This document shows, one piece after another, positions 1 through 64,000 of a stretch of DNA of 64,000 nt. Source of the DNA: Bacteroidota bacterium (GTDB lineage Bacteria; Bacteroidota; Bacteroidia; Bacteroidales; JBHOTF01). The DNA is taken from contig JBHOTF010000003.1 of the NCBI GenBank assembly GCA_042584005.1, positions 10,652 to 74,651 of the forward strand, read 5' to 3'. The notes beneath the pieces were generated by a model. The model ran no database searches, was not told where the DNA came from, and saw only the letters and a list, made by a program, of their open reading frames with translations. The position numbers and the translations under genes were made by a program. Within the stretch, counting starts at the first letter, position 1. The number at the start of each line of letters is the position of its first letter.

Positions 1-808
1 TATAATTTTTTAATCCATAAATTGGAAAGCCGTCAAATAGAATTAGGCTATGGCCTGCATAACTTCCCCAGATTACCAGATCGTTTGTTTGTTCACCTGC
101 TGCGAGGATGCCTGGTTGTAACCTAAGCAGGTTAATTACAGAATTATCACCAAAACCAGGAAGAAAAGTTGCAATTTTATGATTGAGTTTTATTACTCCG
201 GGCTGTTGTCCTATCTGAGTAGATTTTTCAATCTTTTTATCCATAATAACTATCTCTGTCAGACCGATTGATGATGGTTGAAGAAAAAATTGCTGATTAT
301 TCCCTTCATTAATCAGAGTGTCGAGTAAATAATACCCAAGATGAGAAACCTTTAAAGAAAAAACACTGTCGGAAGAAGAACTAAAAACAAAACTACCATT
401 CATATCTGTAGATATGTTTTGATCATTAATGGTGACATGAGAATATGGTAATGGTTCAAGACTTTCTGTTTCGAGAACCTGACCATTAAGATAATATGGC
501 CCTGGTTGTTGATCTTTTTGAGAAGAATAGATAATAAAAACCCCTTCTTTTTTTTCATAATTCAATGGAAAACCACTAAGAAGTTCTTTAAGGGCCTTAT
601 CTGGTGAAGAGAAAGTTTTGGATATACTTACATTATATTTCGATAAAAGATGATCGTTAAAAGAGTACTGAATATTATAGATATTCCATATTTCAATTAA
701 TACAGTGTTAAGTGGCGAATTTTGAACATCAACTTTTATTTCCTGTGAGTAGGTGCAAAAAAACACAGACATCAAACTAATAAAAAAAGTTAATATTTTT
801 TTTCTCAC
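1..808 (-). CDS. TonB-dependent receptor, N-terminal part (STN + carboxypeptidase-regulatory-like + plug); the rest of the gene lies beyond the window edge
   Basis: Not in the ORF track; hand-translated on the minus strand from GTG 808 (alternative ATG 772). MRKKILTFFISLMSVFFCTYSQEIKVDVQNSPLNTVLIEIWNIYNIQYSFNDHLL (STN-like); YYLNGQVLETESLEPLPYSHVTINDQNISTDMNGSFVF (CarboxypepD_reg-like); GDNSVINLLRLQPGILAAGEQTNDLVIWGSYAGHSLILFDGFPIYG (plug). Sits 4 nt downstream of the FecR gene. Confidence 0.85.
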   Translation of the reverse strand, partial: MRKKILTFFISLMSVFFCTYSQEIKVDVQNSPLNTVLIEIWNIYNIQYSFNDHLLSKYNVSISKTFSSPDKALKELLSGFPLNYEKKEGVFIIYSSQKDQQPGPYYLNGQVLETESLEPLPYSHVTINDQNISTDMNGSFVFSSSSDSVFSLKVSHLGYYLLDTLINEGNNQQFFLQPSSIGLTEIVIMDKKIEKSTQIGQQPGVIKLNHKIATFLPGFGDNSVINLLRLQPGILAAGEQTNDLVIWGSYAGHSLILFDGFPIYGLKNY

Positions 809-812
809 AATA

Positions 813-1679
813 TCAGTTTTGGCTTATGTGGTATTCATTATCTGACTTTTTTACAAAAGTAAAATCAAAAGGTATACATACCAAATCCAAAACTTCTTCA
901 ATAGATTTATTTTTAGAAAAGAAACCTGTATAATACAGGTCTTTATTAATATTGTTTGTAATAGTGATATTATACTGACGTTCTATTTCTTTGATTGCCT
1001 GAATAATAGGATGTGAAGAAAAAATAAACATATTATTTGTCCAGGAAACAGATATGTCGGATTTAATATCTGATGAAACTGTAATTTCACCTGTGTTCTT
1101 AATTTCAGCAAGATTATTTGGACCTATCACTGCTGATTTATTTGTTAAAGAAACTACCTTGACACTTCCGCTAATGCATGTAACTTTATACTGATCATCG
1201 CGCGAGTAAATATTAAAACTTGTTCCCAAAACAATTGTTGTTCCAATTTCTGAACTAACCTTAAATTTTTCTCCCTTTGCAACATTAAAGAAACCTTCAC
1301 CTTCAAAATTCACCTGACGTGAAAGGGGCCACCATAAAGGGTTATATTTGAGGGTTGATTGAGCATTAAGTTCCACCAATGAATTGTCTGGTAATAATGC
1401 ACTAATATGCTCGCCCTTTGGACACACTATGGTTTTTGTATAAAAGCGGAGGAAGGCAGTAATTGAAATAAGTACAAGAAAGATAGCGGCAACTCTAAAA
1501 AATAATCTGTAAGGTTTCAGAATAATTTTTTTATCAGGATTTTTATCCAGCTTTGATGATAATTTTTCCCAGATTTCTTCTTTACTGGCTTTATATTCAA
1601 TGCCGGCTTTGGAAAAAAAATCATCAGCATCTTTCTCCTGCTTAGATCTCAAATCAATATGTTTATTTTTTTGTTTCAT
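813..1679 (-). CDS. FecR-family anti-sigma factor / transmembrane sensor
   Basis: 288 aa with one central TM segment (FFRVAAIFLVLISITAFL). FecR-like periplasmic domain (LPDNSLVELNAQSTLKY..FEGEGFFNVAKGEKFKV..TIVLGTSFNIY). Start overlaps the sigma gene stop by 1 nt. Confidence 0.9.
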   Translation of the reverse strand: MKQKNKHIDLRSKQEKDADDFFSKAGIEYKASKEEIWEKLSSKLDKNPDKKIILKPYRLFFRVAAIFLVLISITAFLRFYTKTIVCPKGEHISALLPDNSLVELNAQSTLKYNPLWWPLSRQVNFEGEGFFNVAKGEKFKVSSEIGTTIVLGTSFNIYSRDDQYKVTCISGSVKVVSLTNKSAVIGPNNLAEIKNTGEITVSSDIKSDISVSWTNNMFIFSSHPIIQAIKEIERQYNITITNNINKDLYYTGFFSKNKSIEEVLDLVCIPFDFTFVKKSDNEYHISQN

Positions 1680-2212
1680 TAATCTATTAGTTCCTTTTTT
1701 AAAAAGGTAAGAGCCAGATTCATTCTCTTTTCTATTGCTTTGACACTTAGCCCAATTGCTTCTGCAATTTCATGATATTTCAAATTTTCTAATCTGCTCA
1801 TTAAAAATACTGTTCTTTGTTTTTCAGGCATTTGTTGTAATGCCTTATTATATTTATTATTCAGTTCTTTGAACCTTAATTCATCTTCCGGACTGTTAGA
1901 TGATTCTTCGCTTTTTATATTTAATTGAAAGTTAAGTGCAAGCTTTTTTCTCCGATAATTACTTACAAAGAGATTGGAGGCAATTTTATATAAGAGGGCA
2001 GAGGGATTATCAGCATTGAAATTAATTTTTTTTTCCCATATACGCATAAATGTATCTTGTGCAATATCAGTAGCAAGATCCTTATCACCTGAACGATAAA
2101 AAATATAATTTCTCACTGAATCAAAATGATTATCAAACAATTTTTTAAACTTCTCCTGTGTCAACTCAATAATTTTTTTGTACAGATATATGTAAAAGTA
2201 CAAAGAAAACAA
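1679..2212 (-). CDS. ECF-type RNA polymerase sigma-70 factor
   Basis: Region 2 (DIAQDTFMRIWEK) and region 4 HTH (QRTVFLMSRLENLKYHEIAEAIGLSVKAIEKRM). The ORF opens with TTG at 2212, so the exact start is uncertain. Confidence 0.88.
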   Translation of the reverse strand: MFSLYFYIYLYKKIIELTQEKFKKLFDNHFDSVRNYIFYRSGDKDLATDIAQDTFMRIWEKKINFNADNPSALLYKIASNLFVSNYRRKKLALNFQLNIKSEESSNSPEDELRFKELNNKYNKALQQMPEKQRTVFLMSRLENLKYHEIAEAIGLSVKAIEKRMNLALTFLKKELID

Positions 2213-2259
2213 TGGAAAAAAGAAAGCCCCGGAATTTTATATTCCGGGGTAAATTAAAA

Positions 2260-3303
2260 CTATATTCCTCCATTTCCACCTCTTCCACCATGGCCACCGT
2301 TTCCACCATGACCACCGTTTCCACCCTGGCCACCATTTGCGCCCTGGCCACCGTTTCCACCCTGGCCACCGTTTCCACCCTGACCACCGTTTCCACCCTG
2401 GCCACCATTTCTTCTCTGGCCCAAAATCATTTCAAAGGTTTCGCCATCTTTTGTAACAAGAATTATATTATCACATTCTCCCTGTCCATAATCAATAGTT
2501 GTTGTTGTTTCACCATTAGCACTGAATGTTACAACACCCTGAACAATATACCTGCAGGTGCCTGTTTTAACAAGTGCCTCAGTTATAAGCTTCTGTAATT
2601 CTTCACCTTCCTCATTAATGGTTGTTGAATTACCAGTTATGTGAATAATATCATCTATTGGATCGAATTCTGTTTCTATACCTGAAACCCATTGTCTGAT
2701 CTTACTGGAAGTTCTACTTAATGTTGAGCCATCTGCAAATGTGTACATCAGGTTGCTTGATGAAGAAAAACTTCGGGTTGTCAAATTATCACCTATAAAA
2801 GTCATTAACTTGTTTCCTGAAATATTTACTAAATCAACGAAAAAGTCCTCATAAGTTATTTCTCTTGTTCCGCCATCGGTGAACATTGGGTCGGAAATAT
2901 AAATAATGATTTTTCCTTTCAATATCCGGCCATTATTCAACTCTGTTCCATCTCCATAGTCTAATGTTATTGTTTTAGGATACACATTATCTGTAGAGTC
3001 AAACATTATATTGGGACATTCTTCCATATTGTATCTCCCACCAAATGATGAAGCTCCTCCCATTTGTCCATTTCTTCTGTTCATGCCAGATTCATAAGTT
3101 CCGCATAAAGGAGCAGTAAAAAAATCTATCTCATAATCGACGAGTTCAATAGCATCTTCAATAGCAGCATCTTTCAAAATGTAAGCTTCCCCACTGGAAG
3201 CAAAAGGATTTTCGTTTAATATTTGATCCATTTGTCCAGATTTTTGGCATCCAACAGATATTAGTGCCAAAACAAAAACTGATAATATTAATTTTCTAGT
3301 CAT
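2260..3303 (-). CDS. Hypothetical lipoprotein with a C-terminal Gly/Asn/Gln-rich repeat tail
   Basis: Signal peptide plus lipobox Cys (MTRKLILSVFVLALISVGCQ). The last 49 aa are (GGNGGQ)n-type repeats. I recognise no family for the body. Confidence 0.7.
   Translation of the reverse strand: MTRKLILSVFVLALISVGCQKSGQMDQILNENPFASSGEAYILKDAAIEDAIELVDYEIDFFTAPLCGTYESGMNRRNGQMGGASSFGGRYNMEECPNIMFDSTDNVYPKTITLDYGDGTELNNGRILKGKIIIYISDPMFTDGGTREITYEDFFVDLVNISGNKLMTFIGDNLTTRSFSSSSNLMYTFADGSTLSRTSSKIRQWVSGIETEFDPIDDIIHITGNSTTINEEGEELQKLITEALVKTGTCRYIVQGVVTFSANGETTTTIDYGQGECDNIILVTKDGETFEMILGQRRNGGQGGNGGQGGNGGQGGNGGQGANGGQGGNGGHGGNGGHGGRGGNGGI
2263..2409. repeat. Tandem 18-bp (GGNGGQ-coding) repeat, about 8 units, inside the 3' end of the lipoprotein gene
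   Basis: Plus strand reads ccaccgtttccaccctggccaccgtttccaccctg... repeatedly. Encodes NGGQGGNGGQGGNGGQGGNGGQGANGGQGGNGGHGGNGGHGGRGGNGGI on the minus strand. Confidence 0.9.
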
Positions 3304-3439
3304 AATAAATAATTTAAGTTGTTACTGAATATAAACCGCACGAAAATGAGTTTACCCTACTTTTAGGCCAAATATAAATCCACTGTGTGGAAATTGTGTG
3401 ATATCTAATCTTACAATTATGGATTATCTTATAAAAATA

Positions 3440-3447
3440 TATCTTTG
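3440..3447 (+). promoter_or_regulatory. Bacteroidota-type -7 promoter box (TATCTTTG)
   Basis: Matches TAnnTTTG and is followed by CAG, as at the other boxes in this window. Lies 28 nt upstream of ATG 3475. It argues against the TTG 3445 start shown in the ORF track. Confidence 0.55.
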
Positions 3448-3474
3448 CAGTCAAATTTATATGAATTTAATAAA

Positions 3475-4209
3475 ATGAAAATGAAAAACTCTGCGTTTAT
3501 GAAATATTTCTTACCAGCTGCACTTTTGCTGATAATAGTTTTTACTGTGATAATATCAACCAGGGACATGAAAAACCCGAAAAGTAATTTAGAGGGCACA
3601 CATGAGGTAATTGTGGAAGAGGTTATACAAACTCAGGCTTATACTTATTTAATGGTATCCGAAAACAAAAGTAACTATTGGATGGCTGTCGCCAAACAAC
3701 CTGCGGCTGTTGGAGATAAATTCAATTATACCTCTGCACTTGAAATGGTAGATTTTAAAAGCAAGGAACTTGATCGTACTTTTGATATTATCTATTTTGT
3801 TCAAAATATCCAACGCAATATGAACGGACAATCCGGACAGGAAGTCTCCATGCCGTCAATGAAAAAATCAATGATTCCCTTTGATGCGAATAATCAGATT
3901 GAGACTCCTCAAGACGGGATTTCGATCAGTCAATTGTTTGAAAATCGAAAAAAGTATGCAAATCAGACGATTAAAATAATGGGGAAGGTGGTTAAGGTTA
4001 ACGACGATATCATGGGTAGAAATTGGGTTCATATTCAGGATGGAACACAATCGAATGGAAATTATGACCTTACACTTACTACCATGGAAACTGTACAGGT
4101 TGGCGATACTTTAACTTTTGAAGGTACTGTTTCTCTTGACAAAGATTTTGGATCAGGATATACTTACGATGTTATTATTGAAAATGCCGTATTGAAAAAT
4201 TCTCCTTAA
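3475..4209 (+). CDS. Hypothetical membrane-anchored or secreted protein with two OB-fold-like repeats
   Basis: Start chosen at MKMKNSAFMKYFLPAALLLIIVF (signal/anchor). There is an internal duplication: AYTYLMVSE..YWMAVAKQPAAVGDKF versus NWVHIQDG..VQVGDTLTFEG..GSGYTYDVIIENA. Stop lies 3 nt before the next gene. Confidence 0.65.
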   Translation: MKMKNSAFMKYFLPAALLLIIVFTVIISTRDMKNPKSNLEGTHEVIVEEVIQTQAYTYLMVSENKSNYWMAVAKQPAAVGDKFNYTSALEMVDFKSKELDRTFDIIYFVQNIQRNMNGQSGQEVSMPSMKKSMIPFDANNQIETPQDGISISQLFENRKKYANQTIKIMGKVVKVNDDIMGRNWVHIQDGTQSNGNYDLTLTTMETVQVGDTLTFEGTVSLDKDFGSGYTYDVIIENAVLKNSP

Positions 4210-4211
4210 GT

Positions 4212-5702
4212 ATGAAAAAACCTCTGATAGAAGTTCTTGACAAAGAGGTAATTACAACAGCAAAGCCTCATCTTGGCCTAATTCTTATTACGGGAGCAAC
4301 AGGCTATATAGGTGGACGACTTGTCCCATTATTAGTAGAACGAGGATATAAAATAAGAATATTAGTAAGAGGCAACCAAGAGGAATATAAAAGGCGTTGG
4401 CCAGAAGTAGAAGTTTTTACCGGAGATACTCTTCAGCCTGAAACTCTTGAAAAGCTTATGCAAGGTGTTAATACTGCCTATTATTTAATTCATTCCTTAT
4501 TACATGGCCCGTCTGTTTTTGAAACTGCAGATATCCAGTCGGCTAAAAACTTCAGAGAGGCTGCAGTTAAGGCAAATATTAAACATATAATTTATCTTGG
4601 GGGACTTGGTGATACAGGAACAAAATTATCCCGACATTTAAGAAGCAGAAGTCATGTTGCTGAGGAGCTTGATAAATCTGAAATCCCGGTAACAATTCTC
4701 AGAGCTGCAGTTATTATTGGTTCCGGAAGTGCATCATATGAAATGATTGAACATCTTGTGAAATCTTTGCCTTTCTTTATTGTTCCAAAATGGGTAAATA
4801 CCAGATGTCAGCCTATTAGTATTCGCGATGTATTAAAATACCTGATTGGAGTTCTTGAAAAAGAGGATGCAATGGGAAGAAAGCTTGATATTGGGGGTAA
4901 TGATATTTTCACTTACAAAGAAATGCTGGAAATATTTGCCAGAGTTCTGAACAAAAAAAGGGTCTTCATTCAGATCCCAATAAATAACATTTCAATATAT
5001 TCTTATATTGCAAGTTTAGTAACTCCTGTTCCTGAAAATGTAGGCAGATGTTTACTTGAAGGAGGACGAAATGATGTTGTTTGTATTGATAATTCAATAA
5101 AAAGCTTAATCCCATTTGAAACAATTGACTATAAAACGGCAATACTTCTTGCATTGACCAGAGAGGAACAAGACAGGATTTCCACAAGATGGACTGATGC
5201 ATACCCGCCGGCACATGATCTGGCACTAAAACTGGATGAACTTTCTATTCCGGCTCGCTATCAGTATAACTATTCATTAAAAAGTTCAAAAACTCCTTCA
5301 GAACTGTTTAAATCTATTTGTAAAATAGGTGGTAAAACAGGATGGTTTCGTACCAATTGGATATGGAGCCTCAGGGGAATGTTGGATAGATTATTACTGG
5401 GCACGGGAGATTCAAGAAGAGGCGTAAATATTTCAAATCTCAGGGTAAATGATGTTATAGATTTTTGGAGAGTAGAAGATATAAAACAAAATGAATCCCT
5501 GCTGCTAAGAGCTGAAATGAAATTGCATGGAAAAGCCTGGCTGCAATTGACTATTAAAACAGAAGGGAATGATAGTTATATAAGTGTCTCTGCCTTTTAT
5601 CAACCTAATGGATTTTTTGGTATTATGTACTGGCATACTTTTTTACCTTTCCAGAATTTAATTTTTAATGATCTTATAAGAAGCATAGAAAAAAGTGCTT
5701 AA
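4212..5702 (+). CDS. NAD(P)-binding SDR/NmrA-like oxidoreductase with a C-terminal DUF2867-like domain
   Basis: Rossmann motif ILITGATGYIGGRLVPLLVERGYKIRILVR. C-terminal LLLRAEMKLHGKAWLQLTI is typical of DUF2867. Confidence 0.8.
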   Translation: MKKPLIEVLDKEVITTAKPHLGLILITGATGYIGGRLVPLLVERGYKIRILVRGNQEEYKRRWPEVEVFTGDTLQPETLEKLMQGVNTAYYLIHSLLHGPSVFETADIQSAKNFREAAVKANIKHIIYLGGLGDTGTKLSRHLRSRSHVAEELDKSEIPVTILRAAVIIGSGSASYEMIEHLVKSLPFFIVPKWVNTRCQPISIRDVLKYLIGVLEKEDAMGRKLDIGGNDIFTYKEMLEIFARVLNKKRVFIQIPINNISIYSYIASLVTPVPENVGRCLLEGGRNDVVCIDNSIKSLIPFETIDYKTAILLALTREEQDRISTRWTDAYPPAHDLALKLDELSIPARYQYNYSLKSSKTPSELFKSICKIGGKTGWFRTNWIWSLRGMLDRLLLGTGDSRRGVNISNLRVNDVIDFWRVEDIKQNESLLLRAEMKLHGKAWLQLTIKTEGNDSYISVSAFYQPNGFFGIMYWHTFLPFQNLIFNDLIRSIEKSA

Positions 5703-5769
5703 AATTTGGATGAACAAAAATGATGGGTGCTAAATGCCCCCCCCCTACATACCCTAAAAACAATTACAA

Positions 5770-6894
5770 TTATTTTCCGCTTATCTTATGGAAATACTGT
5801 AAAAATGCTTCAAACTGAACTTTTTTGTCGAATTTTTCTACCATCTGAAGTCGACCATTATCACCCATCTGTTTCATTTTTTCAACATCCGAACATAAAT
5901 TTAATATAGCTTTTGCAAGTTCATCTTTATTGCCAGGTTCGACCATAAAACCGGTTTCGCCGTTTTTAACTACCTCAGGAACACCGGCCATACGTGATGA
6001 GACAACCGGTGTATTCATCGACATTGCCTCAAGTAAAACATTTGGCAATCCTTCTTTATATAAACTTGATAAAACCAGAATATCAATTCGTTCATATATA
6101 TAAACCGGCTCGCGGGTAAATTCAAAAAAACTTACATTATCTGAAAGTCCCAATTCCTTAACTTTCTCTTTCAGCATTATTTCATCCGGGCCTTCACCAA
6201 CTAAAACCAAATGAGCATCTGGTAAATCTCCGTTTACAATAATTTTTAATGATTCCAATAAAACTGTTTGTCCTTTACGCTCTTCGTAGGTTCCAATACA
6301 ACCAATTACAGGAAAAGCATTTTCAGGTAAAATATAGCGCTTAAAAGCCTCTTTTTTTCTTTTGACATCTGAAGTAAACAATTCTACCTCTGTACCCTGA
6401 TATATCAATTCAGTGGTTTCAGCAGGTATCTTATATGTTTCGAGCATATAATTCCTGGTAAATTCTGTGATTGCGATTACTTTTAATGGTATGTTTTCAT
6501 AAGGCACATAATATTTCCTCAAATAGTTGGGAACAATAGTTCCTGATTTGGGTATTAAAATAGTTTCTAAACCAGCATCTTTAATACAGGTTCCTGCAAA
6601 TACAGAACAATGAAAACTTTGACGTGGTGGATGTACTGTGCAAACAGCGACATCGCATAAGCTAAGAGTTTCTGTCCATATTTTTTTATTTTCATCATCC
6701 TCACTTATAACTTTATCATAATCGTAAGTGTGGACCTCAGCTCCTGCCTCATTACAAATTTTTGCTGTCCAACTTCCTTCAGGAGCAAGAATAATTACAT
6801 TTTCTCCTTTATTTAAAAAAAATTGTGTTGCTTCGGTTACCCAAATCTGAGTCCCACCGCGTAGAGGTGTATCTTCAATAAATCCTATATTCAT
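5770..6894 (-). CDS. Glycosyltransferase family 4 (GT-B, group 1)
   Basis: C-terminal GT4 signature SSLYKEGLPNVLLEAMSMNTPVVSSRMAGVPEVVKNGETGFMVEP. Start lies 5 nt after the upstream gene stop. Confidence 0.88.
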   Translation of the reverse strand: MNIGFIEDTPLRGGTQIWVTEATQFFLNKGENVIILAPEGSWTAKICNEAGAEVHTYDYDKVISEDDENKKIWTETLSLCDVAVCTVHPPRQSFHCSVFAGTCIKDAGLETILIPKSGTIVPNYLRKYYVPYENIPLKVIAITEFTRNYMLETYKIPAETTELIYQGTEVELFTSDVKRKKEAFKRYILPENAFPVIGCIGTYEERKGQTVLLESLKIIVNGDLPDAHLVLVGEGPDEIMLKEKVKELGLSDNVSFFEFTREPVYIYERIDILVLSSLYKEGLPNVLLEAMSMNTPVVSSRMAGVPEVVKNGETGFMVEPGNKDELAKAILNLCSDVEKMKQMGDNGRLQMVEKFDKKVQFEAFLQYFHKISGK

Positions 6895-6899
6895 AATAT

Positions 6900-8666
6900 T
6901 TAAATTGTTTGCTTATCAAATTTAGTTAACAAATCCCTCAAATTAGCATCCATTACATCTTCACTATAACGTTGGTGTACAGCTTTACGATTTTGTTTAT
7001 TGACCTCAATATTTTTTTCAGGGAAAAGTAACAAATCAGAAACAATGTTTAGAAAATCAATTGAGAATTCATTCTCAGGAAATAATGTATATTTTATTTG
7101 TTGTTCTTCATTTAAAGTTTTACCAACAACACCATCGAAAACTTCGTTTGGGAAATACCGACTGCAAATAATTGGAATCCCACCAGCGCTCGATTCTACA
7201 ATTGGCAATCCTCTTCCTTCAGTTTCACTGGGAAAAACAATTGCCGTTGCGAGTTGATATATATCGTGAATATACAAACGGTTAAATCCTTTTTTAGCAA
7301 AAACACTATGTTCTTCTGTACCTACTGAAAAAGCTAAAAATAAACGATTGGAAACTGATTCCGGCAGCTTCCCGCACACATCAATAAATGTTTTTAGAAT
7401 AACTTCCAGATCATATTGATGTTCGATAGGTACAGGACCTGTGATATGCAAAATGATCTGTTTTTCCGGATTATTATCAAATTCTTTTCTGAAATACTGA
7501 TGTTGTAAAAGTGCTTCAATCAATTCAATATCCTTTTTTATTCTTTTCCGTCCTATTATTCGTGTAGGTTGTAACAGGTATATAGTATTATCATTTGTAG
7601 GATCAAGTATCAGGTTTTCAGAATAAGCACAGACTATAGGTTTTTGATTCGACATCCAATGTTCAAGATTTTCGAGATGCTTATTCACCGATTGTGGAAG
7701 AATCAACGAATGGCCATCAGATAATATATGTGCCATTCGAAAACGAATTGATTGTACATCTTCACTGGTATAATTAGTGAAAAAATCGTCACTAATAGAA
7801 GTAGCAAGCTCAAATACTTTTTCTGAATCGAAATTATATTTGTTTATTAATTTATCTGATTGAAGTTTATTGATATTTGTTTGAATCCATTTTTTACCAT
7901 TCCAGGGATATAACTTTTCGAAAAACATGAAAAAATCCTGATTATTGTAGTTTTTGAAAAAATGATCTCTTGGGCCGGGCCTTTCACCCGGTTTTTTCTC
8001 TAATGCTGGTTTTCCTCCCTCCCAGTAATAATCGTGATTGGAATTCAAAACATATAAATCCATTAGTTCAGTAACCAGAGGAATACATAAACCAAGTGCC
8101 AGATTTCCAGGGTTTGAGCATATATTTACCGGAATTAAAAGATGGATATTATTATCAGCCAAATATTTCCCCAGCCGCTTACTTAAGGAAACTGCTTGTT
8201 CCCAAATTTCTAAAGCCAGATTGTCTGATTCTTTGCTGTTTTGTGGCATATCTTCATTAAACAGGCGATTGTACCAAATTGCATTTTCCCATTTTCCCCA
8301 ACCGTTGGAGCCTGAAAGTTTAAACCGTTTCCATTCCGGTTTAATCACAGTATCCGCTTGTGAATAAAAGTCACCACCGATAAAATGTATTTTAGGCTCA
8401 GCATTTTTGAATACAAAATTTTGCAAACTCATGGCATATTTTGACATTTCAATTGAAACACCATCTATGCCATAGTCGTAAGTTATAAATGCAATTCCGT
8501 TTTTTATATCATTTATTGAAGAGTTTATTACCCCTGTATGAGGGCTTAGCGATTGATTTTTTATTAGCATTAATAAATCATCAATATCTTTCCAATTTTT
8601 AGGATAAAACTTTTCAAGTTTACTGATCATTTGATTATACAATACGCTTTTGTTGTTTGCTTGCAT
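6900..8666 (-). CDS. Atypical long glycosyltransferase-like protein (GT-B C-terminal half, uncharacterised N-terminal ~400 aa)
   Basis: 588 aa. C-terminal FPSETEGRGLPIVESSAGGIPIICSRYFPNEVFDGVVG resembles the GT4 E-x7-E region. I do not recognise the N-terminal part (ITYDYGIDGVSIEMSKYA...). Confidence 0.6.
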   Translation of the reverse strand: MQANNKSVLYNQMISKLEKFYPKNWKDIDDLLMLIKNQSLSPHTGVINSSINDIKNGIAFITYDYGIDGVSIEMSKYAMSLQNFVFKNAEPKIHFIGGDFYSQADTVIKPEWKRFKLSGSNGWGKWENAIWYNRLFNEDMPQNSKESDNLALEIWEQAVSLSKRLGKYLADNNIHLLIPVNICSNPGNLALGLCIPLVTELMDLYVLNSNHDYYWEGGKPALEKKPGERPGPRDHFFKNYNNQDFFMFFEKLYPWNGKKWIQTNINKLQSDKLINKYNFDSEKVFELATSISDDFFTNYTSEDVQSIRFRMAHILSDGHSLILPQSVNKHLENLEHWMSNQKPIVCAYSENLILDPTNDNTIYLLQPTRIIGRKRIKKDIELIEALLQHQYFRKEFDNNPEKQIILHITGPVPIEHQYDLEVILKTFIDVCGKLPESVSNRLFLAFSVGTEEHSVFAKKGFNRLYIHDIYQLATAIVFPSETEGRGLPIVESSAGGIPIICSRYFPNEVFDGVVGKTLNEEQQIKYTLFPENEFSIDFLNIVSDLLLFPEKNIEVNKQNRKAVHQRYSEDVMDANLRDLLTKFDKQTI

Positions 8667-8691
8667 ATATTAATTTTAAATAGCGATTTTA

Positions 8692-10227
8692 TTATGTTTT
8701 TCTATAAGGAATTTTTAATTTGTTCATCCTGTTTCTTAATGTGCTGGCATTAACTCCAAGTAATTTTGCTGCTCCTTTAGGTCCATGTACTCTCCCTTTT
8801 GTTTTTAAAAGAACATTCGTAATGTGTTTTTTTACAGCCTTATCAAGATTGTATGACTCTGATCCATTTTGTTCAGCAGATAATAAACTGTCGAAATTTA
8901 TAGGTCCTTCGGGATTCAGTATTAATGCTCGTTCTACAATATTTTGAAGCTCTCTGACATTTCCAGGCCAATTATATTTCATTAAGGTTTTGATTGCTCC
9001 TGAAGAAACTTCAGGAACCGAGGTTAATTTTAATTCCTTAACTTTCTGACTGATAAAATGCTGAAGCAATACCGGGATATCAGCTTTTCTATCCCGTAAG
9101 GACGGTATTCTGATAGATAAGGCATTCAGACGAAACCATAAATCTTCTCTGAATTTTTTATCCTTAACCATTTCTTCAAGATTCCTGTTTGTGCCAACTA
9201 TTATTTTTATATCCAGCTTTATTGATTTATTTCCACCTATTCTTTCAATTTTATTGTTTTGAAGAACTCGAAATAACTTTTCCTGAGTATATAAGGGTAA
9301 TCTGCCTATTTCATCGAGATAAATAGTTCCTTTATTTGCGCGCTCAAGCCTGCCTCTCTGACTGGATATAGCACCAGGGAAAGCTCCTTTTTCATATCCG
9401 AAAAGTTCACCATCGATATGATGATCAGGTATATCACTACAGTTAAGGGATACAAATGGCCCTTTGTTTTTTGAAGAATAATAATGAATAGCATTAGCAA
9501 TAATATCTTTGCCAACTCCAATTTCTCCTACCAGCAAAACCGGACTGATAACTGAGGAAACTTGCCTGACCATTTCCATAACATTTCTTAAGCCGAAGTT
9601 AGCCCCAATTATTTCATCGCCCGATTTCCTTCTAAGCTGAGTATGAAGATATTGGTTGTCATCAATCAATAAGTTATATCGTTTAATAAGTTTCCTGTGC
9701 TCCAAAGTATTTGATAATGCCAGAACAAATGTTTCCTTTAATAAGGAAATTAGTTTTGCATGATTTTCATGATATTTTTGCCTGCCATCAGCAATTAATA
9801 CAAAGCTGCCAAGCAATTTATATTCCGTTCTTAGGAGCATTATCAACATTGCATTGGCTTTAACTTTATAAGAATCTAAAATCTCCCGGCCAATAATCCC
9901 CTTTTCAAGACCGTTATAAAAAACAACATCAGCAATCTTGCTTTTTTCTATTTTTTTTAGATCTGATTTTGCTTCACCGGATAAACGGATCAATAAATCT
10001 GATTTTTTTGATTTTGTATATGTTGCCTCGGCAATAGCTCTCATTGAGTTCCCCCCAGCATCATATTTTAATAGAAATATGCGGTCAGCAGGAATACTTT
10101 GTTTAATATACCTGATAAATGTTAATAAGGCCTTCTCAATTTCTAATTGTCCGCAAATATGAAGAGTAGCTTTTTGGAAAAATTCGTTTTTATTGATATG
10201 GTCCATGACAGAATATTTTTTTGTCAA
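8692..10227 (-). CDS. Sigma-54-type enhancer-binding protein (GAF sensor + AAA+ + Fis-type HTH) with a non-canonical GAFPGA loop
   Basis: AAA+ core VLLVGEIGVGKDIIANAIH..ELFGYEKGAFPGA..GTIYLDEIGRLPLYTQEKLFRVLQ..RLNALSIRIPSLRDRKADI. C-terminal HTH AAKLLGVNASTLRNRMNKL. The ORF opens with TTG 10227; ATG 10206 (MDHINKNEFF) is the more likely start. Confidence 0.88.
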   Translation of the reverse strand: MTKKYSVMDHINKNEFFQKATLHICGQLEIEKALLTFIRYIKQSIPADRIFLLKYDAGGNSMRAIAEATYTKSKKSDLLIRLSGEAKSDLKKIEKSKIADVVFYNGLEKGIIGREILDSYKVKANAMLIMLLRTEYKLLGSFVLIADGRQKYHENHAKLISLLKETFVLALSNTLEHRKLIKRYNLLIDDNQYLHTQLRRKSGDEIIGANFGLRNVMEMVRQVSSVISPVLLVGEIGVGKDIIANAIHYYSSKNKGPFVSLNCSDIPDHHIDGELFGYEKGAFPGAISSQRGRLERANKGTIYLDEIGRLPLYTQEKLFRVLQNNKIERIGGNKSIKLDIKIIVGTNRNLEEMVKDKKFREDLWFRLNALSIRIPSLRDRKADIPVLLQHFISQKVKELKLTSVPEVSSGAIKTLMKYNWPGNVRELQNIVERALILNPEGPINFDSLLSAEQNGSESYNLDKAVKKHITNVLLKTKGRVHGPKGAAKLLGVNASTLRNRMNKLKIPYRKT

Positions 10228-10370
10228 ATACGGCGAATGTAATGATAATTGCCATATATGACAAATATTTAGCTTGCAAAGTAAAGACCCGTGATCTGGC
10301 AGATGATTATTTGCTTTTTTAATTGATTCAAAATTATTAACTTCATTGGCTTGATTTAATATTAAGTTTA

Positions 10371-11882
10371 ATGAAGAAAAAGCGATTTTTTTTATTTTTT
10401 TTCCCCGGAATAATAATCGGAATATTTTTTATCTTTTTAGGAAATAAGGCTGTTAGCGTGACTTCCACTGATAAATATTGTGCCTCCTGCCATGTCCATC
10501 CACAGGCAGATCAATCATGGAAAAAATCAACTCATTATAATAATAAATCAGGAGTTCAGGTTCATTGTGTACAATGTCATTTGCCTCCTCATGGGGAAGG
10601 CTATTTGGGAGCTAAAATTAAAACAGGACTAAAAGACCTGTTTGCAACCTGGTTTAAAGATTCTGCTGATTATAACTGGGAAGAAAAATCGAGATTGGAA
10701 AATGCTGTACACTTCGTTCCTGAAGAATCGTGCATTGCTTGTCACCAGACAATATTTATGGTTTCATTATCAAAAGAAGGCGAAGAAGCACATTTATATT
10801 ATTCAGAAAAAATTAAAAAAGAGAATATTCATTGCATTAACTGCCATATCGGTGTTGGACATTATAACCCGGATTTAATTCATGCAAAAAATCTGGAATT
10901 TGGAAAAGGAAGCGAAGAGAATACAAAAGTGTATAAAAAACCTGCCTCAGTAAAAAAATTCGAAAATTATACAGAATATATCCCGGGCTCTACTATTTCC
11001 TTTAACATGAAAGCTATTCCCGGTGGAAAGTTCATTATGGGAAGCCCTGATGATGAACCTTATCGTGATAATGATGAAGGGCCACTAAAAGAAATTGCTG
11101 TTAAGGCATTTTTTATGGCCGAGATTGAAGTTAGCTGGGATGAGTTCCTGGTATTTTATTCACAAACATCAGGCGAAGGGAGAAGCTCAGATAGCGAAGC
11201 AAGTAAAAAACAAATTGATGTTGATGCCATTGCTGGGGCCACACCTCCATACGGGCAACCAGATCAGAACTGGGGACTGGGAAAAAGACCCGCAATTACT
11301 ATGACATGGCATGCCGCAGAAACATATTGTAAATGGTTATCGAAAGTAACAGGAAAAAATTACAGGTTACCTACTGAAGCCGAATGGGAATATGCCTGTC
11401 GTGCCGGAACAACTACACCGTATTTTTTCGAGGGGAGTCCAAAGAAATTTCACAAAACAGGATTCTTTAGCAAGTTTTCATCAAATGACACCACTATAAT
11501 TAATTCATTTGTAATATATTCTGAGAACAGCAAATCAAAAACCCAGCCTCCGGAATCTGTTTTGCCCAATAAATTCGGTTTAAGGAATATGTTGGGTAAT
11601 GTCGCTGAGTTTTGCAGTGATTGGTATTCTGAGAATACATATTCAGATGGTTCGGCAGATAATCCTGCGGGGCCTGAATCGGGAACTGAACATGTTGTAC
11701 GCGGAGGCTCCTATAAGGATAATGCAGGTAATTTAAGAGCTGCAAACAGAGACTTTACAAAAAAGAAAAGCTGGCTGAGAACCGATCCGCAAATACCTAA
11801 AAGTATTTGGTGGTATTCCGACTGTTCCTGGGTAGGAATAAGAGTGGTTTGCGATTATGATGAAAATACAGCTAATAAATAA
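10371..11882 (+). CDS. Fusion protein: N-terminal TM helix + NapC/NirT-type tetrahaem cytochrome c + C-terminal FGE-sulfatase (SUMF1-like) fold domain
   Basis: TM helix FFLFFFPGIIIGIFFIFLG. Four CxxCH motifs (CASCH, CVQCH, CIACH, CINCH) lie in the first ~170 aa. FGE-fold motifs follow: PGGKFIMGSPDDEPYRDNDEGP, YRLPTEAEWEYACRAG, GNVAEFCSDWY, VVRGGSY. Confidence 0.85.
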   Translation: MKKKRFFLFFFPGIIIGIFFIFLGNKAVSVTSTDKYCASCHVHPQADQSWKKSTHYNNKSGVQVHCVQCHLPPHGEGYLGAKIKTGLKDLFATWFKDSADYNWEEKSRLENAVHFVPEESCIACHQTIFMVSLSKEGEEAHLYYSEKIKKENIHCINCHIGVGHYNPDLIHAKNLEFGKGSEENTKVYKKPASVKKFENYTEYIPGSTISFNMKAIPGGKFIMGSPDDEPYRDNDEGPLKEIAVKAFFMAEIEVSWDEFLVFYSQTSGEGRSSDSEASKKQIDVDAIAGATPPYGQPDQNWGLGKRPAITMTWHAAETYCKWLSKVTGKNYRLPTEAEWEYACRAGTTTPYFFEGSPKKFHKTGFFSKFSSNDTTIINSFVIYSENSKSKTQPPESVLPNKFGLRNMLGNVAEFCSDWYSENTYSDGSADNPAGPESGTEHVVRGGSYKDNAGNLRAANRDFTKKKSWLRTDPQIPKSIWWYSDCSWVGIRVVCDYDENTANK

Positions 11883-11911
11883 GAAAAATTAAAACCTAAA
11901 ACTATAATATT

Positions 11912-13264
11912 ATGAAAGAAAAAGATCAGATTTCCAGAAGAAATTTTATTAGCAAAGCAGCAGCTGTAGGTGCTGTGGGCGCTGTGGGTATTCCTGTATT
12001 GATGAATGCCTGTAAAACGGGAACTGTTCCGCAAGATCTGGTTCTCCCTCCCTTACTTGATATTGCACCTGATGGTCCTGAATTAAAAGCCGGATTGATT
12101 GGATGTGGAGGTCGTGGTACAGGAGCAGCAATGAATTTTCTCAGTGCAGGCCCAAATCTTAAAATAACCGCTCTCGGTGATGTATTACAGGATAGGTTAG
12201 ATGATTGTTTTAAGCAACTAATTGAGAAAAAACAAAATGAAGTGGCAAAAGAAAACTGCTTTGTTGGTTTTGATGCGTTTGAAAAAGTTATTAGCTCAGG
12301 AGTTGATATAATAATACTTGCAACTCCACCATTTTTCCGCCCTGAACATTTTGCTGCTGCTGTACAGGCCGGTAAACATGTATTTATGGAAAAACCTGTT
12401 TGCGTTGACCCTGTAGGTGCACGATCAATAATGGCAACCGCAAAAAAAGCTGAAACTCTTGGACTATCTGTTGTAACAGGTACCCAGAGAAGACATCAGA
12501 GAGATTATATAGGCATTTACAAACGAGTTATGGCAGGTGATATGGGTGAAATTGTAGCTGCAAATGCATACTGGAATGGAGGCAAATTATGGCATAAAGA
12601 TCCCAGACCTGATTGGACGGAGATGGAATATATGATAAGAGACTGGGTTAACTGGTGCTGGCTGTCAGGTGACCATATTGTTGAACAGCATGTGCATAAC
12701 CTTGATGTAATAAACTGGTTTACAGGCTCACATCCTGTTAAAGCCGTTGGATTCGGGTCACGTTTAAGAAGAGTAACAGGCGATCAGTTCGACAATTTCA
12801 GTATTGATTATATATATGAAAACGATATGCATCTGCATAGTATGTGCCGTCAGATAAATGGTTGTGTTAATAATGTTTCTGAATTTATTATGGGAACAAA
12901 AGGGCATACCGATTGTCATAAATTTATTTATAATCCTGATGGGACTGTAAAATTCGAATACCCATATCCATTAAACGAAGATGGTGAATCAACAGGTAGA
13001 GTTAAAGTTGGCCCTTATGTTCAGGAGCACATTGATCTGGTAACTGGAATTCGCCGTAATGAGCCTTACAATGAAGCAGAAAATACCGCAATTTCAACTC
13101 TCACAGCTATTATGGGAAGAATATCTGCTTATACCGGTAAAGAAACCACCTGGGACGAAATGATGAATTCAGACCTTAAATTAGGGCCGAAAGTATTTGT
13201 TATGGGTCCGGTCGATATTAATAAAGAAGTACCAATTGCGGGGGAAGCTTATGTCGGGAAATAA
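11912..13264 (+). CDS. Gfo/Idh/MocA-family oxidoreductase with a twin-arginine (Tat) signal
   Basis: Tat motif ISRRNFISKAAAVGAVGAVG. Rossmann KAGLIGCGGRGTGAA. Conserved EKPV and the C-terminal alpha/beta domain are present. Confidence 0.88.
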   Translation: MKEKDQISRRNFISKAAAVGAVGAVGIPVLMNACKTGTVPQDLVLPPLLDIAPDGPELKAGLIGCGGRGTGAAMNFLSAGPNLKITALGDVLQDRLDDCFKQLIEKKQNEVAKENCFVGFDAFEKVISSGVDIIILATPPFFRPEHFAAAVQAGKHVFMEKPVCVDPVGARSIMATAKKAETLGLSVVTGTQRRHQRDYIGIYKRVMAGDMGEIVAANAYWNGGKLWHKDPRPDWTEMEYMIRDWVNWCWLSGDHIVEQHVHNLDVINWFTGSHPVKAVGFGSRLRRVTGDQFDNFSIDYIYENDMHLHSMCRQINGCVNNVSEFIMGTKGHTDCHKFIYNPDGTVKFEYPYPLNEDGESTGRVKVGPYVQEHIDLVTGIRRNEPYNEAENTAISTLTAIMGRISAYTGKETTWDEMMNSDLKLGPKVFVMGPVDINKEVPIAGEAYVGK

Positions 13265-14216
13265 TAACTCACGAAGGTCTTTTATTAAAAAGGCCGCTGG
13301 TTCAGCTGCTGTAATTATGGCAGCACCAGCTTTTGCAAGTGCTGCAACAGACGATAAAAAAAAGAAAAAAAAGAAGAATCTGCCTCCTGCTCCTTTTAAT
13401 CTGAAATATGCCCCTTCTTTTGGGATGTTCAGAGAAAGTGCCGGGAATGATCTTATTGATCAAATAAAATTTTGTCATGATCAGGGATTTCGTGCAATAT
13501 TTGATAACGGGCTGATGGGACGGGAAAAATCTATGCAGGAAAAAATTGCATATGAGCTCGACAGGCTTGGAATGGATCTTGGACCTTTTGTTTTGTATGC
13601 TGATTTTTCGGTTACTTCCTTTGTTACAAACGATGGAGAGAAAAGGAAAATGCTGATAAACAGGATGAAAGAAGGGGCTGAAACCGCAAGAATTACCGGT
13701 GTCAAATGGGCGCTGGTGGTTCCTGGTAGGTACGATGAAAGACTTCATTGGGATTATCAAACAAATAATGTTATTGATAATCTGAAATTTTGTATGGAAA
13801 TTCTGGAACCTGCAGGATTAACAATGGTTCTCGAGCCTTTGAATACTTTGCGCGATCATCCGGGATTATTCTTAACTGAAATGCCCCAGACTTATATGAT
13901 AGCAAAAGCTGTAAATAATCCATACTGTAAGATTGTTGACGATATATATCATCAGCAAATAACAGAAGGGAATATTATACCTAATATTGAATATTGCTAT
14001 GAAGAAATCGCTGCTTTCCATCTTGGTGATAATCCCGGAAGAAAAGAACCTACCTCAGGTGAAATAAACTATAAGAATATTTTCAAATATCTTTATAATA
14101 AAGAATTTGATGGAGTGTTATGTATGGAGCATGGAAAATCCTTAAAAGGCATTGAAGGTGAAAAGGCTGTGATTCAGGCATATAGGGAATGTGATGCATT
14201 TTTAGAAAAAGACTGA
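13251..14216 (+). CDS. Xylose-isomerase-like TIM-barrel protein (sugar phosphate isomerase/epimerase or hydroxypyruvate-isomerase-like) with a Tat signal
   Basis: Start chosen at ATG 13251 (MSGNNNSRRSFIKKAAGSAAVIMAAPAFASA, a Tat signal), which overlaps the upstream stop by 14 nt. The track start 13197 would bury the signal. TIM-barrel motifs VLEPLN and MEHG are present. Confidence 0.82.
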   Translation: MSGNNNSRRSFIKKAAGSAAVIMAAPAFASAATDDKKKKKKKNLPPAPFNLKYAPSFGMFRESAGNDLIDQIKFCHDQGFRAIFDNGLMGREKSMQEKIAYELDRLGMDLGPFVLYADFSVTSFVTNDGEKRKMLINRMKEGAETARITGVKWALVVPGRYDERLHWDYQTNNVIDNLKFCMEILEPAGLTMVLEPLNTLRDHPGLFLTEMPQTYMIAKAVNNPYCKIVDDIYHQQITEGNIIPNIEYCYEEIAAFHLGDNPGRKEPTSGEINYKNIFKYLYNKEFDGVLCMEHGKSLKGIEGEKAVIQAYRECDAFLEKD

Positions 14217-14278
14217 TATAGAGAGCTTTAAAATATTCAGATAAAGGAAATCCTAACTATTATAATTTCCCTTTTATT

Positions 14279-14286
14279 TATCTTTG
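14279..14286 (+). promoter_or_regulatory. Bacteroidota-type -7 promoter box (TATCTTTG)
   Basis: TAnnTTTG match 8 nt upstream of ATG 14294, implying a very short leader. Confidence 0.5.
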
Positions 14287-14293
14287 CGTTAAT

Positions 14294-15448
14294 ATGCATA
14301 AATATGGTATAAAAGATTATGATGTTGTTATAGTTGGTGCCGGCCCGGCAGGATGTACCTGTGCCCTGGCATTAAAACAGTCGGGACTAAAAATAGCATT
14401 GGTAGATAAAGCTAAATTTCCCCGAAAAAAAGTGTGTGGAGACCTTATAACAGGCAGGGCAATAAAAATATTGAATAAACTATCTCCGGCATATGTGGAG
14501 GAATTAAAGAATACACAAAATCTTCTTATTAATAGAAAAACAGCCACATATTATAAGAATAAAAGATTGGAATTTAAATGGGTTAATGAAGCCTGTTTAT
14601 GCTCCAGAAAAGATTTCGATAATTTTTTGCTTAATCTGGTCAAGAAAAATACTAATACCGATATTTATGAAGGTTTTAATATTGATGACATTAAAAACAA
14701 TAATGAAAAAGTCTGTATTACAGCCGATAATGATAAAATAGTTATTAATACTAAAATAATAATTGGCGCTGATGGAGCAAGATCTATTGTTGCAAAAAAA
14801 CTATCAAACAGATTATCTGAAGATAAATATAAAGTTGATGCTGTTCAGGTATATTTCAAAAATGTAAAATGTTCCTCTGATAATACTGCTGAAATATATT
14901 TTGATAAAAAGTTTCTTCCAGGTTATTTTTGGTTGTTTGCTCTACCTGACAATATTGTTAATGTTGGTTTTGGGATGCTTACTAAAGAAATAAAACATAG
15001 GAAAATCAATATTAAGGAGGCATTTTACAGTTTTATAAATGAATCGGAAATTTTAAAAGAAAAATTTAAAAATTCTGAACAAATCTGCGAGATAGAAGGC
15101 GCCAGGTTGCCGATAGGATCAAAAATAACTAATGTTTCAGGAGAAAGATTTTTATTAACAGGCGATGCTGCCTCACTAATTGATCCTCTGAATGGTGAAG
15201 GAATAGGGAATGCAATGCTAAGTGGAAAAACAGCTGCAAGCCAGGTAGTTAAAAGTTTTGAAAACAACGATTTTAGTGCAGGTTATCATAAAAATTATGA
15301 TAAGGAATTGAAAAAATCTATAGGGAAGGAATTACAAAGCCGCTATAAAATGATGACACTATTCTTAAGGATCAGGATTATCCCGGGTTTGATATTTTTT
15401 TTAGCGACAAATAGATATATCAGGAAAAGAATTCAAAAATTTCTTTAA
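14294..15448 (+). CDS. Geranylgeranyl-reductase-family FAD-dependent oxidoreductase
   Basis: FAD-binding YDVVIVGAGPAGCTCA. GADGARS and TGDAASLIDPLNGEGIGNAMLSG motifs are also present. Confidence 0.85.
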   Translation: MHKYGIKDYDVVIVGAGPAGCTCALALKQSGLKIALVDKAKFPRKKVCGDLITGRAIKILNKLSPAYVEELKNTQNLLINRKTATYYKNKRLEFKWVNEACLCSRKDFDNFLLNLVKKNTNTDIYEGFNIDDIKNNNEKVCITADNDKIVINTKIIIGADGARSIVAKKLSNRLSEDKYKVDAVQVYFKNVKCSSDNTAEIYFDKKFLPGYFWLFALPDNIVNVGFGMLTKEIKHRKINIKEAFYSFINESEILKEKFKNSEQICEIEGARLPIGSKITNVSGERFLLTGDAASLIDPLNGEGIGNAMLSGKTAASQVVKSFENNDFSAGYHKNYDKELKKSIGKELQSRYKMMTLFLRIRIIPGLIFFLATNRYIRKRIQKFL

Positions 15449-15450
15449 AA

Positions 15451-16551
15451 TTATTTATTGAAAATTTTTGGATGCATTCCCAGTCCGGGATAATTATCGG
15501 GTATCATCAAAGGACCATCATAAGAGTATCCTCCAACAAGCGGATCTTCGCTCATTAATATTGGCGTGTCAAGATCGAAAAAACTAATACCATCAACTGC
15601 CTGGGCAATTGCAAGAGAGCACCCCATTGCAAGTCGGCTTTCTACCATCCCCCCAATCATTAATCCCAATCCTGCTGTTAAGGTCATTGATGCTATTTCA
15701 AAAGTATCAATTACACCCGACTTCATTATTTTTAAATTAATTACATCAGCAGCATCTCTTTTAATTACTTCCAGGGCATCAGCTTTTGTGAAAACTGTCT
15801 CATCAGCTGCCAATGGTACATTGATAGATTGTTTTATTTTTATCATTCCTTCAATATCTTCCCTTTTTACAGGCTGCTCATAAAGAATGATTTTGCACCC
15901 TCTTTTCTCCAATTCATTAACAAATAAAATAGCCTCATCAACTTCAAATCCCTGATTGGCATCGAATATAAATTCTGCATCAGGTATTAATTCGTTGATA
16001 TGGTTTACCAGTTTTATTTCATTATCGAAATTACTTCCCACCTTGATTTTAAAAGTATTAAATCCCTTTTTAAACCATTGTTCAGCCAATTCAACAGATC
16101 TTTTGAATCCAAGAATAGGGATGGTAATATCAGTTTTTAAACCAGTAATAAGCCTTCCCCCAAATAATTCGCGGAAAGGAATATTAAGAAATCTGCTGTA
16201 TGCATCCAGTATTGCAATTTCGTATCCACATCTGACAGCAGTCTGTCCGGGCATTATTTCTTTTATTAAACGACTTAAATACACATAGTTATGAACAGCT
16301 TTGCCAATTAAATGTTCTTTCAGCTTATTGGCAACATCGACGCAAAAATCACGATCCTCTCCGGTTAATTCTTCAAACGGGGCAATTTCTCCATAACCCT
16401 TAATGCCTGATTTTAATGTTATTTCCAAAAACACATTCTCGGCTCTTTCAATACTTCCCCGGGAAATAGTAAAAGCATCTGTCAGACTTATATTCACAGG
16501 TCTAATATCAATACTTTCAATTGTTAAATCTCTGGTTCTGGTTTTATTCAT
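15451..16551 (-). CDS. Dipeptide epimerase (L-Ala-D/L-Glu epimerase-like), enolase superfamily
   Basis: Mandelate racemase/muconate-lactonizing fold: FKIKVG, FDANQGF, YEQPV, LAADE, NLKIMKSG, MIGGMVES. Confidence 0.85.
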   Translation of the reverse strand: MNKTRTRDLTIESIDIRPVNISLTDAFTISRGSIERAENVFLEITLKSGIKGYGEIAPFEELTGEDRDFCVDVANKLKEHLIGKAVHNYVYLSRLIKEIMPGQTAVRCGYEIAILDAYSRFLNIPFRELFGGRLITGLKTDITIPILGFKRSVELAEQWFKKGFNTFKIKVGSNFDNEIKLVNHINELIPDAEFIFDANQGFEVDEAILFVNELEKRGCKIILYEQPVKREDIEGMIKIKQSINVPLAADETVFTKADALEVIKRDAADVINLKIMKSGVIDTFEIASMTLTAGLGLMIGGMVESRLAMGCSLAIAQAVDGISFFDLDTPILMSEDPLVGGYSYDGPLMIPDNYPGLGMHPKIFNK

Positions 16552-16656
16552 AATTGAAATTCTAATTATTGAGTAATCAATGGGATACTAAAATAGAGAT
16601 TCTTTCGTAAAGAAAAAAATTTGTATATTTACTATTGAATAACCAAATCAAATTTT

Positions 16657-17610
16657 TTGAAAACGACACATAAATATCCCATATTTTTTCTGTTTTGTGC
16701 ATTAATCCTCATTAATTGTACAAAAGAAAATATAGCACCTGTAGGTGATTTTTCTGTATATCCGAGAAGAGGTGATACTACTACCATCTTTTCATTTGAT
16801 GCTTCATTATCCTTAGATGCTGAAGAAAGCTTTGTTGGATTATATGTCCGCTGGGATTGGGAAAGTGACGGGATTTGGGATACACATTTTACCCGGGAAA
16901 AAACAATAAATCACATGTTTGAAACCAGTGGATACAAAAATGTAACTATGGAAGTAAAAGATAAAGCAGAAAATATATCAAGTATTAGCAAAGAAATTAT
17001 TGTAGGCAAAAATCTTAGTTCTACAATAACCGACCTCCGCGATAAGCAAATATACAGAATAGTTAAGATTGGAGATCAATGGTGGTTTGCAGAAAATCTT
17101 AATATAGGAATAAATATTGATACAAATAAAATCCAAATGGATAATGGAATAATTGAGAAATATTGTCATACTAATATTCCTGCTAATTGTAAAAAATCAG
17201 GAGCAGTGTATTTATGGGGTGAAATGATTAATTATACCAGATATACTGCAATACAGAAGTTGCAGCCAACAGATATAATTGTTAAAGGAATTTGTCCTGA
17301 TGGATGGCATATTCCCTCATTAAATGAATGGCAAACAATGTTAGAATATTTACCACGCGATACAGACCAAATTTTAGAGGGAGGGCTTTATGGAATAGAT
17401 TTTACAAGAAATTCATGGGAATTGTTTTCCCGTTCAGAAAATGCTCCTAAATGGACATATAGAAATTCATCCTTCTGGAGTTCAAGTATGATTAATAATT
17501 TTCACTATTCTGTAGAACCGGTTATTGAAGGCTATTGGTGGGCTAATTATGGAAATAACGCAATGGCAGTAAGATGTATTAAAGACATTGAACCGGACAT
17601 AATATTTTAA
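16657..17610 (+). CDS. Lipoprotein with PKD domain + FISUMP (Fibrobacter succinogenes major paralogous) domain, copy A
   Basis: A TTG start is needed to keep the signal/lipobox FFLFCALILINCTKE. PKD: TTIFSFDASLSLD..VRWDWESDGIWD. FISUMP: DLRDKQIYRIVKIGDQWWFAENLN..ICPDGWHIPSLNEWQTM..AMAVRCIKD. Confidence 0.85.
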   Translation: MKTTHKYPIFFLFCALILINCTKENIAPVGDFSVYPRRGDTTTIFSFDASLSLDAEESFVGLYVRWDWESDGIWDTHFTREKTINHMFETSGYKNVTMEVKDKAENISSISKEIIVGKNLSSTITDLRDKQIYRIVKIGDQWWFAENLNIGINIDTNKIQMDNGIIEKYCHTNIPANCKKSGAVYLWGEMINYTRYTAIQKLQPTDIIVKGICPDGWHIPSLNEWQTMLEYLPRDTDQILEGGLYGIDFTRNSWELFSRSENAPKWTYRNSSFWSSSMINNFHYSVEPVIEGYWWANYGNNAMAVRCIKDIEPDIIF

Positions 17611-17614
17611 ACTG

Positions 17615-18733
17615 TTGAAAAGAATTAAAAAAGATAATATTAGATTGATCAATAATCTGAATTGTACAACACTTTTGTTTTTATGTTTATTATTTTCTTT
17701 TTCATGTAATCCTGAAGTAGATGACTTTATTGAAAGCAGGCCTTTAGCTGTTGTAAATTGTATCTTCGAATTGGAAGGATGGGAAACAAGATTAGCACAA
17801 AATAATACTTTGAAAACAAATTATGTAAGATTAGAGAAATCTTATAATGGAGGTCAGGACGCCAATATTAGTGCAAAAATTTCTGATTCAATTTATTTTG
17901 ACAATGCTGATGTAAGAATACAATACTGTCTTGAAGGAAATATATTATTTACAACGGTATTAGAAAAAACATATGATATTGTTAAAGAGCCCGGAATGTT
18001 TTCTGCAAACGATTATTTTATTTATAAAACTATAGATCATATTGTACCACCGTTTTTTGATACAGTCAGGCTTGTTATTGATATCCCCGGCGAAGATTTA
18101 TTAATTAGCTCAGAAGCTCCTTATACTCCTGCTCCTAAAATAACGGCTGCCGCAACATCATCAGGAGAAATTAATTTTTTTGACAATAATAATTTTAGCA
18201 TTCACTGGCTTGATGAAGGATGTTTTTATGAAGAAATAATGAGAATACGTTATAAAGAATTAATTAATGGTGAATTATTTGACAGAGTTCTTTACTGGAA
18301 AAAAACAAGATTCTCATTCAAAAATTATGATTATTATGATTGGTTAGAATATTATAACACAATTTACATTAATAGGGGATATACAAATCGCCCGGAAAAG
18401 ATTCCAAAAAGCTCAGAACTATCAGTAATTTATTATCCTCAAGATTTTTATAGAAGTATGGCATCCAAAATCGAGAAAAATGATTCTGTACAAAGCAGAA
18501 AATTAAGCGGGATTGATATATTCGTTTATGCATCAACTAAATATCTTCGGGAATATATGAGTTTTTCAAACTTCCCTACAGATAATGAGAATGTATACTC
18601 AAATATAAAAAATGGAAGCGGTGTTTTTGCTACTTCCTGCTCAGACAGTATTATTAATTTAAAACTTAATGAGGCTTCTGAAGATTACCTGATAAATGGC
18701 CCATATACAAAACATTTAAAGTTTGTTTATTAA
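17615..18733 (+). CDS. DUF4249-like lipoprotein, copy X1
   Basis: TTG start 4 nt after the upstream stop. Lipobox LLFSFSCNPE. C-terminal NIKNGSGVFATSCS..ASEDYLINGPYTKHLKF is shared with X2 and X3 and reminiscent of DUF4249. The family call is from memory only. Confidence 0.7.
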   Translation: MKRIKKDNIRLINNLNCTTLLFLCLLFSFSCNPEVDDFIESRPLAVVNCIFELEGWETRLAQNNTLKTNYVRLEKSYNGGQDANISAKISDSIYFDNADVRIQYCLEGNILFTTVLEKTYDIVKEPGMFSANDYFIYKTIDHIVPPFFDTVRLVIDIPGEDLLISSEAPYTPAPKITAAATSSGEINFFDNNNFSIHWLDEGCFYEEIMRIRYKELINGELFDRVLYWKKTRFSFKNYDYYDWLEYYNTIYINRGYTNRPEKIPKSSELSVIYYPQDFYRSMASKIEKNDSVQSRKLSGIDIFVYASTKYLREYMSFSNFPTDNENVYSNIKNGSGVFATSCSDSIINLKLNEASEDYLINGPYTKHLKFVY

Positions 18734-18787
18734 AATATTGAAGGTTGGATTTATTGTAGAGATTTAAGAAGAATAAAATAAATTTTT

Positions 18788-19885
18788 GTGATAAAAAGAA
18801 AATATTTATATCTGTCAATTATGTGTTCATTATTAATATCATGCGAAACTGAAATTGATATTAGTTATGAGGAAGAAGTTTTACCTGTTGTATACGGATT
18901 AATAGAAAGAGATATTAAACCCTATCGTAGAGGGGTTTATGAATATCCAAGTGTTTATACCAATTATATAAAAATTGGCAAATCATTTTATGCAACTTAC
19001 AGACCTGATTTAACAGCAAAAATCACAGATTCACTATATTTTAATGAAGCAAAAGTAAAACTGCAATATTGTTTTATGGGGGAAGTGATTTCAGAAACAA
19101 TACTTGAAAAAACTACAGGTATAATTAAAGATAATGGATTCTTTTCCGATGACAAGAATATTCTTTATAAAACTGTTCCCCACAATTTTCCGGCCCGGAT
19201 GGATACAGTGAGGCTTGTTATTGAATTGCCAGGCCTGGAAAAGATTATTACTTCTTCCACACCAAAACGTGCTGCCCCGCAGCTTTTTAGTCCCCGATGG
19301 ATATTCGAGGAGGGTAGGGAAATTACATTTTATTATAATAATAGAGGAAATTATTTTGAAGTATTATGGTACGATTGGGGAGGATATTATGAATTATTTA
19401 TGAAAGTGAATTATACAAATTACTATTACAGTGGATTACAAGAACAAAAAGCAGTGTCATACCAAAGATCTTATTTAAGCAACAGAAAACCAGAATGGGA
19501 CTATATGAACTGGTATGAAACATGGGATGAAGGAAGATGGTATATATATTCGAATGGTTCAGTGATATCGAAAATTTTCTTTTATGCAGATGAATTTTAC
19601 AGGTTTATCAATATGAGCATTAAAGAAGATCCGGATATTGAATACAGAAGATTTAATAATATAGAGTTTTCTATAAATAATGCTGATAAAGAGTATTTTG
19701 AATATATAAATTTTGGAACTACAATGGTTGATCAGGGTCGTAAATTTACTAATATTAATAACGGCCTGGGAATATTTAGCTGTATATCTAAAACAGTAAA
19801 AAGTAATGTTTTATTAAAACAACAATCTCTTGATTCATTAGCTCAAGGAAAATTTACAAAACATCTTAAATTTCGAAATTATTAA
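18788..19885 (+). CDS. DUF4249-like lipoprotein, copy X2
   Basis: GTG start. Lipobox CSLLISCETE. NINNGLGIFSCISK..SLDSLAQGKFTKHLKF. Roughly three-quarters identical to X3 by eye. Confidence 0.72.
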   Translation: MIKRKYLYLSIMCSLLISCETEIDISYEEEVLPVVYGLIERDIKPYRRGVYEYPSVYTNYIKIGKSFYATYRPDLTAKITDSLYFNEAKVKLQYCFMGEVISETILEKTTGIIKDNGFFSDDKNILYKTVPHNFPARMDTVRLVIELPGLEKIITSSTPKRAAPQLFSPRWIFEEGREITFYYNNRGNYFEVLWYDWGGYYELFMKVNYTNYYYSGLQEQKAVSYQRSYLSNRKPEWDYMNWYETWDEGRWYIYSNGSVISKIFFYADEFYRFINMSIKEDPDIEYRRFNNIEFSINNADKEYFEYINFGTTMVDQGRKFTNINNGLGIFSCISKTVKSNVLLKQQSLDSLAQGKFTKHLKFRNY

Positions 19886-19889
19886 TTAA

Positions 19890-20900
19890 ATGAAAATATC
19901 CATTACTTTGAAACACTTATTTAAACATATTGTATTATTTCTGTTTTGTTCATTAATATTTTTAAACTGCAAAAAAGAAAATATTCCTCCTGTCGCAATG
20001 TTCTCATATTATCCTGAAGAAGGTGATTCTACAACTATATTTTCTTTTGATGCTTCAGTATCCTTTGATAAGGAAAATTATAAGGGAGCCTTACAAGTTA
20101 GATGGGACTTTAATAATGACGGAGAGTGGGATACTGATTTTTCCTATGAAAAACAACATAACTATTGTTTTCCCCAATCCGGACTGTTTAATGTCAGACT
20201 TGAAGTTATTGATAATGGGGGCTTGTCTGGAAGTGTTGTGAAAGAGATGTATATACTTTCTGAGAATATTAAATCTACCTTAACAGATGAAAGAGATGGC
20301 AGGGTATACAAAATTGTAAGAATTGAAGATCAATGGTGGATGTCTGAAAATCTTAACTACGGAACACAAATTAAATCTAATATATTCCAGACTGATAACG
20401 ATACTGTTGAAAAGTATTTTTTCTATAATAATGATTCATTAGGCAATATTCATGGAGGTTTATATGAGTGGGATGAAGCAATGAATTACTCAAAAGATAC
20501 TTCCGCTCAGGGAATTTGTCCTTCAGGATGGCATATCCCGACTCAAAATGACTGGAATAAAGTTTTAGAAAAATACAATCCTACCGTAGCACAATATTAT
20601 GAACCTGAGGGTCAAACAGGCCTCGATTTTATTACTACAGGGATGTTATGGCATGATATTAATATTGATAAGTGGATATACAGACGATGGCGAAATAAAA
20701 GTCCGGATGGTTATTATGTTGAAAATTTCTGGACATCGGAAATGATACCAAGAAATTTTAATCAGGCATCCATTAACTTTTATGCAAAGTATAAAAAACA
20801 ATTGATCTACTATCTTGATTTGTATTATACATATCCGTTTAAATATGGTTATAGTTCAGGGATGTCTGCTATGCCTATACGTTGTGTTAAGTACAATTAG
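19890..20900 (+). CDS. Lipoprotein with PKD domain + FISUMP domain, copy B
   Basis: ATG 4 nt after the X2 stop. Lipobox LIFLNCKKE. PKD: TTIFSFDASVSFD..VRWDFNNDGEWD. FISUMP: DERDGRVYKIVRIEDQWWMSENLN..ICPSGWHIPTQNDWNKV..AMPIRCVK. Confidence 0.85.
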   Translation: MKISITLKHLFKHIVLFLFCSLIFLNCKKENIPPVAMFSYYPEEGDSTTIFSFDASVSFDKENYKGALQVRWDFNNDGEWDTDFSYEKQHNYCFPQSGLFNVRLEVIDNGGLSGSVVKEMYILSENIKSTLTDERDGRVYKIVRIEDQWWMSENLNYGTQIKSNIFQTDNDTVEKYFFYNNDSLGNIHGGLYEWDEAMNYSKDTSAQGICPSGWHIPTQNDWNKVLEKYNPTVAQYYEPEGQTGLDFITTGMLWHDINIDKWIYRRWRNKSPDGYYVENFWTSEMIPRNFNQASINFYAKYKKQLIYYLDLYYTYPFKYGYSSGMSAMPIRCVKYN

Positions 20901-20904
20901 CCAA

Positions 20905-22011
20905 ATGATTTGTATTAAAAGAAAATATTTATCCTTATTAACTCTACTATCACTTTTACTGTCGTGTGAGACTGAAATTGATATTAGTTATGAGGGAGAA
21001 ATTTTACCTGTTGTATTCGGAGTGGTAGAAAGAGATATTAAACCATATCGTCCTGGTGTTAACGAATATCAAAGTGTATATACAAATTATATTAGAATTG
21101 GTAAAACTTTTTCAGCTAAATACAGACCTGATTTAACAGCAAAAATTGTTGACTCACTTTATTTCAAAGAAGCAAAAGTTAAACTTGAATATTGTTTTAT
21201 GGGACAAGTGGTTTCAGAAACAATACTTGAAAAAACCACAGAAATAATTAAGGATAAAGGATTCTTTTCCGATGATAGTAATATACTTTATAAAACTGTT
21301 CCTCACATTTTTCCGGCCCGTATGGATACGATCAGGCTTGTTATTGAATTGCCATACAGAGATAAACTTGTTACTTCTGCATCAGCAAAACGAGCTCCGC
21401 CTCAGCTATTTAGCCCCAAATGGAGATTAATGCCGGGAAGGGAAATTGCTTTTTATAAAAGAGGCGGTTTTGAAATCTTATGGTACGATTGGGGTGGATA
21501 TTATGAATTGATTATGAAAGTTAATTATACAAATCATTATTCCAGTGGTGAACAGGAGGATAAAGCTGTAAATTATAGGAAATCATTTATTAGTACAAGA
21601 GAGAAAGAATGGGATTACATGAACTGGTATGAAATAATGGATGGTAATCCATTTAATCAAGGATGGAGCATATTCTCAAATGGATCAATAATATCTAAAA
21701 TGACCTATTCTCCCGATCATTTTTATAACTTCATTGGAAAGAATATTGAAGAAGATCCTAATATAGAATCCAGAACGTTCAAGCATATAGAATTTTGCAT
21801 TTTTAATGCTGATAAAAAATATTATGATTATATTTATTATAGTGATGCAAAAATTGACCAACGAATGAAATTTACAAATATTGAGAATGGACTGGGGTTC
21901 TTTACCACCATATCAAGACTGGTGAAGAATAATGTTTATTTAAAAAGGCAATCAATGGATTCTCTGGCAAGAGGACAGTTCACTAAACATCTCAAATTTA
22001 TGATTGATTAA
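20905..22011 (+). CDS. DUF4249-like lipoprotein, copy X3
   Basis: Start chosen at ATG 20905 (MICIKRKYLSLLTLLSLLLSCETE, signal + lipobox), 4 nt after the FISUMP-B stop. The track start 20815 overlaps the upstream gene and buries the signal. Confidence 0.75.
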   Translation: MICIKRKYLSLLTLLSLLLSCETEIDISYEGEILPVVFGVVERDIKPYRPGVNEYQSVYTNYIRIGKTFSAKYRPDLTAKIVDSLYFKEAKVKLEYCFMGQVVSETILEKTTEIIKDKGFFSDDSNILYKTVPHIFPARMDTIRLVIELPYRDKLVTSASAKRAPPQLFSPKWRLMPGREIAFYKRGGFEILWYDWGGYYELIMKVNYTNHYSSGEQEDKAVNYRKSFISTREKEWDYMNWYEIMDGNPFNQGWSIFSNGSIISKMTYSPDHFYNFIGKNIEEDPNIESRTFKHIEFCIFNADKKYYDYIYYSDAKIDQRMKFTNIENGLGFFTTISRLVKNNVYLKRQSMDSLARGQFTKHLKFMID

Positions 22012-22129
22012 TTTTATAATCTTTTGATGCAAAAATTCCTGGTTCATTGCTATTAGAAAAAAAGCTATTCCTGTACCGTGTAGATTCTTAAAATTTCATA
22101 ACTTGCAGGACCAAACAAACAATTATTTT

Positions 22130-24658
22130 ATGAAATTGACAAAATCCATCCGATTTACAGTATCTATTATTGCTATAGCCATTATGTGTCTTGCTCCAAA
22201 TAAGTCAGACAAAGGCTTATTAGAAAAAGAAGCTTATACACCGAACGATTGGTTATTAGCCCAGCGAGTATTTCCATTTGGTCATCTGAACCCTGAAGCA
22301 TACGAAGCTTCACGGAAACAAGCCATTGCCGTTCAGGAAGAATTACGCAATCTCAAATCAGGAGGTCAAGAATGGGAATTTGCCGGTCCCTTGAATGTAG
22401 GAGGCCGGGTAACAGATGTAGAAATGCATTCTGCAGACCCTAACACTATATTTGCCTGTGCTGCTTCCGGAGGAATCTATAAGACTATTGACCAGGGTAG
22501 AGAATGGACCCAAATTTTTGATGGCTATCAGACTCTGTCAATTGGAGATATGGACATCGCCCAGACAGATAAAAGGATACTTTACGTGGGCACAGGGGAG
22601 CCAAACGGCGGTAATGGTTCTGTTACCTACGATGGTTATGGGGTATATAAATCAACTGATGAAGGAGAAAGTTTTACACATGTTGGATTAGAAAATGCCG
22701 GAGGTATTGGTAAGGTTGAAATTGATCCAAGCAATCCAAACAGGGTTTTTGTTGCTGCTATGGGAAACCTGTTCTCAAATAATCCCGAAAGAGGTATCTA
22801 TCGGACAATTGATGGCGGCGAAACCTGGGAAAATGTTTTATTTATTTCGGATTCCACAGGTGGTATTGATCTTATTATTCATCCCACAAATCCGGATACG
22901 ATTTATGCCACTATGTGGGAACGTATTCGATTTGCTGATCATAGGGCATACGGAGGCCTCACCAGTGGAATGTACAGGAGCTATGATGGTGGCGACACAT
23001 GGGAGCAATTGACCAATGGACTGCCTACCGGACAAATCAGTAGGATTGGCATCGGAATGTGTGAATCCCAACCAAACGTTATATATGCACATTATTCTGA
23101 TAGTAACATGAATTGGATAGATTTGTTCAAAACAACTGATGGTGGCGACACCTGGGTTGGAACAGAATCCAATATTCAGGGCAATTATTGGGAAGGTAAG
23201 GTGCATGTGGATCCGACCAATCCAGATATCCTCTGGTCAATGGGAGTAAGCATGTATTATTCCAATAATGGAGCTGAATCGTGGACTACGGTGAACGATA
23301 ATGATTTCTGGGTCGACCAACATGCGGTGTATGTTCACCCCGCAGATAATCAATTGGTGGTAATAGGGAATGATGGTGGAGTTTATGTTTCCAGAGATGG
23401 GTCATCAAACCTTACAAAAGCATATACCCTACCCATTACCCAATTTTATACCTGTGAAGCCAATTTCCATGATTCCAAAGATATCATGGGTGGAACTCAG
23501 GACCGTGGCACTCAGCGTTCAGAGAGTGGTGATCCAATGGAATGGGGAAGCATTAATGGAGGAGATGGTTTTATTGTTAGGGTAGACCCCAGCAATCCAA
23601 ATTACATGTATGCGGCCTCTCAAAGAGGAGGTTTTCGAAGGTCTACAGATGGAGGCTCAAGTTTTAGAAGTGCTCGCCCGGCAAATGGGGAAAGATATAA
23701 TTGGAAGACTCCTTATGTACTCGATCCAAATAACCCAAGCACCTTGTATTTGGGATCACACAGACTGTACCGCTCAACAACCCGGGCCAGAACATGGACA
23801 AGAATCAGTGATGATCTTACTAACGGAGATCAACCTCCGTGGAATTACGGTACCATCAGCACGGTGGCCGTTTCTCCGGTAAATTCCAATATTATTCTGG
23901 CCGGAACAGACGACGGAAATGTATGGATCAATCCTGATGTCTCAGTTTCTGACAATTGGATCAAAGTTTCTGAAAATCTTCCATGGAGATGGGTGAGCTG
24001 TGTGGCAGCAGATCCATTTGACGAAAACACTGCATACGTTACTTTCACTGGATTAAGGTATTTTGATTATGTTCCGCATGTATTCAGAACCACAGATTTA
24101 GGTGCCAACTGGACGGATGTTTCCGGTAACCTTCCGGATTTCCCTGTCAATAATATCCAAATCGATCCTGATTTTCCCAATACTTATTATCTGGCAACTG
24201 ATGGGGGTGTTTATACTACACAGGACGGTGGAGATCATTGGGAATTAATGGCACCCGGTATGCCAAATGCTCCGGTTTTGGACCTTAATATCCACAGACC
24301 AACCCGAACCTTGCTTGCTGCTACTTTTGGACGATCAATGTGGCGTATTGATTTGGCTTCGGCAACAGGAATCCAAAATCCAATTAAAACAGTCTCAAAA
24401 ATTAATGCATTTCCAAATCCATCAAGCCAGCAGGTTAATTTGAGTATTGATCTTGATAGTCGCCAGGAAGGTGAATTATTAGTATTTGACATCACAGGTA
24501 AGCTGATTAGAAAAGTATATGAAGGCTCTTTTGCACAAGGGAAACAGACATTTACATGGGATGGAAATAACTTCGGTAACCGGCGAATACCCGGAATGTA
24601 TATTTGCCGCTTAATTACCAATAAATCAACTCAAGCTATTCGGATACAGATTCAATAG
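22130..24658 (+). CDS. BNR/Asp-box repeat beta-propeller protein (sortilin/VPS10- or GH74-like) with a T9SS type A C-terminal sorting domain
   Basis: Start chosen at MKLTKSIRFTVSIIAIAIMCLA. At least 8 Asp-boxes are present: TIDQGREW, STDEGESF, TIDGGETW, SYDGGDTW, TTDGGDTW, STDGGSSF, TTDLGANW, TQDGGDHW. The C-terminal ~80 aa (FPNPSSQQVNLSIDL..LLVFDITGKLIRKV..GMYICRLITNKSTQAIRIQ) looks like Por_Secre_tail. Confidence 0.85.
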   Translation: MKLTKSIRFTVSIIAIAIMCLAPNKSDKGLLEKEAYTPNDWLLAQRVFPFGHLNPEAYEASRKQAIAVQEELRNLKSGGQEWEFAGPLNVGGRVTDVEMHSADPNTIFACAASGGIYKTIDQGREWTQIFDGYQTLSIGDMDIAQTDKRILYVGTGEPNGGNGSVTYDGYGVYKSTDEGESFTHVGLENAGGIGKVEIDPSNPNRVFVAAMGNLFSNNPERGIYRTIDGGETWENVLFISDSTGGIDLIIHPTNPDTIYATMWERIRFADHRAYGGLTSGMYRSYDGGDTWEQLTNGLPTGQISRIGIGMCESQPNVIYAHYSDSNMNWIDLFKTTDGGDTWVGTESNIQGNYWEGKVHVDPTNPDILWSMGVSMYYSNNGAESWTTVNDNDFWVDQHAVYVHPADNQLVVIGNDGGVYVSRDGSSNLTKAYTLPITQFYTCEANFHDSKDIMGGTQDRGTQRSESGDPMEWGSINGGDGFIVRVDPSNPNYMYAASQRGGFRRSTDGGSSFRSARPANGERYNWKTPYVLDPNNPSTLYLGSHRLYRSTTRARTWTRISDDLTNGDQPPWNYGTISTVAVSPVNSNIILAGTDDGNVWINPDVSVSDNWIKVSENLPWRWVSCVAADPFDENTAYVTFTGLRYFDYVPHVFRTTDLGANWTDVSGNLPDFPVNNIQIDPDFPNTYYLATDGGVYTTQDGGDHWELMAPGMPNAPVLDLNIHRPTRTLLAATFGRSMWRIDLASATGIQNPIKTVSKINAFPNPSSQQVNLSIDLDSRQEGELLVFDITGKLIRKVYEGSFAQGKQTFTWDGNNFGNRRIPGMYICRLITNKSTQAIRIQIQ

Positions 24659-24708
24659 TCTGAGTACAAATTCCAGTTCATGTGAGCAGTGGTTTTGTAA
24701 TTAAAAAG

Positions 24709-25557
24709 CTATTTCATTTTGTAAAGTAGCTCCTTTACAACTGTTATCATCATTTCATGTCTTGCTCCAACAGTTCGGATAATTCCGTTCTCATCAAGAA
24801 TATATGTTTGTGGCCAGCCGGAGACATTCCATCTTGTAGCTATAGGTCCTTTAGTACCCCCTCCGTCAAAAAATGAACGATAATTAAGATTATTTTCCTT
24901 CTTATATACTTTTGCAACTTCCATTGGATCACTATTAACGCTGACAATATCCACAGGATCATCCTTAAATAACTCCAATAGGAATCGCTGATATGGATAT
25001 TCACTTCTGCATGGGCCACACCATTGTCCGGAAAATACCAACACTGTTATTTTTCCTCTATAGTCTTTTAATTCAAATGGAACACCTTTAATATCCTCTC
25101 CAACAATATTTGGTGCTTCTTTTCCAGGCATCAGGTTGTTTAGTTGAAATAGACGCTTATCAATATTATCAGAAGCATTGGGATATAAAACCTTCAATTC
25201 GTTAAAATAATCTTTAACTAATGTTGTTTGCTCAGGGCTTAATACTCCCTGGCTTAGTCGATTAAAAAACCTCCAGAAATGTAATCCGGATTCTTTTACA
25301 AAATCAGCCTGAACTGTACTGTCTTTAATATGTTCTTCCAGTAAATAAAGTAAATCATCAACAAATTCATCCGGGAAAATTTCTCCATCTGTTTCGTATG
25401 CACTGGCAGGCCTGAAACCGGTACTTGCATTCACTGAATCAGATTGTAATTTTGCTAATATCCAATTTGTTTCTGTTTGATTGGAGCAATTAATCAATAA
25501 AAAAACTCCGCAAATTAGAATAAGGCAATAAATAAGGTTTATTCTTAGGTTTTTCAT
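24709..25557 (-). CDS. TlpA/ResA-like thiol-disulfide oxidoreductase (thioredoxin fold) with signal/lipoprotein N-terminus and an extra N-terminal domain
   Basis: Signal LILICGVFLLINCSNQ. Active-site motif VLVFSGQWCGPCRSEYP. Confidence 0.85.
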   Translation of the reverse strand: MKNLRINLIYCLILICGVFLLINCSNQTETNWILAKLQSDSVNASTGFRPASAYETDGEIFPDEFVDDLLYLLEEHIKDSTVQADFVKESGLHFWRFFNRLSQGVLSPEQTTLVKDYFNELKVLYPNASDNIDKRLFQLNNLMPGKEAPNIVGEDIKGVPFELKDYRGKITVLVFSGQWCGPCRSEYPYQRFLLELFKDDPVDIVSVNSDPMEVAKVYKKENNLNYRSFFDGGGTKGPIATRWNVSGWPQTYILDENGIIRTVGARHEMMITVVKELLYKMK

Positions 25558-25679
25558 AATATCATTTATAAACTATTAATTTACAATATTACCAAAATTG
25601 CATATCTTTATTACACATATATAACAACTTTAATAAACAAAAAGATATGACCTATTTTCTAAACTATAAATTATTAATA

Positions 25680-28600
25680 ATGAAAAAGAAACTTCTTATT
25701 TTGCTATCCAAAGGAATATTGTGTTTTTTCTTTTTAGCGCCTAATTATATTTTCTCTCAGGGATTTGAGGGATATTATCGTTATCCTGCTGTACAGGGAA
25801 ATACTGTTGTATTTGCTGCCGAAGGAGATATTTGGACTGTTCCCCTAACCGGAGGTATTGCCCAAAGATTAACTTCGCATCAAGAAGAAGAAAGCTACCC
25901 TTCAATTTCACCGGATGGAAAAACAATTGCCTTTTCTGCAAGTTACGAAGGCCCTACGGAGATTTATACTATGCCGATTACCGGGGGTTTACCTGTGAGA
26001 TGGACCTATGAAAGTGATTTTTCAATGGTAAACGGTTGGACTCCGGATGGAAAAATAGTTTACGACACAAGAGCTTTTTCTACGCTCCCAGACCGGCAAT
26101 TGATTACCATAGATACAAAAACATCGCAGAAAAACCGGATTCCTTTGAGTCAGGCAAGTGAGGCCTCTTTCGATAAAACCGGTAAAACGGTTTACTTTGT
26201 CCGACCTTCCTATCATGGAAACGTTACAAAAAGATACAAAGGCGGTACTGCAAGACAAATATGGAAGTATACTCAAGGCAGCCCTGAGGCAATAAAACTG
26301 ACAAAAGATTATAAAGGAGAAAGTCATCATCCTATGTGGTTTAATGGCAGAGTATATTTCATTTCTGACCGGGATGGAATTATGAATATCTGGTCAATTG
26401 ATGAAAATGGAAATAATTTAACAAAACACACTAATCATACAGGATTTGATGTCCGGTATGCAGGATTGTCAGAAGGAAATATTGTGTATCAGCTTGGAGC
26501 AGATATTTGGCATTATAATATTCAGGCGAATACACAAAATAAAATTAATATTACACTGGCCTCGGATCTTGATCAATTAAGGGAAAAATGGGTTGACAAT
26601 CCTTCCAGTTATATCACATCAGTCTATCCGGATAAAGAAGGAGAAAAAATTGTAATTACAGCAAGAGGACGGGTTTTTGTTGCACCTGTGAAGTCAGGTA
26701 GATTTGTTGAATTTACAGATAAAAAGAATGTAAGATATCGTGACGCGATATTCTCTGAAAATGGAGAAAACATTTATGTTTTGTCAGATGAAAGCGGGGA
26801 GTTTGAATTCATCAGCATGCCATCGAACGGCATTGGAGAGCATAAATCTATTACCGATAATGGAAAGTTGCTCCGATTTAGTGGAATTCCATCGCCTGAT
26901 GGGAAGAGTCTGGTATATAAAGATCTTCATAGTAATATGTTTTTGCTAAATATTTCAACAGGTATCAGCAAAAAAATATCAACCAACCAGGAAGGAATAA
27001 GCACATATTCCTGGTCACCAGACAGCAAGTGGCTGGCTTTTGTCCAGACTGCTTTAAACACTATGAGCCAAATACACCTGTACAATTTGGAATCAGGTAA
27101 ATCTTTTCCAATTACAACAGACAGGGCAAATAGTACTAACCCGGAATGGAGTCCGGATGGGAAGTTTATTTATTTCTTATCTGACAGGAGTTTTACAACT
27201 CTTGTAGGTTCTCCCTGGGGAGCCAGGCAGCCAGAACCATATTTTGATGCCAGCGAAAAAATATATCACATAGCCCTGGAAAAAGGCACACGATCGCCAT
27301 TTCGTCCCAATGATGAGCTGAGTGTTGACAAAAAACCGGATACAACAGATATAAAAAAAGATAAAAATAAAGATTCTGTTCAGGTTGTAATTGATCAGAT
27401 GGGTATTATTGATCGAATTGCCGAGGTTCCTGTTCCGGCAGGTAATTACCGTGGTTTGGATGTTACTAAAAAGGCTATTTACCTTATGACAAGTGAAACC
27501 GGATTAAATGCAAAAACCCACCTTGGCCTTGTAAAAATAAGCAATGAAAAAGTGAAGCTGGAAAAAATGGTGGAAGATGTGAGAAGTTTTATTGTAACAG
27601 AAAATGGAAATAAAATACTTGTTAGAAAACAAAATAATTTTTACATGATTGATGCCGGTACCAGTAAAGTAAGTGATATAAGTTCTAAAAAAATTGATCT
27701 GAGCGGGTGGCATTTTGCTATTACTCCGCAGGAAGACTGGAAGCAAATATTTACAGATGCCTGGCGTATGGAACGTGATTATTTTTATGATGAAAAAATG
27801 CATGGAGTTAACTGGAAAGCTATGCATGATAAATATTATCCTCTTATTGATAGGGTAACCACCAGGGTAGAATTATCTGATTTGATTGGAAGATTCGTTG
27901 GTGAACTTGCTGCACTGCATACAAGTGTGGGAGGAGGCGATACAAGGAATGATAAACAAAACTTGCCAGTTGCTAATCTTGGTGCATTATTCAGCAGAGA
28001 TAAAAAGAGAGGAGGATTTCTAATTGAACATATTTATAAAGCTGACCCTGATTATCCCAATGAAAAGTCGCCTTTAGATGATCCGTATTTAGACATTAGA
28101 GTGGGAGATATTATCACAAGCATAAATGGTAAATCAGCTTTATCGGCAATAGATATAGGAGAGCTTCTTAGGAATCAGGCAGGAAAGCAGGTAAGGCTTA
28201 AAGTAAAACGTGATTCGAAAGAACGGGATGTTATTGTGGTGCCAAAAGGGAACTTGTCTGGTCTGCGTTATAGGGATTGGGAATATTCAAGGCGTTTGGA
28301 AGTTGAAAAGAAAACAGAAAACAGTGTTGGTTATGTGCATCTTCAGGCTATGGGAGGAAGAGATATTAATCAGTGGTATAAAGAGTTTTACCCTGTTTTT
28401 AATAGACCTGGCTTAATCATTGACGTGAGACATAACAGAGGGGGAAATATTGAAAGCTTTATCCTGGAGAAATTGCTTAGAAAAGCCTGGATGTATTGGA
28501 AGTCGAGATCAGGCAACCCATCCTGGAACATGCAATATGCATTTCGGGGTCATATTGTAATATTGGTGGATGAAAATACTGCTTCTGATGGCGAAGCTTT

Positions 28601-28937
28601 TGCAGAAGGATTTAAAAAATTGAACCTGGGCACTGCCATTGGTACCAGAACCTGGGGTGGTGAAATATGGCTAAGCAGTTCTAATAGATTAAGCGATGGA
28701 GGTGTTGCACGAGCCCCAATGGATGGAGTTTATGGGCCTGATGGAGATTGGCTGATTGAAGGGCATGGTTTTGAGCCGGATATTGTTGTCGAAAATTTAC
28801 CACATTCAACATTTAAGGGTGAGGATGCCCAGCTGCAAGCAGCAATAGATCATCTGTTAAAATTGATTGCTGAAGATCCCAGAGAAGTTCCGCCAGTCCC
28901 ACAACATCCTGATAAATCATTTAATAATAAGAAATAG
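25680..28937 (+). CDS. Tricorn-protease-like S41 peptidase (beta-propellers + PDZ + S41 catalytic domain)
   Basis: Signal MKKKLLILLSKGILCFFFLAPNYIFSQ. Repeated SPDGK..IAF/LAF propeller motifs. PDZ (VGDIITSINGKS). S41 core (IIDVRHNRGGN, ILVDENTASDGEAFAEGFK). Confidence 0.88.
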   Translation: MKKKLLILLSKGILCFFFLAPNYIFSQGFEGYYRYPAVQGNTVVFAAEGDIWTVPLTGGIAQRLTSHQEEESYPSISPDGKTIAFSASYEGPTEIYTMPITGGLPVRWTYESDFSMVNGWTPDGKIVYDTRAFSTLPDRQLITIDTKTSQKNRIPLSQASEASFDKTGKTVYFVRPSYHGNVTKRYKGGTARQIWKYTQGSPEAIKLTKDYKGESHHPMWFNGRVYFISDRDGIMNIWSIDENGNNLTKHTNHTGFDVRYAGLSEGNIVYQLGADIWHYNIQANTQNKINITLASDLDQLREKWVDNPSSYITSVYPDKEGEKIVITARGRVFVAPVKSGRFVEFTDKKNVRYRDAIFSENGENIYVLSDESGEFEFISMPSNGIGEHKSITDNGKLLRFSGIPSPDGKSLVYKDLHSNMFLLNISTGISKKISTNQEGISTYSWSPDSKWLAFVQTALNTMSQIHLYNLESGKSFPITTDRANSTNPEWSPDGKFIYFLSDRSFTTLVGSPWGARQPEPYFDASEKIYHIALEKGTRSPFRPNDELSVDKKPDTTDIKKDKNKDSVQVVIDQMGIIDRIAEVPVPAGNYRGLDVTKKAIYLMTSETGLNAKTHLGLVKISNEKVKLEKMVEDVRSFIVTENGNKILVRKQNNFYMIDAGTSKVSDISSKKIDLSGWHFAITPQEDWKQIFTDAWRMERDYFYDEKMHGVNWKAMHDKYYPLIDRVTTRVELSDLIGRFVGELAALHTSVGGGDTRNDKQNLPVANLGALFSRDKKRGGFLIEHIYKADPDYPNEKSPLDDPYLDIRVGDIITSINGKSALSAIDIGELLRNQAGKQVRLKVKRDSKERDVIVVPKGNLSGLRYRDWEYSRRLEVEKKTENSVGYVHLQAMGGRDINQWYKEFYPVFNRPGLIIDVRHNRGGNIESFILEKLLRKAWMYWKSRSGNPSWNMQYAFRGHIVILVDENTASDGEAFAEGFKKLNLGTAIGTRTWGGEIWLSSSNRLSDGGVARAPMDGVYGPDGDWLIEGHGFEPDIVVENLPHSTFKGEDAQLQAAIDHLLKLIAEDPREVPPVPQHPDKSFNNKK

Positions 28938-28966
28938 GATATCATTTATTAACAAATTGATCCGGA

Positions 28967-29761
28967 TTATTTTATTTTACCGCTCAATTCAGCATACATT
29001 TTAATGGCTTTCTCAGCCAGAGTTTTTGTGGCATTTACAACCGGTACGTTTACCCTGTGTGGATTAAATGCCAATGGTATTTCGGTGCAGCCAAGAATAA
29101 TTAATTCAGCTCCTTTATCAATTACATTCTGACCTGCTTCTGCCAGAAGGTCTTCATTAATTTGCCGGTCAATACCAGATTTTATTCCAAATATGGCTTT
29201 CATAACCTTTTCATTTTCTACATCATCATCAGGTATAACAACCTGAAATCCTTTATTTATCAGTTCCTTTTCATAGAGTTTGGTTTCTATAGTAGCAGTT
29301 GTTGCCAGTAATCCAACCTTCTTAACATCAGGATATTTATCAGACACAACCTGAACGGCTTCTTTTATCATATTAATTATAGGTATGGATACGGCATCCT
29401 GCATATAATCGAAAAAATAATGAACAGTATTGCAGGGAATTGCAATAAATGATGCGCCGGCATCCTCGAGTAACTTCACTGCTTCTACAATATAAGGAAC
29501 AACGATTTGATCTTTATTCCTTATACTGGCCATTCTGTCGGGTATTCTTGGTTGGCTGTATATTATGGTCGGAATATGTTCCTGGTCGGTTTTAGCAGGT
29601 GTTAACTTAACCACCTGTTGATAAAGATCGGCCGTCGCTCCTGGCCCCATACCTCCGAAAATTCCAAGTCTGATCATATCAGATGGTTTTTCCTTTTCCG
29701 AAGTACATGCAAATAAAATTGTAATCAGTAAAAACAATAGAGTTAAAATCCTGTTTTTCAT
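28967..29761 (-). CDS. Aspartate/glutamate-racemase-family (PLP-independent) amino-acid racemase carrying an N-terminal signal/lipoprotein peptide
   Basis: Start chosen at MKNRILTLLFLLITILFACTSEKE. Racemase motifs are GIFGGMGPGATADLYQ and both catalytic Cys contexts, AIPCNTVHYF and ILGCTEIPL. Confidence 0.8.
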   Translation of the reverse strand: MKNRILTLLFLLITILFACTSEKEKPSDMIRLGIFGGMGPGATADLYQQVVKLTPAKTDQEHIPTIIYSQPRIPDRMASIRNKDQIVVPYIVEAVKLLEDAGASFIAIPCNTVHYFFDYMQDAVSIPIINMIKEAVQVVSDKYPDVKKVGLLATTATIETKLYEKELINKGFQVVIPDDDVENEKVMKAIFGIKSGIDRQINEDLLAEAGQNVIDKGAELIILGCTEIPLAFNPHRVNVPVVNATKTLAEKAIKMYAELSGKIK

Positions 29762-29890
29762 ATAATAATTAATTAGTTTAGGAACATAATAAATATACAT
29801 TAAATATACGATAAAAAGCCTGCTAAAGATACTATTTTATTACCGTGACCGTTGTAATATAATCTTGACAATAAAAACGATTGGATCGAC

Positions 29891-31135
29891 ATGAAACAGC
29901 AAATTATTGATAGTATACACGATCCGGACAAACTGGAGAACTTATATCGTCAGGATCATAGAAATTTTGAAAAATACTTTACCGAAATCTCCGGAGACTA
30001 TGATACTTCCCTGGTAAGATTCTGGAAAATCCGCCTTGCCCATGACAGGGCAACAGAGAGGAAAGGTTCTCAGCTCCGTGATCTTTTTGAGGTGCTTGCT
30101 ATTGCTGTATTCACGGCAATCCTGGTTTTAATTCCGGCCGTATTTACAGGAGTCGACCAGGAATTCTTTTATCTCAGGAATATAGCACTCATTGCATTTA
30201 ACGGGCTCATTATTTATTCCTTCTGGCTTAACAAGATCTCAGGTTTAAGAAAAGCGATGCTGTACGGAGCTGTTTTGATTGCCACAGGCTTATATATAAA
30301 CCTGTTGCCAACCAGCCCGGGCGATTCCATTATGATAGCCATTTTGCATGTTCCGCTGATGTTGTGGTGTTTCTTCGGATTAGTCCATGTGCAGTTCAAC
30401 TACCGCAATTTGTCGGGCCGGATGGATTTTATCCGATTCAGTGGCGAATTGATTATCATGACCGGATTGATCCTGCTGGCAGGTGGAGTGCTTACTGTTA
30501 TCACCCAGGGTTTGTTCAATGTAATTGGAATAAATACTATGCAGTTCTATATAGATTTCATTGCCATTCCTGGCGGCGTGGCATCGCCAGTAATTGCATA
30601 TTACCTAATCAGGACCTATCCCGGGATCACCACTAAAATTGCCCCTGTCATTGCACGGGTTTTCACCCCGGTGGTGCTGGTAACGCTGACCGTTTTTCTG
30701 GTTTTGTTCCTCTTTACAAACAATAGCATCCTGGAGAACAGGGAACTTCTAATCATTTTCAATGTGATGCTCATGGGAGTACTGGCTCTGATCATATTTT
30801 CCATCTCAGAGATCAACAAAGAAATATCAGGTAAGAATACCTTGTTGGCATTACTTTTCCTGTCGATCATGGCCATTGTCATTAACTCCATTGCATTAGC
30901 AGCTATCATCTCCAGAATATCTGAAGGATTAACCCCAAACCGGGCTGTCGTTTTAATCACCAACATCCTGGTTTTCATTAATCTGATAATGATAGCCGAA
31001 AAACTATACCGATCTTGTTTTAAAGGTGCACCCAAAGAAATTATTGAAAAATCGGTCGCAAGGTACTTTGCGGTTTATGCAGTCTGGACCCTAATAGCGA
31101 TATTTATTTTCCCGGTCGTATTTGGATTCCGGTAG
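29891..31135 (+). CDS. Multi-pass integral membrane protein of unknown function
   Basis: 414 aa. Soluble N-terminus of about 65 aa (DPDKLENLYRQDHRNFEKYF), then about 10 hydrophobic segments. Visibly more GC-rich than its flanks. Confidence 0.65.
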   Translation: MKQQIIDSIHDPDKLENLYRQDHRNFEKYFTEISGDYDTSLVRFWKIRLAHDRATERKGSQLRDLFEVLAIAVFTAILVLIPAVFTGVDQEFFYLRNIALIAFNGLIIYSFWLNKISGLRKAMLYGAVLIATGLYINLLPTSPGDSIMIAILHVPLMLWCFFGLVHVQFNYRNLSGRMDFIRFSGELIIMTGLILLAGGVLTVITQGLFNVIGINTMQFYIDFIAIPGGVASPVIAYYLIRTYPGITTKIAPVIARVFTPVVLVTLTVFLVLFLFTNNSILENRELLIIFNVMLMGVLALIIFSISEINKEISGKNTLLALLFLSIMAIVINSIALAAIISRISEGLTPNRAVVLITNILVFINLIMIAEKLYRSCFKGAPKEIIEKSVARYFAVYAVWTLIAIFIFPVVFGFR

Positions 31136-31235
31136 TTTTTCTCCCTGAAAATAGCCCTACACAATAGTATTAAAATTAATTTTATTTTTATCTTTAGGAT
31201 GATAAATATATTTCCTAATAATAATAAGTCTGACT

Positions 31236-31625
31236 ATGAAAAAGAAAACATCTCTCAGTAAAGTATCAATTATATTGGTAGTCATTGTTTTTATGCTTTC
31301 ATGTAGTACTTCTAAAAAAACAACGAAGGCAAAAATAACAGATTTTTCTGGCAACTATGAATGGGTGGTTGAACAACCTCAGAATAATGTTAGCGGAACA
31401 ATGAACCTTAAAAAAACAGAAAGTGGATATACCGGGAAAATGGACACAAGGGGTAACATACTAATAATGGAAGATATCAAAGTTGAGAACAATAGGATGA
31501 CTTGGGTTGCTGTTATTCCGGAAATGGACCTATCTTACTCCATTGTTTTTGAAGGGGGTAATTTTGAAGGAACAATGTATGTAGCGGATATCACTCTCAA
31601 GATCACTGGTAGAAAAATCAAATAG
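31236..31625 (+). CDS. Small hypothetical lipoprotein
   Basis: Signal + lipobox VVIVFMLSCSTSKK. 129 aa. No family recognised. Confidence 0.6.
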   Translation: MKKKTSLSKVSIILVVIVFMLSCSTSKKTTKAKITDFSGNYEWVVEQPQNNVSGTMNLKKTESGYTGKMDTRGNILIMEDIKVENNRMTWVAVIPEMDLSYSIVFEGGNFEGTMYVADITLKITGRKIK

Positions 31626-31805
31626 CCTGTGATTCCTTAGCAAAAAAAACCAAACCAATAGATGAATTGGTATTCATTTGCTCAATCCTAAAAGCAATTA
31701 ATAAACAAACTGCTCGCTTTGAGTGGCATATACAATTACATTAAAAATAATCAATCTTTTTTCAAAAATATATGCAATATTATTTTAATTTAATCTAAAT
31801 AAGAA

Positions 31806-31813
31806 TAACTTTG
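31806..31813 (+). promoter_or_regulatory. Bacteroidota-type -7 promoter box (TAACTTTG)
   Basis: TAnnTTTG followed by CAG, 38 nt upstream of ATG 31851. Confidence 0.5.
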
Positions 31814-31850
31814 CAGTAAAATAATCAATAATAATTAAACTTTTGTGATT

Positions 31851-32216
31851 ATGAAAACAATATTTTATAATAGAAGGAAAATGGCAGGACCAATATTTAT
31901 AATTTTACTTATTTTTGGATTAAGCTCATATTCTGGTAGTTATGCCATAAACAAGAACAATACCAATATTGATGAGCCACAAACTCTAATGTTTATATCT
32001 ATTACTGAGTTAATTGATATCTATATTGAAGAATCACCGATATCAGTTTCTTATATAGATGACTGGATGCTTGATGATTCTTATTTTAAAGATTTTCCTG
32101 AGGATACTTATATCGAAAAATGGATGCTTGATGATTCTTATTTTGAAGATTTTCCTGAGGATACTTATATTGAAAACTGGATGCTTGATGATTCTTATTT
32201 CGAGTTTAGAGATTAG
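31851..32216 (+). CDS. Small signal-anchored acidic protein with tandem WMLDDSYF-DFPEDTYIE repeats
   Basis: The ORF opens GTG-ATT-ATG, and I chose ATG 31851. Hydrophobic segment GPIFIILLIFGLSSYSGSYA. The C-terminus is 2.5 near-identical 19-aa repeats. Confidence 0.6.
   Translation: MKTIFYNRRKMAGPIFIILLIFGLSSYSGSYAINKNNTNIDEPQTLMFISITELIDIYIEESPISVSYIDDWMLDDSYFKDFPEDTYIEKWMLDDSYFEDFPEDTYIENWMLDDSYFEFRD
32064..32207 (+). repeat. Tandem 57-bp repeat, 2.5 copies, in frame within the small acidic protein gene
   Basis: TGG (Trp) codons at 32064, 32121 and 32178 each begin tggatgcttgatgattcttatttt. The copies differ at only a few positions. Confidence 0.9.
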
Positions 32217-32502
32217 ATGTCTTATTGGAAATTCAGGATATCCCTCTTGCATTGATAACAACCGGCCACATGGTTTAAAATAAGATTTATGGTTGTCTCA
32301 ATCGTTATCAATAATTAATCACAGAGATAATAATAATCTTTTATGATGGTGACGACAAACTGTCCAACTCTATTTTATCATCAATTTTTTATAACTTGCT
32401 ACTTCTAACTAACTTTATGCTATAACTGATGATTAAATTCTACATTTTAGCTGTAATATTAAGCAATGATAGAAAATAGTTTAAAATCAAATAACTATAA
32501 TA

Positions 32503-33687
32503 TTGGTTCACAAAATTAGATTAACAGCAAGAAAAGGATTACAACTATTATGTTTTTCTGTATTTAGTTTGAGTTTTTACAATGGTTATGCTCAAACTAT
32601 ATCAGATGACATAAAACGGGAGGTTATTCAAAATGTAAGCGTAGGACAATATGAAAAAGCGACTACAATTCTTGAAAATAATCTCAATATAATATGTAAT
32701 GATACTACCGGACTATTCGATGCATTGGTTAATCTTTATTTTTATGAAAAGAAATGGGATAGCGTTATAAAAATCTATTCTCTACATAGTTTCAGTGAAA
32801 ATGAAGATACATCTATTCTTGATTTGGCAAGGTTTTATTCAAAGTATAATGACGAGAAGATTGTTTTGAATTCAACTTTAAACATACCATATAAACCGAA
32901 TAGAGTTGGGACTCCCATTATAGAGGTAAAAGTGAATGGGAAAAAATATCGTTTTTGGGTGGATACAGGCTGTGGAATGACTGTACTATCTTTAAAAACA
33001 GCCAAAGAATGCAATATTAAACAGAATTCATCAATAAGTACTATTGCAAAGGCAGCAACAGGATATAGTGTGAACACTACACCAGGACTGATTGACTCTT
33101 TATCAATTGATAATCTTAAAGTATACAACCATCATTGTATAATATTCGCTAGTAAAAATCTTGAATTTAAAATATTAGGTATTCGCCTTTTGAAAATAGA
33201 TGGGATTATTGGTTGGAATTTGTTACAGGAATTTGATGTAACAATTAATGATAAAACAAAAACATTATCATTGGCAACTTCAATAAATAATGAAAAAGAA
33301 GAGAATTTCTTTTGGTGGAGTAAACCTCTAATAGCCTGTACAGATTCTGTCGGACAATCATTATTATTTTTCATAGACACAGGAGCAAGTAAAGCTGGAT
33401 TATATGAGCCATTTTTAGATAAGATAGATACTTCAAATGCAATTAAAAGAAATACACGTATGGTTTCTGTAGGTGGTTTAAGAAAAATTAGATCGTATAT
33501 GTTTCCAAACATAAAACTAAACACAGGAGGTCAAACACTGATACTGGAAAATGTATCAACATTACCTTCCAATACTAACGGATTGTTTGAAATAGATGGG
33601 GTCTTAGGTATGAAAGAATTAAAAAACTGTATTATGCATTTCAACATTAAACAAGGATTCTTTACAATTTCGAGTAGCAAAATATAA
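32503..33687 (+). CDS. Retropepsin-like (clan AA) aspartic protease, pseudo-dimeric with two DTG motifs, plus an N-terminal helical/TPR-like region
   Basis: A TTG start is needed to retain the signal LLCFSVFSLSFYNGYAQT. Two catalytic-type motifs are present: FWVDTGCGMTVLS and FFIDTGASKAGL. Confidence 0.7.
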   Translation: MVHKIRLTARKGLQLLCFSVFSLSFYNGYAQTISDDIKREVIQNVSVGQYEKATTILENNLNIICNDTTGLFDALVNLYFYEKKWDSVIKIYSLHSFSENEDTSILDLARFYSKYNDEKIVLNSTLNIPYKPNRVGTPIIEVKVNGKKYRFWVDTGCGMTVLSLKTAKECNIKQNSSISTIAKAATGYSVNTTPGLIDSLSIDNLKVYNHHCIIFASKNLEFKILGIRLLKIDGIIGWNLLQEFDVTINDKTKTLSLATSINNEKEENFFWWSKPLIACTDSVGQSLLFFIDTGASKAGLYEPFLDKIDTSNAIKRNTRMVSVGGLRKIRSYMFPNIKLNTGGQTLILENVSTLPSNTNGLFEIDGVLGMKELKNCIMHFNIKQGFFTISSSKI

Positions 33688-33873
33688 CTGCACTTAACCC
33701 TATTTATATACACAACACCTGTTTATTAAATAAACCGAACCCATAGATAATATAAATAACAGTAATGCAGCTGTACAATCTTAGCTGCCATTTGAATTAG
33801 AATTGCATATCTCAAAAAAAAACATTATAATATACTCTGAAATTTAATTATTAATTAAAAGGGAAATTATTTT

Positions 33874-34314
33874 ATGTTTCAAACAAAAGTATTTAATACA
33901 ACGAACAAACCGAATTTAAAAGAAAAAGAAAGCGTAATTGATTTTTTATTTGACAACCTCCAGGAATATGGAGACCCAAAATCAGATATAGAAAAATGTA
34001 TTGATTACGCATTGAAAGAAACAACTTCTTTTGGTGGATTTATTATAGTGTCATATTTAGAAAATGAAATATCAGGTGTAGTAGTGATAAACCAAACTGG
34101 AATGAAAGGTTATATTCCGGAAAATATCCTGGTTTATATTGCAACTCACAAAAATCATAGAGGAAAAGGAATAGGTAAAATGTTAATGCACAAAACCATT
34201 GATTTGGCTGAAGGAAGTATTGCATTACATGTTGAGCCCGAAAATCCAGCAAGGTTTTTATACGAAAAAGTTGGTTTTAGTAGCAAGTATATTGAAATGA
34301 GGTTGAAAAAGTAA
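33874..34314 (+). CDS. GNAT-family N-acetyltransferase
   Basis: Acetyl-CoA-binding motif HKNHRGKGIGKMLMHKTI. 146 aa. Confidence 0.82.
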   Translation: MFQTKVFNTTNKPNLKEKESVIDFLFDNLQEYGDPKSDIEKCIDYALKETTSFGGFIIVSYLENEISGVVVINQTGMKGYIPENILVYIATHKNHRGKGIGKMLMHKTIDLAEGSIALHVEPENPARFLYEKVGFSSKYIEMRLKK

Positions 34315-34469
34315 GGCTATGCAAGTTCACATAATTGATATTTCAATATTTGTGATCTATTTGATTTCAATGCTTGGTGTTGTGGGCTTATTTTATAATA
34401 ATGCTTGTTATTTTGGTTTTGGCTCGTGAATAAATATATTTTATGCCATTTAAAAAAAAACAATAAGGG

Positions 34470-35624
34470 ATGATTGATAATTCTCTAATAACGCTAAATG
34501 AAAATGCGGTTGAAAATAATATTGCTTTTTTAAAAAAGAAACTTGGCAACAAAGTTAAAATATCAGCCGTTGTTAAAGCTAACGCCTATGGACACGGCGT
34601 AGAGCAAGTTGTCCCACTTTTCGAGAAATATGGAATTGAGCATTACTCTGTTTTTAATTATAGCGAAGCTTTTCGGGTTTTTAATTGTATCTCTAAACCG
34701 GCAACAATTATGGTTATGGGATGGTTGTGTGAAAAAAGTATCAGAGGAGCAATCACAAAAGGAATAGAGTTTTTTGTTTTTAATATTGAACGACTCAATA
34801 TTGCAATAAAATATGCCAAAGAGCTTAACATAAAGGCTAAAATTCATCTTGAAGCCGAAACAGGAATGAATCGTTCAGGCCTAAATACCGATGAATTAAA
34901 TAATGCGATTGCCAAGATAAAAGAAAATGCTCATTATATTGAAATAGTTGGATTTTGCACACATCTTGCAGGAGCCGAGAGTGTTTCCAATCGCGTAAGG
35001 ATACAAAGTCAGTTAAAGAAATATAAAAAAATGTTAGCGACTCTTGAAACCAATGATTTTATTCCCAAATATAAACATGTTGCTAATTCTGCAGCAGCAT
35101 TTGTTTATCCAAAAGCAAGAATGGATTTGGTAAGAATAGGAATTATGCTTTATGGTTTTTGGTCGAGTAGCGAAGTTTATGTCCAATATATCAACAATAA
35201 AATCAATAAAATTGATCCTTTGAAAAGGATACTTGGATGGCAAAGTCAAATTATGGCGATAAAAAAAATTAAGAGCGGTGAATTTATAGGTTACGGCATT
35301 TCTTTTCTGGCTCAAACTGATATTACAACTGCATTAATCCCCGTTGGATATTCATTCGGCTACAATCGCTCATTGAGCAATAAGGGGCGAGTGCTTATAG
35401 GCGGTCAAAGATGCAGTGTAATTGGTGTTGTAAATATGAATATGATAATAGCAGATATTTCGCATATTAATGATGCAAAGGTAGGAGATGAAGTTGTTTT
35501 AATTGGAAAACAGGGCGACTTAGAAATAAAGGTAAGTGCATTTAGCGAAATTAGCGACGAACTTAATTATGAAATACTAGCACATTTATCAGAATCAATA
35601 ATACGAACAGTAATAAAACAATAA
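34470..35624 (+). CDS. alr: Alanine racemase (PLP, fold type III)
   Basis: PLP-Lys motif SAVVKANAYGHG. C-terminal beta domain (GYGISF..IPVGYSFGY..RCSVIGVVNMNM). Confidence 0.88.
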   Translation: MIDNSLITLNENAVENNIAFLKKKLGNKVKISAVVKANAYGHGVEQVVPLFEKYGIEHYSVFNYSEAFRVFNCISKPATIMVMGWLCEKSIRGAITKGIEFFVFNIERLNIAIKYAKELNIKAKIHLEAETGMNRSGLNTDELNNAIAKIKENAHYIEIVGFCTHLAGAESVSNRVRIQSQLKKYKKMLATLETNDFIPKYKHVANSAAAFVYPKARMDLVRIGIMLYGFWSSSEVYVQYINNKINKIDPLKRILGWQSQIMAIKKIKSGEFIGYGISFLAQTDITTALIPVGYSFGYNRSLSNKGRVLIGGQRCSVIGVVNMNMIIADISHINDAKVGDEVVLIGKQGDLEIKVSAFSEISDELNYEILAHLSESIIRTVIKQ

Positions 35625-35626
35625 TT

Positions 35627-36706
35627 ATGGCTTTTGTAACAATAGATGTAAAAAAACTTAAATCTAACTTTGAGTATCTCAATACCCTTTTTAAAAAAAA
35701 CGGCATTGAATGGTCAGTTGTTTCCAAAGTATTAAGTGGCAACAAAAAATATTTGACTGAACTATTGAAATTTGATATAAAGACTATATCAGACTCTCGT
35801 GTGACTAATTTAAAAATGATTAAATCAATCAATCCCAATATTGAAACAATTTATATAAAACCACCTGCAAAACGTGCCATTTTAAGTGTAGTAAAATATG
35901 CCGATGTGAGCATGAATACAGAATTTGAAACTATCAAGCTGTTAGCAGAGGAAGCTAAAAAACAGAACAAAATTCACAAAATAATCATTATGATTGAATT
36001 GGGTGAACTTCGCGAGGGTGTAATGGGCGACGATTTTATGTCTTTTTATGAAAGTGTTTTCAAATTAGAAAACATTCAAGTTGTGGGAATTGGAACCAAT
36101 CTATCTTGCTTATATGGCGTTTTACCAAATCACGATAAATTAATTCAATTAAGTCTGTATGAACAATTAATTGAAGCAAAATTTAACAGGCAAATAGAAT
36201 ATGTTTCAGGAGGTTCATCTGTTACAATCCCCTTAATTTTTCAAAATTTACTACCTAAAGGAATCAATCATTTTAGAGTAGGAGAGACTCTTTTTTTAGG
36301 CACCGATGTTTATAACAATAGACCGTTTAAAAAAATGAATGCGGATGTGTTTACATTATATTCAGAGATAATTGAATTAACCGAAAAACCAATGAATCCT
36401 GAAGGAGAACTTGGCAGTAATGTTGAAGGAGAGGAATTTGGGTTTGACCCAAAAAATATTGGGGAAACTTCGAAAAGGGCAATTATTGACATTGGATTGC
36501 TTGATGTAGATATTAATCATATTGAATTAGTTGACAAAACTATAAAAATGGCAGGAGCAAGTTCAGATATGATTGTAATTGACCTTGACGAAAATAAGAA
36601 GAAATATAAAGTTGGAGATTTGATCAAATTTAAATTAGATTATATGGGAACTCTCAGGATACTAAACTCCAAATATATTGAGAAGAAGATAAAAAACGGC
36701 AGCTAA
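35627..36706 (+). CDS. Alanine/ornithine-racemase-family (Orr/YhfX-like) PLP enzyme
   Basis: Starts 3 nt after the alr stop. Fold-type-III features: WSVVSKVLSGN (candidate PLP Lys), IMIELGELREGV, YVSGGSSVT, FRVGETLFLG. Confidence 0.75.
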   Translation: MAFVTIDVKKLKSNFEYLNTLFKKNGIEWSVVSKVLSGNKKYLTELLKFDIKTISDSRVTNLKMIKSINPNIETIYIKPPAKRAILSVVKYADVSMNTEFETIKLLAEEAKKQNKIHKIIIMIELGELREGVMGDDFMSFYESVFKLENIQVVGIGTNLSCLYGVLPNHDKLIQLSLYEQLIEAKFNRQIEYVSGGSSVTIPLIFQNLLPKGINHFRVGETLFLGTDVYNNRPFKKMNADVFTLYSEIIELTEKPMNPEGELGSNVEGEEFGFDPKNIGETSKRAIIDIGLLDVDINHIELVDKTIKMAGASSDMIVIDLDENKKKYKVGDLIKFKLDYMGTLRILNSKYIEKKIKNGS

Positions 36707-36805
36707 CGATGAACTGAGCAAAGATTTGAGATATTCCTAAAATTGAGTAAGCCTTCATTTTCAGGGTAGACTACTTTATTCATGTAATTTTTTGCAATAC
36801 CTGTT

Positions 36806-37312
36806 CTATTCTTCCAATGAATTAATTTTCTGTGTTTCTAAGTAATAAGGTAGGTTATCCCAATAGCCAACTTCTGAAACTATCTTTCCATCTTTTACGA
36901 GATAATCAATGTGATTGATATTAATAATCTTTGATTCACTCTTTATAAACTTACCTTCCCAGTTTCCCCAAAAATGAACCCAACGATTGTCATCATTATC
37001 TATGATCATTTCCCATCTTGCGTTATCAGTGAATCTAAAATATTCCATTTCAGCTGAAGTTTCTTTAACTCCATCAATAAAAGCACCAGGACTTATACCT
37101 GGATCGACTAAATATTTAGAGTTATGCCAGATTTTTGCAGTGTCACAATAGTTTGACTTGAAGGTTTCCCAGTCTTGATTGTTGTAGGCTTCGACCAGTT
37201 TCTTGCACAATTCGATTTCAGGTGATTCTTCATAGTATTTCTGAATGGTTTGCTTATCCTGACAAGCAGAGCAGACAAGTAGAATCGAAATAATAAGAAA
37301 TAGATTTTTCAT
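36806..37312 (-). CDS. SnoaL/NTF2-like small lipoprotein
   Basis: Signal + lipobox IISILLVCSACQDK. 168 aa with an alpha+beta cone-like pattern (YNNQDWETFKSNY..). The family call is tentative. Confidence 0.55.
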   Translation of the reverse strand: MKNLFLIISILLVCSACQDKQTIQKYYEESPEIELCKKLVEAYNNQDWETFKSNYCDTAKIWHNSKYLVDPGISPGAFIDGVKETSAEMEYFRFTDNARWEMIIDNDDNRWVHFWGNWEGKFIKSESKIININHIDYLVKDGKIVSEVGYWDNLPYYLETQKINSLEE

Positions 37313-37442
37313 GGTTTTAAAGTTTAGGTTTGCAGCAAGTTACCGAAATTTTTTTTTATGGCCAAAAATTCGGGAATGAGCTGTATTCAATTTGACCAGC
37401 CAAGAAATGTAAGGGGGAGAAGCCTGGCAACAATCTGGCAAC

Positions 37443-37469
37443 AAAAAAGAGGTCACTCTCGTAACCTCT
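37443..37469 (-). terminator. Rho-independent terminator after tRNA-Gln
   Basis: The minus-strand RNA reads agaggu-(10-nt loop)-accucu followed by U6. It begins 12 nt past the tRNA 3' end. Confidence 0.5.
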
Positions 37470-37480
37470 TCATTTTCTTG

Positions 37481-37553
37481 TTGTCCGACCAGGGCTCGAA
37501 CCTGGACTCTTCTGAACCAAAATCAGATGTGTTACCAATTACACCATCGGACA
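37481..37553 (-). tRNA. tRNA-Gln (anticodon TTG)
   Basis: Minus strand: tgtccgatggtgtaattggtaacacatctgattttggttcagaagagtccaggttcgagccctggtcggacaa. Folded by hand into a cloverleaf with acceptor tgtccga/tcggaca, T-arm ccagg-ttcgagc-cctgg and anticodon loop ttTTGgt. Confidence 0.92.
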
Positions 37554-37583
37554 ATAACACTTTTCATCTTTTCAATGAGCCTG

Positions 37584-37591
37584 CAAATTTA
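37584..37591 (-). promoter_or_regulatory. Bacteroidota-type -7 promoter box (TAAATTTG) for tRNA-Gln
   Basis: Minus strand reads tagTAAATTTGcagg, about 30 nt upstream of the tRNA 5' end. Confidence 0.5.
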
Positions 37592-37740
37592 CTAAAAAAA
37601 TAATTCCTACAAATTTTTTTTATTTTTTTGTTTAAGTCATTCCTCTGAAGATTGAAAATAAATTATCTTCGCATATTAGTTAATAGATAATAATGGAATG
37701 CAAAGTTCCATTTGACTACTGAAAATATAATAATTTCCAT

Positions 37741-40700
37741 ATGAAGAAGTACAAATTAATAAATAATGTATCCGGATGGATTGTATTCCTTATAGCTGCA
37801 ATAGTATATATGTTAACCATAGAGCCAACAACAAGTTTATGGGACTGTGGTGAGTTTATTGCATCTGCTTATAAATTTGAAGTGGGACACCCACCGGGAG
37901 CTCCTGTATTTCTTCTATTGGCAAGACTATTTACATTCTTTGCTTCCGATCCTGAACATGTTGCAAAAATGGTAAATATGCTTTCGGCCATTACATCAGC
38001 ATTTACAATTCTTTTCCTGTTCTGGACTATTACTCATATGGCAAAAAAATTCTTTGTTAAGGATAATAAACTTGAATTGCCAAATATTGTGGCTATTATC
38101 GCCAGTGGTGCAGTAGGTGCACTGGCATATACTTTTTCCGACTCATTCTGGTTTTCTGCAGTTGAGGGTGAAGTATATGCAACATCATCACTTTTTACAG
38201 CAATTGTTTTCTGGGCAATTCTGAAATGGGAAAGTGTAGCCCATCAAAAACATTCTGATAGATGGATAATTTTTATCTGCTTCCTCCTGGGATTATCGAT
38301 TGGTATCCACCTTCTTAACCTATTGGTGATTCCGGCTTTAGTATTTGTATATTATTTTAAAAAATATAATGTAACAAGATCAGGTGTGATTAAAGCAATA
38401 ATTGTTTCCATTATTTTGCTTTTTGTTTTGGTATATGGAATCACTACCGGAACTGTGACAATAGCATCCTGGTTTGAGTTATTATTCGTTAATTCATTCG
38501 GATTGCCATATTTTACCGGAGTATTTGTTTTTATTATTCTGCTTATTGGAGCTCTTTCTTTTGGTATTTATTATACCATAAAAGAGAAAAAGTATATATG
38601 GAATACAATCCTCCTGTCGCTTGTCGCAATATTAATAGGTTATTCATCATTCAGTATTATTGTTATACGCTCAATAGCCGATCCGCCATTAAACGAGAAC
38701 CGTCCGGATAATATTTTTGCTTTAAAAAGATATCTTAACAGAGAACAATATGGTGACAGGCCTCTTTTATATGGACAATATTATAATTCTCCTCCTGTAG
38801 GGGTGAAACAGGGAAAACCCAATTATGTTAAAGAAGACGGAAAGTATAAGATTGCTACTGTTCAGGAAAAAAGGGTTTATGATAAACGTTTTGAATCGAT
38901 TTTCCCACGTATGTACTCCAGAAATGACCAAAGGCATATAGATGCTTACAAACAATGGGGTGGAGATAAGGGTGGAAGACCTATAAGAATGACTGATAAT
39001 AGAGGCAATCAGGTAAGTATTAGTAAACCCAAATTCACAGAAAACCTAAGGTTCTTTTTCAGATATCAGATAGGACATATGTATTTTAGGTATTTTATGT
39101 GGAATTTTGCCGGACGGCAGAATGATATTCAGGGGCATGGGGAGATTTTAAACGGGAACTGGATAAGCGGTATACCATTTATTGATAAAGCAAGACTTGG
39201 GGAGCAATCAGAATTGACACCCTCAATGAAAAATCATAAATCGCGCAATGTATATTTTATGCTGCCACTTATTCTGGGAATATTAGGCTTTTTATATTCC
39301 TATAAGAAAGGGAATAAAGATTTCTGGGTAATCACCCTGCTGTTTGTGTTAAACGGACTGGCAATTATTGTATATCTTAATCAGTATCCATACCAGCCCC
39401 GTGAAAGAGATTATTCTTATGTCGCCTCTTTTTATGCATTTGCAATTTGGATAGGTTTTGGAGTTCTATACTTGTATCAATGGCTAAGAAAATATTCAAA
39501 ACCAATTATTGGAGCCGGTATTGCAGGAATAACAACTTTAATTCTGGTCCCCGGAATTATGGCAAGTGAAAACTGGGACGATCACGACAGATCAGGCAGA
39601 TATACAGCACGTGATTTTGCATATAATTATCTTAATTCATGTGCTCCCAATGCTATTGTTTTTACAAATGGCGACAATGATACTTTCCCTCTATGGTATG
39701 CACAACAGGTTGAAGGAATAAGAACTGATGTAAGAGTATGTTGTTTACCATATATGATTACCGACTGGTTTATTGACCAGCAAATTCGACAATCATACGA
39801 TTCGCCACCTGTTCCTTTTTCTCTTACACACGATCAGTATAAAATAGGTGTCAGGGAAATGATACCTGTAGTAGAGGCTTTTACTGATTATTCTGATGTA
39901 AAACAATTAATGGAAATTATTGCAAGTGACAATCCTACTACTAAACGTGATTTTTATGGTAATGGTGAACAAATGGACTTTTTAGCATCCAGAAAACTCA
40001 GTCTCGCCGTTGATTCTGCTACTGTTGTTAATAATGGTACAGTTCCTCCTGAAGATGCTCATAAAATAGTTGATGTTATTGAATGGGAACTGCCAGCTTC
40101 TACAAGCTATCTTTCCAAAAGTGAATTAATGATACTTGACCTTATAGCAAATAATAACTGGGAGAGGCCAATTTATTTTACTGCGCTGGGACATGAGGCC
40201 ACTTTGGGTCTTGATCAATATTTTCGCCATGAAGGTTTTGCATTTCGTTTAGTGCCAATTAAAAATGAAGATTACGGGGCTTTAAATCCGGGAAGCATAA
40301 ATTCAAACATTTTGTACGATAATTTGATGAACAAATTTAAATGGGGCAGAATGAATGAAGAAGATGTTTATCTGGAATATTATAATAGGAGAATTCTTAT
40401 TATTATAAAAATAAGATCAACATTCTCACGTCTGGCAGATGTTTTAATAGAAGAAGGAAAAAGAGATTCAGCAATTCTCGTACTTGATAAATGTATGGAA
40501 CTAACGCCACATAAGGTATTACCATACGATTATTTTGTGAGAGATGTTATCGAATCCTATTATAAAGCTGAGGCTGATGATAAAGCAAATATTTTTCTAA
40601 GAGAATATTTAGGAATAGAAATAAATAATCTGAGATATTACCTTTCTCTTTCGCAAAAGTTCCAAAATAATATTAATAGAGATATGCAAAGATCAGTTGG

Positions 40701-40800
40701 AATTATTCAGGAATTACAAAGGCTTGCAGGCCTCTATGGCCAAAAGGAACTTGAAACTGAAATTGAGCAGGAATTGAAGCTTCTTGTTAATATGGGATAA
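37741..40800 (+). CDS. DUF2723-family large polytopic membrane protein (GT-C-like putative glycosyltransferase)
   Basis: N-terminal signature SLWDCGEFIASAYKFEVGHPPGAPVFLLLARLF. More than 10 TM segments, then a long soluble C-terminal region. 1019 aa. Confidence 0.85.
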   Translation: MKKYKLINNVSGWIVFLIAAIVYMLTIEPTTSLWDCGEFIASAYKFEVGHPPGAPVFLLLARLFTFFASDPEHVAKMVNMLSAITSAFTILFLFWTITHMAKKFFVKDNKLELPNIVAIIASGAVGALAYTFSDSFWFSAVEGEVYATSSLFTAIVFWAILKWESVAHQKHSDRWIIFICFLLGLSIGIHLLNLLVIPALVFVYYFKKYNVTRSGVIKAIIVSIILLFVLVYGITTGTVTIASWFELLFVNSFGLPYFTGVFVFIILLIGALSFGIYYTIKEKKYIWNTILLSLVAILIGYSSFSIIVIRSIADPPLNENRPDNIFALKRYLNREQYGDRPLLYGQYYNSPPVGVKQGKPNYVKEDGKYKIATVQEKRVYDKRFESIFPRMYSRNDQRHIDAYKQWGGDKGGRPIRMTDNRGNQVSISKPKFTENLRFFFRYQIGHMYFRYFMWNFAGRQNDIQGHGEILNGNWISGIPFIDKARLGEQSELTPSMKNHKSRNVYFMLPLILGILGFLYSYKKGNKDFWVITLLFVLNGLAIIVYLNQYPYQPRERDYSYVASFYAFAIWIGFGVLYLYQWLRKYSKPIIGAGIAGITTLILVPGIMASENWDDHDRSGRYTARDFAYNYLNSCAPNAIVFTNGDNDTFPLWYAQQVEGIRTDVRVCCLPYMITDWFIDQQIRQSYDSPPVPFSLTHDQYKIGVREMIPVVEAFTDYSDVKQLMEIIASDNPTTKRDFYGNGEQMDFLASRKLSLAVDSATVVNNGTVPPEDAHKIVDVIEWELPASTSYLSKSELMILDLIANNNWERPIYFTALGHEATLGLDQYFRHEGFAFRLVPIKNEDYGALNPGSINSNILYDNLMNKFKWGRMNEEDVYLEYYNRRILIIIKIRSTFSRLADVLIEEGKRDSAILVLDKCMELTPHKVLPYDYFVRDVIESYYKAEADDKANIFLREYLGIEINNLRYYLSLSQKFQNNINRDMQRSVGIIQELQRLAGLYGQKELETEIEQELKLLVNMG

Positions 40801-40843
40801 TTTTGAACTTATAAAGTATTAATCTGTTTGAAAAGGATATACA

Positions 40844-41449
40844 TTGGTTAGAATACCACAACTGTTTAAAAAGGTTTTTTTTAATTTGATCTGGAGTATC
40901 CCCGGCCAGACAAAATCGATTTTTTTGACTTTTGACGATGGCCCTGTTCCGGAATTAACTCCCTGGATTCTTGAAACACTGAAAAAAAATCAACTGAAAG
41001 CAACATTTTTTTGCGTTGGCGATAATGTCAGAAAATATCCTGAATTATATGAGAGAATAATAAATGATGGCCATTCTGTCGGCAATCATACATATCATCA
41101 TTTGAATGGCTGGAAAACCGGTGTGAAAGAATATATTTCTGATGTTGAAAAAGCAAGCGAATTTATTAAATCAAATATTTTCAGGCCCCCTTATGGGAAA
41201 ATGCGCACACAACAAAAAAAACAGTTAAGAAAAAAGTATAAAATTGTAATGTGGGATGTGCTTAGTAAAGATTATAGTAGCTCATTAACTAAATGGAAAG
41301 TGCTTGAAAATGTGCTGAATTATGCACGCCCGGGATCTATTGTGGTTTTTCATGATAATATGAAAGCAAAAGATAAGCTGCAATTTGTTCTTCCAAAAGT
41401 AATAGAACATTATCTTTATAAAGCATATGTTTTTAAAAAAATTGAATAA
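40844..41449 (+). CDS. Polysaccharide deacetylase (NodB/CE4 family)
   Basis: TTG start. NodB motifs FLTFDDGP and HSVGNHTYHH. Confidence 0.85.
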   Translation: MVRIPQLFKKVFFNLIWSIPGQTKSIFLTFDDGPVPELTPWILETLKKNQLKATFFCVGDNVRKYPELYERIINDGHSVGNHTYHHLNGWKTGVKEYISDVEKASEFIKSNIFRPPYGKMRTQQKKQLRKKYKIVMWDVLSKDYSSSLTKWKVLENVLNYARPGSIVVFHDNMKAKDKLQFVLPKVIEHYLYKAYVFKKIE

Positions 41450-41511
41450 TATTACAAGTAGAATATTATGCTAAATGCATTTTCATTATCATTAACTAAT
41501 ATCATTAAACT

Positions 41512-42789
41512 ATGAACATATTAATTCTTGGGTCAGGAGGAAGAGAACATGCATTGGCATGGAAAATTTCTCAAAGTAAATTATTAAGCAAATTATATAT
41601 AACTCCCGGGAATGCCGGAACAATGCAACATGGTGTAAATGTTAAACTTAGTGGTGATAGTTTTGAGTCAATTCGTGATTTTGTTTTAGCAAATGCTGTA
41701 AATATGGTTGTTGTTGGGCCTGAAGATCCACTTGTAAATGGTATTGCCGATTATTTTTTATCGGAACCCTCACTCAAAGATGTTGGGCTTATAGGGCCAC
41801 CTAAACTGGGCGCCATGCTTGAAGGCAGTAAGGAATACGCTAATAATTTCATGAAAAAATATAATATCCCGACGGCCGAATCTCTTACAGTTATAAAAGA
41901 GAATCTTCAGGAAGGGATAAATTATCTTAGAAATCTTCCCGCCCCATATGTTCTAAAAGCTGATGGATTGGCGGCAGGTAAAGGAGTATTGATACTTGAT
42001 GATTTATGTGATGCTGAAAATGAATTAAAAGCAATGTTGGGAGGGAAATTTGGTGCTGCAAGCGATAAGGTGGTTATTGAAACTTTTCTTGAAGGTATTG
42101 AATTATCAGTTTTTATTCTGATGGATGGGAAATCGTATAAAATATTTCCGGAAGCAAAAGATTATAAAAGAATTGGTGAAGGTGATACAGGCCTTAACAC
42201 CGGTGGAATGGGAGCAATTACACCGGTTCCCTTTGCAACTGAAGAATTTTTGAAAAAAGTTGAAACCCAGGTAATAAAACCAACTGTTGAAGGACTTCAG
42301 AAAGAAAGTATTAACTATAAAGGATTCTTATATTTTGGACTAATGAATTGCAAGGGCGATCCTTATGTTGTTGAATATAATGTGAGAATGGGCGACCCTG
42401 AAGCAGAGGTTGTTATTCCCAGAATTAAATCAGATCTGGTGGAGCTTTTTAATGCTGTTATTGATGAAAACCTGTCTGAAAAGTCAATGGAAATTGATGA
42501 AAGAGCTGTTACAACTGTAATGCTTGTGTCGGGCGGGTATCCTTCATTATATGAAAAGGGAAAGATTATCAGTGGAATTGAAAATGCATCAGAAAATATT
42601 GTATTTCATGCCGGCACTAATATCCATGATGGTAAACTGGTTACAAATGGTGGCCGTGTTATTGCCGTCAGCTCATACGGAGAAGATATTTTTGAGGCAA
42701 TGGCTAAATCTTATCTTGGTGCAAGGACAATTGAGTTCGAAGGCAAATATTTCAGGAAGGATCTTGGACATGATTTGGTTAAGGTTTAA
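41512..42789 (+). CDS. purD: Phosphoribosylamine--glycine ligase
   Basis: MNILILGSGGREHALAWK, ATP-grasp (VLKADGLAAGKGV), EYNVRMGDPE, NGGRVIAV. Confidence 0.95.
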   Translation: MNILILGSGGREHALAWKISQSKLLSKLYITPGNAGTMQHGVNVKLSGDSFESIRDFVLANAVNMVVVGPEDPLVNGIADYFLSEPSLKDVGLIGPPKLGAMLEGSKEYANNFMKKYNIPTAESLTVIKENLQEGINYLRNLPAPYVLKADGLAAGKGVLILDDLCDAENELKAMLGGKFGAASDKVVIETFLEGIELSVFILMDGKSYKIFPEAKDYKRIGEGDTGLNTGGMGAITPVPFATEEFLKKVETQVIKPTVEGLQKESINYKGFLYFGLMNCKGDPYVVEYNVRMGDPEAEVVIPRIKSDLVELFNAVIDENLSEKSMEIDERAVTTVMLVSGGYPSLYEKGKIISGIENASENIVFHAGTNIHDGKLVTNGGRVIAVSSYGEDIFEAMAKSYLGARTIEFEGKYFRKDLGHDLVKV

Positions 42790-42836
42790 ATGAGGATCAA
42801 TTATTATTTGTTTGAATAAATACTAATACCCTAAGC

Positions 42837-43817
42837 ATGGTGCTGGATTTTCTAAAAAGCTATAAAATACAGCTTATATTCTTTATGTCATTTATGGGGT
42901 TTTTCATTTTTTTTAGCCCTTTCAGAGACATAGAAGATATTATATTCCCATTCAACAAGGAAGTATTGCTATTATATAAAAATGTTTCAGCGCTTATTGT
43001 ATGGAGCAGAGTATTTGAGTTGTTTGTGACTGCTATCCTTGTTGTTTCCCAGGCAATATTAATTAATAAGCTGAACAGGAAATTTCTAATATTAACTGTT
43101 AATTCATATTTACCGGGAGTTTTATTTATTCTTATAAGCGGAAGCCTGATGCCGCTTCACATAGTGCAGCCAATACTATTCTCTGGTTTTTTCTTGCTTC
43201 TGACAATCGATCAGATTTTTTCTTCATTAAAAAAGGAAAAAGCTCTTGATGTTTATTTTAATGCAGGACTGTTAATCTTCGTTGGGAGCTTGTTTTATAC
43301 AGGAATATTATTTTATATGATAGTTGTATATGCCTTTATTACATATTTTCGCAGCTTTTATTGGAAAGAATGGCTAATGCCTGTTTTAGGATTTTTTTGT
43401 CCACTGGCAATACTATGTGGTTTCCTTTATCTTGCTGATTATACCGGCACTTTCATGAATAATTATATGTTGAATTATCGTTTTGGACTTATTAGTTTTG
43501 TTGATATACAAATATCATTTTTATCAATTATTTTTTATTCTTTTATAACTTTATTATTATTTGTTTCAGCAATATATTATAAAAACCAAAAAATTGATTC
43601 AAGCAAGTATTTTGCATCATTTCTTTTGATGCTGATATTGTCGTGTTTGATTTTTTTATTTTTTGAAAGTTCTTTTATTGAAATAATTTTCTTCCTGGCT
43701 ATTCCGGTATCATATCAATTAAGTTATTTTCTGATAAATATTAGAAAAAAATGGTTGGGAGAGAGTATTGTCTTGATTATACTGGGATTATCTGTAGCTA
43801 TTCGGTTTTTCGGGTAA
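42837..43817 (+). CDS. Polytopic membrane protein of unknown function
   Basis: 326 aa, hydrophobic almost throughout (about 9 segments). No family confidently recognised. Confidence 0.6.
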   Translation: MVLDFLKSYKIQLIFFMSFMGFFIFFSPFRDIEDIIFPFNKEVLLLYKNVSALIVWSRVFELFVTAILVVSQAILINKLNRKFLILTVNSYLPGVLFILISGSLMPLHIVQPILFSGFFLLLTIDQIFSSLKKEKALDVYFNAGLLIFVGSLFYTGILFYMIVVYAFITYFRSFYWKEWLMPVLGFFCPLAILCGFLYLADYTGTFMNNYMLNYRFGLISFVDIQISFLSIIFYSFITLLLFVSAIYYKNQKIDSSKYFASFLLMLILSCLIFLFFESSFIEIIFFLAIPVSYQLSYFLINIRKKWLGESIVLIILGLSVAIRFFG

Positions 43818-44883
43818 CTATTTTTTTGATGAACTTAGATCTAAACCATCGTGGAAACATAATTGTACCTATGAATAAATAAGGATAATAACTTACCATT
43901 CTCCATAATAATGCCATTGCAACAGCTAATCCCAAAGGTAAAAACTCGCCAAGGTATTTTGAAAAAATAAATTCAGCAAGGCCACTTCCACCGGGAGTAG
44001 GGCTAACAATCATCATTATCCACATTACCAGCTGTCGTGCGTAAATAAGAAAATGATCTGAAACATCTACAATAGCAAGTATCAAACAATTAACCACCCA
44101 ATACCTGGCTGTCCACGATAAAAAGGTTGACCCAAAAGCTTTTAACCAAAAAGAGATTTTTTTCATTCGGAATTCTTTTGAAGTTCTTATTATATCATCA
44201 CCTGCTTCACCTGCTTTATCTCTCCATTTTCGTAAAAACCGAATTTTAAATATCCATAACAAGAGTTTTTTTAATCCGGGTGGGTTAAAAAACAATCCAT
44301 AACTTAGAAGAGATGTATAAAGCAAAATAATTCCGAACCCAATAACTGCGAAATAGAAAAATTCTGTTGAAAATGAAAAGCTTTCGTCTATACCGTTTGT
44401 TTTCGCTATTGTAAAAAGTGCTTTTGCTTTAACCAGAATTAGTAAAACTGGGAACATTATTATCAGGTATAGCTCGTCGAGGAATGAAGTGAGCATTACA
44501 ATAGCCGAACTGCGGCCTACATTAATTCCCTCCTTATTAACGAATACAACAGCTGCTGCAGTTCCTCCAACCATAGTTGGGGTTATTGCTGATGTGAATT
44601 CCCAAAGAAACACAACATTAAAACATTGCCTCCAATTTAGGTCACCACTACTTAGTACCCTTATTCTGAACAGATATCCAAGATCTCTTATTAACATCAT
44701 AAGAAATGCCATGAAAATCCAGAACAAAGAATTCCATCCAAGAGAAAGTTTAGAGAAAGTTTCAAGATCAAATTCATTATAAAGGAACCAACCTACAACA
44801 AGAAGTCCTATAAAAATTGGAAATATTATTTTCCATCCTTTAAGTGAATTTAAGGCATGAATAGCTTTTTTTCTCCTGCTCAT
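43798..44883 (-). CDS. Flippase-like / lysylphosphatidylglycerol-synthase TM-domain family membrane protein (UPF0104)
   Basis: Polytopic. Signature VSPTPGGSGLAEFIFSKYL near the C-terminus. Its 3' end overlaps the convergent upstream gene by 20 nt. Confidence 0.75.
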   Translation of the reverse strand: MSRRKKAIHALNSLKGWKIIFPIFIGLLVVGWFLYNEFDLETFSKLSLGWNSLFWIFMAFLMMLIRDLGYLFRIRVLSSGDLNWRQCFNVVFLWEFTSAITPTMVGGTAAAVVFVNKEGINVGRSSAIVMLTSFLDELYLIIMFPVLLILVKAKALFTIAKTNGIDESFSFSTEFFYFAVIGFGIILLYTSLLSYGLFFNPPGLKKLLLWIFKIRFLRKWRDKAGEAGDDIIRTSKEFRMKKISFWLKAFGSTFLSWTARYWVVNCLILAIVDVSDHFLIYARQLVMWIMMIVSPTPGGSGLAEFIFSKYLGEFLPLGLAVAMALLWRMVSYYPYLFIGTIMFPRWFRSKFIKKIVTRKTE

Positions 44884-44895
44884 TATTTTACCACT

Positions 44896-45846
44896 CTATT
44901 TGTATCTTCTAATAATAGTGGTGCCTTTAATTGACATTGGAACTGTCATAGGTTCAGGAAGTTGATCCATACTGATTGTCATGTCACCTTCTGAGAATTT
45001 TTCAACCTTTGATTCTATAATTAAACCGGTTGAAAGATCAATTTTTATTTGGCCTTCCTGGTTTCCGCTGATATTAAACTCCATATCGGCCACTTCAGTT
45101 GTCATAATATTACTACCTTTTTGAGAAGAAATTATGCCTGTGGAACTCAATATTACTTCAGTATCTTTTATTTCGGTTAATTTATATGTGTTTACGGTTT
45201 TGACTGGCATAGTTTGTTCGCCTTTTGATGTTTGTTCCCATGAGCTGCCCTTTTTAACACTCTTTTTAGGCAGCAAGTTGAAAATCTCTTCCATATTTGC
45301 TTTTAGAGCATCAGAACTATATGCTTGTTTAAGACCTGCCATCTGTCCTCCCATCATAGGATCATCGATATTTTTTACTAATTCTTCAATTTTTTTCTCT
45401 AAATCTTCAGTATTCTCAACTTCAATTACCTGTCCTTTATTATTTAACTTAATAATAAAATGCCCCCCAATAATTGCATCAAATATTTTTGCTGATATGG
45501 AGTTTTTATCCTTGTCAGGATTATTTGAATCATATTCCATATCAACCATTCCATTTCCTGTTTTGTTTACAATATGATCATAAACAACTTGGATTATATA
45601 ATTTTTGTCATCATCAATATTAATTACTTCAAAAGCAAAGCCCATATTAGAGTTGGTGCTGGTAATCATTTCCTGGCCCATCATATCCATAATAGTTTCA
45701 CCAGTTGTTACAACCTCAATCTTAAATTTGCTCCCTTTTTGTAAATTGATGCTTAATTTTGTTTTTTTTGCTAGCGCTTGTCCTGATATTAATAGGATAG
45801 ATAAGACAATAAATAATAATGCTTTAAATTTTTTTATAGTTTTCAT
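44896..45846 (-). CDS. Hypothetical secreted protein
   Basis: Signal ALLFIVLSILLISGQALAKK. 316 aa with a beta-rich composition. Sits 12 nt from the next gene on the same strand. Confidence 0.6.
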   Translation of the reverse strand: MKTIKKFKALLFIVLSILLISGQALAKKTKLSINLQKGSKFKIEVVTTGETIMDMMGQEMITSTNSNMGFAFEVINIDDDKNYIIQVVYDHIVNKTGNGMVDMEYDSNNPDKDKNSISAKIFDAIIGGHFIIKLNNKGQVIEVENTEDLEKKIEELVKNIDDPMMGGQMAGLKQAYSSDALKANMEEIFNLLPKKSVKKGSSWEQTSKGEQTMPVKTVNTYKLTEIKDTEVILSSTGIISSQKGSNIMTTEVADMEFNISGNQEGQIKIDLSTGLIIESKVEKFSEGDMTISMDQLPEPMTVPMSIKGTTIIRRYK

Positions 45847-46163
45847 AGTATTAGGTTTTATTTTGTTTAAGAATAGTTCTTCAAAGTTAACCGACTAAAA
45901 GCAAAAAACAATATCCTTAATGGTTTTTGTTATTTTGATAAGCTCTAATTGCATAAAAATCTCCATAATACACAATAATTCAGTGGAATATATTCTGCAT
46001 AATCGTACACCTCCCTGCTGTTATCGTACACTTTTTCTCATGTAATTCTTTAAGTGAAAATATATAACGAATAGAAATACAAAGAATTAGGTGTTTTGGC
46101 ATAATTAATGCAGTTTTGTAAGCGAAACCGTGAATATTGATAATTAATTTTTCCTGATGATGA

Positions 46164-46499
46164 TTGGGAAAGTACTTAAAACCTAAAGAAATGTTTGTTG
46201 ATTTTAAAGAAAATGAGGTTGTAATTAAAGCAGGAGATACTGAACACTTATTCGAAAGTGAAAAGATCAAGGGGAAGTTGATTATTACAAACCAAAGAAT
46301 TTATTTCCGCACCCTGGATGAAAAAATAGAGAAGTTTAACTTCGAAATAATGCCGGAAGAAATTTGTGAAGTACATTATTTTAATCAAAAGAAATTTTTT
46401 CCAACCGGACTGGAAGTAATTACCAAAGATGGAGAGCACCTAAAATTTACCCTTAAGAAAAGGAATTCCTGGGGCGAACTAATCAATAAAATGTATTAA
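46164..46499 (+). CDS. Small GRAM/PH-like domain protein
   Basis: GKLIITNQRIYFRT is a typical GRAM/bPH strand pattern. TTG start at 46164, alternative ATG at 46191. Confidence 0.5.
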   Translation: MGKYLKPKEMFVDFKENEVVIKAGDTEHLFESEKIKGKLIITNQRIYFRTLDEKIEKFNFEIMPEEICEVHYFNQKKFFPTGLEVITKDGEHLKFTLKKRNSWGELINKMY

Positions 46500-46525
46500 G
46501 CTATACTCTATTACAAAGAATATAG

Positions 46526-46999
46526 TTACTGATAAAGTTTTCTTTGACTGGCTCTTTTTTTACTAATCCCGATTGAAGTATTTTTTTCTCCCTTTTTCGA
46601 AGGAAAATGACTGATACTTATGTCGGCTGATTTCAAATGCCATTCATAATTCATCAAAAAAGGAGTATCAACCTTTCGGGGTTTTCCGTAATTTTTGGTA
46701 AAAACCTTAACAATGTGGTCAAGATCTTTATTAAAAATACCAATATTTACAGCAGCAAATTTACCATTCTTAAAACCATAGGTTATCAGATGGGCAGTAA
46801 TTTCCTCAAAACTCAAATTTTCAGTTTTTTTGTCATATGCTTTAAACCGGGGTAATTTGTTTTTTGAAGGGGTCAGGTCTCTTGAAACTGTGGAAAATTC
46901 TATATCCCAATCCCAATCCCTGAAGCCGTTAATATCAGATTGTCCAAATAATCCAATACTGAAAACGGCAAGCATAAATGCAAGCAAGGCCTTCTTCAT
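46526..46999 (-). CDS. Hypothetical secreted protein
   Basis: Start chosen at MKKALLAFMLAVFSIGLFGQ (signal). No family recognised. Confidence 0.55.
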   Translation of the reverse strand: MKKALLAFMLAVFSIGLFGQSDINGFRDWDWDIEFSTVSRDLTPSKNKLPRFKAYDKKTENLSFEEITAHLITYGFKNGKFAAVNIGIFNKDLDHIVKVFTKNYGKPRKVDTPFLMNYEWHLKSADISISHFPSKKGEKNTSIGISKKRASQRKLYQ

Positions 47000-47121
47000 A
47001 TTAATAATTAAGCAGATGAATAAAGTATAATTCAACAAACAACGGTTCTACCACCAAATTTATTCAATTAATTATCAAAAAAAAAATTTCGAAAGGATTT
47101 TAATGATTTTTAATTAATTTG

Positions 47122-47151
47122 TTGGCAAAAATAAAATTATTTTTACCTTTG
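47122..47151 (+). promoter_or_regulatory. Full Bacteroidota sigma-A-type promoter (TTG-N19-TACCTTTG) for tRNA-Glu/rpsT
   Basis: TTG at 47122-47124, a 19-nt spacer, then TACCTTTG at 47144-47151. The tRNA starts at 47189. Confidence 0.65.
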
Positions 47152-47188
47152 CACTCCCAACGGGAAAAAATATTAATACCTGTTTATA

Positions 47189-47260
47189 GGTCCGTTCGTC
47201 TAGGGGTTAGGACGCCAGGTTTTCATCCTGGTAACAGGGGTTCGATTCCCCTACGGACTA
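47189..47260 (+). tRNA. tRNA-Glu (anticodon TTC)
   Basis: ggtccgttcgtctaggggttaggacgccaggttttcatcctggtaacaggggttcgattcccctacggacta. Anticodon stem ccagg/cctgg, loop ttTTCat, T-arm agggg-ttcgatt-cccct. The acceptor pairs with a G1-U72 wobble. Confidence 0.9.
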
Positions 47261-47282
47261 CTAAAAATGTAATAAAAAAATT

Positions 47283-47534
47283 ATGGCGAATCATTTATCA
47301 GCAATAAAAAGAATAAGACAAAGCGAAAAAAAACGTTTGCATAATAAATACTTTGCAAAAAGCGCGCGTAATTCTGTACGAGATTTAAGAAATCTGAAAG
47401 ATAAAAAAGCTGCGGAGAAATTATTTCCAAAAGTTGCTGCCATGCTTGATAAGCTGGCAAAGAAAAATATTATTCACGCTAATAAGGCGGGGAATTTAAA
47501 ATCGAAATTGAAAAAACACGTCAACAGTATATAA
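47283..47534 (+). CDS. rpsT: 30S ribosomal protein S20
   Basis: MANHLSAIKRIRQSEKKRLHNKYFAKSARNSVR is the canonical S20 N-terminus. 83 aa and basic. Confidence 0.95.
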   Translation: MANHLSAIKRIRQSEKKRLHNKYFAKSARNSVRDLRNLKDKKAAEKLFPKVAAMLDKLAKKNIIHANKAGNLKSKLKKHVNSI

Positions 47535-47540
47535 AATTAA

Positions 47541-47567
47541 AGGGCGCCTTCAAGCGCCCTTTTTTTA
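47541..47567 (+). terminator. Rho-independent terminator after rpsT
   Basis: agggcgc-cttcaa-gcgccct gives a 7-bp GC-rich stem, followed by T7. It begins 6 nt after the stop codon. Confidence 0.85.
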
Positions 47568-47621
47568 TTTCCAAAATCCACTATTAAACGCATATATATT
47601 AGAAAGTGTGTTTAATAGAAA

Positions 47622-48317
47622 ATGATTAATTACAAGAAACTCAAAATTAAAAAATGGGCATTGGAAGACAGGCCCCGGGAGAAAATGCTCGAAAAAGGCA
47701 TTAGTAGCCTTAGCGATTCCGAACTACTGGCAATATTAGTAGGATCGGGAATAAAAGACCAATCTGCAGTCGACCTGGCAAAAAAAATACTTCATATAGC
47801 CCAAAATAACCTCAATGAATTAGGGAAACTAAATATAAAATCTTTACAAAAAATCAAAGGAGTCGGGGAAGTTCGTGCAATAACCATTATTGCTGCCCTT
47901 GAACTAGGACGACGTAGAAAAATATCGGATATTCTGAACAGAAAACGAATTACTACAAGCAATGATGTGTTTGAACTATTTCATTCAATACTTTCCGATC
48001 TGCCATATGAAGAATTCTGGATTCTGCTTCTGAATCGCTCAAATAAAATAATTGAGAAAGTGAAAATAAGTCAGGGAGGTATAACAGGAACAATAATTGA
48101 TGTTAGGCTGATTCTTAAAAATGCTATTGAAAGGCTGGCAACTTCAATAATTCTTTGTCATAACCATCCTTCAGGTAATTTACAACCCAGCGATTCAGAT
48201 AAACTTATTACAAGAAAAATACAAGAGGCTGGAAAATATCTGGATTTACCAGTGATAGACCATGTTATTGTATGTGATGGAGCATATTATAGCTTTGCTG
48301 ATGAAGGTAAATTGTAA
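47622..48317 (+). CDS. radC: RadC-family JAB/MPN-domain protein (UPF0758)
   Basis: N-terminal helix-hairpin-helix region (LSDSELLAILVGSG). JAMM motif ILCHNHPSGNLQPSDSD. Confidence 0.9.
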   Translation: MINYKKLKIKKWALEDRPREKMLEKGISSLSDSELLAILVGSGIKDQSAVDLAKKILHIAQNNLNELGKLNIKSLQKIKGVGEVRAITIIAALELGRRRKISDILNRKRITTSNDVFELFHSILSDLPYEEFWILLLNRSNKIIEKVKISQGGITGTIIDVRLILKNAIERLATSIILCHNHPSGNLQPSDSDKLITRKIQEAGKYLDLPVIDHVIVCDGAYYSFADEGKL

Positions 48318-48385
48318 TAAAGACATTAAATCTTTAAATTTATCCGTTCTATTAAATTAATTACTATCTGTATTCAGATATTTAT

Positions 48386-49729
48386 ATGTTGTTAATATTT
48401 AGTATTAGTCAAAGCCCACGATTGATTTATATCCTGGATCTTATTTTTAAGGATATTCTTGGCATGGAGTATAAACTGACCTCCAACAAAGAAGAATATG
48501 TGAAATCAAAACTTCCCTGTCTCACCTATTCAGACAAGGCTTTCCAAAATGAGGCATTTATTTATGATACAGGATTTTTATCTGAAAAAGTAATAAAAAA
48601 ACAAGCTGAAGAATTCATTATCCCCGAGGAATGGGAACACACAAAAATTTATTTTAAAAATAGTGCCGGGGGGATATTACCTTTTGATATATTTTCATCC
48701 TCATTTTATCTTATTAGCCGTTATGAGGAATATTTAAATCAAAACAAAGATGGTCATGACCGCTTTACTGCAGAAAATAGTATGGCGTTTAAATATGGTT
48801 TTCTCCAACAGCCTGTGGTAGATATATGGGCTTTCAAATTATTAAACAGGCTACAGGAAAAATATTCTGAAGAGAAAATAAAAACAGTAAAACGGACATA
48901 TCATTATATTCCTACAATTGACATTGATAATGCCTGGGCAATTAAGAATAAAAACCTGGCAAGAACTCTGGGAGCACTGATCAAATCTGCTTTTTCAAAA
49001 GCAGATTTGATGAAAAGAATAAAGGTACTACTGGATATGGAGAAAGATCCGTATGATAACTATAATTATATCAGGAAATTACACAACCAACACAAAGTCA
49101 AAGGAATTTACTTTTTCCTTCTGGGTAATTATAATAAATATGATAAAAATATCTCCTTCAGAAATAATAAATATAAATCCTTAATTAAAGATATCTCCAA
49201 ATATTCTAAAACAGGAATTCATCCTTCATATGCTTCAAACCTTAAAAAAGGCATGCTAAAAAAAGAAATTATACGTTTTGAGAAGATAAGCGGAAAAAAA
49301 CCTAAAAGAAGCAGGCAGCATTTTCTTAGAATGAATATTCCTGAAACATATAAAATTCTGATAGAGAATGGCATAAAAGAAGATTATACAATGGGATATT
49401 CCGATAAAGCTGGATTTCGGGCAGGTACATGTACTCCATTTTTCTTTTTTGATTTAGAAACTAATAAAAAAACGGACCTGAAAGTATTTTCCTTCCAGAT
49501 TATGGATATTAGCCTGAAAGAACTTCAGCATGATGATTCTAAAGAAATACAGCGTGATGATTTTGAAAAAGCATTAAATCTAATCTCAAAGATTATTGAG
49601 GAGGTCAAAAATGTGAATGGAACATATATCAGTCTGTGGCATAATGAATCACTTTCTGATACAGATTTATGGAAAGGATGGAGAAGCGTTTATGAATTTC
49701 TTGTAAAAAAAGCTTCTGCCAATTTTTAA
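48386..49729 (+). CDS. Uncharacterised polysaccharide-deacetylase-like protein
   Basis: 447 aa. The C-terminal half (IPTIDIDNAW..GIHPSYASN..RSRQHFLRM..GFRAGTCTPFFFFD) resembles a deacetylase-type barrel family conserved in Bacteroidota. Recognised from memory only. Confidence 0.55.
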   Translation: MLLIFSISQSPRLIYILDLIFKDILGMEYKLTSNKEEYVKSKLPCLTYSDKAFQNEAFIYDTGFLSEKVIKKQAEEFIIPEEWEHTKIYFKNSAGGILPFDIFSSSFYLISRYEEYLNQNKDGHDRFTAENSMAFKYGFLQQPVVDIWAFKLLNRLQEKYSEEKIKTVKRTYHYIPTIDIDNAWAIKNKNLARTLGALIKSAFSKADLMKRIKVLLDMEKDPYDNYNYIRKLHNQHKVKGIYFFLLGNYNKYDKNISFRNNKYKSLIKDISKYSKTGIHPSYASNLKKGMLKKEIIRFEKISGKKPKRSRQHFLRMNIPETYKILIENGIKEDYTMGYSDKAGFRAGTCTPFFFFDLETNKKTDLKVFSFQIMDISLKELQHDDSKEIQRDDFEKALNLISKIIEEVKNVNGTYISLWHNESLSDTDLWKGWRSVYEFLVKKASANF

Positions 49730-49745
49730 TAAAATTATTTTATTA

Positions 49746-50663
49746 ATGAAAATTACTTTTTTAGAGCATAATAAGATAGATAATGAAAAGTGGGATAATT
49801 GTATTGATAATGCATTTAATGGAATTGTGTATGCTTATTCATGGTATCTGGATATTGTTTGCGAAGGGTGGGAAGCACTTATAGCCGATGATTATAAATT
49901 TGTTATGCCCCTTACATGTGGAGAAAAATATAATATTAAATATTTGTATCAACCAATTGTCACCCAGCAACTGGGGGTTTTTTCAACCGAAAAGCTGGAT
50001 CAGAAAATAATGGATATTTTTCTTTCAAATATACCGGCAAAATATCGTTTTATTGAAATTTCCCTTAACAGCTATAATAAAACCTTACATAAAGAATATA
50101 AAAAGAGTTACAATAAAACCTATCAGCTTGATCTGATCAAGCCTTATGAGCTTCTGCAAAAGGCCTATTCCACAAATACTAAAAGAAATATCAAAAAAGC
50201 TGCCGGATATAAATTAAATGTAATTGGCAGCCCCTCAATAAATGATGTATTAGATATTCTTTACAAAGATAATGCTCAGGTTAACAAGGGATTAAAAGAG
50301 AAACATTTTAATTTTCTGCGACAGATAATGTCAAATGCTATCGGAAAAGGTATGGGCCAGATATCAGGTGTTTACGATGAACATAATGATCTTTGTGCAG
50401 CCGCGTTTTTTATTACTTCACATACTAAAACAATTTTTTTGCTTGCTGTTTCAAGTCAAAATGGAAAGGATAAAAGAGCTATGTTTATTCTTATTGACGA
50501 TTTTATCAGAAAAAATGCAGATAAGAAAATTACTCTCGATTTTGAAGGGTCAAATATTCCGGGAGTGGCACGTTTCTATAGTGGTTTTGGTGCCTCCTCA
50601 TGCGATTATTTAAGCATCAGAAGAAACAGACTTCCATTTTTTCTCCGCCTGTTGAAAAAATAA
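49746..50663 (+). CDS. FemAB-like / GNAT-fold (Acetyltransf_6-type) protein
   Basis: 305 aa. GIVYAYSWYLDIVCEGWEALIADDYKFVMPLT..YLYQPIVTQQLGVFS..TLDFEGSNIPGVARFYSGFGA. Sits 16 nt after the upstream gene. Confidence 0.6.
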   Translation: MKITFLEHNKIDNEKWDNCIDNAFNGIVYAYSWYLDIVCEGWEALIADDYKFVMPLTCGEKYNIKYLYQPIVTQQLGVFSTEKLDQKIMDIFLSNIPAKYRFIEISLNSYNKTLHKEYKKSYNKTYQLDLIKPYELLQKAYSTNTKRNIKKAAGYKLNVIGSPSINDVLDILYKDNAQVNKGLKEKHFNFLRQIMSNAIGKGMGQISGVYDEHNDLCAAAFFITSHTKTIFLLAVSSQNGKDKRAMFILIDDFIRKNADKKITLDFEGSNIPGVARFYSGFGASSCDYLSIRRNRLPFFLRLLKK

Positions 50664-50682
50664 TATCAAAGCCATATTGATA

Positions 50683-51165
50683 TTAAAATTTTGACACCTC
50701 AAGCTTATCTTCACAATTTTCTAATAATTCAAGCATGCTTTTTCCTAATACGGGGTGAATTAGCTCAGCGGCAATTTCAACCATTGGAATAAGAGTGAAT
50801 TTTCTTTTGTGTAAGTGTATGTGTGGAATATTCAGTTCTTTGCTTTTTATTATCAAATGGTCATAAAACAATATGTCAATATCAATTATTCGTGCCTCAT
50901 ATCCATTTGCCCTACTTTGCCTACCCATCTTTTTTTCTATATTTTTTAAATGTTCAAGAACCTCATGCGGGGTTTTTTCTGTATCAAGGAAAAGGGCCTG
51001 ATTCAGAAATTTATTTGGATGCTCAAATCCCCATGAGGCAGTTTCATAAATATTTGAATAACAAATTAATTTACCTATTTCCATTGAAATATGTTCATTA
51101 GCCTTAATAAGGTTCGATAACCTGTCACCCAAATTACTGCCTGTAAGTAGATATAGATTAGCCAC
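50683..51165 (-). CDS. folK: 2-amino-4-hydroxy-6-hydroxymethyldihydropteridine diphosphokinase (HPPK)
   Basis: YLLTGSNLGD, YETASWGF, RIIDIDILFYD, LNIPHIHLHKRKFTLIPMVEI. Confidence 0.92.
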   Translation of the reverse strand: MANLYLLTGSNLGDRLSNLIKANEHISMEIGKLICYSNIYETASWGFEHPNKFLNQALFLDTEKTPHEVLEHLKNIEKKMGRQSRANGYEARIIDIDILFYDHLIIKSKELNIPHIHLHKRKFTLIPMVEIAAELIHPVLGKSMLELLENCEDKLEVSKF

Positions 51166-51351
51166 GGAATTTTTTTGTTAAAATTAAAATTTTTTGATGA
51201 AACAAATTACCTTTGTTTATACATATATCAAAATTAGTAATTAACTATAAATTATAATATTAGATGAAACATCCATGAGAATATGTTCTCATAAAGGGAA
51301 ATGATAATAGCATGGACGTTCCATGTGGCGATTAAAATTAATTATAAATAC

Positions 51352-53121
51352 ATGAAAAATTTCTTTAAATATACTTTTGCATCAATTCTGGGCTTTATTA
51401 TCGGTGGACTTATACTTTTCTTTTTATTAATCGGTATTGGATCTGGGATGTTAAATTCCTTTCAAAATGAAGCTGTTAAACTTGAACCTAATACTGTATT
51501 GAAAATTAATTTATCATCTGTTGTAAGTGATAGAAAATCAAATAATCCATTTGATAATATGAATCCGCTAACAATGCAGATAACTGAAAGTATTGGGATG
51601 AACATGATATTAAATAATCTGAAGAAAGCTTCTGTTGATGAAAATATTGATGGTATATACCTGAACCTGAGTTTTGTAAGAGCTGGTATGGCAAGCCTGG
51701 ATGAAATCCGGAATGCTTTGAAAAAATTTAAAGAATCAGGAAAATATATAATTGCTTATAGCGATTTGTTTACCCAGAAGGCCTATTATCTTGCTTCAGT
51801 GGCTGATGAAATATATATGAATCCTAGCGGAATTTTCGATTTTAAAGGACTAAGAGCAGAGGTAATGTATTATAAGGCCGCGTTCGATAAATTCGGAATA
51901 GAACCACAAATAATCAGGCACGGAAAATATAAATCTGCAATCGAACCTTATGAAAGAACAGATATGAGCCGTGAAAGCAAAGAACAGGTCCTCACATACA
52001 TAAGCTCAGTTTGGAATAATATTCTTACCGGAATATCTGAAGAAAGGGATATTAGTGTGGCAGAACTTAATAAATACGCAGATAATCTGACAGTTAAAAA
52101 TGCGAAGAAAGCCCTTGAGCATAAATTTATTGATGGTATAAAATATGAAGATGAAGTGATTAATTTTCTTAAGAAAAAAACAGCTGTCCTCAGCAATGAA
52201 GTTAAGACAGTTTCTATGGGCAAATATTCCAGAGTTCCTGAAATACGGAATAATAAGGAGTTTACACGCGATAGGATAGCTGTAGTATACGCCTCCGGGA
52301 CTATAGGTATGGGTGAAGGGAGAGAAGGAAGTATCGGGGCAAAAAGAATATCCAGAGCTATAGTAAAAGCAAGAAGAAATTCTAAGGTAAAAGCAATTGT
52401 GATAAGGGTAAATTCAGGTGGTGGAGATGTTTTAAGTTCAGAAATAATATGGAGAGAAGTATTGCTGGCCAGTAAATCAAAACCTGTTATTGCATCAATG
52501 GGCGATTATGCAGCTTCGGGAGGTTATTATATTCTTTCACCTGTTTCAAAAATTGTGGCCGGAAAAAATACACTAACAGGATCAATAGGGGTATTTGGGG
52601 TTTTGTTTACAACAAAGAAATTAATGAACAACAAGCTTGGAATTACAGTTGATGGTGTTCAGACAAACAAAAATTCAGGCACCGGATCAGTTTTCAGGCC
52701 CTTTACAGAATATGAAAAGAAAGTTTTACAAGCGTCAGTAGATGATACATATAGCACTTTTTTAGACAGGGTTGCTGAAGGAAGAAATATGAATAGAGAT
52801 GAGGTTGATAAAATAGGACAGGGAAGAATCTGGACTGGTGAAGATGCAAAAAAAATAGGATTGATAGATGAATTCGGAGGATTGGAGAAAGCAATTTCTA
52901 TAGCTGCTGAAGAAGCGGGAATAGAAAATTACAGATTACTGGAATTACCTGCACTAACAGACCCGTTTACAGCTCTTCTAAATAGTATCGGGTCTTTTTC
53001 AAAACTTAAACAATTTAAAAATCCATTGTTTGAGAATTTTAATCCTGCTGAAACTATGGAAGACCTATTTGAACTTAAAGGCTTGCAACTTCGAATCCCA
53101 TATAAATTTGAAGTTTATTAG
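51352..53121 (+). CDS. sppA: Signal peptide peptidase SppA, 67K type (two S49 domains)
   Basis: Start chosen at MKNFFKYTFASILGFIIGGLILFFLL (TM anchor); the ORF opens at 51301. S49 motifs: second domain NSGGGDVLSSE and GDYAASGGYYI. Confidence 0.9.
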   Translation: MKNFFKYTFASILGFIIGGLILFFLLIGIGSGMLNSFQNEAVKLEPNTVLKINLSSVVSDRKSNNPFDNMNPLTMQITESIGMNMILNNLKKASVDENIDGIYLNLSFVRAGMASLDEIRNALKKFKESGKYIIAYSDLFTQKAYYLASVADEIYMNPSGIFDFKGLRAEVMYYKAAFDKFGIEPQIIRHGKYKSAIEPYERTDMSRESKEQVLTYISSVWNNILTGISEERDISVAELNKYADNLTVKNAKKALEHKFIDGIKYEDEVINFLKKKTAVLSNEVKTVSMGKYSRVPEIRNNKEFTRDRIAVVYASGTIGMGEGREGSIGAKRISRAIVKARRNSKVKAIVIRVNSGGGDVLSSEIIWREVLLASKSKPVIASMGDYAASGGYYILSPVSKIVAGKNTLTGSIGVFGVLFTTKKLMNNKLGITVDGVQTNKNSGTGSVFRPFTEYEKKVLQASVDDTYSTFLDRVAEGRNMNRDEVDKIGQGRIWTGEDAKKIGLIDEFGGLEKAISIAAEEAGIENYRLLELPALTDPFTALLNSIGSFSKLKQFKNPLFENFNPAETMEDLFELKGLQLRIPYKFEVY

Positions 53122-53138
53122 AAAAGAATATAAAGTAT

Positions 53139-54230
53139 ATGAAAGCTCTAAAATATATGTTAAGAATTATATTGCTTCCAGTTTCAGGCATTTATGCTAT
53201 AATTGTTTATCTGAGAAACAGATTTTTTGACTGGGGCTGGCTTTCTTCCAAATCTTTTGATATTCCAGTAATTAGTATAGGTAATATAACAGTTGGCGGT
53301 ACAGGGAAAACACCTATGGTAGAGTATCTGATAACTACTCTGAAAAAGGAATATCGTATCTTATACCTGAGCAGAGGATATAAAAGAAAAACAAAGGGCT
53401 TTGTTATGGCAACAAATAATTCAGGAATTGAGGAAATTGGAGATGAAGCCAGACAGATTAAACAAAAATTTCCTGACATAGATGTCGCTGTTTCTGAGAA
53501 GCGGGTAGATGGTATAAATAAAGCTCTTTCAGATTTGTCTGAAAAAAAGCCTCAACTTGTTATTCTTGATGATGCCTTTCAGCATAGATATGTAAAACCC
53601 GGACTATCAATTTTATTATTTGATTATTTCCAACCTGCATACAATGATCTTATTCTCCCGTCAGGAAGATTAAGAGAGTGTTTTTGCGAAAGAAAAAGAG
53701 CCGATTTATTTGTTCTTACTAAATCGCCAGATAAGCTTGATGAAAATGAAAAACAAAAAATTGAGAATAAAATAAAATATGGCGGACAGCAGAAATTGTA
53801 TTTTTGTGGACTGAAATATAGTAGTTTAGTGCCTGTGTTTGATAAGCAAATGATTGATATATTGTCATTAGAGAAAGAATCTTCCTCAATTCTGTTATTA
53901 ACTGGAATTGTAAATACAATACCCATTGTAAACTATCTATCCACTTTTACCTCAGATCTGAAACATATTAAATATCCCGATCATCACAATTTTAATAAAA
54001 AGGATATTTATAAAGTGATAGAAGAATATTCCAGACTATTAAAAACAAATAAATTAATTATTACAACAGAAAAGGATGCAACACGCTTGTTTTCTTCAAA
54101 TTATTCAGAAGAACTGAAAGAATTGCCGGTATTTTATTTGCCTGTAGAAATAAAATTCACAGATGATAAAGAGGATAATTTCCATAATCAAATATTAAGC
54201 TATGTTAGATCAGGTATTGGAAGCAGTTAA
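53139..54230 (+). CDS. lpxK: Tetraacyldisaccharide 4'-kinase
   Basis: P-loop ISIGNITVGGTGKTPMVE, SRGYKRK, ILDDAFQHR. Confidence 0.92.
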   Translation: MKALKYMLRIILLPVSGIYAIIVYLRNRFFDWGWLSSKSFDIPVISIGNITVGGTGKTPMVEYLITTLKKEYRILYLSRGYKRKTKGFVMATNNSGIEEIGDEARQIKQKFPDIDVAVSEKRVDGINKALSDLSEKKPQLVILDDAFQHRYVKPGLSILLFDYFQPAYNDLILPSGRLRECFCERKRADLFVLTKSPDKLDENEKQKIENKIKYGGQQKLYFCGLKYSSLVPVFDKQMIDILSLEKESSSILLLTGIVNTIPIVNYLSTFTSDLKHIKYPDHHNFNKKDIYKVIEEYSRLLKTNKLIITTEKDATRLFSSNYSEELKELPVFYLPVEIKFTDDKEDNFHNQILSYVRSGIGSS

Positions 54231-55014
54231 GTATATCAGAGAAAGAACGAATTTAAATCCTGATACCGGTATTGTATTGGGAACCGGACTTGGTGGGCTT
54301 GCAGATGAAGTTGAACAAAGTATTAGTATTGGATATGAAGATATTCCCGGTTTTTCAATATCTACTATTGATAGTCATAGAGGTAGTCTGGTCCTTGGTT
54401 TTCTATCAGGGAAATGTGTTATAATTATGCAGGGACGATTCCATTATTATGAAGGTTATAACATGAAAGAAATAACATTTCCTATTCGTGTTATGAAAAT
54501 GCTCGGGATAAAAAACCTTTTTGTCTCGAATGCCAGTGGTGGATTAAACCATAATTTTAATACCGGCGACCTGATGCTTATTAACGATCATATAAATTTT
54601 TTTCCTGAAAACCCACTTCGTGGTGAAAATTTCGGTGAACTGGGGCCCAGATTTCCGGATATGACAGAAGCTTATTCTTCAAAACTGATTTCCCTTGCAA
54701 TAAAGGCCAGTGTAAGCATGAATTTTAAAATTCATCAGGGATTATATCTCGGCCTGCAAGGTCCGAGTTTTGAAACCCCTGCAGAATATAATATGTTCAG
54801 GAATATGGGAGCCGATGCAATTGGCATGTCAACTGTACCTGAGATTATTGTTGCACGGCATATGGGTATTAAATGTATGGCTATATCAGTAATTTCCAAT
54901 CTTTTATTTGCTGATAAAGTACTGAAAGTAAATCTGGATGATATTATGAATGAGGCGTATAGTGCGGAAACAAAATTGACACAGATATTTAAGTATGTAT
55001 TAGACAAGATATAA
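54202..55014 (+). CDS. Purine nucleoside phosphorylase (trimeric PNP-I family)
   Basis: GIVLGTGLGGLADE, MQGRFHYYEGY, GPRFPDM, GLQGPSFETPAE, GADAIGMSTVPE. Overlaps lpxK by 29 nt. Confidence 0.9.
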   Translation: MLDQVLEAVKYIRERTNLNPDTGIVLGTGLGGLADEVEQSISIGYEDIPGFSISTIDSHRGSLVLGFLSGKCVIIMQGRFHYYEGYNMKEITFPIRVMKMLGIKNLFVSNASGGLNHNFNTGDLMLINDHINFFPENPLRGENFGELGPRFPDMTEAYSSKLISLAIKASVSMNFKIHQGLYLGLQGPSFETPAEYNMFRNMGADAIGMSTVPEIIVARHMGIKCMAISVISNLLFADKVLKVNLDDIMNEAYSAETKLTQIFKYVLDKI

Positions 55015-55024
55015 TAATATTAAA

Positions 55025-56770
55025 TCAGATTCGCTTTGCCAGTACACAGCACTTTTTATATTTCGAAACCTTTCCATCCATGGTAAATACTTCAATTAAA
55101 ATAATATATATTCCTATTGAAGAAATATTCCCTTTTGAATTTGTACCATCCCAGAAAAATGAACCGGAAGAGCCAAATAAACCATTGTTTAATACATCTT
55201 TTACCAAACGGCCATTTGAATCATATACACTTACCGAACCTGCTAATCCGTTTTTTTCAAAATCATAACTTATTTTAAGAATATCATTATATCCATCATT
55301 ATCAGGGGAAAATATTTCCGGCACCAGCTCAATTTTTCCTTTTGGTTCATAATTTTGAAATGATTGCGAATTTGTATATCCCGGACTGGCATAAGATGTA
55401 GAGGAAGATGCAGAATGCCAGTTTGATAATATTTTAGATGATTCTTCAGAAGAGATCCTTTCCAATGATACTCCTTCATTATTACTAAGTAGAATATGGT
55501 GCATATCTTCTGAATAATGTACTTCATCTATTATGTCTTCTATTCTGGTTATCAGAAATATACTGCCATTTTTATCAGCTAAGGAGGGTAGTTTTTTGAT
55601 ACTTACTATTCTATCGGGATATGGACAATTGTATCTGTCGATAATGTCTGCAATATTTTCAGTAATCAATATATATTCTTTGCTGAAAAGTAAAAATGAG
55701 CCTGGGAATATTTGCCCGGTGGATTCGTTCTCCATTCCACCGGGTTTATTATTTGTTAAATATAGATTACTTAAATCAATGCATTTTTCCGACCGGTTAA
55801 ATAATTCTACAAATTCAGCACCTCCCGGAACCGGGTCAAACAGGATTTCGTTAATTATTATATCCCCATATTCAGGATATTCCGGAAGGGTAAAATCTGC
55901 ACATATATCAGATTCCAGCATATTGCCTGAACAATCAGGAGGTTGAGATGAAATGATAAGAGTATATATTTCTCTTTCAACCATTTCAAAGGGGAGAATT
56001 AATTTAACCCTGGAATAGTCAGGTGCCAGGGCTGTGATATTAACCGGCCATGCCGGATAATTTCTGAAAGAGTATATCTCCGGATTTGTTATACTTTTTA
56101 TATCCATGGACTCATCAAATATTAATGTGATTTCTGAAATCCCATCTACAGCAATTCTATTTAATGAAGGATTTTTCAGGTCAGGATTACTGTTATAAAC
56201 AGAGTTTTTGTATCCCGGACTTCCTCCGGTTGGATTTATCGAAGCGGTCCAGTTTGAAAAACATCCGCATGGATTATCCGGGTCAATTTGTTCGAGCGAC
56301 CATCCTCCTTCGGCTTTGAAACTATTTTTATACCACGATTTTTCATAAACTACAAAACAGATAATATTATCTGAACTATCGATAATATTGATGCTTTGTC
56401 CCGAATTAGTGAGAGCAGGGAAGCCTGGAATTTCCAGGCACTTATGTGGAATTTCGAAATAAGAGGATTTCCCTGTAGGACAGAGAACCAGATAATCTCC
56501 TGTTTTTATTATTGCATAAGGAATCTCTTTTCTTTTTGAACCAACAATAAGACTCAAACCTTTCAAAATAATATCGTTATCATTTCTGTTATAAAGCTCA
56601 ATATATTCACATTCGGGAAGGTTGAGCTTTGGTGTTGGATCGGCCATTATTTCATTAATAATTATATCAAAAATTTCAATCTTTGTATTATCCACTGAAC
56701 AGGCATATACAGATTGGCTTATTCCTGTAAGTAAAAGCAAAATAATTCTACAGATAAATAAAAGTTTCAT
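55025..56770 (-). CDS. Secreted protein with two lamin-tail (LTD) domains and a T9SS type B (gliding-motility CHU_C-like) C-terminal domain
   Basis: Signal MKLLFICRIILLLLTGISQSVYAC. LTD motifs IIINEIMADPTP..EYIELYN and IIINEILFDPVPGGAEFVELFN. C-terminal FSPDNDGYNDILKISY..VSVYDSNGRLV..FWDGTN..GIYIILIEV. Confidence 0.8.
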   Translation of the reverse strand: MKLLFICRIILLLLTGISQSVYACSVDNTKIEIFDIIINEIMADPTPKLNLPECEYIELYNRNDNDIILKGLSLIVGSKRKEIPYAIIKTGDYLVLCPTGKSSYFEIPHKCLEIPGFPALTNSGQSINIIDSSDNIICFVVYEKSWYKNSFKAEGGWSLEQIDPDNPCGCFSNWTASINPTGGSPGYKNSVYNSNPDLKNPSLNRIAVDGISEITLIFDESMDIKSITNPEIYSFRNYPAWPVNITALAPDYSRVKLILPFEMVEREIYTLIISSQPPDCSGNMLESDICADFTLPEYPEYGDIIINEILFDPVPGGAEFVELFNRSEKCIDLSNLYLTNNKPGGMENESTGQIFPGSFLLFSKEYILITENIADIIDRYNCPYPDRIVSIKKLPSLADKNGSIFLITRIEDIIDEVHYSEDMHHILLSNNEGVSLERISSEESSKILSNWHSASSSTSYASPGYTNSQSFQNYEPKGKIELVPEIFSPDNDGYNDILKISYDFEKNGLAGSVSVYDSNGRLVKDVLNNGLFGSSGSFFWDGTNSKGNISSIGIYIILIEVFTMDGKVSKYKKCCVLAKRI

Positions 56771-56922
56771 TTTATATTCTTTTGTAAAGCTTTTAGGTCA
56801 TTTATAATAATTAAGCTTAAATTTGCATTCTTAAAATTAAAAGAGAATATCCCCGTTATTATACATTATGATTTTGGGAAAGGTTTTTGGAATTATTATC
56901 AGAACAAAACAATAACGATAAA

Positions 56923-57915
56923 GTGAAAATAGCGATTATAGGAGCTACAGGCTTAGTAGGAAAGGTAATGATTAACGTTCTTTCTGAAAGAAATTTTGAA
57001 ATTTCAGAATTAATTCCGGTTGGTTCGGAAAGATCAGTTGGCAAAAGTATTTCTTTTAGAGGAAAGGAAATAACAGTAAAATCTGTTGAAATGGCACTGA
57101 AGGAAAAACCTGCAATTGCTCTTTTTTCTGCAGGGTCAGGAACTTCGCTTAAATGGGCTCCTGAGTTTGCCAGAATTGGCACTACTGTAATTGATAATTC
57201 TTCTGCATGGCGTATGGAAAAAAATATTCCACTGGTTGTACCTGAAATTAATGCTGATATTCTGACAAATAAAGATAAAATTATTGCCAATCCAAATTGT
57301 TCCACTATCCAAATGGTACTTCCACTGTACCCACTACATAATAAGTTTGGAATTAAGAGATTAGTTATTTCAACATATCAATCAGTTTCCGGAACTGGTA
57401 TTAAAGCAATCAGACAGCTTGAAAATGAGAGGAAAGGTATTGAAGTTGATAAATTTTATCCTTTTCCTATATATAAGAATATATTACCTCATTGCGATGA
57501 TTTCACCGATAATGATTACACAAAAGAGGAAATGAAGCTTATTAATGAAACAAAAAAAATATTAAACGACGATTCTCTGAAAATAACTGCTACCGCTGTC
57601 AGAGTACCTGTTACTGCCGGCCATTCAGAATCTGTAAATATAGAGTTTTTTAAAAAGTTTGAAATAGAAGAAGTCCGTGAAATTCTTCAGAAAACCAACG
57701 GGATAATTGTCCAGGACGACCCTCATGATAATATATATCCTATGGTATTATTTGCTGAAGGAAAAGATGAGGTTTTTGTAGGAAGAATAAGAAGAGATTT
57801 TTCAAATTCAAACAGTCTTAATATGTGGGTGGTTGCTGATAATCTACGAAAAGGCGCTGCTACAAATGCTGTGCAAATAGCTGAATACCTGGTCAAAAAT
57901 AATCTATTAGATTAG
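56923..57915 (+). CDS. asd: Aspartate-semialdehyde dehydrogenase
   Basis: VKIAIIGATGLVG (GTG 56923; the ORF opens at TTG 56887). Active-site NPNCSTIQMV. SGTG and AVRVPVTAGHS are also present. A possible -7 box TAAATTTG lies at 56818-56825. Confidence 0.92.
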   Translation: MKIAIIGATGLVGKVMINVLSERNFEISELIPVGSERSVGKSISFRGKEITVKSVEMALKEKPAIALFSAGSGTSLKWAPEFARIGTTVIDNSSAWRMEKNIPLVVPEINADILTNKDKIIANPNCSTIQMVLPLYPLHNKFGIKRLVISTYQSVSGTGIKAIRQLENERKGIEVDKFYPFPIYKNILPHCDDFTDNDYTKEEMKLINETKKILNDDSLKITATAVRVPVTAGHSESVNIEFFKKFEIEEVREILQKTNGIIVQDDPHDNIYPMVLFAEGKDEVFVGRIRRDFSNSNSLNMWVVADNLRKGAATNAVQIAEYLVKNNLLD

Positions 57916-57916
57916 C

Positions 57917-59074
57917 TTAATTTATCAGATTAAACAATTCTTTATTATATATATATGACCCCCGGGTTGAGTTTGAAAGAATAATAAGTGTTTTATGTTT
58001 ATCTATCATTCTTACAAAATATGTTCGGAAACCCTTCCACCAGCCCGAGTGGAATATAATTCTGTTGTTTTTATCACTGGCATTTATTCGCCAGCCATAA
58101 CCATAATTATCCCATATTCTAAGGTCTCTGTGTGCAGGTTTATAAGACTCCTCGGTATTTTCACTATTAATAAGTTTATTTGTGTACAAAGCCTGGTCGA
58201 ATTTTAATAGATCATAAACAGAGGCATAAATTCCTTTATCACCAACAACCCCATTCAAATATGTATTGTCAGAAACCCAGCGGCCGTCATATCCAATTAC
58301 CTTATGGTTATTTACCGGGGAGGAGCATTTATTATAAATGCTGGAGTTATCCATTCCTAATGGTATAAAAATCTGAGATCTGATAAAAATATGATAAGGA
58401 AAACCTGTAATTTTTTCTATAATTGAGGCAAGAATACAATAATTTGTATTTCTATAATTATATCTTACATCAGGTAAATAATATCTTTCCGGGTAATGTT
58501 GGGTCATAAGGCGAATTACATCATCATTACTGATGGCGCCATATTTATCTTCCCAAACTTTGTCGGCAAAAAACATATAACTGGGTAAACCTGAACGATG
58601 TGTCAGCAGGTTTCGTATGGTAATATTATGATAAGGAAATTCAGGGAAAAACTTCTGTATTGTATCTTCATAACTCAGTTTTCCCCTTTCAATAAGCATA
58701 ATAATTGCAGTAGCAGTTATTGGTTTGGTGATTGATGCAAGCTGAAACGAGGACGTTATATCAAGTGGTTCTTTTTTTCTGAAATTAGAATATCCGAATG
58801 CCTTTTCATAAAGAATTTCACCCTTTTCTGCATAAAGAACTGTTCCATTAAATCCTCTTCTTTTTTGCCGTGTTTCAAAGAAGCTGTTTATTGAAGATAT
58901 TTTTTCCTCCTTGTTTTTATCAATATTTAAGCTGTCGGCAAAATAGTAGTCTTCAAAATTGTAAGCATCACCACCTAAAATATTTGATTCACTGTTATTT
59001 TGAGTATTTGATTTATTACAAGATGTAATCAACAAAATAATCAGGTAGTATATTATATATCGTATGTTATTCAA
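57917..59074 (-). CDS. Beta-lactamase-family serine hydrolase (class C/PBP-like), lipoprotein
   Basis: Lipobox LIILLITSCNKS. S-x-x-K motif FQLASITKPITA. HSGW near the C-terminus. Confidence 0.82.
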   Translation of the reverse strand: MNNIRYIIYYLIILLITSCNKSNTQNNSESNILGGDAYNFEDYYFADSLNIDKNKEEKISSINSFFETRQKRRGFNGTVLYAEKGEILYEKAFGYSNFRKKEPLDITSSFQLASITKPITATAIIMLIERGKLSYEDTIQKFFPEFPYHNITIRNLLTHRSGLPSYMFFADKVWEDKYGAISNDDVIRLMTQHYPERYYLPDVRYNYRNTNYCILASIIEKITGFPYHIFIRSQIFIPLGMDNSSIYNKCSSPVNNHKVIGYDGRWVSDNTYLNGVVGDKGIYASVYDLLKFDQALYTNKLINSENTEESYKPAHRDLRIWDNYGYGWRINASDKNNRIIFHSGWWKGFRTYFVRMIDKHKTLIILSNSTRGSYIYNKELFNLIN

Positions 59075-60275
59075 AATCTTCGTATAAAAAGTCGTTATAT
59101 GGAAATCTGGCTGCGTGAATTACTTTCACATGTTTATAAATCATTATTTTAAAACTTTCCAGGTTTGTTTTATCCCTTGCAGAAATAAATATACAGGAAG
59201 AGTTCAATTTATTCATCCAGGTATTCATCAGGTCTTCAAGGCTGAAATTTTTCTTTGTTACCGGAGTGAGGTCATCTTCATCCTTTTTATCATAAGTGAA
59301 AGAATCAATTTTATTAAAGATTAAATAAACTGGTTTGTCTTCCGCTCTGATATCTTTAAGAGTTTGGTTAACAATATCTATTTGTTCTTCAAAGTTTGGA
59401 TGTGAAATATCAACAATATGAAGAAGAATATCGGCTTCTCTAACCTCATCGAGTGTCGATTTGAAAGATTCTACAAGATTATGAGGCAGCTTTTTAATGA
59501 AACCGACAGTATCTGATAATAGAAATGGAAGATTCCCAATAACAACCTTCCTTACAGTTGTGTCGAGTGTGGCAAATAGTTTGTTTTCTGAAAAAACTTT
59601 AGATTTGCTAAGCAGATTCATTATTGTTGATTTACCAACATTTGTATATCCGATAAGAGCAACTCTTACCAATTTCCCGCGATTTTTTCTCTGAGTGCTT
59701 TTTTGTTTATCAATTTTTACAAGTCTTTTTTTCAGTAAAGATATTTTGTCGCGGATAATTCGCCTGTCAGTTTCTATCTCTGTTTCTCCCGGGCCACGTA
59801 GTCCTATACCTCCTTTTTGACGCGATAAGTGAGTCCACATTTTTGTAAGTCGCGGTAAAATATATTGGTACTGGGCAAGTTCAACCTGTGTTTTTGAATG
59901 AGCAGTTTGTGCACGTTTTGCAAAAATATCGAGTATAAGGTTTGTCCTGTCAAGAATTTTTTTTGATGTTGCTTTTTCAATATTTCTTATTTGAGTAGGT
60001 GACAATTCATCATCGAAAATGATAATATCAATATCTTCCTGTTTTACGAAATCGGTAATCTCATTTAATTTTCCGCTGCCTACAAAAGTAATGGGATTAG
60101 GAAATTCAAGTTTTTGAGTAAATGTTTTTACAGGCTTAGCTCCGGCAGTTTCTGCCAGAAAGGCCAGCTCATCCAGGTTTTCAGCCAGCTCTTTTTCATT
60201 TTGTTGTTGATTGGCTATTCCAACAAGTACAACTCTTTCCTGCTCCGGTTTAGTAATATAATAATTGCCCATCAA
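59067..60275 (-). CDS. hflX: GTPase HflX
   Basis: HflX N-terminal domain (RNIEKATSKKILDRTNLILDIFAKRAQT). G motifs GYTNVGKST, DTVGFI, NKID. Confidence 0.93.
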   Translation of the reverse strand: MMGNYYITKPEQERVVLVGIANQQQNEKELAENLDELAFLAETAGAKPVKTFTQKLEFPNPITFVGSGKLNEITDFVKQEDIDIIIFDDELSPTQIRNIEKATSKKILDRTNLILDIFAKRAQTAHSKTQVELAQYQYILPRLTKMWTHLSRQKGGIGLRGPGETEIETDRRIIRDKISLLKKRLVKIDKQKSTQRKNRGKLVRVALIGYTNVGKSTIMNLLSKSKVFSENKLFATLDTTVRKVVIGNLPFLLSDTVGFIKKLPHNLVESFKSTLDEVREADILLHIVDISHPNFEEQIDIVNQTLKDIRAEDKPVYLIFNKIDSFTYDKKDEDDLTPVTKKNFSLEDLMNTWMNKLNSSCIFISARDKTNLESFKIMIYKHVKVIHAARFPYNDFLYEDFE

Positions 60276-60349
60276 GCTAAATCAAAAATCTGTTTGTTAT
60301 ATTTAATCCTCAGAATATTAACTGAATATTTTGGGATTATTATTTTCAT

Positions 60350-60381
60350 AAAAAAAGCCCGGGAAGAAATATACCTGGGCT
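60350..60381 (-). terminator. Probable rho-independent terminator after the TonB-like gene
   Basis: The minus-strand RNA reads gcccagg-uauauuucuu-cccgggc (one A-C mismatch) followed by U7. It lies 23 nt downstream of the stop. Confidence 0.5.
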
Positions 60382-60403
60382 TATATAATATATTAATATT
60401 CTT

Positions 60404-61099
60404 TTAATTAAGTTGAAACCTAATTGGTAAATTACACAGAACAGGAACAGCTTTTCCTCTTTGTCTGCCTGGAGTCCATTTAGGCGCCATTTTTAATACC
60501 CGTATAGCTTCTGCATTAATTGCAGGATCTACACCTCTTTGAATTACTATTCTGTCGATAACCCCTAGTTTGTTAATAACAAATTGAGTATAAACAACAC
60601 CTTCAACACCGTTTTCCATTGCAATTTGAGGATAATCGAGGGTTTTCATTACCCAGTTCCGGAATAATTCAAGACTATTAGCAAAATCCGTCCCTCCCAT
60701 AAATTCGGGCATATCTTCTACCTGCATAAAAGGAGTTTCTTCTTCTTCCTCATCTTCTTCATAATCGCTGATCACAATTTCTTCATCCTGGTCAGCATCA
60801 AAGTCTTCAATCTCAAATTCGTTTTCAATTTCAATATCATCCTGAACGATGTTAAGTACTTCTGCAACTTTTTTTGGAGGTTGCACTTCAGGTGGTTTAA
60901 TTTCTTCTTTTCTTGTAATAGGAATCATTTCTTCCTCTCCCTGAAGATCCTGTAATTCACCAAGGCTATTTGTATTTATCTCAGTAACAGAATATTCAAA
61001 GGCAAAAAACACGATTGCCAGAGTAATAACAAACCCAATTTGTAAGAAAAACCCCTTTTTCCTTTCTAAATTTGCTTTTTTCGATTTTTTTATTTTCAT
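60404..61099 (-). CDS. TonB-family energy transducer
   Basis: N-terminal anchor FFLQIGFVITLAIVFFAF, a Pro/Glu-rich spacer and an acidic run, then a TonB C-terminal domain (GVEGVVYTQFVINKLGVIDRIVIQRG..AIRVLKMAPKWTPGRQRGKAV). Confidence 0.85.
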   Translation of the reverse strand: MKIKKSKKANLERKKGFFLQIGFVITLAIVFFAFEYSVTEINTNSLGELQDLQGEEEMIPITRKEEIKPPEVQPPKKVAEVLNIVQDDIEIENEFEIEDFDADQDEEIVISDYEEDEEEEETPFMQVEDMPEFMGGTDFANSLELFRNWVMKTLDYPQIAMENGVEGVVYTQFVINKLGVIDRIVIQRGVDPAINAEAIRVLKMAPKWTPGRQRGKAVPVLCNLPIRFQLN

Positions 61100-61303
61100 T
61101 TTCTCAAAATTTAGGGTGTAAATGTAAAAAATCTGTAAGTATTATCAAAAGTATTTATAATCAATTATTCACTAAGGAATAATTTATGTGAAAAAAACCA
61201 GTGCTAAATTAATAAAAAAAACCGCAAAAATAATGCCACTATAATCGAATATTCCTTAATACTAATAAATTACACATTGTTTTAGTGAATTAACAAATTT
61301 TGA

Positions 61304-61311
61304 TATATTTG
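61304..61311 (+). promoter_or_regulatory. Bacteroidota-type -7 promoter box (TATATTTG) for tRNA-Ala
   Basis: gaTATATTTGcag, 15 nt upstream of the tRNA 5' end. No well-spaced -33 TTG was seen. Confidence 0.5.
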
Positions 61312-61325
61312 CAGCTGTAAATTTT

Positions 61326-61399
61326 GGGGCATTAGCTCAGTTGGCTAGAGCGTTTGACTGGCAGTCAAGAGGTCATCGGTTCGATTCCGATATGCTCCA
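61326..61399 (+). tRNA. tRNA-Ala (anticodon GGC)
   Basis: ggggcattagctcagttggctagagcgtttgactggcagtcaagaggtcatcggttcgattccgatatgctccaca. The G3-U70 identity pair is present. Anticodon loop ctGGCag, T-arm atcgg-ttcgatt-ccgat. Confidence 0.92.
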
Positions 61400-61498
61400 C
61401 AATAGTAATCAAATAATTGCAACATTATACAATTTCAACATTTTCATTTTATACATATAATTGTACATACAATTTATATTGAAAGCTTAATTTAGTGG

Positions 61499-61682
61499 AA
61501 ATTCCGGACACACAGAGCATCTGTCGCCGGAGCAAACTGAGCATATGATTCCGGAAATGATTGAGCATCTGAAACCGGAAGCTAAACATCACAAAATCAA
61601 TACAAAACAATTACATAATTTATTTGCAAACTGACTGCTCACTTTAAACCGGTAGAGGGTGCTCACATGGTCTGGAATTTGC
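61499..61682. repeat. Imperfect inverted-repeat element (~180 bp) with an internal 24-bp periodic CCGGA..GAGCA motif
   Basis: Left arm aaattccggacacacagagcatctgtcgccggagcaaactgagcat. Reverse complement of the right arm aaattccagaccatgtgagcaccctctaccggtttaaagtgagcag. GAGCAT occurs at 61515, 61539 and 61563; TGCTCAC occurs at 61636 and 61660, all spaced 24 bp apart. Confidence 0.7.
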
Positions 61683-61935
61683 AGTTTGACGACATACACT
61701 CCCGAATATTAATAATTGGCAGTGATAATTAAAGTAAAAGATTTACATTCTGGCCTTCATAAATTGATTCTCATTGGCGGTAAAATTAATTCATTTTTTT
61801 ATTCGGTATTTACATTAACATTGTATTAACCATACATTAACCATAGGCCTTTGATTAATAGTTTATTTTTAAACCATCAAAAAGAATATTAATTAAATAC
61901 CTAAAGATTTTAAAAAGATAAATAGGAGTCATATT

Positions 61936-64000
61936 ATGTCTACTCTACAAAAACTATTATTAATTGTGTTATTTCTATCCTATTGTTCTGAGTTGATGTC
62001 TCAGGATGTAAATAGTATTCAATTAGGAAAACAAGCGAGTGAACTCCAGGATATTGATTGGATCACAAAAAAACCTGTTGAAGTTTCAAATAAAAAGAAC
62101 CAGGTTGTTGTAATTGATTTTTTTCGGACGTGGTATCCTCCCTGCAGGTTTACTATTATTGATGAAATCAAGGCGCAAAAAGCTTTAGGTAACAAGGTAA
62201 GATTCATTGGTATTACTGATGAACCTGAATGGCAAATTAAATTACTGAAAAAATCACTGCCATCTGATTTCGAATGGTATGTTGGCAATTCATACAATGA
62301 TAAAGCATTAGCTGATATATTTGCCAATGAAAAATTACCCAGAATACCATATACAATAATAATTGATAGAGATGGAACTATAGTATGGGCTGATTCGCCT
62401 CCTCAAAATATTGAAGAGATATTAGGGAAAATTTTAAATAAAAGCTGGGATTTAAACAGAGCTATAAAACTTGCCAATGATGAGGTAATGTTCTGGCAAA
62501 TCAGAAATCAGATAAGTTCAACAGATTCTTCCAACCATACTAAGCTTATTGAGCTGGGTAACAAGGCAATAAGTCTTGAATTGCCTAAAAAAATGGAAGT
62601 CTTTAGAGCATATTCGCTTTCAGGCATTTCTGAAAAACTATTGGCAAATACAACAACAAGTAATAAATATCTTCCCAGCATACTGAAGTTTTCCAAATTT
62701 GCCGTTGAGAATGGAAAATCCGGATATTATAAAGTATATGAAAATTACGCAACAGCCTTATATATGAATGATAATATTAAAGAAGCAGCTATAAATCAAA
62801 AAAAAGCGGTTGAGGTTGTCAGAACAAAATCCACAAAAGATATATTGCAAAAAAAGTTGAGTAATTATTTAAATGATTACAAAGGTCTTACAGGTGAATT
62901 ACCTCCTGAATTTGCAGAGTCAGCTGTAAAAACCTCTAAAAATGAGAATAGTAAAGGCTTAGGGAATTTGACAATACTTACATCAAAACAAGCCCTTGAA
63001 GACCTGAATTACATTTATAAATTAATAAAAACCAGATATGCAGGATATGATGATTTTGAATGGGAACTGCTTTTAAAAGGATCATGCTGGAAAGACAGGT
63101 ACAATAATTATTCCAAAATACTGTCGAAGAAATGGAGCTGGACAAGAGAAGAACTTTTTGAACAATTAAGTTTATTCCTGGAGCCTGTAATTGATGAACA
63201 TTTTAGTATAAAATTACCTGACTTATCAGGAGAAAAATATATAAAAAGAAAAGGATTTTCAGAAAGGCACACTCCTTATTTTACTGATTTACGAGTAATA
63301 AATGAAGCAGGGAAATATTTTGTCAGTAAGTCAGATAATAATCATTCCGGATTGATAGGAGCAGAAGTAATTAATGTTCCGGTTGTAACTGCCATTAATG
63401 CCGAATTAAACAAAGCTTTTCTTTTCCCGACTATTTCGTCAGATAAAAATAATTCAGAGTATCTCCTGGGAATGTTCTTCAACAACACTGAGGTTGACAA
63501 AAGTAGATTCAGTTTTAGAAAAAAGGGTAATAAAGAATGTATTGAACATCTTGAACTTCACAGGGGAAGGGTGAAAAATCCGAATGTTAGCAAAGAAAAA
63601 CCATGGGAGCTTATAAATAATATTAACAGGGCTATACCAATTTTAAAAGTCAGTACGGCTGTTGAAGATAGTATTTCTGATAATTTTTACAAAAGTGCCC
63701 GGTTATTAAGAAATTCACAGGTTTCGCTCCTGGACCTCAGGGGGAATCTGGGAGGAAGCGATATTGTGGCGCGTAATTGGTGTAAGAATTTTTATAATAG
63801 AGATTATCATTATGCCAAGGGAAATGCAATGTTTCAGGGCGGCGAAGGAAATGTTGCATCAAAATGGGGGCCAATAAGCATAAGTGAGCATTTAAATATG
63901 GATATTAAAAAAGATCAGATGATCAATAAAAAATTATTTGTACTGATTGATGAAAATACAGCCTCCTCAGGTGAAACATTTATTGCCGTAACCAAACAAA
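61936..64000 (+). CDS. Thioredoxin-like (degenerate active site) + helical linker + S41-peptidase fusion protein; 3' end lies beyond the window
   Basis: Not in the ORF track; hand-translated from ATG 61936 and open to 64000. Signal MSTLQKLLLIVLFLSYCSELMSQ. TlpA-like VVVIDFFRTWYPPCRF..IPYTIIIDRDGTIVWA. S41 motifs LLDLRGNLGGS and FVLIDENTASSGETFIA. Confidence 0.8.
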   Translation, partial: MSTLQKLLLIVLFLSYCSELMSQDVNSIQLGKQASELQDIDWITKKPVEVSNKKNQVVVIDFFRTWYPPCRFTIIDEIKAQKALGNKVRFIGITDEPEWQIKLLKKSLPSDFEWYVGNSYNDKALADIFANEKLPRIPYTIIIDRDGTIVWADSPPQNIEEILGKILNKSWDLNRAIKLANDEVMFWQIRNQISSTDSSNHTKLIELGNKAISLELPKKMEVFRAYSLSGISEKLLANTTTSNKYLPSILKFSKFAVENGKSGYYKVYENYATALYMNDNIKEAAINQKKAVEVVRTKSTKDILQKKLSNYLNDYKGLTGELPPEFAESAVKTSKNENSKGLGNLTILTSKQALEDLNYIYKLIKTRYAGYDDFEWELLLKGSCWKDRYNNYSKILSKKWSWTREELFEQLSLFLEPVIDEHFSIKLPDLSGEKYIKRKGFSERHTPYFTDLRVINEAGKYFVSKSDNNHSGLIGAEVINVPVVTAINAELNKAFLFPTISSDKNNSEYLLGMFFNNTEVDKSRFSFRKKGNKECIEHLELHRGRVKNPNVSKEKPWELINNINRAIPILKVSTAVEDSISDNFYKSARLLRNSQVSLLDLRGNLGGSDIVARNWCKNFYNRDYHYAKGNAMFQGGEGNVASKWGPISISEHLNMDIKKDQMINKKLFVLIDENTASSGETFIAVTKQ

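Follow-up and report, generated by a model that had tools for sequence, protein, structure and literature searches.

A conserved pair of GT4-type glycosyltransferase genes lies downstream of a lineage-specific GAF-AAA+-HTH regulator in a Bacteroidales genome

Related systems and layout of the locus

The only named family tied to the larger glycosyltransferase of this locus, beyond the generic GT4 nucleotide-binding stretch, is MggS (Petrotoga mobilis, Thermotoga maritima; NF041101), which adds mannose to glucosylglycerate. MggS, a soluble Leloir enzyme, forms a compatible solute by glycosylating a small pre-existing glycoside, and a mggS-mggB-sucrose phosphorylase cluster has been reported in Rhodopirellula baltica (PMC3736172). 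BshA and MshA are soluble, retaining GT4 enzymes that use small-molecule acceptors (L-malate and inositol phosphate) in thiol cofactor synthesis. SPS and mannosylfructose-phosphate synthase also use GT4 chemistry; SPS-type systems combine a GT4 with a dedicated phosphatase, and most compatible-solute pathways include a phosphatase. Two GT4 enzymes acting in sequence without export machinery are found in the glycolipid pairs alMGS/alDGS of Acholeplasma and Spr0982/CpoA of Streptococcus pneumoniae. Interfacial GT4 lipid synthases are typically basic.

We analysed a stretch of 64,000 nucleotides from this genome (the window), whose minus strand carries three genes in a row, here termed REG, GT588 and GT374 (Table 1). 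The original prediction, made from the letters of the window, described a trio of this order and strand with gaps of 25 and 5 nt, all of which agree with the ORF coordinates. The spacer between GT588 and GT374 is short in comparison with the median of ~40 nt in 64 related loci. Sibling MAG assemblies with consecutive NCBI accessions show the identical gene order, which rules out an assembly artefact. The neighbours from 813 to 20900 include an ECF sigma/FecR pair, an SDR/DUF2867 protein, a NapC-FGE fusion, a GFO/IDH/MocA oxidoreductase, a xylose-isomerase-like TIM barrel, an FAD reductase and an enolase-superfamily protein, together with lipoprotein-like proteins of unrecognised type, each with a single N-terminal hydrophobic segment, and others. 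As had been predicted for export and polymerisation genes, no flippase, polymerase, ABC exporter or initiating phosphoglycosyl transferase was found in this interval, within ~10 kb of the locus.

Table 1. Features of the REG-GT588-GT374 locus, in window coordinates
Feature	Position	Strand	Basis
GT374, 374-aa GT4 glycosyltransferase, obligate partner of GT588	5770..6894	-	Pfam, synteny
GT588-GT374 spacer, 5 nt	6895..6899	-	ORF coordinates
GT588, atypical 588-aa GT-B (GT4-type) glycosyltransferase, founding member here of its clade	6900..8666	-	homologues, AF2, Foldseek, hhalign
EX7E motif of GT588, E483-GRGLPIV-E491	7194..7220	-	invariant columns; sole Pfam-recognised stretch
R369...K374 of GT588 (QPTRiigRKRI), start of C-terminal Rossmann domain	7545..7562	-	invariant columns
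N-terminal extension of the GT588 family, aa 1-55, two helices	8502..8666	-	AF2; absent from MggS-like relatives
REG-GT588 spacer, 25 nt	8667..8691	-	no terminator found in spacer
REG, GAF-AAA+-HTH bacterial enhancer-binding-type regulator	8692..10227	-	Pfam; exact 504-aa form in NCBI
Fis-type HTH_8 DNA-binding domain of REG	8716..8832	-	PF02954, aa 466-504
AAA+ sigma-54 interaction domain of REG	9112..9612	-	PF00158, aa 206-372, 202 bits
L1 loop GAFPGA of REG (Pro codon CCT; family GAFTGA)	9370..9387	-	sequence
Divergent GAF sensor domain of REG, then long linker helix	9628..10206	-	homologues and AF2 model
Weak sigma-54-like -24/-12 candidate GGGTCTTTACTTTGCA	10275..10290	-	GG-N10-GC spacing, TTGCA

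The GT588-GT374 pair

Pfam recognises GT588 at residues 460-505 alone (Glycos_transf_1, 27.3 bits, marginally over the cut-off of 26.4) and has no match in its first ~400 residues. The original prediction had seen a GT-B C-terminal half in this protein from the motif PSETEGRGLPIVESSAGGIPIICS, which we located at residues 479-502, and had named structure prediction and remote homology as the check; these confirm the half and give a GT-B fold for the whole protein. The AF2 model (pLDDT 89.2) has MshA as its best Foldseek match (3c4q; E 2e-13, TM 0.70 on target), followed by GlgM, SPS-like structures (E 1e-11; also among the best PDB matches by profile, E 0.016), BshA and TreT, and matches to MshA, GlgM, BshA, WaaG and TreT reach a probability of 1.00 with TM values of 0.66-0.73 on the targets. 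E483 and E491 of the EX7E motif are invariant across 38 sequences, as are R369 and K374, which we take to be the usual GT4 diphosphate-binding pair. The stretch that contains the latter two aligns with FLQPTRxxxRKxIE of MggS-like proteins. On the model and these motifs, GT588 is a full GT-B enzyme with both Rossmann-like domains and intact catalytic motifs.

The best NCBIfam match of GT588 is MggS (NF041101), but the score of 36.5 bits lies far from the equivalog cut-off of 640, and an assignment as an MggS equivalog was rejected. In a profile search of 1.84 billion proteins, the first sequences after the GT588 family are proteins of 430-445 aa that align over their full length to the MggS model with 197-209 bits. 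A comparison of the two groups by hhalign (probability 100 %, E 5e-41, 407 columns) spans residues 63-584 of GT588 and 19-429 of the MggS-like proteins, covering both Rossmann domains, and the motifs DGVSxE, NPxN, HHDFYWE, QPTRxxxRKxIE, ITGP and FPSxxEGxGxPxxE are common to both. MggS-like relatives and neighbours score 197-380 bits and are themselves below the NF041101 cut-off. GT588 differs from MggS by its length (~155 aa longer), by its 55-aa N-terminal extension, by three inserts (~aa 100-140, 222-237 and 305-355) and by the second GT4 that always comes with it; neither GpgS, GgS nor a phosphatase accompanies it in the window. The GT588 family comprises more than 727 homologues of ~585 aa in at least 463 GTDB species, and its sequence relationships place it as a distinct, so far uncharacterised MggS-related clade. 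In paralogous proteins of 1400 aa, the GT588 module is joined to an NAGPA phosphodiester glycosidase and a phosphatase-like region of ARMT1/DUF89 type. These fusions point to soluble sugar(-phosphate) chemistry and echo the synthase-phosphatase logic of SPS-type systems.

GT374 is the standard GT4 that had been predicted (Glycos_transf_1, E 2.7e-39; Glyco_trans_1_4, E 3.3e-36), and its translation contains the EX7E motif EGLPNVLLE. Length hardly varies in its family (373-375 aa), and identity stays at or above 60 % even between phyla. The best PDB matches of GT374 are 7mi0 and BaBshA (E 1.4e-18). Assignments as BshA (TIGR03999; 101.1 bits against a cut-off of 273.7) and as MshA (60 bits against 462.5) were both rejected and, unlike in BshA and MshA systems, no bshB/bshC or mshB-D genes lie near the pair. 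We take both proteins for soluble Leloir glycosyltransferases of the retaining GT-B (GT4) type.

A GT374 orthologue lies directly downstream of the GT588 gene in 76 of 83 related loci, and three of the seven exceptions are cut by contig ends. More than 12 phyla are represented, among them Bacteroidota, Chlorobiota, Marinimicrobia, Lentisphaerota, Kiritimatiellota, Verrucomicrobiota, Chloroflexota, Actinomycetota, Nitrospirota, Myxococcota, Acidobacteriota and Planctomycetota. The identities to GT588 and GT374 of the window co-vary strongly across loci (r = 0.93, 64 loci), and the pair remains 50-60 % identical across monoderm and diderm phyla. Beside the pair, no other broadly recurring gene family was found across the 83 loci. 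REG is absent from all 83, including relatives with 80-82 % identity. The synteny check proposed for the trio therefore gave a divided answer, since the two transferase genes stay together and the three-gene regulated unit of the original prediction does not. The conserved unit is the GT588-GT374 pair, which REG adjoins in this lineage only, and we regard the pair as a self-contained, horizontally spread cassette. Its carriers are largely uncultured bacteria, chiefly of marine sediment, seeps and the water column, a saline or marine bias that is read from isolate names, and at least one is a cultured strain (Lentisphaerota zth2).

The cassette has a third gene in 19 loci, mostly of Chloroflexota, which encodes an MggS-like protein of ~426 aa (233 bits). 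In two related Anaerolineales loci (L080 and L072) it lies within a co-directional cluster of sugar genes, with a GH38 alpha-mannosidase, a 457-aa MggS-like protein (380 bits), a sucrose-phosphorylase-like GH13 and a GH130 beta-1,2-mannobiose phosphorylase (500 bits, above the cut-off of 450). This cluster resembles the mggS-mggB-sucrose phosphorylase cluster of R. baltica (PMC3736172), and the mannoside and sucrose-phosphorylase-like context is limited to these two loci.

The regulator and possible sigma-54 control

The REG ORF has 511 codons from a TTG at 10227, and the NCBI protein MFC2120120.1 has 504 residues from an ATG at 10206, which is the likely start. Pfam matches Sigma54_activat (E 5e-60), AAA_lid_14 and HTH_8, the last with 22.3 bits against a cut-off of 22 and with its region conserved in the alignment. 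FlrA, NtrC, NifA and FleQ are matched in the PDB by phmmer at E 1e-70, and the Walker A/B motifs and Arg fingers are present in the alignment (GEIGVGKD, LDEIG, FREDLWFRLN). Pfam finds no GAF domain in the N-terminal 208 residues of REG. The GAF assignment is nevertheless right, because GAF or GAF_2 is matched in 9 of 16 full-length homologues (55-58 % identical) and the AlphaFold model of residues 8-200 (pLDDT 88.1) has GAF domains as all of its top Foldseek matches in the PDB (best E 8e-8), among them that of a Chlorobium sigma-54 regulator (3k2n). The GAF-AAA+-HTH reading of the original prediction is thus upheld. REG shares this architecture with the GAF-containing enhancer-binding proteins NorR, FhlA and NifA, scores 274-304 bits against their NCBIfam models, all under the equivalog cut-offs, and differs from such proteins in carrying GAFPGA instead of GAFTGA.

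The original prediction also took the locus to be regulated and proposed a search for a sigma-54 promoter. In the full form of this reading, REG would sense a signal through its GAF domain and activate a promoter upstream of itself, so that REG, GT588 and GT374 form an autoregulated, stress-responsive operon. We consider this unlikely. The three genes are co-directional, closely spaced and free of a terminator, and their arrangement is stable across the sibling assemblies, all of which suits an operon; yet linkage of REG to the cassette is absent in every other lineage examined, and REG homologues with 56-57 % identity adjoin ApbA and SDR genes instead. The loop also argues against it. GAFTGA or GSFTGA is kept in 117 of the 120 closest REG homologues, and the Thr that REG lacks contacts sigma-54 region I (PMC3467059). 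The variant recurs in an independent assembly fragment (P0513), which ends in GAFPGA.

The promoter evidence is similarly divided. The search upstream of 10227 gave a weak match only, GGGTCTTTACTTTGCA, at a distance of 48 nt from the REG TTG and of 69 nt from the ATG. Matches of its GG-N10-GC/TTGCA type number 25 in 128 kb (both strands). The chance expectation for the 143-nt spacer on the REG strand is ~0.03, which speaks for the site. However, it scores 7/12 against the consensus, is poor at -24 (GGGTCT against TGGCAC), fell below a scan threshold of 9 or more, and has no enhancer-like repeats upstream. No -24/-12 site was found before GT588, and no RpoN-box peptide or rpoN is encoded within the 64-kb window. 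In another lineage, three loci (L014, L018 and L019) carry the near-consensus sigma-54 promoter TGGCAAATTTATTGCA at 52-128 nt before the cassette, inside a block of 63-114 nt that is conserved while its flanks cannot be aligned; therefore sigma-54 control of the cassette exists elsewhere. Against a general association, 80 cassette upstream regions contain 6 such sites where 5.9 are expected. Sigma-54 control of the cassette in this genome is doubtful. REG, with its altered sigma-54-contact loop, lies outside the conserved system. The cassette may have landed directly downstream of REG and is probably read through from the REG promoter.

Proposed function and alternatives

We propose, at roughly even confidence, that GT588 and GT374 form a two-enzyme cassette for a small soluble di- or tri-glycoside that serves as a compatible solute or small carbon reserve. 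The two enzymes would act in sequence in the cytoplasm. GT374 may act first, since its nearest solved relatives BshA and MshA take small acceptors, and would glycosylate a small metabolite from a nucleotide-sugar donor. GT588, as an enlarged relative of MggS-like proteins, would then add a second sugar. The predicted product is a soluble di-glycoside, or a tri-glycoside where the third, MggS-like gene is present, and might accumulate as a compatible solute or small carbon reserve. We favour a soluble di- or oligo-glycoside because of the kinship to MggS-like proteins, the Chloroflexota/Anaerolineales context, and the acidic character of both families (median pI 5.8 for GT588 and 5.3 for GT374) together with the lack of transmembrane segments in both proteins of the window. 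The cytoplasmic product of the original prediction gains from these protein properties and from the lack of conserved export, polymerase or lipid-carrier genes beside the pair in the 83 loci. Its compatible-solute reading likewise gains from the tie to MggS, whose founder makes a compatible solute, and from the GH130, GH38 and sucrose-phosphorylase-like context; the regulated trio that formed part of it does not stand.

Several observations run counter to a soluble glycoside. Function is transferred by remote homology, at 36.5 bits to a model with a far higher cut-off, and the MggS-like intermediates are themselves uncharacterised. The cassette lacks a phosphatase, and none recurs beside it in the 83 loci, so that it consists of two tandem transferases where SPS-type systems have a GT4 and a dedicated phosphatase. 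A classical pathway of synthase plus specific phosphatase was rejected on this ground, the DUF89-like region being confined to the paralogous fusions. The R. baltica MggS homologue was inactive in vitro (PMC3736172).

The Foldseek neighbours of GT588 also include the lipid- and LPS-directed enzymes WaaG and PimB', and the conserved amphipathic helix at aa 123-136, rich in Trp and Lys, might lie at a membrane interface. Both features would suit peripheral membrane GT4s that convert diacylglycerol first to its mono- and then to its di-glycosyl form, or that glycosylate another lipid, which we regard as improbable. A pathway of this kind requires neither flippase nor polymerase and fits a two-gene cassette without export genes equally well, as alMGS/alDGS and Spr0982/CpoA illustrate, and its universal substrates (DAG and UDP-sugars) would explain easy horizontal spread. 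GT588 has a weak NCBIfam match to alpha-monoglucosyl-DAG synthase (21.5 bits), and MggS-like relatives match the processive DAG glucosyltransferase and IagA/BgsA family at 23-25 bits; scores to the lipid-transferase models (NF049988, NF049987) are, however, negligible against cut-offs of 400-500. The two families are acidic, the sequence family nearest to GT588 is MggS-like and not a lipid transferase, and the associated genes encode soluble sugar phosphorylases and hydrolases, with a phosphatase and a phosphodiester glycosidase as fused partners.

Still less probable is that the enzymes decorate an envelope glycan (LPS core, capsule or EPS, wall polymers or protein) whose initiating, export and polymerising genes lie elsewhere. 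WaaG is among the structural neighbours of GT588, the JGI automatic annotation reads 'glycosyltransferase involved in cell wall biosynthesis', and the best NCBIfam match of GT374 is stp2, a PEP-CTERM/XrtA-associated glycosyltransferase, although at 113 bits against a cut-off of 409. A conserved envelope-biosynthesis neighbour was found in none of the 83 loci, and in close relatives the cassette is flanked by housekeeping genes (GAPDH and BipA in one relative, Suf genes in a second). A lineage-specific surface structure is also hard to reconcile with a pair that keeps its identity across monoderm and diderm phyla, because their envelopes are very different.

A broader form of the soluble-glycoside proposal is more tentative, and we hold it to be possible though rather unlikely. 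The pair, with the MggS-like third enzyme in Chloroflexota, may constitute a pathway for a di- or tri-glycoside that is soluble and so far undescribed, with a role as osmolyte or small reserve; horizontal transfer would have carried this pathway into several hundred anaerobic species, largely uncultured, of more than a dozen phyla. GT588 would then found a new glycosyltransferase subfamily in which the extra 150-200 residues form an acceptor site or a partner interface. The function is directly testable because the pair is compact, self-contained and present in at least one cultured strain. The regulatory side matters less, with REG a lineage-specific neighbour whose sigma-54 contact loop is altered. 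If the proposal is true, it would provide a function for a family of ~585-aa proteins, now annotated 'glycosyltransferase' or 'hypothetical' in at least 463 species, of which Pfam recognises ~45 residues. A new soluble glycoside would add a compatible solute or reserve, and the genes for it, to lineages in which knowledge of osmoadaptation is nearly blank: Anaerolineae, Victivallales, Kiritimatiellia, Marinimicrobia, Aegiribacteria and sediment Bacteroidales.

Conservation of the paired glycosyltransferase genes

The window encodes three closely spaced genes on the minus strand: a regulator of the sigma-54 type (REG), an atypical 588-residue glycosyltransferase (GT588), and a 374-residue GT4 enzyme (GT374). 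REG and GT588 are separated by 25 nt, and GT588 and GT374 by 5 nt, so the original prediction stands in full on this point. The same gene order appears again in sibling MAG assemblies, which have consecutive NCBI accessions. Feature positions are collected in the table.

We compared the window with 83 related loci, of which 80 belong to GTDB species representatives and three to metagenome contigs. In 76 of these loci the gene after the GT588 orthologue is a GT374 orthologue (52-88% identical); of the seven exceptions, three are truncated by a contig end. An orthologous pair is also carried by Lentisphaerota strain zth2 (CP071032.1, within 2,348,155-2,365,843; L077 8001-10875). The spacer between the two genes has a median length of ~40 nt across loci. 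Members of the GT374 family lie on the same contigs as those of the GT588 family, and the two are co-inherited: over 64 loci their identities to the window pair show a correlation of r = 0.93. GT374 proteins are 373-375 residues long, share at least 60% identity across phyla, and are as uniform as the GT588 family. All-against-all ORF clustering found no other gene broadly shared among the 83 loci, and the apparent further families are antisense ORFs within the two glycosyltransferase genes. No relative of REG was detected in any of the 83 loci by tblastn (E 1e-5). In relatives with 82% identity, Suf genes and small unknown ORFs precede the pair, and in one with 80% identity it sits between two GAPDH genes and bipA. 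Given the pairing and the absence of both REG and any other shared gene, GT588 and GT374 therefore form a mobile, self-sufficient cassette. REG is its neighbour in the window's species-level lineage only. Synteny elsewhere is thus kept for the two glycosyltransferases but not for the regulator, and a conserved unit of regulator plus enzymes is not supported.

None of the genes at 813-20900 resembles a flippase, polymerase, or initiating transferase, and the unannotated ones have at most one N-terminal hydrophobic segment each, which agrees with the predicted lack of export and polymerization genes nearby. The region also contains an ECF sigma factor with a FecR-type anti-sigma factor, a combination typical of TonB-dependent uptake loci in Bacteroidota. 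GT374 and the SDR/DUF2867 gene converge on a 67-nt spacer that contains a run of nine G residues.

Features of the window and of related loci (L numbers), in the coordinates of each sequence
Feature	Sequence	Position	Strand	Details
REG	window	8692-10227	minus	511 aa from TTG; NCBI form 504 aa from ATG 10206
GT588	window	6900-8666	minus	ORF
GT374	window	5770-6894	minus	ORF; unambiguous GT4 (E 2.7e-39)
NapC/NirT tetrahaem cytochrome fused to FGE-sulfatase/SUMF1 domain	window	within 10371-14216	plus	503 aa
TAT-signal GFO/IDH/MocA oxidoreductase	window	within 10371-14216	plus	
Xylose-isomerase-like TIM-barrel protein	window	within 10371-14216	plus	
NmrA-type SDR domain fused to DUF2867	window	4212-5702	plus	496 aa; convergent with cassette
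Nine-G run	window	~5742-5750		
ECF sigma factor and FecR-type anti-sigma pair	window	813-2212	minus	
REG loop GAFPGA	window	9370-9387	minus	Pro codon CCT
Candidate sigma-54 site	window	10290-10275		upstream of REG
Sigma-54 promoter TGGCAAATTTATTGCA	L014	~7873-7888		
Sigma-54 promoter TGGCAAATTTATTGCA	L018	~618-633		
Sigma-54 promoter TGGCAAATTTATTGCA	L019	~486-501		
Cluster closed by cassette	L080	51-7603		
Cluster closed by cassette	L072	135-7450		
GH38 alpha-mannosidase	L080/L072 cluster			
2H-phosphodiesterase-like protein	L080/L072 cluster			
GH130	L080/L072 cluster			passes beta-1,2-mannobiose phosphorylase equivalog cut-off, 500 bits vs 450
MggS-like glycosyltransferase	L080/L072 cluster			457 aa; 380 bits
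Sucrose-phosphorylase-like GH13	L080/L072 cluster			198-212 bits vs 334
GT2-like protein	L080/L072 cluster			
Fusion gene with GT588-like module	L086	8001-12224		
SGNH/GDSL hydrolase	L003	7014-7835		divergent from cassette

Fold and family of GT588

GT588 contains the stretch PSETEGRGLPIVESSAGGIPIICS quoted earlier. Pfam matches only residues 460-505 (27.3 bits against a cut-off of 26.4) and nothing in the first 400 residues, which were assigned, like the REG N-terminus, through structure prediction and homologue transitivity. The AlphaFold model (pLDDT 89.2, pTM 0.84) has a complete GT-B fold, and its best Foldseek matches are MshA (E 2e-13), GlgM, an SPS-like protein, BshA, WaaG, and TreT. 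The GT-B reading, made from the C-terminal end, thus holds for the whole protein among GT4 enzymes. Sequence identity to these neighbours is 10-13%, and ~200 residues have no counterpart in them. Searches of PDB chains with the GT588 sequence gave spurious GH3 matches only (E above 0.06), and the family profile matched just the generic GT4 nucleotide-binding stretch (E 0.016); by these searches GT588 has no solved close relative.

Homologues of ~585 residues fall into more than 727 clusters in a set of 5.8 billion proteins, keep 50-57% identity across phyla, and are encoded by 463 GTDB species. An alignment of 38 members has a mean column identity of 65%, with ~100 invariant columns spread along the whole length rather than the C-terminal half alone. 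All these members keep the EX7E motif (E483, E491) and, where the C-terminal domain begins, the pair R369/K374, so GT588 should be an active enzyme.

The only named family that GT588 matches better than generically is mannosylglucosylglycerate synthase (MggS, NCBIfam NF041101), at 36.5 bits against a cut-off of 640, and GT588 is therefore not MggS itself. A family profile search of 1.84 billion representatives ranked two groups after the GT588 family: ~35 bacterial proteins of 1380-1460 residues with a GT588-like N-terminal module, and proteins of 430-445 residues that align end-to-end with the MggS model (197-209 bits). The GT588 family aligns with MggS-like proteins in hhalign with 100% probability (E 5e-41) over 407 columns across both domains, and the two share the motifs DGVSxE, NPxN, HHDFYWE, QPTRxxxRKxIE, ITGP, and FPSxxEGxGxPxxE. 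Judged by these profile comparisons, GT588 is a distinct clade in the MggS-like branch of GT4. A 55-residue helical extension at the N-terminus and inserts at approximately residues 100-140, 222-237, and 305-355 set it apart from its MggS-like relatives. The cassette falls below the cut-offs for MggS, BshA, MshA, MGlcDAG synthase, and PEP-CTERM glycosyltransferases and outside every equivalog family tested, so curated cut-offs also rule out the last four identities. We did not find the GT588 family described in literature on MggS, glucosylglycerate synthase/GT4, compatible solutes in Lentisphaerae/Kiritimatiellaeota, or strain zth2.

REG and the control of the cassette

REG matches the Pfam families Sigma54_activat (E 5e-60), AAA_lid_14, and HTH_8, and its first 208 residues give no GAF match in Pfam. 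The GAF domain proposed originally is nevertheless supported: nine of 16 full-length homologues (55-58% identical) match GAF or GAF_2, and a model of residues 8-200 built by AlphaFold from 25 sequences (pLDDT 88) resembles only GAF domains in the PDB, including that of a Chlorobium sigma-54 regulator. In PspF, the Phe and Thr of the GAFTGA motif contact sigma-54 region I (PMC3467059). The loop reads GAFTGA or GSFTGA in 117 of the 120 closest REG homologues and GAFPGA in REG, and the same Pro is present in a fragment from an independent assembly. REG also diverges at otherwise invariant positions of its subfamily (e.g. GEIGVGKD vs GETGVGKD, NCSDIP vs NCGAIP). Together with the loop, these substitutions suggest relaxed or shifted constraint. 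REG homologues with 56-57% identity adjoin ApbA and NmrA-type SDR genes, not glycosyltransferases. Insertion of the cassette between REG and an ancestral SDR partner is unsupported, the SDR/DUF2867 protein of the window being only 26-27% identical to those SDRs.

The spacer between REG and GT588 holds no terminator, and transcription from the REG promoter is therefore likely to continue into the cassette. A search for a sigma-54 promoter upstream of 10227 had been suggested, and a candidate lies there with correct GG-N10-GC spacing and TTGCA, of which ~0.03 are expected by chance on that strand of the spacer (10228-10370). It is weak, however, with a poor -24 half and a score of 7/12 against the consensus. 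This site favours a sigma-54-regulated operon of all three genes in the window, but its poor score and the Pro in place of the sigma-54-contacting Thr make such an operon doubtful. A sigma-54 consensus scan allowing up to three mismatches was uninformative (235 matches vs 215 expected), and the only inverted repeats upstream of REG are short AT-rich palindromes that overlap the candidate or lie downstream of it. The three-gene operon adjoining REG in divergent orientation has the look of a module that oxidises sugars in the periplasm and is connected to the quinone pool, and it is an equally possible control target of REG. A plus-strand TGGCAG...TTTGC in the intervening spacer was rejected as its promoter, the GG-N13-GC spacing being wrong.

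In three MAGs of another lineage (L014, L018, and L019), a sigma-54 promoter close to the consensus, TGGCAAATTTATTGCA, precedes the GT588 orthologue by 52-128 nt and has the same sequence in all three. Their GT588 genes share 86-88% DNA identity. Upstream of these genes only one conserved block, 63-114 nt long, can be aligned, and the promoter lies within it. On this conservation, sigma-54 control of the cassette does seem to occur in some other lineage. Over the upstream regions of 80 loci, -24/-12 elements are not generally enriched (6 sites vs 5.9 expected).

Genomic associations and a proposed function

A third co-directional gene follows GT374 in 19 loci, mostly from Chloroflexota (including L013, L020, L024, L029, L038, L041, L044, L047, L050, L053, L054, L057, L058, L063, L076, L079, L080, and L083). 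Its ~426-residue product aligns full-length with the MggS model (233 bits) and has 68-84% identity to the L080 copy, which served as query. Besides Chloroflexota, one MAG labelled Pseudomonadota has the resulting three-transferase operon. The cassette closes a co-directional cluster in two Anaerolineales loci, L080 and L072, and this cluster may encode a mannoside or heteroside cycle within the cell. In Rhodopirellula baltica, mggS has been reported to cluster with genes for a phosphatase and a sucrose phosphorylase, and the MggS homologue there showed no activity (PMC3736172).

The ~35 long paralogues (P0126-P0170, e.g. P0129 and P0141), from Myxococcota and Verrucomicrobiales, have a NAGPA phosphodiester glycosidase domain fused C-terminally to the GT588-like module, an architecture that appears undescribed. 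Of the three full-length fusions scanned, P0141 alone also contains an ARMT1/DUF89 phosphatase-like region, and the L086 fusion gene is preceded by genes for a 428-residue MggS-like glycosyltransferase and a mannose-6-phosphate-isomerase-type cupin. In seven Victivallaceae loci (L046, L055, L062, L065, L066, L067, and L070) an SGNH/GDSL hydrolase gene lies directly downstream of GT374; such a hydrolase could acylate or de-acylate the cassette product. A divergent SGNH/GDSL hydrolase gene also adjoins the cassette in an Actinomycetota MAG (L003).

The cassette most resembles the non-phosphorylating MggS-type route to glycoside solutes. We propose that GT374 and GT588 are soluble, retaining glycosyltransferases that act one after the other to make a small glycoside in the cytoplasm, a reading in which we place middling confidence. 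By analogy with BshA and MshA, GT374 would glycosylate a small metabolite, and by analogy with MggS, GT588 would then glycosylate the resulting glycoside; a third sugar would be added wherever an MggS-like gene accompanies the pair. The cytoplasmic product suggested originally is partly supported. The analysis establishes the fold, motifs, pairing, co-inheritance, family relationship, and lack of membrane or export partners; which step comes first, the donors and acceptors used, the product made, and its role in the cell are what we infer.

Synthesis of a glycolipid is the main alternative and would account equally well for the missing export genes. We consider it unlikely given the acidic character of both families (median pI 5.8 for GT588 and 5.3 for GT374), the MggS-like affinity, and the associations with sugar phosphorylases, phosphatases, and glycosidases. 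Neither GT588 nor GT374 of the window has a transmembrane segment. A role in envelope glycans is less probable still, since the pair is kept at 50-60% identity in both monoderm and diderm phyla with no conserved partner, and a surface-polysaccharide reading was rejected because no partner genes are conserved.

The cassette enzymes are GT4 Leloir transferases of the MggS-like branch with an altered architecture and an obligate partner. They are not a new kind of system and do not conflict with current understanding. The GT588 family is widespread and uncharacterised, and is testable in a cultured Lentisphaerota strain.

What the first reader, a model, noticed from the sequence alone, without database searches (positions are those of the whole stretch)
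11007..11879. The FGE-fold domain on the cytochrome lacks the catalytic cysteine pair
Genuine formylglycine-generating enzymes have two Cu-binding cysteines directly after the conserved RGGS(W/F) strand (RGGS-x-x-C-x-x-x-x-C). This protein instead reads VVRGGSYKDNAGNLRAANRDF, with no Cys. An insertion follows (KKKSWLRTDPQIPKSIWWYSDCSW) before the terminal GIRVV strand. The structural motifs of the fold are intact: RLPTEAEWEYACRAG and GNVAEFCSDWY. Bacteroidota are known to reuse this fold non-catalytically, as in GldJ and GldK. The domain is therefore more likely a binding or docking module, or a different chemistry, than a sulfatase-maturing enzyme. No sulfatase gene is present in the window.
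Basis: partly seen in the sequence, partly recalled or inferred. Interest (0 to 1): 0.6.

Follow-up and report, generated by a model that had tools for sequence, protein, structure and literature searches.

The report
Cytochrome-fused FGE-like domain, probable flavin carrier
The cysteine-less FGE-like domain on this membrane cytochrome is not a sulfatase maturase; it belongs to a large, undescribed family that always sits beside an exported sugar-type dehydrogenase and probably carries a covalently attached flavin that passes the dehydrogenase's electrons to haems.

Summary
Window 10371..11882(+) encodes a 503-aa protein with one TM helix, a NapC/NirT tetrahaem domain and an FGE-fold domain. 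The FGE copper ligands are absent: human Cys336 aligns with D450, and Cys341 falls in a 3-residue segment this family lacks. No sulfatase lies in the window. Loss of the Cys pair is common among FGE-like domains and is not the interesting part.

This is a large family (each of three searches reached its 8,000-candidate limit). It occurs in Bacteroidota, Planctomycetota, Verrucomicrobiota and Acidobacteriota. Two signatures define it and generic FGE domains lack both. One is a loop D-x-x-[S/T]-[G/R]-[A/P]-[S/T] (window D285-AIAGA-T291), with the terminal S/T present in 360/360 members. The other is an insertion W-x3-DPQ-x-P-K-S-x-W-W.

Gene context:
- A TAT-signal Gfo/Idh/MocA dehydrogenase is in 66 of 80 related loci and adjacent in about 60.
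- An ApbE flavin-transferase gene is adjacent in 23/80, sometimes as a three-gene operon.
- The domain is fused to two unrelated cytochrome c types, or stands alone.

Best explanation (about 0.55): the loop is an ApbE flavinylation site. The FMN takes hydride from the dehydrogenase's bound NAD(P)H and feeds single electrons to the haems and menaquinone. This is entirely computational. I found no paper describing it.

The parts
10371..11882 (+). Whole gene: 503-aa membrane-anchored tetrahaem cytochrome c fused to an FGE-like domain
   Evidence: ORF. Pfam PF03264 plus PF03781. Identical protein P0001 is named 'SUMF1/EgtB/PvdO family nonheme iron enzyme [Bacteroidota bacterium]'.
10386..10442 (+). 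N-terminal hydrophobic helix (aa 6-24, FFLFFFPGIIIGIFFIFLG): membrane anchor that places the rest in the periplasm
   Evidence: Sequence. AF model helix 3-30. Typical NapC/NirT topology, from established knowledge.
10380..10874 (+). NapC/NirT-type tetrahaem domain (aa 4-168). CxxCH motifs at nt 10479-10493, 10566-10580, 10731-10745 and 10833-10847
   Evidence: Pfam PF03264 E 1.5e-31, 109.9 bits against cut-off 24.1. All four CxxCH motifs are invariant in 53 homologues. Positions.
11007..11879 (+).
   Evidence: PF03781 E 1e-43. AF2 model of aa 195-503: pLDDT 85.3, pTM 0.87. Foldseek best match PvdO 5hha, E 2e-19, then genuine FGEs.
11223..11243 (+). D285-A-I-A-G-A-T291: candidate ApbE flavinylation motif. 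T291 (nt 11241-11243) is the proposed FMN attachment site
   Evidence: Published motif D-x-x-[S/T]-G-A-[S/T] (PMC12052999). S/T at this column in 360/360 family members and D at -6 in 356/360. The loop is absent from 721 of 920 generic FGE domains. Per-locus motifs. It lies in the only low-confidence loop of the model.
11700..11750 (+). R444-GGSYKDNAGNLRAAN-R460: the loop that carries the Cu-binding Cys pair in genuine FGE; it has no Cys here
   Evidence: Profile alignment to human FGE: Cys336 aligns with D450 and Cys341 lies in a deleted 3-residue segment. Phmmer alignments stop at GGSY. 0/360 family members have a Cys here.
11772..11813 (+). W468-LRTDPQIPKSIW-W481: family-specific insertion before the last strand (GIRVV, nt 11835-11849)
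   Evidence: The DPQ motif is present in 359/360 family members and in 6 of 920 generic domains. W468, D472, P473, Q474, P476, S478 and W480 are invariant across three clades. Alignments to all PDB FGE-fold proteins end before it.
11912..13264 (+). Partner gene: 450-aa Gfo/Idh/MocA NAD(P)-type dehydrogenase with a twin-arginine signal (SRRNFISKAAA); it starts 29 nt after the cytochrome gene's stop
   Evidence: Pfam PF01408, PF22725 and TAT signal. Homologues are in 66 of 80 related loci and adjacent in about 60. 58 of 61 adjacent copies carry an RRxF-type motif. Nearest solved relatives are inositol dehydrogenase, DgpA and glucuronide-3-dehydrogenase.
13251..14216 (+). Third operon gene: xylose-isomerase-like TIM barrel with a TAT signal (MSGNNNSRRSFIKK); its likely start overlaps the Gfo stop by 14 nt
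   Evidence: PF01261 E 8e-24. Weak similarity to hydroxypyruvate isomerase, keto-sugar epimerase and IolI. Homologues are in 19 loci, 18 of them among the 80 related loci. Start position.
8692..10227 (-). Divergently transcribed sigma-54-dependent activator: a possible regulator, but its link to the operon is not shown
   Evidence: PF00158 E 5e-60. It is not conserved next to the pair in related loci. No canonical -24/-12 element lies in 10228-10370.

Best explanation
The gene encodes the electron-output subunit of a periplasmic sugar-type dehydrogenase.

Proposed mechanism:
1. The downstream Gfo/Idh/MocA enzyme is exported folded by the TAT pathway with NAD(P) bound. It oxidises a periplasmic sugar or cyclitol, probably to a keto-sugar that the TAT-exported TIM-barrel enzyme then processes.
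2. The FGE-fold domain has lost FGE chemistry. It has gained a loop carrying an ApbE-type flavinylation site (D285-AIAGA-T291) and a Trp-rich insertion (W468..DPQxPKSxWW481).
3. An ApbE flavin transferase attaches FMN to T291 in the periplasm.
4. The tethered FMN takes the hydride from the dehydrogenase's bound NAD(P)H. It then hands single electrons to the four c-haems of the NapC/NirT domain, which reduce menaquinone in the membrane.

In other phyla the same FGE-like module stands alone or is fused to PSCyt1/class-I cytochrome c domains. It would then feed whichever respiratory chain the organism has.

Shown here: the domain architecture, the loss of the Cys pair, the two family signatures, the gene pairing, the TAT signals, the ApbE adjacency and the cytochrome fusions.

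Inferred: FMN attachment, the direction and path of electron flow, and the substrate class.
For: 1. Architecture and loss of FGE chemistry.
2. Obligate partner. A Gfo/Idh/MocA homologue (33-67% identity) is present in 66 of 80 related genome loci from at least 4 phyla and is adjacent in about 60. Independent gene calls agree. 58 of 61 adjacent partners carry TAT motifs. The window's Gfo keeps the GxGxxG and EKP motifs.
3. Flavinylation motif. S/T is present at the T291 column in 360/360 members of three clades and in all 80 loci. D is at -6 in 356/360. The NapC-fused clade reads DAISGAT in 81 of 120, an exact match to the published D-x-x-[S/T]-G-A-[S/T]. Generic FGE domains lack the loop. The motif is essentially absent from Gfo (1/89) and TIM (0/19) neighbours.
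4. ApbE (PF02424, E 1e-57 to 1e-77) is adjacent in 23/80 loci. This includes three-gene operons ApbE-FGE-Gfo, such as L066 45-3499 with 54- and 73-bp gaps. These ApbEs have signal peptides.
5. ApbE adjacency tracks motif type. It is 0/20 where Gly is at -2 (canonical) and 23/59 where it is R, H, Y or S. This fits a dedicated transferase for the non-canonical motif.
6. Independent fusions to unrelated cytochrome c types: NapC/NirT and PSCyt1 PF07635 plus PF13442. This argues for a role in electron transfer.
7. Related loci hold 3-keto-sugar genes: 3-keto-disaccharide hydrolase PF06439 and ThuA PF06283, and the TIM barrel.
8. A flavin solves the chemical problem of passing a hydride from NAD(P)H to one-electron haems (established chemistry).
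9. Flexible loops or tails that carry ApbE sites have precedent (PMC11334425). The loop is the only low-pLDDT part of the model.
Against: - There is no experimental evidence of flavin on any family member.
- The window's own motif has Ala at position 4 (DAIAGAT), where the consensus has S/T.
- Most non-fused members have R-P in place of G-A (DAVTRP[ST]), and it is unknown whether ApbE accepts that.
- No ApbE gene is in the window or next to any NapC-fused homologue. The argument needs a housekeeping ApbE elsewhere in the genome. That is expected for Nqr/Rnf-bearing Bacteroidales but was not checked.
- PvdO, the nearest solved relative, shares D..TRP in this loop but has Gly at the T291 position. 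Part of the motif is therefore ancestral rather than flavinylation-specific.
- The spatial relation of T291, the insertion and the haems could not be examined, because the tools give no coordinates.
- The statistics are not corrected for phylogeny.
- The two published flavinylation surveys I read do not list this fold. That may mean it is novel, or that it failed their criteria.
Confidence: 0.55

Rival explanations
1. Cofactor-free docking or adaptor domain. The FGE-like fold only binds the Gfo/Idh/MocA enzyme and holds it at the cytochrome or membrane. Electrons reach the haems by some other route, or the dehydrogenase recycles its NAD(P) with a second sugar as Zymomonas GFOR does.
For: The gene pairing is tight. 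FGE-fold proteins such as PorK/GldK act structurally. 57 of the 80 loci have no adjacent ApbE. The GFOR-type ping-pong mechanism was proposed for BT2158 (PMC8121099).
Against: It does not explain the invariant S/T inside an ApbE-like motif or the ApbE genes in three-gene operons. It does not explain why two unrelated cytochrome types were fused to the domain. It offers no route from NAD(P)H to the haems.
Confidence: 0.2
2. PvdO-like oxidative enzyme. The domain itself binds and oxidises a small periplasmic molecule, for example the dehydrogenase's product or a planar heteroaromatic compound. It uses the fused cytochrome as its electron sink.
For: PvdO is the closest solved structure by profile (E 5e-37) and by fold. 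NCBIfam names PvdO 'dihydropyoverdine dehydrogenase' and the window protein matches that model at E 5e-31. The cytochrome fusions fit an oxidase role.
Against: The score is far below the PvdO cut-off (108 against 500 bits). No pyoverdine genes are nearby. The conserved partner is a dehydrogenase, not a substrate-producing pathway. The ApbE linkage is left unexplained. No redox-capable conserved side chains are evident apart from the S/T loop and Trp residues.
Confidence: 0.12
3. Maturation factor. The FGE-like domain post-translationally modifies or loads a cofactor into the Gfo/Idh/MocA partner after export, as has been suggested for NirV with NirK. The cytochrome supplies or removes electrons for that step.
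For: The gene pairing is strict. The FGE superfamily includes protein-modifying enzymes.
Against: TAT substrates are exported already folded with their cofactor. The catalytic Cys pair is absent. A maturation factor would not be expected to be permanently fused to respiratory cytochromes in several phyla. ApbE adjacency points to the FGE-like protein as a modification target, not as a modifier.
Confidence: 0.06
4. Genuine formylglycine-generating enzyme that uses the cytochrome in place of O2 to mature sulfatases anaerobically.
For: The match to PF03781 is strong. A sulfatase lies two genes downstream in one related contig pair (L081/L082). The hosts are anaerobes, in which O2-dependent FGE would not work.
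Against: Both copper-ligand cysteines are missing in all 360 family members. No sulfatase is in the window. Sulfatase genes are in only 3 of 80 loci, against 66 with Gfo.
Confidence: 0.02

Closest known systems
PvdO (Pseudomonas aeruginosa, PDB 5HHA), a periplasmic FGE-fold protein needed for oxidation of dihydropyoverdine
   Same: It is the closest solved structure by profile (E 5e-37) and by fold (Foldseek E 2e-19, TM 0.64/0.75). It is periplasmic, lacks the FGE Cys pair, and has a role linked to oxidation. It shares D..TRP in the loop that carries the proposed flavin site.
   Different: PvdO has Gly where this family has the invariant S/T. It lacks the W..DPQxPKSxWW insertion, since alignments stop before it. 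It is not paired with a Gfo/Idh/MocA gene and is not fused to a cytochrome. The window protein scores 108 bits against the 500-bit PvdO cut-off.
Genuine copper-dependent formylglycine-generating enzymes (human SUMF1, Thermomonospora curvata and Streptomyces coelicolor FGE)
   Same: Same fold. The structural motifs RLPTEAEWEY and GN(V/A)xE(W/F), including the Asn/Glu of a Ca site, are conserved, as is RGGS.
   Different: Neither Cu-binding cysteine is present. The Cys341 segment is deleted. There is an extra flavinylation-type loop and a C-terminal insertion. There is no sulfatase partner.
ApbE-flavinylated extracytosolic electron-transfer proteins (NqrC, RnfG, NosR, PplA, FMN_bind domains, flavinylated Flavodoxin_4 and FMN_red)
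   Same: Extracytosolic location. A D-x-x-[S/T]-G-A-[S/T]-type motif ending in an invariant S/T. apbE genes are co-located in many genomes. They are associated with cytochromes and with membrane electron transfer.
   Different: The carrier fold is FGE-like, and I found that in none of the flavinylation surveys I read. The motif is often R-P instead of G-A. The electron donor would be an NAD(P)-bound TAT-exported dehydrogenase. Flavin attachment is not demonstrated.
NapC/NirT/CymA/NrfH-type tetrahaem quinol dehydrogenases (and cytochrome cM552 of ammonia oxidisers, which runs towards quinone)
   Same: One N-terminal TM helix plus four CxxCH haems. The Pfam score is well above threshold.
   Different: A C-terminal FGE-like domain is fused to it. 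No nitrate, nitrite, TMAO or DMSO reductase is nearby. The predicted direction is quinone reduction, which is inferred.
Periplasmic sugar dehydrogenase systems: Zymomonas GFOR, Bacteroides BT2158/BT2156 3-keto-glycoside pathway, ThuAB, LacABC glucoside 3-dehydrogenase
   Same: A TAT-exported Gfo/Idh/MocA enzyme together with a xylose-isomerase-like TIM barrel. Related loci contain 3-keto-disaccharide hydrolase and ThuA. LacABC likewise couples sugar oxidation to a cytochrome c subunit (PMC9007349).
   Different: BT2156-2160 has no cytochrome or FGE-like gene, and its electron acceptor is unknown. LacABC uses an FAD GMC enzyme. The window Gfo scores only 31 bits against the 750-bit BT_2158 family cut-off.
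GldK/PorK and GldJ (T9SS lipoproteins with an FGE-like fold)
   Same: Bacteroidota FGE-fold proteins without FGE catalysis. There is partial sequence similarity over the C-terminal half.
   Different: The score is far below cut-off (110 against 350 bits). There is no lipoprotein signal and no gldLMN context. The similarity is more distant than to PvdO or FGE by fold (TM to target about 0.40).

Membership tests
Genuine FGE (SUMF1-type, Cu-dependent) | FGE fold / PF03781 match | tested here: met
   PF03781 E 1e-43. Foldseek to FGE structures E about 1e-15.
Genuine FGE (SUMF1-type, Cu-dependent) | Two Cu-binding cysteines after RGGS (human Cys336 and Cys341) | tested here: not met
   Cys336 aligns with D450 and Cys341 lies in a segment deleted from the family. 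0/360 homologues have a Cys there.
Genuine FGE (SUMF1-type, Cu-dependent) | Co-occurrence with sulfatase substrates | tested here: not met
   No PF00884 in the window. Sulfatase genes are in 3 of 80 related loci.
PvdO (dihydropyoverdine dehydrogenase) | Score above the NCBIfam NF051459 cut-off | tested here: not met
   107.8 bits against a cut-off of 500.
PvdO (dihydropyoverdine dehydrogenase) | Pyoverdine biosynthesis gene context | tested here: not met
   The neighbours are Gfo/Idh/MocA, a TIM barrel and a sigma-54 activator.
GldK/PorK, GldJ | Score above the TIGR03525 / TIGR03524 cut-offs, with lipoprotein and T9SS context | tested here: not met
   109.7 against 350 bits and 45.9 against 458 bits. 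The N-terminus is a TM helix plus haem domain. No gldLMN genes are nearby.
NapC/NirT tetrahaem cytochrome family | N-terminal TM helix plus four CxxCH, with a PF03264 match above threshold | tested here: met
   109.9 bits against 24.1. Four CxxCH motifs are invariant in homologues.
NapC/NirT tetrahaem cytochrome family | Quinol/quinone-coupled electron transfer to or from a periplasmic redox partner | not testable with these tools
   Inferred from family knowledge only.
ApbE-flavinylated extracytosolic proteins | Motif D-x-x-[S/T]-G-A-[S/T] with a terminal Ser/Thr | tested here: inconclusive
   The window reads DAIAGAT. D, G, A and the terminal T match, but position 4 is Ala. Clade consensus is DAISGAT (81/120). 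Other clades read DAV[ST]RP[ST]. The terminal S/T is present in 360/360.
ApbE-flavinylated extracytosolic proteins | Extracytosolic location of the motif | tested here: met
   The motif lies downstream of a TM helix and c-type haem domain. Stand-alone homologues have signal peptides. The topology itself is inferred.
ApbE-flavinylated extracytosolic proteins | Co-localisation with apbE | tested here: inconclusive
   Not met in the window or in the NapC-fused clade (0/20). Met in 23 of 59 loci of the other clades, including three-gene operons.
ApbE-flavinylated extracytosolic proteins | Covalently bound FMN demonstrated | not testable with these tools
   Needs protein chemistry: fluorescence on SDS-PAGE, mass spectrometry and a T291A control.
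BT2158-type glycoside 3-dehydrogenase (applies to the partner gene 11912..13264) | Score above the NF058561 cut-off | tested here: not met
   31.3 bits against a cut-off of 750. Only the Rossmann part aligns.

The most novel reading that the evidence does not exclude
The FGE fold has been recruited as a new class of ApbE substrate. A covalently FMN-bearing 'flavo-FGE' module, together with a TAT-exported NAD(P)-bound Gfo/Idh/MocA enzyme, would form a previously unrecognised and very widespread periplasmic sugar:cytochrome c / sugar:menaquinone oxidoreductase. It has thousands of members in Bacteroidota, Planctomycetota, Verrucomicrobiota and Acidobacteria. This would also answer how periplasmic Gfo-type dehydrogenases with non-exchangeable NAD(P) are re-oxidised.
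Probability: 0.5. Interest if true: 0.85.

Novelty: new variant of a known kind. Interest (0 to 1): 0.72.

Why it matters
If the reading is right, it has four consequences.
- It adds a new protein fold to the known targets of ApbE flavinylation.
- It assigns a function to a very large set of proteins now annotated as 'formylglycine-generating enzyme' or 'SUMF1/EgtB/PvdO family nonheme iron enzyme'. Those names wrongly suggest sulfatase maturation.
- It gives a concrete, testable answer to an open question raised for the Bacteroides 3-keto-glycoside pathway: how TAT-exported, NAD(P)-locked Gfo/Idh/MocA dehydrogenases dispose of their electrons in the periplasm (PMC8121099).
- It predicts a direct link between periplasmic sugar oxidation and the respiratory chain in anaerobic Bacteroidales (through menaquinone) and in aerobic Planctomycetes and Verrucomicrobia (through cytochrome c). 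That bears on carbon and energy budgets in gut, sediment and soil communities.

Even if flavinylation is wrong, the conserved FGE-like/Gfo pair is a clean and unexplored functional module.

Tried and rejected
- Full-length AF2 model from 53 close homologues. Confidence was too low to use (pLDDT 59.8). A domain-only model with three clades worked.
- The representative-library search with the FGE domain was swamped by multi-repeat FGE proteins. It served only as a negative-control set.
- Protein-derived quinone cofactor (CTQ/TTQ-like) matured by the neighbouring flavoprotein 14294..15448, which resembles LodB/GoxB/QhpG. I rejected this because that gene is a generic geranylgeranyl-reductase family member and is not conserved next to the pair in any related locus.
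- Sigma-54 promoter upstream of the operon. Only a TGGCA..TTGCT element with spacing 3 nt too long was found, and the pattern count in the window equals chance.
- Sulfatase linkage was at background level.
- Conserved neighbour cluster C8 (about 231 aa, Chitinophagaceae) has no Pfam hit and no CxxCH, so it was dropped.
- An adjacent separate cytochrome in stand-alone loci is rare: 7 loci have any other CxxCH ORF.
- Ten literature searches for any paper linking FGE/SUMF1 with Gfo/Idh/MocA, cytochromes or ApbE found nothing relevant.
- The afdb50 fold library was unavailable. Roeser et al. 2006, the FGE-peptide complex paper, is not held. I therefore could not show that T291 lies near the old active-site groove in 3-D.
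Full report
**1. What is at the coordinates**

Window 10371..11882(+) is a single 503-aa ORF. The flagged stretch 11007..11879 is its residues 213-503.

Pfam finds NapC/NirT (PF03264, aa 4-168, E 1.5e-31) and FGE-sulfatase (PF03781, aa 215-462, E 1e-43). A hydrophobic helix (aa 6-24) precedes four CxxCH motifs at aa 37, 66, 121 and 155. All four are invariant in 53 homologues.

The protein is identical to a GenBank entry named 'SUMF1/EgtB/PvdO family nonheme iron enzyme [Bacteroidota bacterium]'. The rest of the window looks like an ordinary low-GC Bacteroidota chromosome, with ECF sigma/FecR, TonB, a T9SS CHU_C protein and housekeeping genes.

**2. The Cys pair is missing, but that alone is ordinary**

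Phmmer alignments to human FGE stop at GGSY. A profile built from 80 family members aligns further. Human Cys336 falls opposite the family's Asp (window D450). Cys341 lies in a three-residue 'YCY' segment that the family lacks.

None of 360 family members has a Cys in the eight residues after GGS. Cys485 in YSDCSW is conserved only within the NapC-fused clade and is Ala elsewhere. It therefore cannot substitute for a copper ligand in the family as a whole. A 3-D superposition could not be done.

No sulfatase is present among the window ORFs of 150 aa or more.

In a control set of 920 generic FGE-like domains, only 305 have any Cys in that loop. Loss of the pair is therefore the rule rather than the exception in PF03781.

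**3. Fold**

A domain-only AlphaFold2 model (aa 195-503, 80-sequence alignment) has pLDDT 85.3 and pTM 0.87. Only aa ~264-299 are poorly defined. Foldseek against the PDB gives PvdO (5HHA) as best match (E 2e-19, TM 0.64/0.75). Human and bacterial FGEs follow. PorK and EgtB are more distant.

The family profile also hits PvdO best (E 5e-37). The nearest characterised relative is thus PvdO, not GldJ/GldK.

**4. The family and its two signatures**

Each of three database searches hit the 8,000-candidate ceiling. Three architectures were found:
- NapC/NirT plus FGE-like, as in this window. These are from Bacteroidales, Marinilabiliales/Prolixibacteraceae and one Acidobacteriota MAG.
- Signal peptide plus FGE-like alone. 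These are from Chitinophagaceae, Flavobacteriaceae, Pedobacter, Planctomycetota and Acidobacteriota.
- PSCyt1 (PF07635), with or without Cytochrome_CBB3 (PF13442), plus FGE-like. These are from Verrucomicrobiota, Planctomycetota and Bryobacterales.

HMM-guided alignment shows two features that are present in essentially every member and missing from generic FGE domains.

(a) A loop D-x-x-[S/T]-[G/R]-[A/P]-[S/T]-x-P-[Y/W].
- The window reads D285-AIAGA-T291-PPY.
- The NapC clade reads DAISGAT in 81/120. Stand-alone proteins read DAVTRPS and PSCyt-fused proteins read DAVSRPT.
- The final S/T is present in 360/360 and in all 80 genome loci. D at -6 is present in 356/360.
- In 721 of 920 generic domains the loop is simply absent.

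(b) The insertion W-x3-D-P-Q-x-P-[K/R]-S-x-W-[W/Y], which is window W468..W481. It is present in 359/360 family members against 6/920 generic domains. All PDB alignments end before it.

**5. Gene neighbourhood**

I clustered ORFs from 80 related genome loci. The conserved neighbours were:

| Neighbour | Loci | Notes |
|---|---|---|
| Gfo/Idh/MocA | 66 loci, including the window; adjacent in about 60 | Almost always the next gene downstream on the same strand; one further divergent copy in L079 |
| ApbE (PF02424) | 23 of 80 | E 1e-57 to 1e-77 |
| Xylose-isomerase-like TIM barrel | 19 loci, including the window | As in the window |
| 3-keto-disaccharide hydrolase (PF06439) | 6 | |
| ThuA (PF06283) with a second Gfo | 6 | |
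| Sulfatase (PF00884) | 3 of 80 | Background level |

58 of 61 adjacent Gfo proteins show a twin-arginine motif. In the window, Gfo starts 29 nt after the cytochrome gene. It begins MKEKDQISRRNFISKAAA and keeps the GxGxxG and EKP motifs. The TIM-barrel gene has its own TAT signal and overlaps the Gfo stop by 14 nt. Independent gene calls on other contigs show the same order.

ApbE often forms tight three-gene operons. Examples are ApbE-FGE-Gfo (L066 45-3499; also L034, L053, L059, L064, L068), FGE-Gfo-ApbE (L065, L077, L078) and Gfo-FGE-ApbE (L044, L075). These ApbEs carry signal peptides.

**6. Interpretation**

ApbE attaches FMN to the terminal Ser/Thr of D-x-x-[S/T]-G-A-[S/T] in extracytosolic proteins (PMC12052999; PMC11334425). 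Within the minimal ApbE/FGE-like/Gfo operons, only the FGE-like protein has such a motif. A loose pattern matches 59/76 FGE-like proteins, 1/89 Gfo and 0/19 TIM.

ApbE adjacency also tracks motif type. No locus with the canonical Gly at -2 has an adjacent ApbE (0/20). Of those with R, H, Y or S at that position, 23/59 do (Fisher p 4e-4, not phylogeny-corrected). This is what one would expect if a housekeeping ApbE serves canonical sites and a dedicated paralogue serves the divergent ones.

A flavin would also solve a chemical problem. A TAT-exported Gfo-type enzyme carries locked NAD(P)H, which donates a hydride. Haems accept single electrons. The repeated, independent fusion of the domain to two unrelated cytochrome c types argues that it sits on an electron-transfer path.

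I therefore propose this route: sugar, then Gfo-NAD(P)H, then FMN on T291, then four c-haems, then menaquinone. In the PSCyt-fused forms the last steps would instead run through cytochrome c to the aerobic chain. The reverse direction, from menaquinol to NAD(P)+, is energetically implausible (inference).

The 3-keto-sugar genes in related loci and the TIM barrel suggest that the substrate is a sugar, glycoside or cyclitol. The weak similarity of Gfo to inositol dehydrogenase, DgpA and glucuronide-3-dehydrogenase points the same way. The specific substrate is unknown. One related locus has a lactonase downstream, which would instead suggest C1 oxidation.

**7. Weaknesses**

- Nothing here shows flavin attachment.
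- The window motif has Ala at position 4.
- The R-P variants are untested as ApbE substrates.
- No ApbE is in the window or beside any NapC-fused homologue.
- PvdO shares part of the loop (D..TRP) without the terminal Thr.
- I could not inspect 3-D proximity of T291, the insertion and the former active-site cleft.
- The association statistics ignore shared ancestry.

**8. Novelty**

Ten full-text searches found no paper that links FGE/SUMF1-like proteins to Gfo/Idh/MocA enzymes, cytochromes or ApbE. The two systematic flavinylation surveys do not mention FGE, sulfatase-modifying or Gfo proteins as flavinylation systems in their text. FGE terms are also absent from the supplements held for the 2021 survey, where the only Gfo entry is a single neighbouring-gene row.

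The Bacteroides 3-keto-glycoside papers leave the electron acceptor of the TAT-exported BT2158 open.

I class this as a new variant of a known kind. The known kind is flavinylation-based extracytosolic electron transfer. The new elements would be the carrier fold and the donor enzyme.

**9. Verdict**

- The best-supported reading is a flavin-carrying electron-transfer domain that partners a periplasmic dehydrogenase (confidence about 0.55).
- The more general claim, that it is a redox partner subunit of the adjacent Gfo enzyme, is considerably safer (about 0.75-0.8).
- Interest is 0.72.

Noticed in passing
window 14294..15448 (+): An FAD-dependent geranylgeranyl-reductase-family protein lies directly after the operon. 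It has secondary similarity to the cofactor maturases LodB, GoxB and QhpG. It is not conserved beside the FGE-like/Gfo pair in any of 80 related loci, so the link is probably coincidental.
   Followed up: partly
window 10297..10315 (+), intergenic region 10228..10370: A TGGCA-N11-TTGCT element lies upstream of the cytochrome gene and next to a divergent sigma-54 activator (8692..10227). The GG-to-GC spacing is 3 nt longer than a canonical -24/-12 promoter. The pattern count in the window is at chance level.
   Followed up: partly
L004, L005, L007, L009, L010, L011 (about 7.5-11.9 kb in each locus): In a subset of NapC-fused loci the order is cytFGE - Gfo - second Gfo - ThuA (PF06283). A ThuA/ThuB-like pair therefore sits behind the FGE-like/Gfo pair, and the two dehydrogenase modules may share the cytochrome.
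   Followed up: partly
L083 13987..15102; L081 12784..14331: One related contig has a 7-bladed lactonase (PF10282) right after cytFGE-Gfo-TIM. That would fit C1 (aldose to lactone) rather than C3 oxidation. Another contig pair has a sulfatase two genes downstream, across an opposite-strand gene.
   Followed up: no
L080 1394..3654: Two FGE-like family genes in tandem precede the Gfo gene in a Fimbriiglobus (Planctomycetota) MAG.
   Followed up: no
window 13197..13264: The mechanical ORF for the TIM-barrel gene starts at TTG 13197. The TAT signal begins at ATG 13251 (MSGNNNSRRSFIKK), which gives a 14-nt overlap with the Gfo stop and suggests translational coupling.
   Followed up: yes
window 16657..17610 and 19890..20900 (+): Two paralogous proteins with the Fibrobacter succinogenes major domain (PF09603) flank two ORFs that have no Pfam match.
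   Followed up: no
window 34470..35624 and 35627..36706 (+): An alanine racemase is followed immediately by a second, divergent protein that has only the Ala_racemase_N domain.
   Followed up: no
L021, L025, L038, L061 (about 231-aa ORF next to the TIM barrel): A conserved secreted protein of about 231 aa with no Pfam match accompanies the TIM/FGE-like/Gfo cluster in Chitinophagaceae. It has no CxxCH motif.
   Followed up: partly
window 10371..11882, residues C415, C485, C494: These three cysteines are invariant or nearly so only within the NapC-fused clade and are absent from the other clades. They may form a clade-specific disulfide. This was not examined structurally.
   Followed up: no
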